From: Raja brachyura
Lineage: Eukaryota
Direction: 5' to 3'
Length of the DNA: 64,000 bases
Assembly (NCBI GenBank): GCA_963514005.1
Contig: OY740783.1
Location: forward strand, 62,310,001-62,374,000
Shown: piece by piece, positions 1 to 64,000 of the stretch
How the letters are laid out: the number at the start of each line of letters is the position of its first letter
Position numbering within the stretch: position 1 is the stretch's first letter
Made by a program: the position numbers and the translations under genes
Notes under the pieces: generated by a model
Databases searched by the model: none
What the model was told of the DNA's origin: nothing
Seen by the model: the letters and a program-made list of their open reading frames with translations, nothing else

Positions 1-1317
1 TCATGTGCATATCCGTGTGATATGCAAACGCATTTTAGCAGCAAACTAAATTATTGATAGAACAGGAACCTCCTGTGGTGTACTGTATGGTGACAATATA
101 CTGTTTGAGGTCTACTGCAGAATTATCAACAATGTGCCTCACTCATTAGAAACAAAAAGAGGCTTTGGGGATTATCTAACTGTAGTGGTTAGTGATGTGT
201 GGTCTATGCATCTGTGATACCACTGTTGTAACAGCTTGACCAAGTTTTAGAACTAAAGCAGTAAGTTACATGGAGCAAGCAAAATAAATTGCAGAAAAAA
301 ATTGATATGGATCAGTTGACTATATTCTGATTACCCCTGCAAACGTTTTGGCTCCATTGGCAGTAATCTTGTTAGAGTCAGAAAGTTGTGTATTCCATGT
401 ACATGCTTTGACTTGAGCACATGCTCAGTATTGGAAGAGGTGCTATTTCTTCAGATGAGGTCATATTGACATTTTATCAGCCCAACCCAGTGTTGTGTTT
501 TCCTGATTGTTAAACATTCCTTGAGAATACCTGAAGGAAAGCAACGAGTTCTGGCCATCCTTATTAATTCAGTAGATATTACTGATTAATTGGTTATTCA
601 TTACATTAATGTTTAATGAATCTTGTGTGTAAGACAACAACCAGATTGATGAGTGGCAAATTCACCTCCACGTAATTTGTTGCTGGTGAGACATTTCTGA
701 AAGATGTGGTAAAGCAATATAAAGTGCTTATCTCCTCATCATTCAGTTCAATGTTCTTTGATATTTTGTATATTAGTTGTGGTTAATGTTGAGAAATATA
801 TTGCGCTTCAAGAAGCAATTTAAAAATACTGAAAACTCCAAAGTAATAATCATTTTTTTAAAAAAGGTTCCAAATTGACATAAAATAGCTACCAAGAGTT
901 GTTATTAGATTCCTGTTTAATAATGATGTGTTTCACCCCAGTGTCAAATGTAATTGAATTTATTAGTAATGAAACGTTCTCAGTCTTGGTGGAATCATTA
1001 ATGGCATGTATCAATCTAGCCCATTCCTTATTATGATCTATTTGCCAGATAGGGCAGCCAAATAATAATTTATGTAAACTGCCTAAGTCCTAGATACAAA
1101 GTGGTCCATGACACTCAAAGACCCCTCGAGCTATGCGGTATATTCAGAATTAAGTATCTTTATGTTCCCTGTTCAAAGTAAACATAAATGAATATTGACA
1201 AATGTTTCTGTATGTCAAGCACCCATTAGTTCTGAATGCATCCTTTATTTGGTTATTTGGCTAACTTTGCCAACACCCTGTCATTATGTCATTGTAAACA
1301 CAAGCTCATTGTTGTGA

Positions 1318-1566
<249 letters not shown>

Positions 1567-1916
1567 TAAGCATATGTTATGAAAGTAAGCATGCAGGTAC
1601 AGCAGGCAGTGAAGAAAACGAATGGCATGTTGGTCTTCATAACAAAAGGAGTTGAGTATAGGAGCAAAGAGGTCCTTCTACAGTTGTATAGGGCCCTAGT
1701 GAGACCACATCTGGAGTATTGTGTGCAGTTTTGGTCCCCTAATTTGAGGAAGGACATTGTGCAGCGTAGGTTCACAAGCACGCTGTCATATGCTGAGAGA
1801 ATGGAGTGGCTAGGCTTGTATACTCTGGAATTTAGAAGGATGAGAGGGGATCTTATTTAAACATAAAAGATTATTAAGGGTTGGACACGCTAGAGGCAGG
1901 AAATATGTTCCCGATG

Positions 1917-3176
1917 GTTACACAAAAAGCTGGAGAAACTCAGCGGGTGCAGCAGCATCTAAGGAGCGAAGGAGATAGGCGACGTTTCGGGTCGAGACCC
2001 TTCTTCAGACTGGTCAGGGATCAGGGAAACAAGAGATATAAACAGTGATGTGGAGAGATAAGGAACAATGAGTGAAAGATATGCAAAAAAGTATTGGTGA
2101 TAAAGGAAGCAGGCGATTGTAAGCTGTTTGTGGTGTGAAAATGAGAAGCTAGTGCGACTGGGGGGGGGGGGGGGGGGGGGGGGGGAGATGGAGAAGGAAT
2201 GTCAGGGCCAGAGGGCTGAGGGAGAGGTGGGGGGGGAGGCAGTCTGGGTTAACAGAATTGAGAAAATTCAATGTTTAAACCCAGAGGATGCAGACTCCCC
2301 AAGCAGAATACGAGGTGCTGTTCCTCCAACTTGCGGTGTTGATCACTCTGGCCGTGGAGGAGGCCCAGGACCGAGAGGTCGGATACGGAGTGGGAGGGGG
2401 AGTTGAAGTGCTGAGCCACCGGGAGGTCGGGTTGGTTATTGCGGACCGAGCGGAGGTGTTCGGCGAAACGATCGCCCAGCCTACGCTTGGTCTCACCGAT
2501 GTAGATCAGCTGGCATCTGGAGCAACGGATGCAGTAGATGAGGTTGGAGGAGGTGCAGGTGAACCTCTGTCGGACTTGGAATGACTGCTTGGGTCCCTGA
2601 AAGGATTGGATGGGGGAGGTGAAGGGACAAGTGTGGCATCTCTTGCGGTTGCAAGGGAAAGTGCCCGGGGAAGGAGTGGAGCGGGAGGGAAGGGAAGAAT
2701 TGACGAGGGAGTTGCGGAGGGAGCGGTCTTTGCGGAAGGCAGACGGGGGGAGATGGGAAGATGTGGCGAGTGGAGGGGTCACGTTGGAGGTGACGAAACT
2801 GGCGGAGGACTATCTGTTGTATGCGCTGGCTGGTGGGGTGAAAGGTGAGGACCAGGGGGACTCGGCCCTTGTTGTGAGTGGGGGAATGGGGAGAGAGGGC
2901 AGTGTTGCGGGGTATGGAGGAGACCCTGGTGCGAGCCTCATCTATAGTGGGGGAGGGGAAACCCCGTTCTCTGAAGAACGAGGACATTTGCGATGACCTG
3001 GTGTGGAACACGTCATCCTGGGAGCAGATGCGGCGTAGACGGAGGAATTGGGAATAGGGGATGGAGTCCTTACAGGAAGGCGCTCCTTCGCTCCTTAGAT
3101 GCTGCTGCACCCGCTGAGTTTCTCCAGCTTTTTGTGTAACCCTCGATTCTCCAGCATCTGCAGTTCCTTCTTTAAC
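1917..3176 (-). mobile_element. Penelope-like element (Neptune type), 5'-truncated, with an inverted terminal piece
   Basis: Minus-strand RT-thumb region (SIPYSQFLRLRRICS), Cys linker (CNRKRCHTC) and GIY-YIG endonuclease (NLIYCIRC...IYIGET), split by a frameshift near 2750. 15-bp TSD AATATGTTCCCGATG at 1902-1916 and 3177-3191. Confidence 0.93.
1981..2008 (-). ncRNA. Minimal hammerhead-ribozyme-like core in a PLE terminal repeat
   Basis: Minus strand reads CTGAAGA-A-GGGTCTCGACCC-GAAA-CGTC: CUGANGA, stem II, GAAA, GUC. Stem I pairing is weak. Confidence 0.7.
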
Positions 3177-3280
3177 AATATGTTCCCGATGTTGGGGGAG
3201 TCCAGAACCAGGGGCCACAGTTTAAGAATAAGTGGTATGGCATTTAGAATGGAGATGAGGAAACACTTATTCACACAGAG

Positions 3281-3836
3281 TTGTTTAAGAAAGAACTGCA
3301 GATGCTGGAAAATCGAAGGTAGACAAAAATGCTGGAGAAACTCAGCGGGTGAGGCAGCATCTATGAAGCGAAGGAAATAGGCAACGTTTTGGGTCGAAAT
3401 CCTTCTTCAGACTGATGTGAGGGTGGGGGGAGGGGAGGAAGAAAGGAAGAGGTGGAGCCAGTAGGCTGAGTGAGAGCTGAGAAGGGGAGGAGAAAGTAGG
3501 GACTACCTGAAATTAGAGAAATCAATGTTCATACCACTGGGGTGAAAACTGCCCAAGTGAAATATGAGGTGCTGCTCCTCCAATTTACAGTGGCCCTCAC
3601 TCTGGCCATGGAGGAGGTTTCGCTTCGCCGATCACCTCTGCTCGGTTTGCAATAACCAACCTGATCTCCCGGTGGCTCAGCACTTCAACGTCCCCTCCCA
3701 TTCCAAATCCAACCTTCTTTCTGTCCTGGGCCTCCCCCCCCCCCCCCCCCCCCCCCAACATCAGTCTGAAGAAGGGTTTCGACCCAGAACGTTGCCTATT
3801 TCCTTCGCTCCATAGATGCTGCCTCACCCGCTGAGT
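3281..3836. mobile_element. Penelope-like element made of two inverted 3' fragments (switch at about 3617)
   Basis: GIY-YIG C-terminal remnants on both strands (RFADHL...PVAQHFN). 11-bp TSD TTCACACAGAG at 3270-3280 and 3837-3847. Confidence 0.85.
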
Positions 3837-6800
3837 TTCACACAGAGATTTGTGAGTCTGTGGAATTCCCTGCCTCAGAGGGTGGTGGAGGCCAGTTCTC
3901 TGCATACTTTCAAGAGAGAGCTTGATGGGGCTCTAGAAGATAGCAGAGTCAGGGGCTATGCGGAGAAGGCAGGAACGCGGTACTGATTGGGGATGATCAG
4001 CCATGATCACATTGAATGGTGGTGCTGGCTCAAAATGCCGAATGGCTTATTCCTGCACCTATTGTCTATTAATTTACTGCAGAAATAATACTCCTATTAG
4101 GTGAAGCAATGTACTTGCTGCACTAACATACAAATTAGTAGCATGATTAGCGCACTCAGCCCCTCAAACCTGTCTGCTGGTAATAAGATAATGTTTAGTT
4201 TAGTTTGGAGATAAAATTTTAAGATCTAATTTTAAGATCTATTCTGGAATCCCATCAATCCACAGCAACATTTAACCCTTTTGATTATCAAGAACCTATC
4301 AACCTCAAAACTTCAGCTTCTGCTTCCACTGACATTAAAAGAGAATTCCAAAGATTCACGATCTTCTGAGAGAAAATAATTTGCCTGTTTTTTGTCTTGG
4401 GCAGTTGACTTATTTTTAATTAGTGGCATGAATAAAAAAGTTTGGGGGGGCAATAACATACCAATGTGTAATTTCAGCCAAGATAAGGTAATATTTACAA
4501 GGGAGTCAAATTCAGATATTTCTCATATTTTCTTACAACATAGAAAGATTCCGTTCGGCTTGTTAGGTCTATATTTGCTCTCCTCATCAGTTGTTCTCCC
4601 CACGATTTTCCTTCCCATGCTCCATATGCCAAAATTCACTATTAAATTCTAGCCTATTCTGATGATCAACATAAAATACAAAGGATGACATCGGTCTTTA
4701 GTTATACCACAGAAAAGACATTGGTGAATTGATGCGCGGTTTGGCATAATACTCAATTGTGATTTCTATCGATGAGTAGTAAGACAGGCTGCTAATTATA
4801 TACTGCCTATACTTGAATCATTATCCGAAAAGCAACTTCATTCCCTTGGTTTCTACGATCCCAGTCATTATCCTGATAACAATCACTGTTGGTGTAAATA
4901 TCGGTGTTAAAAGTTTGAATGTCAAAATTTGTACTTAATGAAAGGGCTGATCTGACCATTTCTTAACTCAATTATTTTCTCAAACAATTGTTGGAAGTGG
5001 TCCAAAGGTATGTCCGAGAATGTACGATGAGTTAACACTGGAGAGCGAATGTTTACAAGGACTGAGGTATATGGGGAGCACTCTTAATCATTCTGTGTTC
5101 ACAAGAAATATATTTTTTTAATTCTCTTGAACAAAAAATACAGCCTTTTGACAGTAGCTAAAGAATTCCCATTGAGCCTCCTTTGTTTTTGTATTTAATT
5201 TTGGCAAGGATGCTTAAATCATGAAATAGGGGACATTTGAGGGGACTTCCAGGGAAAAATAGTTTGACTCGGTATAAGGCCTGACATCTTTAATGTTTAG
5301 GTTATTGGTTGTCTATATTTGATACATCACACCTGCTTTACACCCGTAAAACTGCCAAAATTATAACTCATATTAATTACATTAATTAAAGTAATTTTCA
5401 ATGAAATGTACAATAGTACATGCCATATTACCTTTAATCTGTATTTGGAGGTTTTCCAGAAACGATGCCTTGTACTCTTATAAAACAAAGCAGCCATATG
5501 CTCTTAATATGACAAATATTGGAATCCAAGTTGTGCGCCTACAAATGGAAAATTTATTTTAATGCAAACTAATAAACACAAAATATTTTCACAAACAATG
5601 CATACAGCTAGCATTGAAGGTGGTACATTCAAGTAAAAGTTTCTAAGCAAAATAGTGCATTATTATGTAGTATTCAACACTTGAATGTAAAATTCCAATT
5701 GAATTCCAGAGACCTGCAAGATCTTGGCTGGTGTCAGGTTAGGCCATTAGTCAAGCTTGTGTGTGGTGCAAAATTGGTTAAGCATTTCCTTCTACTTCAC
5801 AAAGGGATTCATCTTTTTTTTTAGTGTAGTGAATTGATGATACAACCCAAACCAAGAAGTGTCTTGAAATAATGTTTCTTTATCACAGTGCAGCTCCACA
5901 AATTTCAAAAGTACAAATCAAAAGTACTTTGCTTTGGGTAGCTTGACAACATGAGTGTTATTATGTAAATGTAAAGAAATGCAGAGGTAATTTATGATGA
6001 TGCCCCCAGGACTGGTGAATTATAGATGAGAGGTGAAACCATTGCGATGAGGTTGAGGTGGGGTTGTTTCCTCTGGAACAGAAATACCTCAGTGGAGGTT
6101 TAGCTTGTGTAAAAAAATATAAGAAGCCTAGATAGGTAAACATAAATCGTTTATTTCCCATTAAAGGGACAGAAAGTAACAAAGTGACATAGAATTTTAA
6201 GGTAAAACTCAAAAGTACAGAAAACCGAAATAAAAACAGAATATGGTGGAAACATTCAGCAGGTCAGGCAGCATCTGTGAGAAGAGAATCAGAATAAACA
6301 TTTACTGTTTGTCTTTACAATGATGCTGCATGACTGCACTATGATTCCAGCATTTTCTGTTGTTTATATTTGTTGTTATATAGATGTTATCTTGTCAGAA
6401 GGATTGGTGGAGAGTTGGTAAAAATGAATCACATACAGCAAGTTGGAAAGATTTAAAATTCACTGCCTAAAAGCAATGTGGGGACAGAAATCTTCATCAC
6501 ATTTACAAAGGATCTGGACAACCAGATGAAAAGCCGCAGCCTCTGGGCCATAAACCAAGAGTGGGGAAATGACACTAATTATACCTGCTCTTTTTTTGCT
6601 AGCATTGGCACACAGTGGGTTGAATGACTTTGTTGTATTTATTTTTTTCCCTTTTATATCAATGCCATCTATACTTTAAGGAAACTCCTGCCCATGCCCT
6701 GCTGCTGAAACACAAAATGGGAGGATTATTTTTATTAGACTTGATTCAAACCTTGAATAAAATTTGCTTCCTTTGAACTTTCAATAATGTCTCTAATCCG

Positions 6801-8149
6801 TAGGAAACTGCAGGATGTGAGTAGGATGCCATTTATAACAGATGTTGCTCAGAAATATTAAAACATATGTTTCTTGACAGTGAAATAATGTGAGCCACTA
6901 GTTTCCACAGAACCAGTCTGCTCCTGACCTCATCTGTTTTGAGTCAAGCATGGGTAAAGGAGTTGACTGTCAAATAAGTGTGGCACAGATTCATGAGGAC
7001 TTAAACCTTTAGATTAAGAGTGTGGATAGGAGAGACTTAATTGAGGTTTTTGGCATGGGTTTATTTTTTGCTGGAGGTAGTGGGTTGGTTGTGGGGATGA
7101 GGATAATGGTTGGGCTGTTGGTGGGGAGTGAAGTCATAATGAAAGAAGGCTGGAAACGTTTGTTCATGCCAGGTAACAGAATTTAAAAAACTCAGTTCAA
7201 CTGAAAACAACTGATAGTTGTAAATCCGAGACTGCTAAATTTTAGCACCTCAATGTCACAAAAGATATCTTAGGAACATGCAGGTGGAGGAACTTGAATG
7301 GGAGAATGAATATCATGGAAGCAACTTTCTTTGCAATAGCCATTTCACCCGTTCCTGACCAGGGGTGGGAACAAATCAGTACCAGGACTGATTGCTCAGG
7401 ACACAGAATAGAGCCATAGCAGCTGAAGGCACAGGCACTTCCAGTGGAAAGATAAAGAGTGCACAAAGGAGGAGCACAAATATTTTGGAGAGCTGTCAGT
7501 CACCGGGCCATGGACAGCCAACATTTTCCCAAAGAAATGTAAGGGGCCATGAGATGAAAGATTGGGTCCCCAGGGAATGATCATGTACAGAAGATAAAGA
7601 ATAGCTTGCATTAACATTGAAAAAGTAAGATGCACAGATTGGTCAAGGGAATGACTGACATCGCAGAATAATGAAAGAAGGCTGAATAAACCCGTAATAG
7701 ATGGTTTTAATATTTCATGTTTTCCCATAGTTCCTTATTCTTTTGGGTGTTAGTTTTTAGCTCCACCTTGGCTGACCACAGTCTACGGGGATCAGTACAC
7801 CTTAGTAAAGTTGGAATGCATTTCATTTGGAAGTGGATGAAGCTGATGTTTTAGGCAGCTATATGGCCTGTACACCTGACAGTTTCTTTTCAAGGCTCTC
7901 TCTCAGAGCAGCTGTAGAGTCCCTTCAAAGGGAAATGCTAATTGAATAAATATTTAACAGGTGAAGTTGTTTCTTGTCTACACTACTTTTTACTCATATG
8001 AATGTATTTATGTAGCAGTTTGCAGTGCAGTGAATTGCTTTTACGTATTAGTCAACATTGCAAACACAGCTCTAGTTTGTGCATGGCTAGGTCTCACAAA
8101 CAATAATGAGATGTCATCAAATAATCTGCTTAAGTAATGTAGGGTAAAG

Positions 8150-8295
8150 GATAGATATTCGACAAGATCAAGGGATATGGGGAGAAGGCAGGAATGGGGT
8201 ACTGATTGTTGATGATCAGCCATGATCACATTGAATGGTGGTGCTGGCTCGAAAGCCCTACTCCTGCACCTATTGTCTATATATCTATGTATCTA
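8150..8295 (+). mobile_element. CR1 3' tail fragment
   Basis: gggatatggggagaaggcagga...cctattgtctat, the same tail as 3950-4069. Confidence 0.8.
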
Positions 8296-8409
8296 AGATA
8301 TTAGGAGAACTTCCCAGCCTTGCCATGAATGGTGTCCTGGAATTTAATGTATGATTGAAGTACAGATAAGACCTCATTCAATACTATAACATAGCTTAGA
8401 GTGCTTGAG

Positions 8410-8700
8410 TTTAAGTTTAGTTTAGTTTATTGTCACATATACTGAGGTGCAGTGAAAAGCTTTTGATGCATACTAACCAGTCAGAGGAAAGACAATGCAT
8501 GATTACAATTGAACCATCCACAGTGTACAGATACATAATAAGGGGAATAACATTTGGTGCAAAATTAAGCCAGTAAAGCCCGAAGACAGATATTCTGATG
8601 AGGTAGATAGTGGTTCAGGACTGCTCTCTAGTTGTTGATAGGATGGTTCAATTGCCTGATAACAGCTGTGAAGAACCAGTCCCTGAATCTGAGGGTGTGC
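8410..8700 (-). mobile_element. LINE 3' end (Rex/L2-like) with (TAAAC)n tail
   Basis: Reverse complement of the repeat at 18325-18745; tail gtttagtttagtttattgtcac. Confidence 0.65.
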
Positions 8701-9461
8701 GTATAGCTGCAGATTTTCCATTTATCCTTAGTTGGCTGTCAGAGATTTGCTCTGCTTTGTGGTGTCTTTGCTCTGAGCAGTGTAAGAATCAAATACATTT
8801 AGTTATCTACCCCTGAGCAAAGCAGATATGAAGAAAAATTCTTGACGTCAAAGACATCCTATTTGTGATCTTATTCCTCATTCAAGATATATAAAGATTG
8901 GCTTAAAGTCATTAATGCTAAGTAAAATAAGCACAGAATGATGCAAAACAGATATTTCCAAAGTACATGCACATCTTCTTTGTTTCATTTATCCAGTAAT
9001 TTGAAATGTCAAATCGACTAATGTCTTTTTATAAATAATCAATCAATATATATTTAAAAAATTGATTTTCTAATTTTGGCATGCCTGTATTGTATACGAA
9101 ATAGTATCCTTTTGTAACTTCACTTTTCATTTTCAAAGTGAACTTGCAGAGTTACTTAAGAGTACACAAAACACAGATCTTCACTGACATGTGTCAGTGT
9201 GTCCAAGAGCAACATTTCCAATCGTTTAGGTCAAATGGGAAATTATAATAATTATACTGCAATTATAATTTCAATTATTGCCAAAGTCAGAATGTTCTAT
9301 GACCTGCATTTCAACCATGCTTTAAATTTGATTCTAGTCCTGCATAGAAGATACTTACACAACGGAGAGAAAGCTTACAGCTATGCAAAAGAATGCTGGT
9401 TAACGATTATGTTTGAAGGTCATCATCAATGCTTCATGTTGCTTTGCAAATACTAATTTAG

Positions 9462-9764
<303 letters not shown>

Positions 9765-11439
9765 TGAACTATATTCACATTATAAATGGATTGTTTAACA
9801 GAAAATACTCTAGTACACTGAATCACTACCGTAATTCAGTAGCATCATTCTTCCTGTAGTAAAAACAATGTATGTAACATGCTAAGAACTGCAGAATGAA
9901 GTACAGAACATGGAGACATAATTTAAAGCTAGTTCCAGGCCATTCTGGTGCAAGTATTTCCTTAGGGAAGTTCTAATTCACAAAAGATTTATGGAAATCT
10001 CACATACTCTCCACATAAATTTATTGACAAAAGATTTATTGAAAAATACATATTAAGTGATGTGGTTCCATGCAAGAATGCAGAGTTAACATATGGCTGG
10101 ATTCTGATTTTCTCAGATTTATTTAATATTTTAATAGTGGTGTATTTGCTTTAACCTATGATGTTTAAATTCCTACCATGCTAGAGCTTGTTGTGTACAT
10201 TAAAGTTGTCCATTGTGATAGCTTTGTGACTTCACCACTCCCAACCCAATATAAATGGTAGGTTTTGCCAGGAGTTTCAATCCCTTGTGATCCTTTGACG
10301 CGGTGACTAACAGAGCTGTGTGCCTGATGCCTAACTGATTGTGATTTTTGGATGGAAATATTGAAGTTTTTCTCTAGATCACAGTTTATAGCTGTCACAA
10401 ACACTGTTAAAAATAAAAACATATAACTACTATCCAGTCAGACAACCCATCTGGAATATTTTCCAATATAAAGCACTCTGAAAATACTCAAACTGAACCC
10501 TGATACGTTTATCTGGGATGTTTTATAATTAAAGTGGTTGCTCTATTCAGTTCATATTTTTTTCTAGATTGGTGGAAAAAAAAATGGAATCTTCCCATAG
10601 CACATAAAAAATATCACTATTCTGTCCCTTTACCCCCCAAAAAAATCAGCTATCATAGACTAATGGATTCCTGATTCTGGGCCTCTTTATATTTTCCTGT
10701 TTGTGTAAGCTAGCATTACAAATATAAAATACTACTCATGCTGGAAATCTGAAATAAAATAAAGGCACTGGAAATATTCAGGTCGTGTACACGCAGAAAG
10801 AAAAATTGCATTTCAAGTGGGCGACCTTTCATCAAAACTGAATTCAACATTATTCATTTTAATTAATGCATAAAGCAATCATTAAACCAAAATTGAAAAA
10901 TTTGGAATTTTCCAGATATATGCATCAACAGAAAAGAAGGCAACAAGATTAATATTTAGGCATAAACCCTTAATGGTAACAAGCATCAATATCCTAGATC
11001 TATAGAAATCAAAATGCAATATGTGAAGATGCTAGAAGATAAAAAGAGAAGACTCAATATCATGGCAGGCTTGAAATGCCTTGTGATGGGGATAAAGCCA
11101 AGTCCGTAGTTGAAGAGAAAGGGGATGTCAAGGTGGTGATTAAAATACAGCCAGGGGTAAAACTGGTGAGGGCAGGGAAGAAGTGGGTCAGATGAAAACT
11201 CAACATTATTATTTAAAATATGTAAAATAACATGTGTCAATAAGCAAGATTGCGGAAACTTTGATGTTCACAGTTATGATAACAAGTACCTACGCTTGCT
11301 TTGCTATAGATCATGCTGCTTCTCCTCGAGACAAGCACATGCAAAAGTTGTGTTGATTATTTGATGGCAGTTGTAACTGTGATCAAGCCTGAAGATTTTT
11401 TTCCAAGAGGTGAAGCGTCCTATACCCTCCCAATATATA

Positions 11440-12510
11440 ATAGACAATAGACGATATGTGCAGGAGTAGGTCATTCGGCCCTTCGGGCCAGATGAACTGA
11501 TGTACATTCAATGTGATCATGGCTGATCATCCCCAATCAGTACCCTGTTCCTGCCTTCTCCCCATATCCCCTGACTCCGCTATTTTTAAGAGCCCTATCT
11601 AGATCTCTCTTGAAAGCATCCAGAGAACCTGCTTCCACCGCCCTCTGAGGCAGAGAATTCCACAGACTCGCCACTCTCTGTATGAAAAAGTGTTTCCTCA
11701 TCTCCGTTCTAAATGGCTTACTCCTTATTCTAAAATTGTGGCCCCTGGTTCTGGACTCCCCCAACATCAGGAACATGTTTCCTGCCTCTAGCATGTCCAA
11801 GCCCTTAACAATCTTATATATTTCAATGAGATCCCCTCTCATCCTTCTAAACTCCAGAGTGTACAAGCTCAGCAGCTCCATTCTCTCAACATATGACAGT
11901 CCCGCCATCCTGGGAATTAAGCTTGTAAACCTACGTTGCACTCCCTCAATAGCAAGAATGTCCTTCCTCAAATTAGGGGACCAAAACTGCACACAATACT
12001 CCAGCTGTGGTCTCACTAGGGCTCTGTACAACTGCAGAAGAACCTCTTTGCTCCTATATTTGATTCCTCTTGTTTTAAAGGCCAACATGCCATTCACTTT
12101 CTTCACTGCCTGCTGCACCTGCATGCTTACTTTCATAGACTTATGTACAAGGACCACCAGATCCCGTTGTACTTCCCTTTTTCCCCAACTCAAAGCCATT
12201 TAGATAGTAATCTGCCTTCCTGTTTTTGCTACCAAAGTGGATAACCTCACATTTATCTGCTTTAAAGTTCATCCGCCATGCATCTGCCCACTCCCCCAAC
12301 CTGTCCAAGTCACCCTGCATTCTCATAGCATTCTCCTCACAGTTCACACTGCCACCCAGCTTTGTGTCATCTGCAAATTTGCTCATGTTATTTTGAATCC
12401 AAATCATTGATGAATATTGTAAATAGCAGCGGTCCCAGCACCGACCCTTGCGGTACCCCACTAGTCACTGCCTGCCATTCTGAAAGGGACACGTTAATCC
12501 CTACTCCCCT
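11440..12510 (-). mobile_element. 5'-truncated CR1 LINE (RT C-terminal part plus ORF2 end, frameshifted)
   Basis: KFADDTKLGG, FKADKCEVIHFG and LVRPQLEYCVQFWSP in overlapping ORFs 12141-12461 and 11537-12199; tail (ATAGACA)n at about 11440. Confidence 0.93.
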
Positions 12511-12524
12511 CCATACCTTTACCA

Positions 12525-13733
12525 TCTATATAATACTAAAACTCTTAGTCTTGTTTGTGGCTGTGTGTGTGTGTGTCAATCTGGTTTATTTTCCTATTTT
12601 CTTCCAAACGCTAGGCCACAGCCTTCCCATTTTCACACATTCTACTCACATTTTTCCCGTCGAGGCGATAAACATCTTCCCGTCACATTCCCGCCTATAT
12701 TTCCAAACCTTTTCATTGTTTAAAGCTTTAAAAACAACTCAAACTCACCCATTTTGGAAAAAAAAAACGAGTGAGGTCACAATGCACACACAAGGCTGGA
12801 CAATACACTCCGGGAGGGAGTGCTCGCGGTGATTGAGTAGTGGTGGCGGCTGCTGGCCGCCCCGTGCCCTGCAGCCGCCTGGTGCCTGGTGGGGAAGCTG
12901 CTGCCATGGGCCAAGCCCGGTGACTGCCTGGACTGGAGCCGAGCCTGGAGCTGGAGTGAGGGCCAAGCCCAGGGATTGCAATGGGGCCGTGACCGGTTCC
13001 AGGAACGAAGCCGCCGGTGGAACCAAGGACGAGCCTGGGTCCAGGGTCAGAGACGTTGAAGTCGGAACCTGTACCGGAGCCCAGGCGGCGACCGAACTGA
13101 CAGCTGGAGGCTGCCGCTGGGACCAAAAACGAGCCTGGGTCTACAGCCAGGACTGGGTCGAGTACGAGAACCAGGCTGAGTTCCAGGCCCTGGCGCTGCT
13201 CTACGACCTGGGTAGGTCCTGGGGCAGGGAATGGGAGTGAGGGGAGGAGGATAAGGGAAATGAGGAGGAGGGAGATGGGTTAGAGTCTCTACCCCCTCCC
13301 TCTCTGCCCCTCTCCCTCTCTACCCCCCTCCCCCTCCCTCTCTACTCCCCTCCCCCTCCCTCCCTACTCTCCTCCCCCTCCCTCCCTAGCCCTTCCCCCT
13401 CCCCCTCTACCCCCTCCCACTCTGCCCCCCCTCCCGCTCTGCCGCCCCACTCTGCCGCCCCTCCCATTCCACCCCTCAACCTCTCTACCCCCATCTCTCT
13501 CTACGCCCCCTCCCTCTGTACCCCCTCCTCTCTACCCCCCCCCTCCCCTGCTTCTCTATCACCCCTCCCTCCCTACCCCCCCTCTTTCTCTAGGGAGTGG
13601 TGAGTATTGGGACCTATGGGTGAGTGGTGGAATATTGTGTTTGGGAACCAGCCCTCCCCTGTGATACATTGTGCCGCCCCCCCTCCCCGGCTCCGCATTG
13701 GGGGATGGGACCCAACAGGTCCACTTGGTCTAG
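12525..13733 (+). mobile_element. Non-autonomous Helitron
   Basis: A|TCTATATAATACTAAA 5' end; hairpin GGACC-caaca-GGTCC at 13708-13722, 7 nt before the terminal CTAG|T. Inserted between A and T with no TSD. Confidence 0.85.
13285..13590 (+). repeat. C/T-rich low-complexity tract (CTCTACCCCC-like units) inside the Helitron
   Basis: Seen directly. Confidence 0.9.
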
Positions 13734-14034
13734 TAATTTCTAATTTTCTTTTGCTCACAAAAAAATGATTGCGAACTGAACCATACTTTTATAAACAAGT
13801 CATTCACCCCAAATTGAAAGTTTACGGCGCATGTCTGTTTATTAATTGCTATCGTGTTTATATCCTGACAGCAAAAGTCTTGTGGTCTTGAATGGCTCGG
13901 CATGCTAAGACCAGAAAAACCTGATTAAACATTAGTCTTCTGTCTATTGCTTGATTATTGTTCATTCGCCGTAAAGATGGGTTAGGATGGTTCCCGGCCA
14001 GCTGGTGGGACTCATTAGGTTTTTGATTTTTAAA

Positions 14035-14386
14035 GCGGTAGCGGTACAGTTGCCAGTTTACAGTGCCAGAGACTAGTTCCATCCTGGCTATGGATGCTGC
14101 CTGTACATATTTTGTACGTTCCCCTTGTGAGTACGTGGGTTTCCTCTGGGTGCTCCAGTTTCCTCCCACATTCCAAAGTGTGCACGTTTGTTGGGTAATT
14201 TGCTTTCATTATAAAAAATCCCTTAGTGTGTAGGATAGTGCTAGTGTGCAGGTGATTGCTGATAAATTCTTCTGAAAATTGTCCCTAGTGTGTAGGGTAG
14301 AACTAGTGTAGGGCAATCACCGTTCGGCATGGACTCGGTGGGCATAAGGGCCTGTTTCCATGCTGTATCTCTAAACTAAACTAAAT
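14035..14386 (+). mobile_element. tRNA-derived SINE (HE1/V-SINE-like), decayed head
   Basis: Homologous to 26270-26587; (TAAAC)n tail. Confidence 0.8.
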
Positions 14387-16864
14387 CACCACCTGAAAGT
14401 TGCCCTCCAAGCCATGCATCTATAATGACTTCTAAATATATTGTTGTTCCTTCACCGTCATCGGGTCAAAAACCTGGAACTCTTTCCCTCATAGCACACT
14501 CACACCTCAATGACTGCAGCGGTTCAGGAAAGCAACTCACCACAACAGGGGCAATTAAATATTGGCTTGGTCTGCAACACCTCATCCCTTGAATGGATAA
14601 TAAAATTATTGAAGTTTCTTTGAAGTAGACCCAAATCCACGGGTCAAATGGCATTTATGATGGGATTAGCAAACCATGAATTTTACTGCTGTGATACCTA
14701 AATAGGGAAGTTCACCCAGAAGAGAATCCTTTGAAGAATAGTACTCTATCATGTTGGTGTATGACATATTGTTGGCAAAACCTATGAGTTTTCTAATCAT
14801 CAGTGACATCTGCAGGATTAGATTAGAAATAAAAAGTATAAAAAGAAAGAAAAAGTAATTCAGCGGGACAGGCAGTCAAGATCCTTCTTCAGACCCGAAA
14901 CATCACCCATTCGTTCTCTCCAGAGATGCTGCCTGTCCCGCTGAGTTACTCCAGCTTTTTGTGTCTATCTTCAGTTTATAACAGCATTCTCAGTTCCTTC
15001 CTACATAAAAAGCATGACTGCTATTCCCAACAGTAATGTAGTAGTTGGAAAGGAAAGAATTCCAAATCCTCACTCTGCACCTATTTATCCACATAGGTAT
15101 TGTTTCATAAAGTGGTAAATAATTCAGCATCTGATCAGGTCATTGTAAACATTGTACATGCCATGCATTTTAAAAGATTGGAACTAAACATCATCAAGCA
15201 GAGGTTGGGTGGTGAGCTCTGGTGACAGGCTTTTAAGTGCAATGGAGTCTCTATGGTTGGAGAAAGTCATCGCAGTTATAGACTAACAACAGTTGCATAA
15301 ACCATAATGTCTGGGTATTCGCTGAAACAAGGGAAGATGGGCAAAGGTGCCCTCACAAATCATTGCCATTGGAGTTGTCAAATGTGCAACTGTTGTACAT
15401 GCTGTAATAATGAAGTAACACAAACGGAGGAAGGAGGAAATGATTTGTCAAGCTTGTGATTAAATTCACTACTTAAATTATTAGTAAATGTTGTTAATGC
15501 ACAAGAGCTTCCATGTGTTTCTGAAATGCTGATGTTACTGTATGTTGTCCATTAAAATACATTCCCCTCATCCATGCCCTCAGAAATCAGCTGAGCCTCT
15601 AATTAACAGTCTTCAGAAGATCTGTAATTTATTTGTTCAGACAGCAGTTTCATTCCAAGACAATTACAGAATTGCAGATGTTTTTCATTTGATTTTTTTT
15701 CCTCCAATGTAAGATTGTTATCTTGATTTTTGCATCAAATCCTTAAGATCTTTATCCAGAAAGCAAAGTACTTTGGAGTTCCCAAAATCCTTGAATTTTG
15801 TTTTATCAGAAAAATACAAAATAGATTTTGGAGATAATACAAATACAAAACTAAGTTCACTGTGATTTGTACCTCAGTTAAAAATATATGCACTCATAAA
15901 TGGGGTTGAACCAATAGAGAACCAAGAGTAAAGAGTGTTTTATTGTTTTATGTACTGAAACGGAACAATTAAATTCTTACTTGCATCTGCATGGTTTAGT
16001 TTGCAAAAATGATTTTGAGAGAGAATTAAACAAAAGTTTGGGATAGCAATAAAGTAAGGCAGAGGAGTTTTGATTTTACTCGTGTATAGTGCGATTTGAC
16101 TGGATAGCATGCAAAACAAAGTTTCTCACTGTATCTCGGTGCACGTGGCAGTAAAAAAACAATACCAAAACTAATACACAAGGAGTCAGAAATGAGATGC
16201 TCTGCCTCGAGTGATCTGATACGATCCAGTATAACTTCAGCTACGAAATGGAAATAAATATATGGAAAATGAGAATTAAATTATTGAATTAAACAGTGTA
16301 CAACTCAGAAGACACAGGGATAATGTTAACCAACTGGTGAAGATGAATTGCACAGATATTTATTGTTTATCTGGTATTTAGGCATCTTAAATTCTCATGC
16401 AATTGGAAAAAAACTCCCAAGAAACTAAAGCAATTTAATTTTTTTTCAAAAATATGAATTTGAATTTGGTGCAGCAGTTTCATGTGGAATTTTGTTCATA
16501 TGCTGTGAATGTGATGTACAGTAATGTGTTATTTATGGAGCAGTTCTCATAACTGGCACGTTCTTGATATCAGCTCCCCCCCCCCCCCCCCATCCAATGG
16601 GTGATGGATGGCTGAGAATATACTGTACACAGTGCAACAACAATACGAGGGGCTAATGTACTCAAGAACAACTACTGTCATTTATTTAACATCGTCATGC
16701 AAATTAAAAGGCTGAAGGTTTACAGGAAGATTTATAAAATGTATCATATAGCCATGAATAATTTTAAGGAGTGCCTTAAAGGAAAAGAGGTAGAGAAACA
16801 AAAAAGGTATAGGATGTGAATTCCGGAGGCAGGCTGAAGTAAACAAAGGCAGAAGTCTCATAAG

Positions 16865-17095
16865 ATCGTAAGCAATAAGAGTAGCATGAGGCCATTCTGC
16901 CCATCAAGTCTACTCAGCCATTTAATCATGGCTGATCTATCTCTCCCCGCTAACCCCATTCTCCTGCCTTCTCCCCATAACACTGACACCCGTACTAATC
17001 AAGAATCTATCTCTGCCTTAAAAATCCACTGATTTGGCCTCCGCAGCCTTCTGTGGCAAAGAGTTCCACAGTTTCACCACCCTCTGACTAAAGAG
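16865..17095 (-). mobile_element. CR1 3' fragment
   Basis: atcatggctgatc...ctcctgccttctcccc...ttccacag...accctctg. Confidence 0.75.
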
Positions 17096-17879
17096 GGCTG
17101 TAGGACCAGAAGAGGCTGGCATAGATTGTGAAGGATGAGGTGATGGAGTGATTTGAAAAGTGAAAATTCTGAAATTGAAATGTTCCCAGAGTGAAAGCCA
17201 TTAGTCGATCAGCAAACACAGGGAGGTTGTTGTTGTAAGCAAGCATGTGGCCAGTGGTGCTTTGAGTGAGGTGAAATTTGTGTAGGTTGAAATGCAGGCG
17301 AGCAGTCAGCAGTTTATTTGAATAGTCCAGGGATACGAAAAGCACGTAGACTTGTAATGTATCATCGGAGGCATAGAGCACAGATTTTACGTGGTGAAAA
17401 TAGATCTGTACAAGCCATTCATACAATTACCACCGGAATAATATTCAAGCTTTGATTGTACTACAGCAGATGATAAGAAGATGTACACATGGTTTAAAAA
17501 GGAAAAGCAAATGACTGATGCAGTATAAGCATGTGCTTATCAGACACTGATGATCTTTGCAGAAGAGCTGGGGAATTTGTTCATGTTGGCTATGTAAGAA
17601 GAGATCAGCATGATAAGAATCACTGTGTCAGCCAACGCCAGGCTGCAATAGCTAGCGCCTGTGTTACTTTGTGAGTTCTCACAGCCCACAGCTTCAACTT
17701 TCTGTCGAGGGAAGGTTTTCACTTCCTGAATTTACAGGTGATGTGTGACATTGTACCAAGAGTCCCACCTATCAAAACCTTCAGCAATTGCTGTCAAGCT
17801 CTCAGCCTTTTCCAAAAATCTTCTTGAGCAACATTTACGGGGTTTTATATATTGATTGTTATTGTTTATTATTAATTAT

Positions 17880-18880
17880 TGAGAACAGCACCTCACATTC
17901 CGCTCGGGTACCCTACAACCCATTGGTATGAACATTGAATTCTCCAATTTCAAGTAATACCCACCTATCTCTACTTTCTCTTCGCCCACCCTGCTGGCTC
18001 ACACTCCCCCATGCTCACCATTTTCCCCATCTACTGCCCCATTACACTGTTCCTTTTGTCACCTTTGTACATTCATCTCACATCCCTTTCATCTCCCCAT
18101 TTCCCATTTATCCCACCTCTCTCCACTCCTCCCTGTACCCTTCCACCCATCTCCTTCCCTCCGGGTACTTTACTTGTCCTCTTCTTTTCTTATCTGACAC
18201 CCTTTTGTCTCCTTTTTACCTGCAGCCTTTGTCACCATCTCCACCCCTCTGCCAATTATTCCCCCTCACCTGTATCCACCTATCACTTGCCAGGCTTTAC
18301 CTAACCCCAACCTCTCCTTTCCAGGCAGAAAATTGCAGGGAATTGTGGATGCAGCCCAGACCATCACACAATCTGACCTCCATTCCATTGACTCCATTTA
18401 CACTTCACATTGCCTCAGCAAGGCCACCAGGATAATCAAGGATGAGTAACATCCCGGTCACTCCACTTCTCCCCTCTCCCATCAGTCAAAAGTTATAGAA
18501 GTGTGAAAATGCAAACCTGCAGATTCAGGGACAGTTTCACCCAGCCGTTAACAGGCAACTGAACCATCCTATTGATTGGACATTACTGAAATTTATCTTG
18601 CATTAAACGTTATTCCCTTTATCATGTATCCATACATTGTGGATGGCTCAATTGTAATCATGGGTTGTCTCTCCACTGACTGGTTAGCACAAGACAAAAG
18701 CTTTTCACCATACATTGGTACACGTGATAATAAACTAAACTCTGTTTCAACTCAGTTTTCTCTCCTCACTCCATTAGCCTGAACGACCATCCCCCCACCA
18801 GAAATGCATCTATCCATTTCCTCCACAGATGATGCTTGATCTAGTGAGTTCCCCCAGGAATCTGTTTTTTTGCTCAAGAT
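17880..18880 (+). mobile_element. Old PLE 3' fragment interrupted by a Rex/L2-like LINE end (about 18325-18750)
   Basis: gagaacagcacctcacattccgc...aacattgaattctcc encodes the EQHL.FR.G.L.P.G.NIEFS GIY-YIG terminus, followed by a pyrimidine-rich UTR. Confidence 0.7.
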
Positions 18881-19189
18881 TACAAATTCCAATCTTCATT
18901 CCCTTGGACAACCAAATGAGGTAGAAGACACAAAGTGCCGGAGTAACTCAGCGGATCAGGCAGTATTTCTGGAGAACATGAATAGGTGATGTTTTGGGTT
19001 GAGACCCTTCTTCAGACTTAAAAAGCATCCGTTGTTCGTTGTATCTACAACCAAAAAAGGTGGATATCCTGATCACCTATTGTGCTGTGTGGAGGCCTTT
19101 CAAATGTTCCAGTGTCTTGGGCCATAAATTGTGCTGAATTTGTGCCTCGGGAGACTATTATCCAAAACAGTCATAGGATGTTAGTTAAC

Positions 19190-19406
19190 CCTCTGTGGAA
19201 TTCTCTGCCTCAGAGGGTGGTGGAGACAGGTTCTCTGGATGCTTTAAAGAGGGAGCTAGATAGAGCTCTTAAAAATAGTGGAGTCCGGGGATATGGGGAG
19301 AAGGCAGGAACGGGGTACTCATTGGGGATTAGCCATTATCACATTGAATGGCGGTGCTGGCTCGAAGAGCCAAATGACCTACTCCTGCACCTATTGTCTA
19401 TTGTCT
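19190..19406 (+). mobile_element. Young CR1 3' fragment
   Basis: LWNSLPQRVVE...GYGEKAGTGY and (ATTGTCT)n tail. Confidence 0.88.
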
Positions 19407-19474
19407 AACCCCTCTCTAAGTGTCACCCATGTTAGTGATAAAGATACTGAGAGTGATATATCAAATCCAGTGAT

Positions 19475-20070
19475 GTAATGAGGGTGTGGAAACATTGGAA
19501 AGGATACAAAAAATATTTACCAGGATGCTGCCTGGATTAGAGCATATTAGTTATGAGGAGAGATTGAACGTACCTGGATTGTTTTCCCAGAGATCTGATA
19601 GAAATATATAGAACTATGAGAGGCATAGATAGGGTAGATAGTCAGAATCTTTTTCCTCGGGTGGAAATGCGTCTGAGGAAGGGTCTTGACCTGAAACGTC
19701 ACCTATTCCTTCGCTCCATAGATGCTGCCTCATCCGCTGAGTTTCTCCAGCATTTTTGTCTACCAAAGACTACAGGGCATATTTTTAAGGTGAGAGGGGC
19801 AAAATTTAAAGGAGGCATGTGAAGCAAGTTTTTTTACAGAGATCGGCAAGTGCCTGGTATGTTCTGCCAGTCGTGGTGGTGGAGCTGATTTGACAGTAGC
19901 ATTTAAGAGGCTTTTTGATAGACCCATGGTTATGTAGGGAATAGAGGGTTAGAGATCACATTCGCTCAAAGGAGGGATATTGATCATGTGCACTTTAATT
20001 CAACATCATGTTCGGCCAGGACATTGTGGGCCGAATTGCATGGTCCTGTGCTGAGCCATTGTATGCTGTA
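19475..20070 (+). mobile_element. Older CR1 3' fragment
   Basis: MRGIDRVDSQNLFPRVE...TTGH.FKVRG remnants. Confidence 0.75.
19671..19763 (+). mobile_element. ~93-bp PLE-derived mini-insert inside an older CR1 fragment
   Basis: gtCTGAGGAAGGGTCTTGACCTGAAACGTC...catttttgtctac interrupts the CR1 reading (RVEM / KTTGH). No clear TSD. Confidence 0.75.
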
Positions 20071-22865
20071 TGAAATCATAATGGCCCAAGGTTTCTGCAA
20101 GAACATCAACAGTTCTGCAGGAGAGGTAAAAGGGTACAGATGTTGGTATCCGGAGCAACAAACAATCTTCTGGAGGAACTTAGTGGGTCGAGCAGCATCT
20201 GTGGGTGGAAAGGAATGGTTGACATTTCAGATCAAAACCCTGCATCAATTCTTTAAGAACTTTTCATATTTTACCATAACTCCAGAACTTAGTAGAAATA
20301 TGCTTGAATATAGAATCCCCAGTGTTCCTCACAGCCGATTGCTCCATTTCATTCTGTCTATGGCTTGGTGTTGAACTCCTCAAGGAATGACATGAACTTT
20401 CTGGACTTTCCCAGTAATTATCCACCTGTGGCAGTGTGGACAAAAGCAACGCAGGGAGACAAGTGTCAGGTAGTTTACAATTTGACCTAATTAAGTTAAG
20501 TTAAATATTTTTTTAGTCATACTATTTTTAGTTTTGAAGTTTTTGTTTGTTTGTGAAGGTCCAAGTTATTCAAACATTTTAAGCGGTTTGACAGCTTTGA
20601 CTGTGGGTTCAGCCAGGGGCATGGCACACTAACTGTGTAACCAGTTTAGTTAGATTTACAAATGAAGGGTCCTGCACGTCGAAGCATTCATTGACCCTAC
20701 TTTGGAGATAACGGGTACTACTAGATAAAATGCTCGAATAAGAGTGAGTTTTGCAGGTAGGAGAATGACAAATGTGAGTGGTTCACTCTTCCCAGCAAAC
20801 TGGTCAATCTCCTCAGGGGCCTGATCCACAAATACCATTAATTGCTGACTACCATCTTCAGCTATTGTAACCAAAAATAGTTAATGATTTGAAGCTCATG
20901 TAGGAAAGCTATGCAACTGTATGATTGAACAGGGTTCATTCTGAATTAATATTTTGGACAAATGTTAAAAAAACATATTATTTCATAAATTACTGTAAAA
21001 TAATATGAATTCAGGATGTAACTTCAATGGTTCCCTTCTCCTTCCCAGCATTTTTCCTGAACTAATTCTGTTTAGCTACGAGCTCTCATGGGGGTTAGTG
21101 TGATGTTGGTGCTGCAGTGAAGCGGTTCAGTGGACAAACAAGCAGGACATGATGCATACGTCTCAATCCTGCCTCGCCAAACAAAGTGGTGATATTTGTG
21201 ACATCATTAATCCTAATTAGAGACAAATTCAATTCCTGTTGTTATGTTATTGGCTGTTTTATCTTAAAATAGCAGCAGTGTCAGACAGAAGCTAACCATT
21301 TTCTTTGAAACTCACTTGTGGAACATGCTGGAGATGTTAATATCGGGCTTTACGTATTTGGGGACCTTGTTTCCATGGCAGCAAACCTCAGCAGCTAGCA
21401 GAGGATATATCAATGAATTCAGAGAAAAGTCATTCTGTCTTTTCAACTAGTATGCTGTGTCACACCAGGGTACTGTGTTGTGTTGTTCAGCATCAGTAAT
21501 CAGGTTTACATGCATGGGTTTAGCATGGTGCATAGATGCATCTAAATCTATTTTCTTTACCTGAATAAGTATGTATGCTTTTAGGATTGTTTTAAGGAAG
21601 GCATTTCTAGTTTCATATAACCACTTTGCATTTTGATATTTACCAATTTATAGCTGGAAGCAGCAAGTCTATTATTTGTGGGGGAATGTTACTCAGTTTT
21701 TTTAATGTGAATTATGATTAGGTCCTTTCGGCAGGTACATCAACACTTTTCATTTCTTGAAGTTCCTCTCATCTAATGCCATCCTAAGCTATATATTGAA
21801 TCAGTCTGGTCCCGGCTCGAAGAAGGGTCCCGATCACTTATTCGATCCCTCAACAAATGCTGCCTGACCCACTGAGGTACTCCAGCACTTTGTGTTTTGT
21901 TTTATATTGACTGTTGTTTACACCAACATCTTCAAGAGCATTCAGAGTCACAGACTGTATCTAGTTGAAAGATGAGGTATTGTGGCTCGAATATATGTCC
22001 TCAAGCAAAACTCAAAGGTTTGTAGGACTCAGCAGGTCAGGCAGTATCTCTGGAGGGATTTAACAGATGACGCATAGGGTTGGGACCCGTCTTCAGACTG
22101 ATGGAGTAAGGGGAGAATTTACTGGTGCATTGTCTACTGTTGGCCAAAGGCCAAGGGCAGGGAAGCAAATTGATCACTTAATAGAATATGAATCTATTTA
22201 CATGATTGTTTCCTATAGTTTTGCTGCTTAGTTTCATGATTATTTTCAGGTTAAATCTCATCCTCCTACTGCAAGAAAATCAGAAAATGTAATCTGTTGG
22301 AGAGAATTATTGAGGAAAGTGTACATACACATAATGTATTGAATAGTATCCTGAGATGCACTTTTAATTAAAAATGAAGCAATGTAACACATTCCCAAGA
22401 AGGTAATGTACAGAGATAGTATAAGGAAGAGAGCAAAGTGGGCAGGAAGACATTGAGCATGTGTTACACATCCTGCCTAAATTTCCTTTCCATTTTCCAA
22501 TTTGAGCAGGGTGAGTATGGCAGACCACCTACTGTATTTCAAGCTCCTTTGAACATGAACATCATCTTGTCAATGTCACATTCTAGTTTGTTTTTCTCAG
22601 GACAAGGTAGGAATAATGTCATAAATCTGTTAACTCTTACAGCAGCAAATTAGTCAGTTCAATTATGTTTGATGATTGTAGAAGAGTTGCTTCTCTTGAA
22701 ATATTATATCCCAAATTTTCCATTACCATTTAGCAATGGTGCAAAAACAAATTCCTTTTGAAAACTGGCCAAAGTTAATTTAAATACATAGTTAAGGCAC
22801 AATTTCAGTAAAGTACTTTTGCCATTTTCATCATAATAAATAACAAACGTATACATATAGACACA

Positions 22866-23820
22866 GTGTGAACAAGTTTCCCCTCATATTCCTATTCAAC
22901 CTTTCCCCTCTCACCTTAAACCAATGTGGTGTAGTCCTTGATTTCCAAATCTTAGGAAAACGTTTCTGCGCATTCACCCTATCTATTCCCCTCATGATTT
23001 TATATACCTCTAAAAAATCACTCCTCACTCTCCAATGTTCCAAGGGATAAAGTCCCACTCAACATTGCCTCTGCTTATAAATCAGTCCCTTTACAGCTTA
23101 ATGGCATTTTTCCCATTGCAGGGTGACCAAAACTGAGCACAATACTATAAGTGCGGCCTCATCAGCATCTATTACAACTGCAACATAATGCCCCAGCTTC
23201 TATGCTCAATGCCCTTACTGACAAAGACGAGCATTCCAAAAGCCTTCTTCGTCACCCTGTCCACCTGTGACACCACTTTAAGGGAACAATGTACTTGAGC
23301 TCCTTGGTCCCTTCATTGTACTACACTCCCCTGTCCACTGTGAAAGTCTTGCCCTGCTTTAACTTTGTAAAATGCAGCACCTTGCACTTATCTGCAGTAA
23401 ACACCATTTGCCATTCCCCAGTTCATTTATCCAGTGGTTCAAGGTTCTGCTATAATTCTTGATAATCTTCTTGACTGCCTCCAATGCTGACTACTTTAGT
23501 GTCACCTGGAATCCTACTAGCCGTCCCTTGTACATTCTCATCCAAATCTTTGTAACAATAATGGGCCCAACCTGTACCTCATGGCCAGTATCGACCCCTG
23601 AGGCATGACATTGAGCATGGACCTCCAATCCAAAAATCTGTCTTCTTCCCTCCCCTCTACTTCATAGTATAAAGCCAAATATTTATCCAGTTAGCTAGCT
23701 TTCCCTGATCCTATGTGATTTAATCTTCCAGTAACCTACCACGTGGAGCCTTATCAAAGGCTTTGCTGAAATATAAACTACTTCTGCTGCACTGCCCTCA
23801 TTGACCCTCTTGGTTATTTC
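22866..23820 (-). mobile_element. Degenerate CR1 RT/ORF2 fragment
   Basis: EVYKIMRGIDRV remnants; ccaaaactgagcacaatact motif (YC.QF). Confidence 0.78.
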
Positions 23821-26269
23821 TCAAAAAAATACATGATGGAAGATTTAAATACGTCATACTGGAGATTGTTCTGTGCCTTTATTGTTTGGAGTTACGAAGA
23901 CATTGCAGGCTTTCTTAACACTGTTTGGGAAAGTTTCATAAAGAATAAGAACCTCGAATATGAAGTTCACAGTAAAACATGATTGGGTTTCCCTGTGTAA
24001 TCCCATTGCTGAAGCTGACACTGCTGGTTACACAGTGATGTTCCCTACTGATGTGTTGCAACTCTCCACGGTTCTCTGGAGATTGCACAAAAGCTGTGAA
24101 ATTTGAAGCCTGTGCTTAAAGGGACATAACACAATGCCAGCAACACTTCCAGTTGCTGGAAATTATGCTGCAGAACAAACAAGTCTTAGAGGGACCTCAA
24201 CAGGCCGAGTACAGATATGCTTGGAGATTTTGAGGACTACAGCAAAGTGCTGCTGGTAGGAGGTTACCAAAGAGGTTACTGCTCTGTAATGTCATGAGTC
24301 CACTCATAACTGCATACACTCGTACACTGGGGCACCTTTTCCCTTTCTTACTGCTCCAGTGAGCTGAAGGAAAAGTAGACAATGTCTTTGAATTGGATAT
24401 GGGCTGATTTCCCTAATTCAGCTTTGAGCACCAAACAGTGAGATGTGGCAGCCAGGAATGGTCCTTGTGCTAAGAAGCTGTGGATGTATCATGCTAACCT
24501 TTCTGGACAAAGCAGTCAAGAGTTGATTGGAGGTCATAGATCTCAGCGAGGACAAACAAACAGTTGTGACCTTTAATTAGCACAATTTTTGAGGGGAAGC
24601 TGAATTAGTAAAACCTATTTGTTCTATGTGTAATTAAAAGCGGTCATTTTTCAGAATGTGAAATGAAAATTAATTTTACAGATTAATTTTACATGTTGCA
24701 CTATCATTAGCTCCATTTGACAGACTATTATGCCAGAGAATGTGTTGTGGGGAACAAAAGTCCTGTCAAAAATTAGGAGACAAATCCGGATAGGTGGTAA
24801 GATTCCCAGATAGGCTCAAGATTATTGTTCTCTGGATAAGGCCAATTTTCAATAGCATAATTGTCCTTTTATTTTTGAAAAGGTATAAAGGAGTAACTAG
24901 TGTGAATCTCAGAGAGAAATGCAGTAGATATGAACACAAACAGAACCAAAGCAAATATGAACTGAAATAAGATATTCATCGTCAATAGCACAAATGCAGC
25001 AACATATACTAAAACATGACAGATTGAAATGGTAATGCAAGTTGATGGAAAGAAGAGTTGAACAAGAGAGAATTGAATTCAGATATTTAATGATAGCATG
25101 TATATCTTGACCGCAGTCTGTAGATATGCTGAAAGAAAAAAAATAGGTAATCAAACAAGTTGGTTAACATTAGACACAAACTAAAATTACATAAACTACG
25201 TGAATACAGAGATGGTCATGGGTCTATTTGAAGTCTGAATGGCTGGCAATGTAAAATGGATTGAGCAAAGAAATGAAGGAGCCAGCCAAATTCCCAGGCT
25301 CCTTTTCTAGGTCTACTTGTGCTTGGTCTTTTGCATAATGCAGATTTTACCCACCATTGTCACTTACTCTTAATTCTTGGAAACTTGTAATTAGTTTATT
25401 TACTGAAAAGTGAGGGGTACTTGCACAATTAAATCAGAAGCTGCACAGAAATGAAATAAAGAATAAAAACAACCCAAAATGAAAAGAAAAGGTCAGTGCT
25501 GGTAAAACACTTCTACAATCCAGTAAATCTGGCACAAATGTCACAGTGTAAAAAAGAAAGAGGACAGTTTCAATATTTGTAATACGTGGTTTGGAATAAT
25601 CTACTTCATTATTTATATAACTAATAATGAAATAATTTTAATAATGAAAACAATAATTTTTCTTCTAATTTTTTTTGTTGTGTAATTGCAAAATCAACAA
25701 GTGGTCATTTTTAAGAAACAAAACTAAAACTGTACGTGCTGGAAATCTGAAACAATTTTCTATGTTTGTTTAAAACTGACACTCATAGTTAGTAGATTTC
25801 TTTGCAACAATTTGGAATTGGACTAAAAGGAAATTAGATATCTCTGGCAGATAATGTAAAGGAGAATGCTAATAGATTCAAGAAATATATTAAGCAAAAA
25901 AAAAACTAGATAGAGAGTAGGCCAACATTACAAAAGAGGAGATGGTGGCATCTTGAAGTGCATAAAAGTGGATAAATCCCCAGAGTTTCACCAGATGTAT
26001 TTGATGATATTTTAGGAAGCAAAGGAAGAAATTGCTGCAGTCGTCAGAGATTTTTGTATTTTTGTTGGCCACAGGCGAGGCTGATATTGTGCCTTTATTT
26101 AAGAAGAGTTGCAAGAACAACAAGGGAATTACAGGTCAGTGAGCTTAACATTAAGCCTGTTTCCGTGCTGTATGAACGGAAGTGTGAACTTAGTGTGAAC
26201 TAAGTTCATATTGAAGGCTCCTTCAACTAAAGATAGAAGAATTGAAGCTAGTGGTAGATTTTCTCTAAT

Positions 26270-26587
26270 GGCGGCACAGTGGCATAGCAGTAGAGTTGCT
26301 GCCTTACAACGCCAGAGACCTGGGTTCGATCCTGACTATGGGTGTTCTCTGTACGGAGTTTGGTCATTCTCCCTCTGACCGCATGGGTTTTGTCTGGATG
26401 CTCCGGTTTCCTTCCACACTCCAAAGACGTACAGCTTTGTAGGTTAATTGGCATTGGTAAAATTATAAAATTTCCCTAGTGTGTAGGATAATGCTAATAT
26501 ACGGGGTGATCACTAGTCGGCATGGGTTCAGTGGGCTGAAGGGCCTGTTTCCACGCTGTATCTCTGAAGTCTAAAGTAAAGTCTAAA
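26270..26587 (+). mobile_element. Full-length tRNA-derived SINE (HE1/V-SINE-like)
   Basis: A box TGGCATAGCAG at about 26280, B box GGTTCGATCC at 26323-26332, conserved core, short-repeat tail. Confidence 0.88.
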
Positions 26588-28451
26588 AGGCTGGAGACTT
26601 ATTTTGAGCTGCCACAATGGTTACAGATTTTCATGGCATTAGCGATTACCGTGCTGACAGACTGTTTCCGTTGATCACATTTGAGATGACCAATTCATTG
26701 ATTGGGAATGCTTCAAATCTTTATCCCGTTCCTTGCCAAGGGCCCCCAAAGGTATGAGTCAATTCCAAAAGCCTTCTTGCAATGCCTACAGTTATTTTGA
26801 AGTGCTATTTCACTTCACTTGCAACTTGCCTCGTTTAAGGCATACTCAACTTTTATCTAGCTTATTGTAGCTGTTTGTGCAGTATGCTGGTGGGTGGGCT
26901 TTATGATTTATTATTCCTGTGCTGGTGATGTGTATTGTCATCTGATGGTAGGAATGTTCTATAAATCATCTATCGTCTCAATATAAAAAAATATTGTCCA
27001 CTTCACTGATAGACAGGAATTTTGTACTCAAAAGGACACGAGTGCTGGAGCAACTCAGCAAGTCAGGCAGCATCTCTGGAGAGCATGGATGGTTGACATT
27101 TCGGGTTGAGACCCTTCTTCAGATTGACTGTAGTGGGGGAGAGGCAGGACAAAGCGTGGCAATTAATGGTCAACACAGGCGAGGAGGTGGGGGGGGGGGG
27201 GGGGATTTGACATGTAGATCATTGGAATTTTGTATTGATCCAGGCTTATTTAGAGGGTTGATAAAAGCTTTTCATGCACAGATTAACAATCTATGATAAA
27301 TTGTCATTCATTAAGGATTCAAGGTAATAGAATTTGATCACTGCCTCAAGACTTATAAGCATTGTCAAGACTTATTGGTGATGACAGAGAAATAGCTTAT
27401 CACTGATGGTGATGATCAGGGAAAACATCCTGCAAGCACAAAAGGGGTCATCTAAGAGTAGTTGCCCTTCTTTATGAGTACAGGATGTAATACTGTCTAC
27501 AAGAAGATCATCGAGGAGTAAGTATTTCTTTTTAACTTGGCTTTTAGAATTTATAGAAAAATCAAGTTGGTGGATAACAAATCTTTAATAAAACTCTGCA
27601 GATCGAATACCATGACAATCAATGAGTAGAATATTGCAACATGTGGAAACGAGGAACTAGAGATGCTGGTTTACGCAAAAGAACACAGTGCTGCAGTAAC
27701 TCAGCGAGTTAGGCAGCATCTCTGGAGGACATGAATAGGTGATGTTTTGGTTTGGGAGACTTCTTCAGACAGATATTGTGATGTTATTTTCTCCCATTAT
27801 ACTAAGACTAAGAGTACTTTAGAAAATGATCATAAATTCTAGTAAATGTTTTGAGTGAGTTTTATCTCTCTAAGGTGACCAGTCAGCAAGTATAAAAAAT
27901 TGGGGCACATTTTCCCAGGGGGAGGGTGAAAGCTCGTGCCAGTGGAGATTGACTCCTGGTGTGGGATGATTGTGAGGGAGAATGGAAGAGGTTGAGCCCT
28001 GTAATGCAGGGTAGGAATGGCCGAGAAGGAGCATGAGAAAGGGAGATTCTGGTTTGGAGGGAAGGAGTGGAAAGGAAAGAAAGAATGGTGTGAGGCAGTG
28101 GAAGTGGAGTGAGGAGAATGAGTTCTGAAGTAAATATATGAGGCGGAAGTGAGGAGGGAGATGTTCAGGACGGTCTGAGGCAGTGTGGCAACATAATGGG
28201 TTATAGGTAGTCTATAGGACCCTCCAGTAGCAGTGTCTTTCTAAAATCGTCACTGAAAACTCTACACTTAAAAATCAAGGCAAAAGATATCCTGACAATT
28301 CTTTGATCAGGATGCAGATCATTACACCAGTCTTGGGCAAGTTCTGATATTATGGAGCCATCTGCCCACTCTATTAAACCCTTCCATTGAGATTACCATA
28401 CGGAGATCCATAAAGTGATTCTGTAGAATTTGTTCTTTACATTCGTGTGCG

Positions 28452-29672
28452 GACGAGAGGCCGAAGCAAAGAAGTCGAAGCCAAAGAACCGAGTGGAAAC
28501 GAAGTCAAAATGCCAATAAACCGAAAGATTACGAAGACGAAACGCCTAATAACCGCAAGGATGGGACGCCTAAATGCAAACTAACTGAAAGGGCGGGACG
28601 CCTAGAAGCCAACGAACCGAAAAGCTGCGTAGCCTACAAGCAAACTTACCGAATGGCCGCTCTGTCTACCTGAAAGGTGGTGACGCCTACAAGCCAACGG
28701 ACCGAATGCCGCTCAACAGAAACGTCCAATAACGGACATGAGATTGCCGGGGGGCGGGACTTGTCAGCGATTGGTCCAGATCCCCGCGTCCATCACATCA
28801 CTGTGAGGGCATGAACATTGTCCCACACCTCTGCTCCATCCGGCCCGCAGCCCGTGGGAGAGTGGGGGCTGTCCCGAGCGATGCGTCTCCACCCGTGGGA
28901 GCATCCCTCAATCACAGACCGCAATGCACCGCCATCGGACCCCAATCTCCACACCAGGGTGATTTCTCCCCCCCCCCCCCCCCCCCCCCGATCCCCTGAC
29001 TTTGACACCCTCACCGGGTGATTCACCCCGGCCGCTGGGACAGACATTTTATTTATTACCGTCTCGATGTTTGCGGAACACACCTATCTCCCACGCACAA
29101 AACAGGCAGCATCTCTGGAGAGAAGGAATGGGTGATGTTCCGTGCTGAGACCATTCTTCAGAGTGCATCTGAAAGGTCTCGACCCGAAACTCCACCCATT
29201 CCTTCTTTCCAGAGATGCTGCCCAGTGAGGCTGCTGTCACACAGTGACCCATCCGGTCAGACTGCTGTCACATAGTGACCCAGCCGGTGGGACAATGTTC
29301 ATGCCTTCACAGTGATGTGATGGACGTGGGGGTCTGGACCAATCACTGACAAGTCCCGCCCCCCGGCAACATCATGTCCGTTGTTGGATGTTTTTGTTGA
29401 GCGGCAGTCGGTCCTTTGGCCTGTAGGCTACACCGCCTTTCGGGTAGGTGACGTTTCGACAGAGCGGCCATTCGGTAAGTTTGCTTTTAGGCGACACAGC
29501 TTTTCAGTTCGTTGGCTTTTAGGCGTCCCGCCCTTTTGGTTAGTTTGCATTTATGTATCCCATCCTTTCGGTTAGTAGGTGTTTCGTCTTCGGACTCTTT
29601 CAATTTATTGGCGTTTCGGCCTCATTTCCATTCGGTTCTTTGGCTTCGACTTCTTTGATTCGGCTTCTTATC
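28452..29672. mobile_element. Foldback-type non-autonomous DNA element with ~375-385 bp terminal inverted repeats
   Basis: 28452-28826 is the reverse complement of 29287-29672 with scattered mismatches and one ~11-nt indel. The arms are built from ~16/32-bp degenerate subrepeats. Confidence 0.85.
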
Positions 29673-30253
29673 AAGAATCAAGATTCAATTTAATTGTCAA
29701 TTTAATTGTCAATTTAGTTAAGGTACAGTGAAATGTGAGTTACCATACAGCCATACTAAGTAAAAAGCAAAAATACACACAGCACACAAAAATAAAGTTT
29801 AACAAAAATGTCCACCACTCTGGAATCAACATTCCTCACTGTGATGGAAGGTAATAAAGTTCAGTCATCTTCCTCCTTTGTTCACCCGTGGTCGGGGCCT
29901 TTGAACATTGCTGACAGTCCGCTGTTCCAGCCCTCTCGTCAGGATGATTGAAACTCCGACGTTGGGACGGATCGGAAAACTCCCTGGCATGGAGCTCCCG
30001 AGTCGGCCGCTTCTTACCGGATACCACTGCTTCACTGTGTTAAAGTCCACAGGCCCCGTGGTCGGAGCTCCAACACTGGCGATCCTTGGCAAAAGATCCC
30101 AGGCTCCGTAAAGGTAAGTCCCCCCCCGCACGTCCCACATAAAACATACCAAGGGACATTAAAACAAACATTCAAGATACTTAAAATAAGAAAAAACAGA
30201 GAAGGGACAAGACAGACTGCTAGTGAGGCAGCCATTATGAGGGCCACCTGGTG
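29673..30253 (-). mobile_element. Non-autonomous retro-element with (TCTTGA)-type tail
   Basis: Tail caagaatcaagattcaatttaattgtc and a GC-rich body; family not identified. Confidence 0.55.
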
Positions 30254-30339
30254 TCAGTTTGTTAATTGTGAAAGTAATGGTGAAGTTTAAATTTTAACTT
30301 TTGCTAGAATTGTCCTGAGCACTAGTTAAGCCTGGTTAA

Positions 30340-30870
30340 GTCTGTGCATGGTTATAATTGCCAAACCACAGGAAATATATGATGAGGTAGCAGATTTATG
30401 TGGATGTCACCAATCTTGGGAATTATAAATATATAAATGGATTGGCTTGGCTTGGGTTGTCTTCTGAACAAAAGAGACTGAGGGGAGATTTAATTATGGT
30501 GTATGAAATAATGAGAGGGCTGGACAGGATGAAGGGAAAGGACTTATTTTGCCAGACAGATCAATAATGAGGGGGCATAGCTTTAAGTTAATTGGTAAAG
30601 GATCAGAGGGGGGTTTAAAGAAAACAAATCTCCCGGCATATAGCGTGGGCCTGGAACTCAGTGCCTAAAAGGTACTGGAGCTGAAACTCCCTAACACATT
30701 TAAAAATAATGTGGATGGGCATGTGAGAGTGTGGCTTTGAGAGCTTGGAATGGAATATGAGTATGGGACATGTGACAATAAAACACTCTTGATTCTTGAA
30801 TAACTCAAATAGCAGTATTTTTGTCAGCATAAACATGGTAGGTTGAATGGCCTCCTCTTGTACCATGAAT
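30340..30870 (+). mobile_element. Old CR1 3' fragment
   Basis: agactgaggggagatttaatt...gtgtatgaaataatgagaggg (RLRGDLI.VY.IMRG). Confidence 0.7.
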
Positions 30871-32888
30871 ATATATGATTTTATTACTTTAGCATTTCTG
30901 CTAATGTTTCCTTCATTGGCAGGAGAGAGCATATTATATGGCCAAATATAATCTGCATTCATTAGACTTTTTGTTCATCCATGTCTGCAATAAAAGCTGT
31001 CTATATGAATTTCACCCACCCAGTCAGACATCATTCTCAAAACAGTATCTTTTGTTGCAGATGTACATTTTTAATTGACAGACTCCAGATCAATAAATAG
31101 CCAGACAAATAGCCATATGCGCTTGGGCTGATCTTAGTTTGCTTGTTGCAAAATGACTCCGCCTCGTGGGAAACAACTCCTCCCCACTGAGAAAACAAAC
31201 CCCAAATCTCATTCACTGAACGTCACCTGTAAGATTATATAAATGTGCAGTTAACCATAAATTGTGCTTTTAAGCTTCAGTATTGAATTCACCCTGAACT
31301 GTTGTTTAACATTTTCTGCCCATTGGAAGATGAAAACTTGTTGAGATTTTTACTGTTGAGATTGGTTGTGAGTTACAAAGAAAGTTACCAAAATGAGTTC
31401 TGATAAGCTTGAATACAAGTATGCTGATTTGTGAAGTATTAAACATTTTTCCTAAGGTATAACTGGGTAAGGGTGCTTGCAATGGACATTCTTTATTCAC
31501 CCAGCACTGAGGCAAGTGAGTTCATCACACTAGGGTGAGCATCTGGAGCCAGCCAAAGCCAATCTTTTGCCTCTTTGTCCAATTGCTTGCCTAAAGTAGG
31601 GAAATGACTCTGATCTCAGAACAGAGGTTTGGACGTAAAATCTAGAACTCAAGTTCTGCTGAAAGTATGCCTGGTTTCTATCACTTCCAATTTGCTCTTC
31701 AAGATTAATACTGTTTTAAAGAACTAAATTACCTATATATCTTTATCTAGAGTTATAATTTGAAAGGCATCATTTCATTGATGCAATCCCTTTTAGTTTA
31801 GTATCATTCACAAACTCTAATCTCAGGCCAATATTTTGCAAATCTTGGCATGTCCAAGAAGCATGGATCATTATTGGGTCAGATCTCAGTTTAATCCCAG
31901 AAAACGGAGATTAGCAATCCCGCACCTCAGTATAGGATGGCATCAGGATGGCAAAGGTGAGAGATGCGTAGAATATGTATCCACCATTGTGACTCCTTTT
32001 CCACTCTATTCTGTAATCCTTCATGAGTCCAATTGCTCTTGCCCAATGTACCTTAATTCCAATCATAATACACTTGTTCCTCGATTCATAAAATGGATGC
32101 ATCCCTGAAAAAATGTAATTGCATAAACAGCCAACATATTTGATGAAATACATTGTAGCAATTTTGAGACAATTTGGTTCTGTGTACTATTCATTATAAC
32201 AAAATTTAGCTTTGAAGATTGATCATCCATACCCCAATTAGTCAGTGGCATTATGGCAAAAGCTTGTAAATCGACCATATGTAATTCATGAAAAAAACAT
32301 TAATTAACTCTTCACTCTCCTAATATCCATTCTTTTCCTACCAGACACTTGAGCATAGGCATAGTCATAGAGGACATGTCTTTCTTTTTGCAGCCATTGG
32401 TGGCTTCTTCCAATGTCTCATCTTGAGACAATAATAACCATCATTTGAAAGAAATAACAAATAACAAACGTTTTACACTGGTATTGGCTTATAGTTTGCA
32501 GTGAGATTATTGTGAAATTAAGTAAAAGATTGAATACTGTTATCTGAGAATCTATGTGTTAGTTTACATATTAGATTTATGTGGGTTAGGCTTAATACGT
32601 GTCCAGAAATTAATTCTTGTTCAGTAGCACATTTAGCATTATCGAAGAGGGCAAAATGTTGATGCAAAGATGTGTACGATTTTATCAATTTTATCAATTT
32701 TAATACACAGGTCTGAGTTTAAATGACTGCTGTAAGATATTTCAACTAAATTATGAAGGGGCAATGAGTATGTTCATGGAGCAGCATTAATGATCTGACA
32801 AACTCAGTTGTTATTATGATTTTCTCAGATTTAATTCCAGGTATTCCGTGTAAGCAGTGCTAATGTAGCATTGTGGTGTGTGCATTAA

Positions 32889-33654
32889 AGGGGCTGTCCC
32901 ACCGCGGCGACCTAATCTGCGAGTTTAGAAAAGTTTGCCCTGACTCAAACTCGCAGACTGGTCGACATGTGGTCCTAGGAGGTCGTATGAGGTCACTGGT
33001 ACACTCCTTCATGCTCGAGGGAAGTTCCCGCATACTCGCGGCTTCAGTTTGGTCGAGGAAAGATTTTCAGCCTGTTGAAAAGTTTCCGCGAGTAAAGATT
33101 GGTCGGCATGGTTCTTTTGAAGTCGTAGTGCAGTGGAGTGGGGTTGCTATGCAGTTACAGGCAGTCGGGGGCAGCGTAGGCGATCTTTTACTTTGACCGG
33201 GCATTTTACTTGGCTCGTTGGAGTTTTCAGGACAAAGGAAAATCGACCGGTAAAGTAAAATGCCCGCTAAACGTTATTATAAGTTGGCTGTCTTCTTAAA
33301 TGTGTCTCCATTCCTTCTCCCCCCCCCTTCTCCCCCCCTTCTCGCCCCTTCTCGCCCCTTCTCTCCCCCCTCCCCTCCCCCTCCGCTCCCCCTCCGTGCT
33401 CTCTAAAGGACTTACCATACATTGTGCAGCCGACTTTTACCTTTCTGTTCATCACAGGTGTGAATTTCAGACAAGCTCCCCCGCTATCGCTGGCCTCCGT
33501 CTTTGCGATGTGTTTGTGTGTGTGTGTGTGTGTGCGGTCGGTCGATCCAGCTCGCGGTTTCATCGCTGACGGTTGATCCTGCTCGAGGTTTTCCAGGCTA
33601 GTGCCCTGGAGCTTGAAGGTCGAAGACAGTCGCTGAAAGGTCACATCAGTCCCT
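32889..33654. mobile_element. Harbinger-like MITE
   Basis: TAA|AGGGGCTGTCCC...CAGTCCCT|TAA: TAA TSD and short TIR, right TIR partly deleted. CpG-rich body with a C/T tract and (TG)n. Confidence 0.7.
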
Positions 33655-36600
33655 TAACTTTTAAGCCGAGATTTTGGAACAGAATCTTCTTGGCAGCTCC
33701 ACAAATCACACTTTCCTGATGGCTTTATATTGAGGTGACATTGTTTCTTTAAGACTAAATCCTGCTGAGATTCATAAAGGCAGAGAAGAATGGAAATGCA
33801 CAACAAAATCATTCCCTGTAAAATTTATGTTACATTGAGTTTTACGACTAATTGTTTTTACTGGCAAGGTGTAGAAATGACACCTCAGTACGGGACGACC
33901 TAAACCAGTTGTACATATATTGTTTGGGAGAAATCGTTTTTTTGATAACTGAAGTTCTAACAAATGATTTTTGCACAAAATGGCTTCCAGCCCAGAAATG
34001 CTAACTTGACACTGCAGCAAATAGACAGACAATTCTTTCCATTCCTGAGATTCCTCAGATTTTATAACGTGTATTAAATGCAAGCCAAGTAGATTATCGA
34101 TGAATTAAAAATAATTTCCCCTGGATCTTACAGAAGTGTCATTTACAAAGAAAGCCAGGCCAAAAGGTCAATTGATGTCTAGAGAATAGGGACTCATCAA
34201 TTTTTCTTTCATATTCTTTGAAGACTAATTCATTTCAAACATGGGTCAGCATGACACAAACTAATTATATGATTGGAAAAATGAAAACAGAAAAAATCTT
34301 TTATAACAACAAAGAAATACACACAATATTATTTTTTATCATACTATTAGTGAATTAGATTTTGACTTCAACTTTATTGGAAAACAGAAGACTTAATTGA
34401 AATAAATTAAATTTGCCAAGTAAGTTAAAAATGACAAGAGGACTAAATAGATTGACTGCTGGGATAAGGTATTGTCTTATAAGGAAAGATTGAGGAGAAT
34501 GTCCTGAACTGGAGTTTAGAATTAAAAGAGATAATCTCATCTCGTGAGTTTGAAAAGGCAGAGAAGATATTGGTTTTGTTTGGCTAGAGAATAAAGAATG
34601 AGGTGGCAACATCTGTCATTCCGGAGTTGGCCACATAGGACTGAGATGAGAAGAAATCTCTTATGTAGGCAGATTGCAAATATTTCAAAATACTCTATTC
34701 AAAACAGCTGCAGGTGCCCGCTAATTGATAATATTTAAATCTGAAATCAATTGACCTTTGGATTTGAAGTAAATCAATGAAATCAAGAGATCAAACATGA
34801 GAGTAGTTAAGGTTAGGAACCGGTTGATATGCAAATATATATTTGGAAATCAATGCTAGCCTCCTGATATGCAAATAAAACCTTCAATCAATGCTCCATC
34901 ATTCCAGGGTTGAAGGTTGATATGACATTAAGCATCTCCATCCCATTGTATTACAATACGTTTGAAGTGAAGGATATCTATAAATACACTGAAAACACGT
35001 GCACTTCCACAATAAACATGCAGCAAAACTAAAGCAGCACCTAAGCTGTGTCTATTTTGCATTGTATTTTATACCAGGGATCTACATCAAGCCAAATTAT
35101 AAACCCAAAGTGATTAAAATTCATACCCTTCTGGTTTGTTAACTAAGTTTGAATGTATGGATCGTTTGAGTTTGGAAACATATACCTCTTTTGAAAAGGT
35201 GCCACTCATTTTCACAAAGATTTTATATCCTGCCATTTCTGTGATATCTTATGTTAGGTATCTTCTTTGCATCATCCTCAATGTTGTAAAGTAATAAATT
35301 ATATTTTTGAAGAATGCATTTTGCACAGTGGGCTGGAAATCTCCCTCGGGTTAAATTGCAGTTTACTATTTGTCATTTGTCACAAGAACCAAAATAATTA
35401 TCCTTTTTATTTCCAAATATTTAATTAGTCGGATTTCTTCCAGGACTACTATTATGTTTACAGTCATTATAACCTCTACATATGTCACACTTCCCTCAGG
35501 TGGCAGGTGATATCCTAGTTGTTGTCAACATCATGATAAATGAGGATTTGTGTGAAAAGGTACACAAATTTACTATTTGTCATGATCCTTGCTTACTGTC
35601 ACATCCATAGAACTGATAGACTGAATTAGGAGTACAATCAGTAGAATGAATAAACTTTTCTGAAACAAGTCAAATCTACTGTCATATGCACAAGTGTGGT
35701 GAGGTCCAGGTACAATGAAAATCTTGCTTGTAGCAACATCTCAAGCACGTAGACTCAGACAACACACAGGAATATAAATTATATATAAATTACACATACA
35801 TTCTATAAGATAGTGAAAAGAAAATGACTGCAAAAATACTGAAATATTAACTCTAGCTTGGGATGGAGGTATTTGCAAATATACTTGTTCAAAGAAATTG
35901 TATTGCTGTAATCATTACAACTTTTACAAATGCCCAGATCTTATGATCTTTTCATTGCTGACTATCAAGCCTATTTAGCTATCTGAGATGTTCTCATCTT
36001 CATGATGTGATTCTGAAGCAGGTTTCCTCATGGACCAGAATTGCTGCTGTGTAGAGGCCAGGGTACAAACTATGAAATTGGGAACCGATACTGTGTCTTG
36101 TTCCCAAGGCGTTGCATTAGTGACCTGACATTGTACTGATTCAAACAGTGAGGTATTTAAACACCCACAGCATCACCATCTGACACTCATGTTGAATGGT
36201 TCCAGAGTAATTTTCAAACATTTGCAGTCATTATGAGCAGAGCCAGCTACTTGTAACAAATAAATTAGATTGGAAATGTTACATTTCCTTAACTCTAAAT
36301 TAATTTTCCTAACTCAATTAAATTGCAGCAAATAAGAAATTTGGTGATTTCCTGATATCGTTTACCATCATACTTAGTGTATAACGTGCTCCATTTCCAT
36401 TAAAACTCTGGATTTATTTGATGTTATCAGTAATGATGTGGTCACTCACTAGCAGGCAAACTCAGATGTGCCTGATCAAATCTAATTGTTTCCTGGCGCT
36501 GATTCAAAGTGAATCTGCGGTCATTTTCAGCTGAACAATCGAAAGTATAATCTATTTTCAGTTTTGGATGGAAGTAAAGGGCAAACGACACACATGGAGC

Positions 36601-37204
36601 AAAAAGTCTTAATCTTAGCAAAACCCAACAGACAAGGATGTTGCCAGGTCTCGAGGAACTGATATAGGGAGAGCTGGGCAGGCTGGGGCTTTATACGTTG
36701 GAGTATAGGAGCCTGGCCTTCTACAAACTTCAACAAGGCCACTGACTGGCCCTGGGCTGAAAGCTGTGTCTTCAAGTCAGCAAGGAAAGCTGAAGAACAA
36801 AAAGAGTAATGTTTGGCCAACTGGGAGGACAGTTTCTCCCTCCAGCAGGACAAGGATAGTTCTGATGATGGGAGTGGTTTGGTGTTTGGAAGATGAGTGG
36901 GGAAATGAAGATAATTGATGCGTTGATACCAAAAGGGCGGCTTCCATCAGATTTAAGGACAGCCATTAATATTTTAAACAATAAGAACTGCTGGTTTATG
37001 ATTTACAAACAGTGCTGAGGCAGGACTTTAATTTTTAATGAATCTTGAGCCATTTGACAATTAATCATTCTCCAAAGGCTCAAGGCTACTGTACAGTATG
37101 AATTATTGCTGCATTTACATAGATATTCAATAGAATGAAAGAGGGTGATGTTTTGTCAGCTTAGTGTCTATCAACAAAACCAATTTTAAGTTTCTTGAAA
37201 TAGT

Positions 37205-39150
37205 GTCATAGAGTAATACGGGTCTTTTCACCCAACTCACTCTTGCTGACCAAAATGCCCGTTTGGCCCTTTGGGACAATGGGATGTTCCAAGCATGTCT
37301 CATGCTAGCCCCATTTGTCTATGTTAGCCCCATCTCACCTTTTCTATCCACGCATCTGTCCAAATGTGTTTTAAATTTTGTTATTTTGTTATTATACCTC
37401 CCTCAACCACTTCCTCTGGCAGCGTGTTCCATATACATACCACCCACTGTGTGAAAAGGTTGTCTCTCTGCTTACGATTACATCTTTCCGCTCTCATCTT
37501 AAATCTATACGCTCTTTTTTGATTCTCCAAACCTGGAAAAAAGACTGTGCATTCACCCTATCTATGCCCTTCCTGATTTTATATACCTCTATTAGATCAC
37601 TCTTCACTCTCCTATGCTCTAAGGAACACAGTCCCCAATCTGCCCAGCCACTCCCTACTTAGTTCCTTGAGTCCTGGCAACATCTTCATAAATCTTTTCT
37701 GTACTCCTTTTGTGTCTTTCAGTTTAGTGTCATTATTGCTTTTGCAGGGTGACAAAACTGAACACATTACTCCAAGTGCGTCCTCACCAACGTGTTGAAC
37801 ATGATGTGCTAATGCCCTGACTGATGAAGGCCAGCATGCCAAAAGCCTTCTTCACCACCCTGACTATTTATTACATGCAACTACATACTTGTATTTTAGA
37901 TGCTTTGATTGTACATCGCTCCCCAGGGACCGACTGTTCATTGGAAACGTCTTATCCTGTTTTGCCTTCCCAAAACGCAACACCTGACATTTGTCTTCAC
38001 CAACACGAGGTCCAGTGCTGTCCTGTGTCCAGTAGGGTCCTCTATACATTGCTTATCATCCAACTTCTTATTTTTCTCCTGGATGCATCTGTTGCCAATC
38101 TAATTCAAACTTATCCAACTAGCACTAACAAATATCCCTATCAGGATATTACTTGCCCCTTTAGTTCAGGTGCAACCTATCCCTCTTGTACAGGTCACCT
38201 TTGCCCCAGAAGAGATTCTAACAATCCAAGAATGAATCCCTGCACCAGTTCTTCAACCACACATTAATCTGCCTTATCCTTCTATCTCTGCCCTCACTGG
38301 CAGGTGACACTGGGAATGATCCAGAGACCACTCCCCTTGACGACTTGCCATTTTTTTATATTCTCTTTTCTAATTCTCAATATTAATTCACTCTGCGGGA
38401 TCTCCTCCCTGTGTCTACCATGTTGTTGGTACCAATATACATAACGACCCATAGCTGCTCACCCGCCATCTTCAGAATTTTTGTAACTGCTCAGAGACAT
38501 CCTTGACATCCCAATGACAGAGACACCCCGGAGGCAACACATCGTCGTGACCATGGAATCTCCAGTCTGTCCCTAAACTATTATATTTCCCATCACCACC
38601 ACTCTGTCTGATGCCTTCTTCCTGCTGTGCTTCAGAGACATTCATAGTGCCACAGACCAGGCTATTGCTGCTGCTCTCTGAAAGGGCATCCACTCACCCC
38701 CCCCTCACCCCCCCAAAACAGTATCCAAAGTGTGGGGTATGCCAATTCTTGGGGGAAATGGCTGTAGGGGAACTTCGGTCTCAACCCAAAAAAGTCAGCC
38801 TTCGGTCTCAACCCAAAACATCACCCAATCCTTCTCTCCGGAGATGCTGCCTGTTCCGCTGAGTTACTCCAGCATTTCGTGTCTACCTTCTCCTTTACCT
38901 CTCCTGGTTGATACCCCATTACCCGCAACCTGTACCGTAGATGTGAGCATCACACTGAAAAAACCCTATCTATGATGCGCTCAGCATCCTAGATGATCTT
39001 GAGTGTACCCAGTTCCAGCTCCATGTCACGGTCAGCCAGGAGCTGCAGCTGGCCACACTTCCCACAGGTGTAGTCACCAGGGACACTGGATGTTTACCTG
39101 TCCCCCCACATCCTGCAGGCGGAGCATACCACTGCCCTAACTGCCATCCC
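37205..39150 (-). mobile_element. Degenerate CR1 pieces (3' end plus more 5' region) with a PLE tail inserted at about 38770-38890
   Basis: VQKRFMKMLPGL remnants; gaaggccagcatgccaaaagccttcttcacc shared with 23220-23260. Confidence 0.65.
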
Positions 39151-39792
39151 CACCATACTAAGTCTGAAGAGTATGAAGAGTATGAAGTTAAAACACTTTG
39201 CCTTTTCTCACCTGTACCTCTACTCAACTCCGCACCACAGCTTTACCGTTTATTAATCAAACTCTGCACACTTTTACAATGGCCACTCCAAAACAGCCAC
39301 TCTGCTAAACCTTGGCTAATTTTTATTTTGAAACTAACAACCCGAATGACTGCTTTTAAAATCTCCACATTCTTCACAGCTCTGCAATCTCTTGGGAAAC
39401 ATGTCTTTATGTTAAAATGTTTAATTTATATTATAATTTCTGTTTATCCGGAATAAAATAAAATTGAATAAGTTGCATAATATTTGAATGATCAACAGTT
39501 AAATAGAGAGCTTCTGAAGATCCGCGTGGCGATTGTGATGTGTGATTAATCTCTGTTGCTGATGAATATGAATGCATGCTAACTTCATGCTGCCTGTTAA
39601 TTATATAGATCTCTTCATGCAGCCTGTATACCTGTGCTGCTCATTGGTTCTCTGCGTCAGCAGGAAGCCAGTGTCATTAGCAACTTGCATGATTAGAGCA
39701 ACCTTAAGCTCCATGAACCTCATAGTGGAGAAGCATTAAGCCCAAAACAGGTGCTGCAAGACCTTCTCCATCTAAATCTGTACAACGGGATG

Positions 39793-40125
39793 GTTTAGTT
39801 TAGATATAGCATGGAATAGTTTAGATAGGCCCTTCAGCTCACTGATTCCACACCAACCATTGATCACCCATTCACATTAGTTTTATGTTATACCACTTTC
39901 ACATCCACACCCTACACGCCGGAGACAATTCATGCGGCCAATTAATCTACAAACCCGCATGTCTTTGGCATGTGGGAGGAAACCGGAGCACTTGGAGGAA
40001 ACTCAAATGGTCACAGGGAAAACGTGAAAACTCCACACAGACCGCACCCAAGGTCAGAATCAAACCCAGGTCTCTGGTACTGTGAAGCAGTAGCAAGACC
40101 AGCTGTGCCACTGTGCTGCCCAGTG
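39793..40125 (-). mobile_element. tRNA-derived SINE
   Basis: Reverse complement of the 26270 family. Confidence 0.8.
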
Positions 40126-40377
40126 GGTGGAATGGAGGTACAATGTTCTGCAACTTCCCTTAGACGTCTCCAGATATGCAAGGCAACAGGAACAGATTGC
40201 TCCAGAGTGAAATGTCAGCAGGGGAGGCCCATGCACCAAGATGCAATTGCTGAACTAAAATTCATAACTTTACTGCACCTTTACTTAATTAGTGCTGTTG
40301 CAAGCCTCAGACACATCTGTCAGCTTGCACAAATTGTGTGTCATTCCACCATTCAGCCACATTTAACCAGTGAAATG

Positions 40378-40540
40378 TACTGACACTTGATTAGTACAGG
40401 GGGGTCAGAGGTTATGGGGAGAAGGCAGGAGAATGGGATTAGGTAGGAGAGATAAATCAGCCATGATTGAATGGCGGAGCAGACTTGATGGGCCGAATGG
40501 CCTAATACTGCTCCTATCACTTGTGACCTTATGAACTTAT
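40378..40540 (+). mobile_element. CR1 3' tail
   Basis: ggttatggggagaaggcaggagaatggg...gggccgaatggcct. Confidence 0.75.
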
Positions 40541-43319
40541 GACACACCACTCTTGCAGAAGAACATGGTGCACAACTGCCTTTAGGAGGAACTAACTGAA
40601 GAGGAATGGTGTGCTTGCATATCCACACAGGGAAGATGAAGGGGCCATGTTCCATATTTCCCTTATCCCTAATCTTCCTGACTTACAAGCTGCAAATGGA
40701 ATACGCATGCACCTCTTCTTATCCGGTGCATAGCACAAATAAACATTCACCACTCAATTCCTTTGTAACCTCAGCACAATCCCACCTTTTACCTTTTTAA
40801 TTTCTGATACTAAAGGGTGGTAACCTGTTAGGTAGGGGTGTAAGAGAATAAAGATGAACGGACACCATCAGCACATTTCATGCCCCTTGCATCAGCTCAG
40901 TCATTAGCACTGCAGGTAATTTAAGACTGGCATAAGAACAAGATCGATATGCAGCAAACTCAGGGCAAAAGTGATTTTCAGCCATGGAATGAGGCAACAC
41001 CAGGGCAGGTGCCAGTCAATTCTACGCCAAATAACCGATAAGAAATGAATGGGTCAGATGATTTAAAAAAGATTCATGATCTACGTTCAAAATTGTTCAT
41101 ACCTTGCTTGCTATGCTCGATAGGAAACCTTGACATTTAGTGTCAGAGATACAAGGAAGACGTTATTACAAAGGTGGCAAGGTATTTTTTGTAAAGCTTG
41201 GTGCCCAGACTACCTTGTACAGAACTATATGTAGCAGTTAAAGGCTGCTGTCTCAACTTCTAAAGCAGCAGCAGCCACCTAACATTAGACCACTGCAGTG
41301 AAAGCTTACACTGTGGCTCCGATTTTCAAAGGGCTACTGGGATGGTGAGTCAATAGCCCAATGGCTGTCCAGCCTCAGGATGACAATATCCACTCTCCCA
41401 CCATTGCCATTGTGTCAATGTCCTTCCCATTGTTGCCCAACCAGCCTGTCCAGCTGCAGACTGAAGCCACGACTATTGCCCAAAGTTTCTTGATGTTAAT
41501 GACCATCTGGAGCCTCCACTACTGAAAATCAGCAGCTCTCTTAACAGCCAGGACAGGGTTGGCTAGTACCGGTTTGGTGCAATGTAAGAAAAAAAAAGCC
41601 GCATGGAAAACAGGCATTATTAATTACAATGTTCAATTTTTTGCTTCAGAGCAAGATTTAATTTCCTTCACTGGCAGAAGCTGTTGGGATAAATATTCGC
41701 TGACCACTGAAATATAAGCTGAGAAATATTTTCCACCTATATTTATTTTTTTTAGATAACATATAAAGGGGGAAATTGTTGGGAACATATACTTACATTC
41801 TGCTACAGGCTTCTGGTTGCTAAAGAATTATATTATGTAATCACACATCAAAGGGATGTCCTTGCATTCACTTAACTGCAATCTACTGACAACACATTCC
41901 TGTGGACAGTTGAACATTGCTCTTGTTGCCATAGAGATTTTTCTTATGTTTTGAACCAATAATGAGATTCTTTTGGGAAGGTTTGTGGCATCACTATAAA
42001 CTCTTTGTTTGAGTTAAATGGCAATGCTGTGGTGTTGTTTCTAAATTTCACCACTGATTTAATTAAATGCTCTAAATCCATTACACTTCAAACACAATGT
42101 ATGAAAAATGAGAAACTAAATGAGAAACTCAGTCGAAATCACAGTTCTAACTGCTAACTTATCAAATGGGAAAACAGACAAGATTTTCCTCCTCCCCCCT
42201 TAAACACTGATGGAGTGGCACCAACCATGACTACACAAAGGGCAGCTGGCCAATAACTTTCAGATGACTATGGAAACAGTAATATGAGAAATATAAGTGA
42301 GTGAAACGTGGAAAATTATAAAAGACAAATATCTACATTATGTATATACATTGCCGCTAATCCATAAAAACATTGCTTATTGATTTATGACCACTTCTAA
42401 GCAAGGTGAACGATTGCTATCTCCAGATTTTGCATGTTCTGCTTCTAATAACATGCTATTATGAAACTGTCTGTTCTTAGTACAAGGGAGGATTAATGTG
42501 TGTGCAGCAATGCTCTGATACTATTCCAAGCTTGTCATGGCGATATCATGTTTGTTTCAGACCCAAAGCAATGACAAATGTATTATTTAGTGTCGGTAGG
42601 AGAAATTTAAGAAAATCCATTAAAAAAAATGTTACTTGTCCAACCAAATGTCGTGAATTTGCAGCGATGTTGTTTGGCTAAGTGAACTTCAACCCATTGC
42701 TCTGACCTAATATTGAGAGCTTCGCATTTCCAGCCACGGGTAAGACCTTACACAAGTTTTCAAAATACATTGCTATTTTGCAGAGCGATGGATGCCTGGA
42801 ACGTGCTGTCACAAATAGTGGTGGAGGCAGCTACGATAGTGGGATTTAAGAGGCTTTATTATAGGCATGTGGATATGTGGGGAAACAGAGGGATGAGAAT
42901 CATGTGAGGGAAGAAGAAACTATTTAAACCTGGCATAATTTTCAGGGTGGACATTGTGGACTGAAGGACCTATTCTTATGCTGTATGTTCTATGTTAATA
43001 AAATAAATGACTTCACAGGATAATAACTTTGTAGAAATGGTATTACTCAAGGGGATCTGGTACAAAAGATGAGTTGAGGTGGGAGCAGACATGATCATAT
43101 TGAATGGTAGGACAAGCGTGAGGTGGTGAATGACCTGTCCCTGCTTATATTTTTTGTGTCTTTTTGTTAAAGTGATGTACATCAAAATAGATTAAATGTT
43201 TTAACTATGGTCCAAATAACTATGGTAAAATGTCCTGACATGGTATTGATATCAGTTGTACTTCAGGCCTGAGTGAGCACTACCGTTTCAAGCTTCTGTT
43301 TTCAATACATTGAGTGATT

Positions 43320-43597
43320 GATTGAAGGATGCAGCATGGAAAAAGGCCATTTGGCCCATTGTATCCATGCCAACTATTATCACTCGTTCACGGTAGTTCT
43401 TTGTTAACCAACTCTCATATCCACTCCCTGCTCACAAGGACTAAGGCCAATTAACCTACAAACCCACACATCTTTGGGATGTGGGAGGAAACTGGAGCAT
43501 CCACATCCGTGATCACGGGAAGAACATGCAAACTCCACATAGAGATCAAACCTGGGTCTCTGGCACTGAGGCAGCTGCTCTACCAGCTGTGCCGCAT
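43320..43597 (-). mobile_element. tRNA-derived SINE ending about 50 bp upstream of the exon at 43650
   Basis: ccaattaacctacaaaccc...tgtgggaggaaactggagc core. Confidence 0.78.
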
Positions 43598-43610
43598 TGA
43601 TTTCTGTTAA

Positions 43611-43883
<273 letters not shown>

Positions 43884-43952
43884 TAGTGTTTCTGTTTACT
43901 CGTATATCTCCTGAAACATAGTGGATTTCTTTCCATGTAATAATGAAAAATT

Positions 43953-44215
43953 GTGGGTCAGCCAGTATCTTTATGTTTAGGATTATTATAGTTGGACAGC
44001 CAGTATCTTGAGGTTTAGGTTTGTTTATTTTTGTGGGACAGCCAGTATCTTTTGATTTATGTTCATTTTTATTATAATGATACAGATATAAATATCTTTA
44101 GGTGTATGTTTAGGTTTATTATAGTGGGACAGCCATGATCTTTAGATTTATGCTTGGGTTTATTATAGTGGTCCCGCCAGTATCTTTAGGTTTATGTTAT
44201 TATAGCTAGTATCTT
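43953..44215 (+). repeat. Degenerate minisatellite, 6-7 units of about 38-46 bp (GTGGGACAGCCAGTATCTTTAGGTTTATGTT...TATTATA)
   Basis: Recurring gacagccagtatctt core with related spacers. Confidence 0.85.
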
Positions 44216-45125
44216 ATGGATAGCAATGGGAACACTTCAAGAATTGTTATTTCTATATTTGAATCTACAGAAACTTTGAGTGTGAGAGAACGGTGTAAAT
44301 ACGAGACATATTGGCAACATTGTAATCCAGAGAGGAAAAGTGAGCAATGATTGGAGCTATATTATTTTGAATATGAACAACAGAAAAGGGAATATGTTTA
44401 GTGCCCACTGGAAGTTAAGATGCAAAATAAAGTGATAGCAGAAGCACAAGTATAAGGAGCCTCAACAAAGAATCAAAGGAGAAACTGATGGTTGGATTAT
44501 GGCCTTTTGAAAACTGCTGAGATAGTTAAGTGTCTGGCCTGTGTTGCATTTAATGTTACAGTTGATGTTTAGAAAAAATATGTTCTGCAATGTGGTTATG
44601 AACAGTTAAGGTAACAATTATCAGACAAGATTAATCCAAATGAAGCTTGTTTGGAAAAGTGATTCATAAAAAAGTCAATTTAACATTTTGTATGTGAGAG
44701 GACTAAAAGAATTAGTACATTTTTGTTTAGGTAAATCTAAGAACTGATTATATAAATGTCTATATAATCGTATTTATATTAATAGTTAACTAACAATATG
44801 ATTTACTGTATGATTTATATGGATTTGTTTTTTCAAGGGGAAGCTATGTAATGTAAATGAATATGTGTTGTTTTAAAACTATGCGCACCGTGTGGTATAA
44901 CTATTGAAAATTATCATACTCTGTTGTTAGTTGCAAGCAACTCCATTAGTAACCAACAACTCCGTTGTTAGTTGATGTTTGCTACTTTTAATAAAGGATT
45001 TTCTGGTGGTAGCTCTATCCTTGTATTTACCTCGGTGACAAAAAACACAATATCTCTTAAAGATAATACAACAGTAACAAATTCATGCTGCTGCTCATCC
45101 TAACGTTCTCTGATGCTATCAACAG

Positions 45126-45311
45126 GTCATCGAATGTATCACACAAGGCCGTGTTCTGCAGCGCCCTCGGACCTGCTCGAAGGAGGTGTATGATCTGATG
45201 ATTGGTTGCTGGCAACGTGAACCACACATGAGGCTCAACATCAAGGACATTCACAGTCTTCTCCAGACTTTGGCAAAGGCCTCTCCAGTATATCTGGATA
45301 TCCTTGGTTAA
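45126..45311 (+). CDS. NTRK2: NTRK2 terminal coding exon ([20 protein letters not shown]...[13 protein letters not shown])
   Basis: aacag| acceptor; 62 codons ending in TAA at 45309-45311. C-terminus [13 protein letters not shown] is the TrkB PLC-gamma docking site. Absent from the ORF track. Confidence 0.96.
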
Positions 45312-48300
45312 GCCTCACTCTGACAATTGTAGGCGTGCTTGTGTGTGTGCGAGAATGTTGCTGCATTTTGAAGAAACATGCTCTGATCCCTGACAGTATT
45401 AATAGCAATGAGAAGAAGTTTTAAAGAGCAACATGTCAAAACTTCTCCCTTTGTAGTCAACCTATTGACTTTGAATTTTATCATATTTTCTCTCAAATTG
45501 ATCTTGCTTTTTGTTAATTTGTAACTCTGCCTAGGTGCAGGCCTTAATCTAACCGATTATTCTGCTGAAGACAGTCAAAATTCCTCACTGCAATTAACAG
45601 TGACTCCTAATGATTTGCCTTTGATTTGGATGAAAAAAGGGAAGAACAGATGACTGTGAATCATAAACTTTCAGCTGCAAAACAAAGAAAGGAAAAAAAT
45701 GTTCATTCTACTACACCAATGCTGCAGGCCATGAATAAATATTATCCGAAATAGAGGAAGTATAAAGGGTTATGAAAAACTATTTTAATTCGGAGAAGGA
45801 AGGCATAATATCATGATGTACTGCATACTAGTAACATAATAGGCTTCAATTTTGCCAATGGACTTCTTAAACCTGTCCTTGAAATATGGCAACATCTGGC
45901 CACCCAATTATACAGAAACCTTTCCTGGCTTTTTGCATTTTTTAAAAATTTATTTGCATTGGGCGACATGTCTCACAAAGAAGCAAGTGCAAGACAATAG
46001 TTTGCTCTGAACTGGGCATCCAGAACAAAGTGTGACTATAATTACATAAATGTGGCCTCCAGATGGCTTTATGGGCTTTAGGCTGGAGCTCACAGTAATA
46101 TTAATTTCAGAGTCAAATACTGAAGGTGATTGACTTTAATAACACAGCACTTGTAGTTGTCTAGGCAAAACATCAGAAAATATACTTATCCTAAAACATT
46201 TTCCCCTTTTGGTATGTGAGCGAAATATAATTGTGCATGAAGCTGATCTCATACTATATGTACAAATGATCGCTCATATCTTGTACACATTTTAGATGTA
46301 GAATGTTATCCATAATGGTGTTACATATATTTAATTAGGAACCATGTTGAAGGTCATTAGCTTCTGGAAGTAGCCTTTTGCTTTTGCAGTATAATGGGAT
46401 ATTAGAAATGCAGAGGAATTGAGAAATTTATAAAGATCACATAATCTGCAAGGAGACAGTGAAATTAAGACCTTAAGGTAGACAGAAGTGAAACTATAAT
46501 TAACAAATAATAGCCATCACATTAAACCTAATACTGGATTCATTGTCTTGTTGCTATGGTATCTCCATTCTTAGCATTCTTTGCTTGCTTCATTTTTTTT
46601 TTTGCTCTGACAATATTCTGACAGAAATGCACTGTAATCGTGTGTGCATTACAGTCAAGATGCTTGGTTGATGGCTCATGCCTCGCTTGTTGACATATTA
46701 ATCTCAGTTATCAGATGATGTTGGGGAACCGTGGGGTAGATTTCATATCTGTTTGACAAGTTCATGCTAAAGTGAGCACCTAATGTTTCAAAATCTAACA
46801 TTTTCTCCTTTTTAAAATATACTCCCTCTGTGAGGGATCACAGTTGTAATTTGTAACTGCATTTGGCAACAAAGCATGCATTGCTCTTAGGATTTATCTG
46901 TTCTCCCATTTTCTCATAATAACTAGAGGAGATCAGTACAGAATACCCATTTGCTTTTCTTTTTAAAAATTATGCCAAATATTTAATAATTTAATACATT
47001 TTTGCTTTGTTTGTATATTTTATTTAAAAAAATTATTTATTGCAACTTCAAATCATTTAATTATTTGTTTCATTAAGTGTAATCACCAAAATAATGTTGT
47101 ATATTTTGCTTTCTGCCCAACAATTCATCTGATATTTGGCAAGTTATTTAAATTGAATTCTTATTAACAAGACTTACAGTACTTCAGAGATATATAAAAA
47201 TTACTTAAACTCCGCGTGTGATTGGTAGCCTAATAGAAAATGTTGCAGATGTTATTGAGATGAGATCTGTGTATTTTCATTAGGAAAATCATCAAGGGAT
47301 TTGGAACAAATTAGAGCAAATTGTATTGAGGTAGAGATAGGTCATTGGATGATGGAACAGGTTGAGGGATTAAATGGACTATTCTTGTTTATATGTTCCA
47401 ATATTCTTTTGTATCTATGATCTGGAGGATGTGCCTTTCATCTGCTTTTAGATTTACTGCCAATTATGCTAGTTGTAATCTTAGTACTGATGTACTAAGA
47501 CTCAGAACTCAGTGAGTTTTGTTGTAATTTCAACTTACTGTATTATAATCTTGAATACATCAAAGAAAACGTTTTGCGAAGGTCAAATCTTCTGGCCATT
47601 TGAGATGTTGATGCCAATCAAGAATATATTAGCAGTTAAGCTGATAAAATCCCAGTTTATTGTTACATGATGCTGAATGCTACAAGTTATTTTGGTATTC
47701 AATGTGAACAGCAAACACAAATGTAGAAAAGTCCTTAATATTAAATATTTACTGTTGAAATCGCAAAATACTTTGTGGGCATAAATTATGACGTTTGTTT
47801 TATATGATTTAAATTAAATTAGTAAATGAGAAAATTCAATGAACATTTCTGTAAATTCCGTAGATATTGAAGTGAGACATCATGACACAACACAGTTTTA
47901 GATTCATTACTGGCAGGTGCCATGCTTTACATTAAATGATTTAAACATTTTAGAAAGGTTTATATATTGGGAAGCAGAAGTTGTACCGATGCAATGATAG
48001 AAGGTGCATTTCTTGGAATGATAGAGGGTACTTTTTCACTGCTACCACCAGACAGCATGAAAAAACGTAAGCAATGATTACTTGATTAATAAACTTATCT
48101 TGTGATTTTGCTCTTTGCTTTGCATTTTGCATTTGGAGTGGGGAGAGAAACCAAGAGACAGGCACATGAAAGAGCATGGTAAACAAATGAAGGAGAACTC
48201 ACATACATTAAAATGACGATATCAGGCATGGCTTTCAGTCAGGACAAATACAGGCCCAATGTCAATCAGCCTTGTTTTTCTTAATCATGTTTCTCTACAG

Positions 48301-49270
48301 TTGAAGGTCGGTGGATATTGCAGCTTGAATTTGTGACTTAGAGGTTGTGACCGATTCACCCTTCATTTGAAATCACTTGTTGCGTCAATAGCATTGGGAA
48401 GGAAGAGATTTTTGTGCCCATTTAGTTTACAAAGACCCCATGTACCAATCTCCTGGAACTGGAACTGGAACTGTGACCTGGTGGGTTTTTTTAAAATTCA
48501 GCTTGATGTTTAATATATATATAATTTCTCTTTTGAGTTTTTGTTCCTCTTATATTTTTCAGTTTCTCCTAAAAAACAGAAAATCTCTGATGACATTCGT
48601 GTAGTCTGTGTCTTTCCCAAAAACTGCACAGCTCTTAGGGTTCAGAAACTCTGGGATAGGAGTGAAAGGGTGGGAGTGCGTAGCAGACACCCCGTATATC
48701 CATTTCCATGGTGTGGTAGGTGGGCAGTGCCAACCGATGGAGTAGCTTTGAGGTCTTACACCCAGTTCTTACACTCAGCCTGATCTTCATTATTGTTGGT
48801 AATGGGCCGGAAATCCAATGAATTCAGCATAACGTCAGCAAGTGCATTATGTCAATGGGCAAGGATATTCCAATGGAATGCCGTTGCAACATGTGGAAGC
48901 CTGTGGAGCTGGGAAGATCACAAAATCCACCACAATTTAACATGTCTGGTTTTAAACAGCCTATTACACAAATGGACCCATGACATCTATTGCTGGAGCC
49001 TTAGCTTTTATCTTCTGTTGCAGCCTGTTGTACACTTTTCTTTCTTGAATGGTTTGTGAAGCACTTGGCTGATTTTTAGATGATGCCTAAGTACCTGTGT
49101 TATATATTTGTATGTTGAAATGTGAACCAGTTTCTCAAATTGAAATGGAAAGTTACTTGTGATACAACAAATTCAATGGAAAAATTCTGTCTTACAATAA
49201 ACATTGTCATCAGAAAAGTATTGTATTTGATGATCTATTAATAATAAATTTAGACCACGTATTAGTACTG
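45312..49270 (+). other. NTRK2: Probable long NTRK2 3'UTR
   Basis: AT-rich and nearly free of young repeats, unlike the flanks. AATAAA at 45734-45739, 49196-49201 and 49243-49248. The true 3' end is inferred. Confidence 0.55.
49196..49248 (+). terminator. Candidate distal polyadenylation signals (two AATAAA)
   Basis: Two hexamers where the repeat-poor tract ends, with T/GT-rich sequence downstream. Confidence 0.45.
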
Positions 49271-49748
49271 GTTATGTAATTGACACCAACATTTGTTGGC
49301 TATATCCACGGCAATGAATTGATCAAACATCTTATATGTGGCACCAGATCTCACATTATTTTGTTTGAACTTCTTTAGGATCACTTTGAAAACTGTCAAT
49401 GCCCCCAAATGCATCTGTTGTAACACAGCTTTCTAAGTTGTTAACCCTTAAAATAGGTAATTGAGATGTCACACTGATCCTCCACACTGACAAGTCTCTC
49501 AGAGGTTCTCCCAACTGTTGGAGTGGAGGGTCAGCAGACACACCATTGACATTTTTTGCCATGTCAATAAAGTGTTTGCTGAACGTGAGCTTAAGTACAA
49601 GGCAGATGTACACATTGCAAGTTCTAGGAAATGATAATAACTTAGTTTGATGAATCAGTGATCAGGTCATTGCTGCAGGAAAGTGAACAAATAAAATCTC
49701 AAAAAAAGCACATAAACGCTATGCTCTGTGACACCACTGTTTTCTTTG

Positions 49749-49853
49749 TCTGAAGACCTGTCTGAAGAAGGGTCTTGGCCCAAAAGGTCACCCATTCCTT
49801 CTCTCCAGAGATGCTGCCTGTCCCGCTGAGTTACTCCAGCATTTTTGGAATCT
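49749..49853 (+). mobile_element. 105-bp PLE-derived mini-insert
   Basis: 14-bp TSD CACTGTTTTCTTTG at 49735-49748 and 49854-49867. Begins with a doubled TCTGAAGA. Confidence 0.82.
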
Positions 49854-52800
49854 CACTGTTTTCTTTGAGTTGGATCTCCTCCAGGATTTGAGACCATAGT
49901 TTACACTGACACTGATGTCCATCAGGGAGGGAATGCTGTATCATCAAAGATCATCTTCTTTGACATTAAACTGAGAAATGTTTGCCCGGTTTCAATTCAT
50001 TTGAGGAATGTGAGCACTAAGGTGTAATTGAACTGAGGAAGCAGTCACAAGTCATCCAAATAGGGGGAAATAACAGATGTATTATTTCTTTATATGTTTT
50101 CAAAAAAAATGTTCACATAAAATAAAAATTAATGGGACTGAGGGCATCGGTAGATCATTAGTTAATGGGGAAAAATGCAGACTGGCAGGCTATTACTAGC
50201 AGTTCATTGCCTTGTTCTGCTAAGGTAAGTTAAGCGAAAGATAACTGGCCATTAAGATGTTCCTTTCCCTTTCATTTTGTAAGTAAAAATAAAAACAGAA
50301 AAACCGAGAAGGAGAAGCATTTACACTTATTCCAACAAGAGGTAATAGACCATGGGATTTTTATGTAACACACAAAGATGAAAGTGCTACTAAACTTCAT
50401 CCCAGCAGTTGGCATCCTGCTGTGGATCAACATAAAATCCCCAGAAAGAGGAGGATAGTCTGGCTCGGCCATCAAGACGAGCGGAAACATCTGCAGCTAA
50501 AACAGCTTCCAAACTGCAGGTCTTTATATACCTAAATAATTGGACTTGATAAACATAAGCCAGCTGCTGCAAGTAGCAGCTCTGCAAACAATATCTATGT
50601 AAATAATTTTGAGGTAATGCTCATTCAATGTGGACTTCATTGAATCCGGATTAATTTCACCTGGAGCTTTTATTCATAAGTAATGGTAATGATTCAACCG
50701 GGTCGCACCTAAGTGGCCATTGATAACTAGGTCTTTGAGTGGTTTGTTCAGACATATTATTTGCCTCATTTGTTGCTAAATTCTGTCCCCAGAAACGGAA
50801 TATGTGGTGGCTGCCAGCATGCCCAGGGTCTTCCCCTACTGGTGGCTCCCTGAGTGCCTGGGAGATAACACGAACACATGGAATAACATCTTGGTTTCAC
50901 TTATTTCATTCTTGAATAAAGTTTCTTGTAACAAACTACAATTCATGTTTTATGGCCCTTAAACATCTTTAAAAGAAAGAGAATGTTAAAAAATGGGAAA
51001 TACTCAAATCATGTGGCAGCCTTTGAATCCAAGTATCATTAGCAATACTTGAAAAAGAAATGTTGGGAATACCAAGTAGGCCAGGCAGCATCTGTGGAGG
51101 GAGAAACAATTAACAACTGAGGCTGATAATTTTGACCAAAATAATTCACCTTGCTGCCTGTATTTCAGTTTTCAGCAGCAACGGTATTTTGCTTTAGCAT
51201 TATTAGAAATACTAGATAGATTTTGTAAAAATATCTGTCATCCATCATTACTTCACAGTGAGATTTCTTTGAATACATATAATGGTTCAATTTTCATTGC
51301 AAATCAAGCCACCGATGAGGGAGGTACAAGGGATCACTTCAACTTGCTGCCGCGAATAATCTCCATGAGCACATTCGACAAATATAGAACCACATGATCC
51401 TTATGCTCGGCCAACTGCAATTAGTTCTTTCCATCAATAGGACGAAGGAAATATTACAAAAAAAAAACATATGCTTTTGTGCTTAATGCCAGATAGTCCC
51501 ATAGCAGGATGCATATTGCCAGAGGCAAAGTGGGTGACTTCTCAATCAGCACGGAGTCAAGAAACAAGGATCTATAATTATACATGGAGCCCAAATGGTA
51601 AAAGGCATCAATTAAGCAAACAGTCCTATCTACAGCGGTTAATGTGGTTTAGCTTTTTTTCCCCCAATATGCAAGGTTTTTGATTGGAGTCCAAAATAGT
51701 TGGGAAGCTTTCAGAACATTTATTTATTACTTGATCAGCCATCTGTAATTGTTACGAAGTAGAAGCAGGAGTAAGCCAGTCATTCCCTTGTGCCTTCACT
51801 GATATTTAATTATATCATGGCTGTTGTTTTACTTCTATACCACTTTCCAGTATTGACCTCTTGATTCTTTTAAAATCTAACATCTTATCAGTCTCATTTT
51901 TCGCAGGCGGGCCACATCTCCTATGATGCCAGGATAGATTGTATATCATTAATTACAATGACCTGGTCTTAAGTGTCAACCAAACTGGGTAAAGTGGATA
52001 TGGACAGAAAAAGTTCTTCCTCGAAGGACATTGGGGAACCTGATCAGCTTTAATGATAATGGTACACTTTCATGATTTCTGCTCTTGATGTTAGCTATTT
52101 ACTCCAGTTGTACTTAATTAGTTGTTTTTAAATTCCTCAGCTGCAATTGTGGGAGATGAGCTCAAGCCTTCAAAGTGAGCTGCTGGTCCAGTAACTCGAC
52201 CACAATGCCACTATATCCTGGAGATACTGCCTGGTACTTAGTTTAAAACACATATGCTTTAAATTCACTGCATAAAACTCACTGCATAAAACTTTACACA
52301 AAATGTTCTCCATGAATATTGATTTTGTTATTTACTAAGATCATGGAATATAGGAATGACAGACTATGGAGGAAGTTATCAGTTATTTCCTGGAGCTCTG
52401 CAAATAATCCCACTCCATTGTTTTCCCCATAAAGCTGACAATATTTTTCTCTTTAACTTCTCACTCTCTTGTTTACTATTGAATCTCTTCAGGCAATGAC
52501 TTCTAGGAAATCTTTCTGCGATTGATGAATGCTCTCATTGCCTAAAATTTCATCCCCAGATGATAGTGACACACACTATTACCAGCATCAATGAGTTGTT
52601 CTCTCCTCCCTAAATTCTGTCCATTCACCCAGGATGAAATTAAAGCCAAATGCTCTTTATTTCATCAAAGCCCTTCACAAGTGTCAACTTTTCCATTTAA
52701 TCACCTCCTAGTCTTCCACCTGTTTTTTCCTGGCAAGGGTGTCCCATTTTCAGAATAGAGGGGAAAAGATTTAAGGCTTAAATAAGCAAGAAGGCTTCAC

Positions 52801-52934
52801 TCAAAGGGTCATGCACCTATAGATGTTACTATAGAGGGCAGAAGGAAATGGATACATTTCTAGACACAAAAGGCATCAACGACTGCATGGTCAGAATGTC
52901 ACATTGAGGTAAATGATCAGTCATAAAGTCGTAG

Positions 52935-53270
52935 AGATATGATAGAGATGCAGCAAGAAAATGGGCCCTTTGGCCCGCCAAGTCTGCACTGACCCATTTA
53001 CACTAATCCAGTTTAACCACATCATTTTATCTTCTCACATTTTCAACACTCCCTCCAGATTCTGTCAGTCACAATTTACGGAGGGCAATTAACCTACCAC
53101 CCTGTACCTCTTTGGAAAGTTGGGTGGTGGTGGGGGGGGTGTGGAATGAGCACCCATAGGAAAGCCATGCAATCACAGGGAGAATGTGCAAATTCTGAAT
53201 AGACAGCACCTGAGGTCAGGATTGATCCTGAGGCAGTGAGCCAGTAACTTTATCCAATTTTGCCACCGTG
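52935..53270 (-). mobile_element. tRNA-derived SINE, old
   Basis: Same core, reverse strand. Confidence 0.7.
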
Positions 53271-53879
53271 CACCATAAGCCTCATAAACCTGACACGCTC
53301 ACAAACACATTGATTGGCAGAGCAGGTACAAAAGGCTAAATGGCAAACTCTTGCTCTTGCTTTCGATGTTTCTATGAAATACATTAAAAGTGTTTAAAAT
53401 ATAATTTACAATTTGTTCAAACTGCCGATATTCTGAAAAGGCGATTTTTAAGCTTACTGACTTTAGAATTTCTTTCTGTGTGTCCCTAAATTTTTCATTT
53501 CCTATGTTTTTTCACAGTTGCCAAAATGGGTTCAACCTTGCAGCATGTGAAGGATAGTGAAATGAGCACTAACTAAATATTTTATATTTCTTATTTTGCT
53601 TAGCAAAGTATGAACTCATTAATCAAATGGTAACAATGAACCAAGACCACATATATTGAGGCCATGCTACAATCAAGCTACCTGGCTTCACCTTGTACTG
53701 AAAAAAGAATCAGTGTAGAAAAGCCCCAATATACTAATATCAGTCTGAAGAAGGGTCTCGATCCGAAACATCAACTATCCCTGTTCTCCAGGGATGCTAC
53801 CTGATCTGCTGAGATACTTCAGCACTTTGTGTCTTTTTCTGATATACAGATATTATAATAATAATTTATTTTTTTTTAA

Positions 53880-54118
53880 GAGATTCCGCGTTTAAAAGGG
53901 CCTTTCGGTCCACCGAATCCGCACCAACCAGCGATTACCTATACACTAGTTCTATCCTAAGCACAGGGACCACTTTAGAGAAGCCAATTAACCTAAAATC
54001 CTGCACGTCTTTGGAATGCAGGAGACCGGAACCAGAGAACCCAGAGAATACCATCGTGGTCACAGGGAGAATGTACACACTCTTTATAGACAGCACCTGT
54101 AGTCAGGTTTGAACCCAA
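53880..54118 (-). mobile_element. tRNA-derived SINE, 5'-truncated
   Basis: Same core, reverse strand. Confidence 0.72.
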
Positions 54119-54519
54119 ACGAGGGAGGAAAAAGTGGGAATATCTGGTTATGTTTAACGGTATATATTTTGATTTTATATTCTGCAGTATGAAACAATGC
54201 AAAGGTGTTTTGACCTTAGTATTAGGAATAACTGTAAAATATTGCGTGGTTCATTCTTTTTTCAGGTTTCTCAACTTTTCAGCATGCAGACTAAAAGAAA
54301 ACTAGGTTATGGATTCTTGGTAGGAACTTATTGGTGAAACAGTAAACTTTATATAACCACTATAATGACTTTCACTGAATTACTTCTTACACGGTGAAAC
54401 TAAGTAGCTCAAGTGATTGGGGTGTTGTTCTTTGATTACAGATTGGCATTCAACACAATCATCCCATCTAAATTTACAATCGAACGCAGGGAACTGGGCC
54501 TCTAATTGATCATCCCTAA

Positions 54520-54810
54520 GTAATTGGAACCTTGACTTTCTCATTGGCATCCCTCAATCAGTACGAATTGGCAACAACGCTTCCTCCACATTGGCCATCA
54601 GCACAGGGCACCTCCAGTGCTCAGTCCCCTGCTTTACTCCCTCTATACCAATGTTAATGTAGCTAGACCAACGGCATCTTAAATTTGCCAATGATACCCT
54701 TGCAGTCAGATGAATAATGGGTAATGGTGAGTTGACGTACAGGAGAGAGCTCGATAATTTGATTGAATGCTGCTAGAACAACAATCTTGCTATTAACATT
54801 AGCAAGAACA
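54520..54810 (+). mobile_element. Rex1/L2-like RT fragment
   Basis: Decayed [16 protein letters not shown] and KFA.D motifs. Confidence 0.6.
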
Positions 54811-54882
54811 AGCAGTGAGTGGTCTCGACCTGAAACATCGCTTGTCCATGATATCCAGAGATGCTGCAAGACCTGCTGAGTT

Positions 54883-54972
54883 TGAAGACGGTTTCGGCTC
54901 GAAACGTTGCCTATCTCCTTTGCTCCATAGATGCTGCTGCACGCGCTGAGTTTCTCCAGCATTTTGTGTACT
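54883..54972 (+). mobile_element. 90-bp PLE-derived mini-insert nested in an older copy of the same kind of tail
   Basis: TSD CTGCTGAGTT at 54873-54882 and 54973-54982. Starts TGAAGA; the core is degenerate. Confidence 0.8.
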
Positions 54973-55349
54973 CTGCTGAGTTACTCCATCACTTTGAGTT
55001 CTTTTTATAGCAACCAGCATCTACAGTTTCTTGTTTCAAGAAGTGAAAGCCAACGATCCATGAATTTTTCCCCATTCGTAGGAAAAAAAAGGTACAAAAT
55101 GCTGGAGTACTTCAGCGGATGTTGCAGTATCACTGGAGAACATAAATAGGTGACATTTTGGGTTTGGAGTATTCTTCAGACTGATTGTGGTGGGGTGGGT
55201 AGAGAGGAGGGGCTGGACAAAGTCTGGCAAATGTTAGGTGGATACAGGTGAGGAGGTTTTGGATAGGTAGATGGTTGGACAAAAGCCAGAGAAGAAAAGA
55301 CTAAAGGTATAAGATAAGTGGAAGATGTGTAAATTGTGAAGCCAATGGT

Positions 55350-55655
55350 CTTAGTTTAGAGATACAGCGGGGTAACAGGCCCTTCGGCCCACCGAGTCCA
55401 CACTGACCAGCAATCCCTGCACACTTACACTATTGTACACACACTAGGGACAAATTACATTTATACCAAGCCAATTAACCAACAAACCTGTAAGTCTTTG
55501 GAGTGTGGGACGAAACTGAACATCTCAGAGAAAATTCACATGGTCACAGTGAGAATGTACAAACACCGTTTAGACAAGCACCCGTAGTCAGGATCGAACC
55601 CTTGTCTCTGGAGCTGTAAGACACTAGCTCTACCGCTGCTCCACCCTGCTGCCCC
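55350..55655 (-). mobile_element. tRNA-derived SINE inserted in an old PLE remnant (55085-55345; further PLE piece at 56150-56360)
   Basis: Reverse-strand B box ggatcgaacc at 55591-55600; KLEEQH...RLG remnant at 56223-56300. Confidence 0.8.
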
Positions 55656-57379
55656 AAGGGGCAACGGTACTTTATTGATATATGTACCAAGATACATTGA
55701 AATTCCTTTTTTGCACACAGTTCAGTAAAAATAACTATACATAAGCACAATCATAGTTCAGTACAAGTATATAGGAATAGTACATTACACTGAGTTAGTA
55801 TACAATAGTCACCACATTTCTGGTTCAATTTTCATGATTCAAGCTTAAAGTTGTTAAAAATGTAAAGTCTTTAATTGGCCTGTTGTCCTGGCAGCATTGC
55901 AAGATTGAGCAGGCCAGACGATGTTATTGGTGTACTCCACCGTTGCTCCGCCTCTCTGTGCCACTGCAGGCCGTGTCCAATCCACGCATTTGGCCTTTTA
56001 GACCTGTGCCTGAACCAATTGAGTCGCAGGCTGCTTCAGGTCCTCCAGTAGCTCACTCCACCAATGCCCCGATCCAGACATATTGACCTCACGGCTACAG
56101 CTCCGACCCTGGTGCCGGGGATGCCTTCTACAGCCAAGTGGGACATAGAGAAGATGGGGGAGGAGGAGGGGATTTTTGGTAAGCTGCCTAAAATTGATGA
56201 ATTCAATGTTCATAGCGTTGGGTTATAAATTACCCAAGCGAGATAAGTGGTGCTGTTCCTCCAGTTTATGTGTGGCCTCACTCTGCCATTGGAGGAGGAC
56301 CAGGACTGAAAAGTCAGTGTGGGGATGGAAAGAGGAGTGCAAATGTTTAGCAATAGTCAGGATTGAACTCGGACCTCTGATGCTGTAATGCAACAACTCT
56401 ACCACTGCACCACAGTGCCGTCCTTAGGATGCCCTTGTGATCTTAGGACATATGAAGTTCCTTGAGGTACCTGAAATGTACAGGCAATATTGTAATGTGG
56501 GAAATATAGCACAGCTAAGCCATTGCGGCTTGTGATTTCTGCCAACACAACATAATCTGCTACCATGCTTAAATGATCAGAATACATTTCAATTGTTTTT
56601 AAATTGACAAGCAGCAACGATACTGCTTGTTAATTGCATAGTATAGTGTTGCTAGGCACCAACCTCAGACTAGCAATAAATTGGCGGAAATCTTGCAGAT
56701 ATTTAAATGCACATGTTAAGAATAAAATATTATTTTCATCTGAAGTTATGCCTAGAAACTGCAAAAATGAGAACGTAGATGGAAATCCACCTCTCTTGGC
56801 CAGCACGTTACTATGGTCCTTACAAGGTACAATTGGAATGAGATTCAAATCTCATTTATGCATGAACAAGGATTGACCGCAGGGGAGGGGAGCACAGCAT
56901 TGAGCCCATAGTCAGTTCCAAGTCAAGAGGAAACATTACAGAGCACGATGACAGTCAATTACACCATTAAATCATTTCCCATTCCGTCAGTAGATAATTA
57001 CCTAAATTGCTATTTGCTGTGCCTGAAAGTGTGTTCGATTTTTCCAAAATGTTAAATATTACATTGAAGAATGGTTGGAATTGAGGGCAAAAATATCGTA
57101 CAAAGTTCAAACATGTACTTCATGCAAAATTTGCCTGACTAAATGAATGGAAAATACTTGGCAATGTAACTCTGAACTTTAGAGCTGGTTGGATTCCATG
57201 ACACGAGAATTTATAGGCTTCATCTCACCAGCGGTTTGGAGTGGAATTGCCAGCCTTTAGCTATTTAATCAGCAGAACACTATCAAGTGTTATAATTCCT
57301 AACCTACTGATATGTTAAGAAGGCCAGACTTGTCTGTTTGCTCTCATGCTGAGATGACTTCGATGAAAGAATAAAATGT

Positions 57380-57830
57380 ACTTTACCTAAATTTTTGGCT
57401 TTGGAAATGACCTGTGAGGAGGACACAAAGAATGTGATAAGGAAAATAGACTTGTTAAAGGAATGGGCAAAATATTGGCAAATGAAGTATGATTTGGGAA
57501 ATTTGAGTAGTACTCAATTTTGCAGGAAGAAAAGCATTTTAAAATGTAAGGAACTGATAAATGTTGGGAAACTGAGGGATTGGTTCTGCATCAGTATGTT
57601 AAAAAGCAATCGCGCTAATCATATGGAAGGCATATGGTGTACTTACTGTTATTACTAGGGGTTAGGCGTACAAGAACAGGAAAGTCTTGGTGCATTCATG
57701 TGTGGCTTTGTTGAAATCACATCAGAGCACTGTATATAGTTTAGATCACAGTGCAGAGGGAGGAATTATTTGCCTTTGAACCAGTTCAGTATATATTCAC
57801 TGAATTTATTCCCTGAATGGGGGCACCTTA
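57380..57830 (+). mobile_element. Very old CR1 RT fragment
   Basis: IDLLKEWAKYWQMKY remnant. Confidence 0.6.
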
Positions 57831-58321
57831 CTATAACATGACAGTTATAGTGTTAGGCAGTCATACAGCACAGAAACAGGTTCTTCGGCCCACTTGCTCA
57901 TGCAGCCAAGCTGCCCCATCAACACTCACCCACCTTTTTGGTCCATGTCCCTCTAAATCATTGCTGTCTCGCCATTACTGAGTCAAATTCCTGCAACTCC
58001 TCACAACAGAGAGAAAAGTACAATTGAAGAGAAAGATTTCTTAGAAAACATTTGATGTAAAGGCAGGAGGTGATAGCATGGAAATGCTGATGGGTTCTTC
58101 CGATTGAGGCATAGTGCCTGCTGGGCTGCGATTCCTATGGTGCAATACTGCTCCCCGTCACCGGCAGGCAGACTAGAAGAAGTCAACGATCAGCACCACC
58201 AACAGCACATGGCTGCCGGAAAATGTCGGCACTCTTGACCGAGCTGAGGCTACAGTCAAATGAGCCACAGCTGGGTCCAGTTAGTGGTTATTGGATCAAC
58301 TCACATGTACCTTATCAGCCT

Positions 58322-59112
58322 GTTAAAGAAGGAACTGCAGATGCTGGAGAATCGAGGGTACACAAAAGGCTGGAGAAACTCAGCGGGTGCAGCAGCATCT
58401 AAGGAGCGAAGGAGATAGGCGACGTTTCGGGTCGAGACCCTTCTTCAGACTGGTTAGGGATCAGGGAAATGAGAGATAGGGGTGGAGCGGGAGGGAAGGG
58501 AGGAATTGACTGCTCCAGATGCCAGCTGATCTATATCGGTGAGACCAAGTGGAGGCTTGGCGATCGATTCGCCGAACACCTCCGCTCGGTCCGCAATAAC
58601 CAACCCGACCTCCCGGTGGCTCAGCACTGCAACTCCCCCTCCCATTCCGTATCCGACCTCTCGGTCCTGGGCCTCCTCCACGGCCAGAGTGAGCAACACC
58701 GCAAGTTGGAGGAACAGCACCTCATATTCCGCTTGGGGAGTCTGCATCCTCTGGGCTTGAACATTGAATTTTCTCAATTCTGTTAACCCTTGCTGTCTCC
58801 TCCCCTTCCCACCTCTCCCTCAGCCCTCGGGCCCTGGCATTCCCTCTCTCTCTATCTCTCCCCCACCCAAGTCGCTCTAGCTTCTCATTTTCACACTACA
58901 AACAGCTTACAATGGCCTGTTTCCTTTATCATCAATACTTTTTTGCATATCTTTCATTCATTGTTCTTTATCTCTCCACATCACCGTCTATATCTCTTGT
59001 TTCCCTGATCCCTAACCAGTCTGAAGAAGGGTCTCGACCCAAAATGTCGCCTGTCTCCTTCGCTCCGTAGATGCTGCTGCACCAGCTGAGTTTCTCCAGC
59101 CTTTTGTGTACC
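58322..59112 (+). mobile_element. Penelope-like element of the same young family as 1917-3176, with an inverted 5' piece
   Basis: GIY-YIG ORF remnant 58469-58786 nearly identical to 2249-2530. 14-bp TSD TACCTTATCAGCCT at 58308-58321 and 59113-59126. Confidence 0.93.
58421..58448 (-). ncRNA. Minimal hammerhead-ribozyme-like core (perfect copy)
   Basis: Identical to 1981-2008. Confidence 0.7.
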
Positions 59113-61169
59113 TACCTTATCAGCCTACCCCTTATAAACGCTTGAGTTCCAGCCCAAGGGAAGAACAGGAAGTAAGCAGGGACAGGAAGGAAGAAGGGAC
59201 AGGAAGAAAGAAGGGACAGGAAGAAAGCAAGAGAAAATGGAAGAGCCCCTATTATGTGTGCCTCTTTTCGCAGGCTTGGAAGAAGCCTGAGACCACCAGC
59301 ACCTCCTCTTGAGGCTAGGGTGAGCTGCTGGGAAAAAATCCAAGATAGTCAGTGCCTCCTCACTGATGATGAAGGAACTGGCCCTTCTTGTGACTATTGT
59401 CGATCTTTATAAACAAACCATTACATGAGTACACCCTACTGTGAGTATCAGTATAGTCATTGTCAACCCGGTGTCATCTCCGATGTCACAATGGGCATCT
59501 GTGCAAAATGGAAAGGAAATACGGATCAATAACAAAGGAATAGAGGCACATGAGGAACGTTAATTCTTTCATGGGAAGGGAAACAGATTTGTAATCAAGA
59601 TGGGGAGCAAGTTAATGCAAGTCTTATCCTCACAGAGAATATAGATGGTAATATTATAAACAACATCCTTTTATTAAAAGCAGAAATGGAGAAAGTAGAC
59701 AGATGAAGATTTAAAAAACTGCAGAAAATAATCCGTGGCAAAAACATTTAGTCAGACATTGAGATATGCAATGGTGTTGAGAGATAACATTTGGCACAAA
59801 ATGACTATGGTGATAATATAAAGAGGAGGCTGGAATGCAAATAATCTTTCGACCAGAAGCAATATCTAAATAAAAGTAATGGTTATCCATCGGTTTGACA
59901 GGTCACTTAAATTACGTACTGTAGATTCATCAAAGATGAAGTTGCAATACTTTTCATTATAGATGTATAAATTAAATTATTTGGACAAACATTTCCTGGA
60001 TAACATCAAACCAATTTATTGCCTGCAGTTGACTTATCGAATAAATCAGGGCCTTTACTTTGTGCCTTTTCTTTGACATTTGATATATATCCTTTTTAAA
60101 AGCGGACTGCTAAAGCATTTCAGTAAAATCAGAAAAGGGACAAGTTATCTAAGAGTACATCAATGCCAGTATAATAAAGTAGAATAATAAGCATAGTAAC
60201 ATTGAATCGAATTTGTGGTAATTGTTGGGGACACTCTGGCTTTGTCTTTAAATTATGTTGAAAAACAGTATTTTAATTTATACTGTAAGCCCAGAGATCT
60301 GCATCTCAGTACGGTGGTTGCACTGCAGTTGTTTTAACTTTGGTTTTTGCCTAATCGTGGTCTAGTTTACTTAGAATTACTGATAATTTATTGTATATTT
60401 ATTGTTGTGGTTGCGTGTAATGTGCCTGTAAAGCTCCAGCAAGTAGGGATTTCATTGTTCAGGTTCATATCCAGTGCATATGACAAATAAACACTCTCTT
60501 GCTTTCAACCATCAATAAAAACTAATCAGAAACAAATGACTGGTTATTCTTCAGGTCATTTAAAAGCATATTTGTTTTCTGAATCATTACAAAATACACG
60601 ATAAATACACCAGGAATTGTCTATGAATGAATTGAAAATGTACCATTTGGTTTCCATGGCACCAAGAAATCCTTCATACATCAGTGTGGGAAATTAACAC
60701 ATTTGTGGTTCTGAAAGGACTAAAATTGTTCCCTTCTTTTATGTGTTTCAAACATGAAACAATCAAAATTTGGCTCCTACTTATTTACCAAATATCCCAA
60801 ATGGAAAATAGAAATTTGTACTTTCATATATGTGTGTATGTTGCCCGTTTATTTGTGAAATATCCATAGACATTGAAAGACGCTAAAAAAAAGATCGTTT
60901 TATCTATGCAAAGCTGTTTTGCTAAATCAAATAATATTTTAGTAGAGCTGAAGGAAAATGATTTTGTGTTGAACGGTCTTATTACTGAACCAATAAATGC
61001 CTCTGTTAATCTGATAACCATGAAATGATTTATTTCTCATAACATTCTCTATCTTTGCCATCATGAAGCATTAATCTCATTCGAAATAAAGGATAAAATC
61101 AGGAAAACCAAGCAATCCATCCAGTTTAGTTAATAACAAGAGTTAGCACATCACATCTTCCCCTTTAAA

Positions 61170-61610
61170 TGCAGATGTGCCACCAACGATGACTGTGGCA
61201 GACTTAAGATTGGCCTTCCTGAGTGTGAGTCTGCAGAAAGCAACTGGCCTGGATGAAGTCCCTGGCAGTGTGTTCATTGCATGTGTGATGAGTTAGCAGA
61301 GCTATTCACAGGCATCTTTAACCTCACACCACTCCATTGTTGGGGCCCCACCTGCTTCAATAAGACTGATGTCAAAGGAAAGTAAGATAACGTATCTTAA
61401 TGGCACACCAACGCCTCTACCTGGACTCTGTCTATGGAACTAATGCGCTACAATGCTGAGAAATATATTCTGCACTCTATATCTTCCCTTTTGCTTTAAC
61501 TATAGTACTTGAGTTTGACCTGATTGTATTTCTGTATAATATGATCTGATCTGATGGGATAGCATTTAAAACAAAGCTTTTCACCCTGACAATGATAAAC
61601 CTAAAGCTAG
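61170..61610 (+). mobile_element. Rex1/L2-like fragments
   Basis: KATGLDEVPG.V...FTGIFNL remnant; tail shared with 16075-16160 and 18590-18745. Confidence 0.55.
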
Positions 61611-63514
61611 ATTTAGAGCATCCCTTCAAGCATGTCTCAGAAGAGACCAATGAAAAATTTATAAATTATTGTTTTGTGATAAATTTATGCATCAAGAAGA
61701 GTAGATATATTCCTCCAAATCCCACATGGATTTGCTCAGCTTTGATCCTCCATTCCACTGACCAGAATTAGCTGTGCAATCTCTCCTATTGTGTACCATT
61801 CTCTGACGTCCCTACTAATATCCTACTGCTCCTATCAATCCTACTAGTGCCCATTCTTACCTGCTCTGGAGGGGACCAGATTTCAAAAAAATAAGCGAGG
61901 CTTGGCCATTAAATCTGTTTGGGCTTCACTATCTTCATGATATATGCAAATGGGGTTGGTTGCGTACTCACCATCTACTGGGCCTGCCCTGTGATAAAAT
62001 CCTCCCCAGAGGACTGTGTCTTTGAGTGATTGCAGCCTATGTACACAATGTTTCCCAATGTGCTCCAGGTCACTGACATGAACAGTGCACTTGCCAGTAA
62101 ACCCTCAATGAATTTCCATTCTTCCTGATAATTGCAACTTAAAAAGCATTTGACAAGCAGTAAAAGTTAATACTGACTCAAGTGTGTCGCCATTCTTTTC
62201 CCATAAGAATACATTGAGGGCCATTCTGTTGGCCCTGTCTCCCATTGTATTGAGGCATAAAATCATTGCACCATAAGCATGAAATAAATAGAGGCACATT
62301 TCTCCATCTCCTTCCAGCATATGCGGGTAATCTTAACAAAATGTATTATTGCCTTTCCTGGTTCAACTCTAACTAGTTCAAATACTGAATAGATTTTTTT
62401 TCTCATTCAAAATGAAATGGAACGAATTTGTGATGAAAGAAACAAAATAATGCGGTATTTGCTGACAGCTAAATAAAAGTTTACAACAGTTCAGCGCTTA
62501 GATAATATCTAATAGTTACATGATGTTAAAACTAAGCCTGGCTTAATATTTTTCTGTTAAATATATTATTTGAGGCTATATCTTCACTTTATTCAAATTT
62601 GGTCAAACATGTAGTACAATGGTTTATTGTACACCCTTTTTGGGGATTTAACTAGAAACTAAATTACTGGAATTGTCAGGAAATTCCATTGCTGAGGTGA
62701 ATATTTCCCTTGGCTGTTCAAGGGCTGACCAGCAATTAAAAAATTCTGCAATGCTCATATATTTCACCCTGTGCTATTACATATCATATTGCAGAAAGCG
62801 AGTGGCCTGCATTGACGCTTCAGAAATAATTAGCTTTGAAATGTTGCAGCTTTACTGCCATCTTCTGATTTTACTGATTCATTTAGATTCAAATGAAATG
62901 GAGGAGCTGAATAGGGAAGAATTCCACACTAACCACCTGCACCAACTGCAATGAAAATGTTCCTACTGTTTGACCAAACAAAAATGTTTTACATTCAATT
63001 GCTGAACATTTTTATACAAGTATTATATTGTCAATAAATACTGACCATGTTATTTGCACATGATTCATAGGGGATATCTGGATTATGGTTTAATACATTA
63101 AAATACTAAATACAAAGGTGTGGATAATCAGAAACCAGCATCTGGTAATTCAATCGCCAAATGGTTAGATGTGACACACAATAGAATTTTATAAGAAATC
63201 TAACCAGCTGTTCGTTATGTAATTCCTAAATTATGCCAGATCAATTCTGGCTTCTCCATACATATGATATGTATACACAAGAAGGTAACTGGTCATGGAC
63301 ATGGAGCTCAGTGGTGTTCCCTACACAGTTGGACATTGCACTCAATATATTTACTCATGTGTCCTTTCATGCAGGAGGTATGTTACAATGAATGTTTATA
63401 ACAATGCCAGCTAAAGGGAATCATGTTGGTGGGTGCCTGGATCTCCTTGGATGCCCACTTTAAAAATATTACTTATCCATCTGCATGTAGTCTACCTCCA
63501 TCAGTGGCTTCCTT

Positions 63515-63790
63515 GTGTAGGAAGGAACTGCAGATGCTGGTTTATACTGAAGATGGGCACAAAATGCTGAAGTAACTCAATGGGATAGGCAGCATCTCTG
63601 AAGAGAAGGAATGGGGGACGTTTCGGGTTGAGACCCTTCTTCAGACTGAGTCATAGAAGAGGGCATCAAGGGGAGACGGAGACAAGAGATATGGAGGGGT
63701 CAGGTGAGAAAACGACAGATCAAAGCAGGCGATGATAAGGAAATGTAGAATGGTTCATTGTTAGCTGAGGGGAAGGTGACAGGAGACATA
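63515..63790 (-). mobile_element. PLE terminal fragment (second subfamily) with hammerhead-like core at 63617-63644
   Basis: aggaaggaactgcagatgctgg...gacgtttcgggttgagacccttcttcag. Confidence 0.75.
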
Positions 63791-63806
63791 TAATCAATTG
63801 TATGTT

Positions 63807-63895
63807 ACACAAAAAGCTGGAGAAACTCAGCGGGTGCAGCAGCATCTAAGGAGTGAAGGAGATAGGCGACGTTTCGGGTCGAGACCCTTCTTCAG
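63807..63895 (-). mobile_element. 89-bp PLE-derived mini-insert (hammerhead core plus tail)
   Basis: Perfect core at 63868-63895. Direct repeat AATCAATTGTATGTT at 63792-63806 and 63896-63910. Confidence 0.85.
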
Positions 63896-64000
63896 AATCA
63901 ATTGTATGTTTTGTGTGCCTTCCTTTCCAGCATCTCATTGCCTGACCCAGGATTGATCGTATTTATGCTTCTCACCAGTCCACTGTCAACACCTGACCAA

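Follow-up and report, generated by a model that had tools for sequence, protein, structure and literature searches.

Across the genome of the skate Raja brachyura, short copies of a Penelope-like tail begin close to the catalytic CTGA of a hammerhead ribozyme motif. The question raised by the stretch analysed here (64,000 nt of contig OY740783.1, positions 62,310,001 to 62,374,000; hereafter the window) is what sets this 5′ boundary. A preliminary description had offered two answers: a defined, tiny non-autonomous RNA unit mobilised by a Penelope-like element (PLE), or a strong stop or template-release site for reverse transcriptase (RT) at the ribozyme fold.

Short inserts and their parent element

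We number the unit from the T of TCTGAAGAAGG (TCTGAAG), which is +1 and directly follows -1; cleavage at the GUC would fall after +29. About two dozen related Penelope-like pieces lie within the window, and those discussed here are given in Table 1. The target site duplications (TSDs) described earlier for the inserts at 63807, 54883 and 49749 are exact, with the lengths and positions given. The first of these does start at CTGAAG on the minus strand, except that the T before it is also the last base of the TSD; this copy lacks most of the 5′ strand of helix I. An empty site was found for it in contigs from three of four other DNA runs, where 63791 is joined to 63896. The 104 nt skipped correspond to the insert plus one TSD, and the 15 letters fit either side. 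The first 12 nt of the 49749 insert (49749–49760) are a degenerate re-copy of the unit 5′ end. For the copy at 19671–19763 the best candidate TSD was a 4-nt match, and at the 53741, ~19018 and ~27770 copies nothing above 6 nt was found. Contigs of RNA runs, some of them probably DNA, have loose ends at 2010–2012 and a depth drop there, consistent with the boundary but not indicative of an RNA start.

Table 1. Positions of Penelope-like inserts and associated features in the window
Feature	Position	Strand	Remarks
Stand-alone short insert, unit +2 to +90	63807..63895	-	89 nt; hammerhead core, stem II, GAAA-C-GTC, tail to short 3′ end
Left TSD of the 63807 insert, 15 bp	63792..63806		3 terminal bases overlap the element 3′ end
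Right TSD of the 63807 insert, 15 bp	63896..63910		63896 also serves as +1 (T of TCTGAAG)
Minimal hammerhead motif, predicted	63868..63895	-	CTGAAGA 63895-63889; stem II 63887-63876; GAAA 63875-63872; GTC 63870-63868
Short insert, older subfamily, begins at +3	54883..54972	+	90 nt; 10-bp TSD 54873-54882, 54973-54982; nested in older tail copy
Short insert	49749..49853	+	105 nt; 14-bp TSD 49735-49748, 49854-49867
Short copy beginning at -1, inside another repeat	19671..19763	+	Starts GTCTGAGG
Older tail copy, homology stops at about -5	53741..53835	+	No TSD found
Older tail copy, homology stops at about -2	18925..19018	-	No TSD found
Older tail copy, long 3′ end, homology stops at about -1	27652..27772	-	No TSD found
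Long arm of young head-to-head insertion, +94 to -1061	1916..3079	-	Tail, hammerhead, pseudo-LTR, 3′ ORF with GIY-YIG (2249-2809)
Inverted short arm, partner of 1916..3079, +36 to +130 (long 3′ end)	3083..3177	+	15-bp TSD spanning the pair, 1902-1916 and 3177-3191
Initiator-like CCAGTCT, -4 to +3, putative transcription start	2007..2013	-	Seen in long copy; function inferred
Second head-to-head pair, longer arms (about -29 and about -505)	58321..59113		One long, one short 3′ end

By sequence, the motif fits a minimal type I hammerhead (CUGAnGA, stem II, GAAA, GUH) in all but the length of helix I. Among 105 copies of all ages, picked for a near-intact core, CTGAnGA is present in 75, GAAA in 67 and the stem II pairs in 75–88. 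A helix I of 4–5 bp is not seen: pairs 1 and 2 form in 74 and 72 of the 105 copies, and pairs 3 and 4 in 23 and 29. An Rfam scan of the window returned no hammerhead match.

The copy at 1916–3079 retains the GIY-YIG frame, and its 150 scored genomic matches are 94–100% identical. A near full-length copy of ~3.8 kb (locus L056) has a 911-aa open stretch in which DKG, YIDD, a CX4CX2C linker and, at the C terminus, GIY-YIG occur in one ORF. Pfam matches to RVT_1 (E 8e-5) and GIY-YIG (E 1e-3) are both below the Pfam cut-offs. On these motifs the parent is an EN+ Penelope-like element (RT plus C-terminal GIY-YIG), in agreement with the preliminary description. The linker, CNRKRCYTC at residue 778 of 911, corresponds to the CX2-5CxxC between RT and EN that defines the Neptune clade and is common to Nematis too (PMC8557442). 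Hence, judged by this motif, the element is Neptune-like. Among named proteins, its nearest relatives come from sharks and rays (63–74% identity).

The family is abundant. In the 2.7-Gb genome, where counts were made with exact sequence patterns, 30,668 perfect matches to the 51-nt young tail were counted. A sample of 800 random kb contained 280 tail pieces of any age, which extrapolates to ~0.9 million. Pseudo-LTRs, partial tandems (L363, L342, L349) and inverted 5′ copies, including 38 head-to-head pairs, are all present. The optional 30–40-bp tail, a known PLE trait, appears here as two 3′-end groups. The long ORF appears to begin at ~+164, after the tail. In L363, a short frame across the tail starts from an upstream ATG at +52, and the likely ORF ATG (~+163) overlaps a donor-like AAG/GTATGC. 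The short 3′ end of most young tails, TAACCC (1914–1919 of the window, minus strand), resembles the telomere C-strand; the likeness may be chance, because older subfamilies lack TAACCC. Many inserts are nested in other repeats, including older PLE tails (54821–55017, 1571–3250, 19600–19900); one host repeat we take to be CR1-like. The window also has an exon at 1400–1519, and its repeats appear to sit in introns of that gene, presumably a Trk-family receptor kinase, a segment of which the translation resembles by eye.

Where the copies begin and end

Young tails were collected with a 49-nt anchor (at most 2 mismatches) and mapped on the L056 reference. Of 317 copies, 83 that had been picked for their junction letters and 38 at loci chosen for an ORF were removed to give 196, and removal of 13 duplicates left 183. 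Most of the sampled tails come from the first 4.7 Mb of C1 and neighbouring loci. The 5′ ends fall at +2 to -4 in 90 of the 196 tails and in 81 of the 183. Per base, the end rate is 12.8% in this interval versus 0.20% at -7 to -500, a ~64-fold difference. The other ends in the de-duplicated set comprise 29 at +3 to +14 (1.5% per base), 4 at +15 to +29 (0.16%), 9 at +30 to +43 (0.36%) and 34 at -7 to -500. Apparent clusters at -166 and -212 to -216 proved to be alignment stops in C-runs and were re-anchored.

The share is lower in a random subset drawn from 80 random 10-kb loci, where 6 of 23 ends lie in the cluster. Genome-wide, the upstream ACCAG is kept in 11,306 of 29,646 exact cores; mutation alone is expected to remove it from 4–10%. 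This count agrees with the larger sample. Older subfamilies behave similarly: upstream homology is missing in 85 of 125 copies and the consensus fades at -4/-5, although long copies may be under-called. We conclude that the focusing of 5′ ends is real, genome-wide and far above chance. Thus the claim of a non-random focus stands, and so does the claim that the boundary is not the GUC cleavage site, since one of 196 ends is at +30. The boundary is not exactly at CTGA, as had been proposed; it spans +2 to -4 and often includes the upstream CAG.

At the other end, 118 of the 196 tails stop at +92–98 and 77 at +125–130 or beyond. The short inserts therefore form two size classes, of ~90 and ~130 nt, the second of which was absent from the earlier account of stand-alone units of ~90–105 nt. 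That account holds for copies bounded by TSDs, but these solos are 31 of the 90 copies in the peak; 42 are arms of head-to-head pairs, 16 are unresolved and 1 is cut off. TSDs are mostly 9–17 bp. An exact TSD of at least 9 bp was found in 6 of 105 copies of all ages versus 1 of 120 controls.

The full set of 317 copies yielded 38 head-to-head pairs, among them L162 and L278, which represent a single duplicated composite. In 36 of the 38, an arm with the short 3′ end is paired with an arm that has the long one (p 3e-9 against 50%). Most pairs have a 10–17-bp TSD spanning both arms, both arms begin at -6 to +5 in 19 of the 38, and several are joined via the near-palindrome CAG-T-CTG. One head-to-head composite recurs with identical flanks at five loci (L162, L272, L278, L286, L287), which indicates amplification inside another repeat or duplication.

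Units that continue into the ORF share the boundary. The tail runs on into the ORF region in 631 exact copies in the genome. Of 51 distinct units mapped from these, 17 start at +2 to -6, 9 at +3 to +14, 15 further 3′ and 10 past -6. One (L362) starts at -3, passes through the ORF with an internal deletion and reaches the 3′ tail. In 13 of 32 composites, ORF sequence that ends at +186 to +231 adjoins, with a few additional bases between them, a unit that begins at +1 to -6. These read as jumps made by the RT after arrival at the boundary. Jumps also depart from random upstream ends, landing at ~+206 to +267, so that jumping is not limited to the peak. Tandem units of ~190, 328 and 311 nt (L330; L357; G000:C1:162939575-162940229) contain hammerhead, tail and ORF start, with the junction recurring in L330 and L357. 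At L324, L325, L326 and L335, a young-family ORF start is joined to an older-subfamily pseudo-LTR; nesting, or a jump from the RNA of one subfamily to that of another, could account for this.

Letters adjoining the boundary are enriched for G. Before -1, 3,818 cores have G versus 2,792 with C or T, 2.3 times the background ratio of 0.60. Before -2, 2,214 have G versus 706 with T, 3.0 times the background of 1.04. Much of this excess has sources other than a cap, namely inverted arms and 12-nt re-copies giving GG. By eye, the G at about half of 30 GAG loci is the terminal base of an inverted arm. The re-copy occurs at 8 of 30 GG loci, two of them uncertain on inspection, versus none of 90 others, and runs through the GTCT common to -1 to +3 and +12 to +15. 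We also compared junctions with a defined partner (TSD or ORF). An untemplated G adjoins 13 of 30 peak ends versus 3 of 24 upstream ends (p=0.018; 54 junctions, a few mis-extended rows included); for solos only, the counts are 7 of 18 and 1 of 20. Clean single-G cases are L171, L183/L265, L212, L214, L263, L267, L276 and L289. An untemplated 5′ G has been taken as a cap sign for L1 and SVA, as described in PMC4859970. A general preference for C in end-addition by the RT would mimic this result.

Origin of the 5′ boundary

The interpretation we consider likely, with some reserve, is that short inserts are run-off cDNAs of Penelope-like RNA, primed internally and ending at the RNA 5′ end. Briefly, an element-encoded endonuclease would make a staggered cut in the target, mostly of 9–17 nt, as the TSDs suggest. 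The RT would prime at +93–97 or +128–130, where the 3′ ends are seen, and copy to an RNA 5′ end at about -6 to -1, at the CCAGTCT where ends cluster and where we infer a capped transcription start. The cDNA would then be joined to the target as a solo, paired with cDNA of the other strand (often via CAG-T-CTG), re-copied over 12 nt, or transferred by a jump. These products are all seen; their order is presumed. Run-off lengths would be ~95 or ~132 nt. Long copies may result from priming on the 3′ copy of a read-through RNA, or from homology-guided transfer to the RNA 3′ end.

Several observations speak for run-off: the cluster itself, its occurrence in older subfamilies and the same start in ORF-linked units, together with the G excess at junctions, the composites from ORF to boundary, the 12-nt re-copies and the short/long pairs. 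In vitro, an anole element has two internal priming sites and extends both target strands; it requires RNA ~55 nt 3′ of the start site, while hammerhead cleavage is dispensable (PMC11167929). In the skate transcript, the 5′ tail copy has the corresponding downstream RNA, so that, reasoning from those data, the RT would prime there. Likewise, the 36 of 38 short/long pairs match the two RT start sites, both-strand extension and predicted dimer of that study. More tentatively, and with rather less confidence than we place in run-off itself, an RT dimer might prime both cut ends at two fixed sites, strong-stop at the transcription start and jump to complete the copy. The search for a jump scar in long copies gives this no support: an extra G was found in 2 versus 0 in the control, which neither demonstrates nor rules out strand transfer.

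The putative start site has mixed credentials. A rotifer pseudo-LTR is described as having an Inr-like TCACT 20 bp after its TATA (PMC3846280). The TATA-like word at ~-30 of the skate element is weak, and one subfamily lacks it; this counts against run-off, as do the 8 words of the initiator consensus YYANWYY that lie within -330 to +128.

An unlikely alternative is that the RNA continues upstream, as a multimeric, read-through or circular molecule, and that the RT pauses at -4 to +2, blocked by protein or structure. The helix I strand, or the pyrimidine tract with AG, could be the block, at which ~60% of passes would end and 40% proceed. Long copies are indeed seamless at the boundary, which coincides with the 2-bp helix I. 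Upstream pass-through is similar in ORF-linked units that reach +2 (10 of 27) and in all tails (53 of 134). Moreover, the available accounts of Drosophila virilis Penelope place its start elsewhere, 46+75 nt upstream of the matching boundary (PMC2377424, PMC4209133). The G enrichment adjoining the boundary argues against a pause, as does RNA folding, which predicts no stable structure (z 0.18–1.14, no better than shuffles). A fold should also stop the RT on its own 3′ side. Since the RT arrives from that side, where stops are rare (0.16–0.36% per base), the earlier suggestion of a stop at the ribozyme fold is disfavoured. Its companion, template release, fits run-off.

A dedicated short non-coding RNA (about -3 to +130 or +260), with an internal promoter and mobilised in trans like a SINE, is improbable. 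Short copies are very numerous, 31 of 196 young tails are TSD-bounded solos, and an internal promoter is described for D. virilis Penelope (PMC2377424). The jump landings at +186 to +267 could be 3′ ends of such an RNA, and tandem units of ~190–330 nt exist. However, short and long copies (77 and 55 unselected) have common haplotypes. No private variants of short copies were found, the single apparently enriched variant being the duplicated composite L162/L278. Thus TSD-bounded insertion with an empty site elsewhere is seen, but not a master lineage with its own diagnostic variants. ORF-bearing copies also have the identical 5′ end, and the anole protein requires RNA 3′ of its start site (PMC11167929), which is missing from solos that end at +95. 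Because private variants are lacking, the short copies look like by-products of the autonomous RNA rather than a SINE, and the proposed non-autonomous unit does not hold as a lineage of its own.

Splicing fares worse. Were CAG/TC the 3′ splice site of a Penelope 5′ intron, the ends would mark spliced RNA. A pyrimidine tract and YAG do precede +1 in the subfamilies seen, and the D. virilis intron is described as terminating at helix I (PMC4209133). Nevertheless, ends often retain the would-be intronic bases (50 at -1 to -3 versus 24 at +1/+2). There is no common exon 1 upstream, with 0 'direct' cases in the peak and random composition beyond -4. Neither a GTRAG-type donor within 470 nt upstream nor a +162-to-+1 junction was found. 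We regard this very improbable model as largely refuted.

That hammerhead self-cleavage generates the 5′ end is barely credible, and is refuted for the main peak, which lies ~30 nt upstream of the GUC with one end at +30; a second GTC at -1 to +2 would yield ends at +3, where there are only 2. Cleavage may hold for the minor group at +30 to +43, where the end rate slightly exceeds that at +15 to +29. These 9 of 183 ends, just past the GUC, are nearly all in inverted pairs and could reflect cleaved RNA. Finally, an artefact of subfamilies diverging upstream of CTGA is practically out of the question: upstream sequence does vary among subfamilies, but the test was made inside one young family, the ATCAG of another subfamily was found in 0 of 65 exact cores checked, and TSD-bounded copies and the empty site fix the boundaries.

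Relation to known systems

A close comparison is the Poseidon element from Anolis carolinensis (PAc; Frangieh et al. 2024, PMC11167929). Both elements combine RT with a C-terminal GIY-YIG and have a pseudo-LTR hammerhead, two AC-rich internal sites of RT initiation separated by the length of a tail, and extension of both target strands. The skate element differs in its CX4CX2C linker and in its ORF, which appears to start at ~+164 after the tail, while that of PAc starts inside stem II. In the main text on PAc, no clustering of 5′ ends is reported, nor are the two start sites matched to the two DNA ends.

The minimal hammerheads described for metazoan PLEs (Cervera and de la Pena 2014, PMC4209133) share the CUGAnGA core, the extra base before stem II and a palindromic AC/GT in place of helix III. 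Most metazoan motifs are reported there as single, dispersed and 'probably related to truncated PLEs'. By comparison, the skate helix I is 2 bp, as in D. virilis, and the single copies share a sharp 5′ boundary and TSDs. Penelope of D. virilis and the Pen families of Adineta vaga are described as having similar partial tandems, inverted pseudo-LTRs, head-to-head palindromes, a one-arm tail and a promoter in the pseudo-LTR (PMC2377424, PMC3846280). The D. virilis element differs, on the available accounts, in a start ~120 nt upstream and an intron ending at helix I (PMC2377424, PMC4209133). Head-to-head palindromes were ascribed in those sources to self-priming on antisense RNA (PMC2377424, PMC3846280). 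For the skate pairs we favour priming from both target ends.

Non-LTR retrozymes are, like the skate inserts, non-coding hammerhead units from PLE pseudo-LTRs with dispersed monomers (PMC7229834; bioRxiv 10.64898/2026.07.22.740005). As described there, each retrozyme unit carries a ribozyme, the units are arranged in tandem and the RNA is circular; the skate inserts are 90–135-nt monomers or form inverted pairs, and helix I is often missing. Tandem arrays in which every unit has a full hammerhead are not what we find: the short inserts are solos or inverted pairs, with few tandem composites (L330, L357). The jump composites could be retrozyme precursors, and retrozyme-like tandem arrays may derive from them.

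Minus-strand strong-stop DNA of LTR elements similarly involves priming near the RNA 5′ end, run-off and transfer. The proposed skate cycle would differ in that the primer is cut target DNA, not tRNA, and the run-off product itself is integrated in huge numbers. In L1 twin priming, as described in PMC4859970, inversion results from priming from both target strands and a 5′ extra G occurs. Unlike either system, the two strands of the skate element appear to use two fixed start sites.

Dispersed single hammerheads, the one-arm tail, head-to-head palindromes, TATA and Inr in one pseudo-LTR, and retrozymes from PLEs are already known, as described in PMC4209133, PMC2377424, PMC3846280, PMC7229834 and PMC8857657. 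In the literature searched we found no mention of 5′ ends peaking at the hammerhead, of arms with short and long 3′ ends being paired, or of any strong-stop model; such short families may be listed in sources outside that search, namely Repbase and the majority of subscription papers.

The feature is real and strong and belongs to a known element class; what is new is the light that the ends throw on the replication cycle. Run-off would help to explain how terminal repeats are rebuilt. If the more tentative RT-dimer reading is true, one scheme would explain the tail, the head-to-head repeats, how pseudo-LTRs are regenerated and how retrozyme-like tandems arise. The abundant young family yields countable predictions: capped ends at -6 to -1, run-off products of ~95 and 132 nt, and the use of a single start site at each DNA end. 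For annotation, the ~0.9 million extrapolated tail pieces belong with PLE fragments, not SINEs. The PLE cycle would be target-primed yet include LTR-like strand transfer, and the skate genome would hold a record of tens of thousands of its intermediates.
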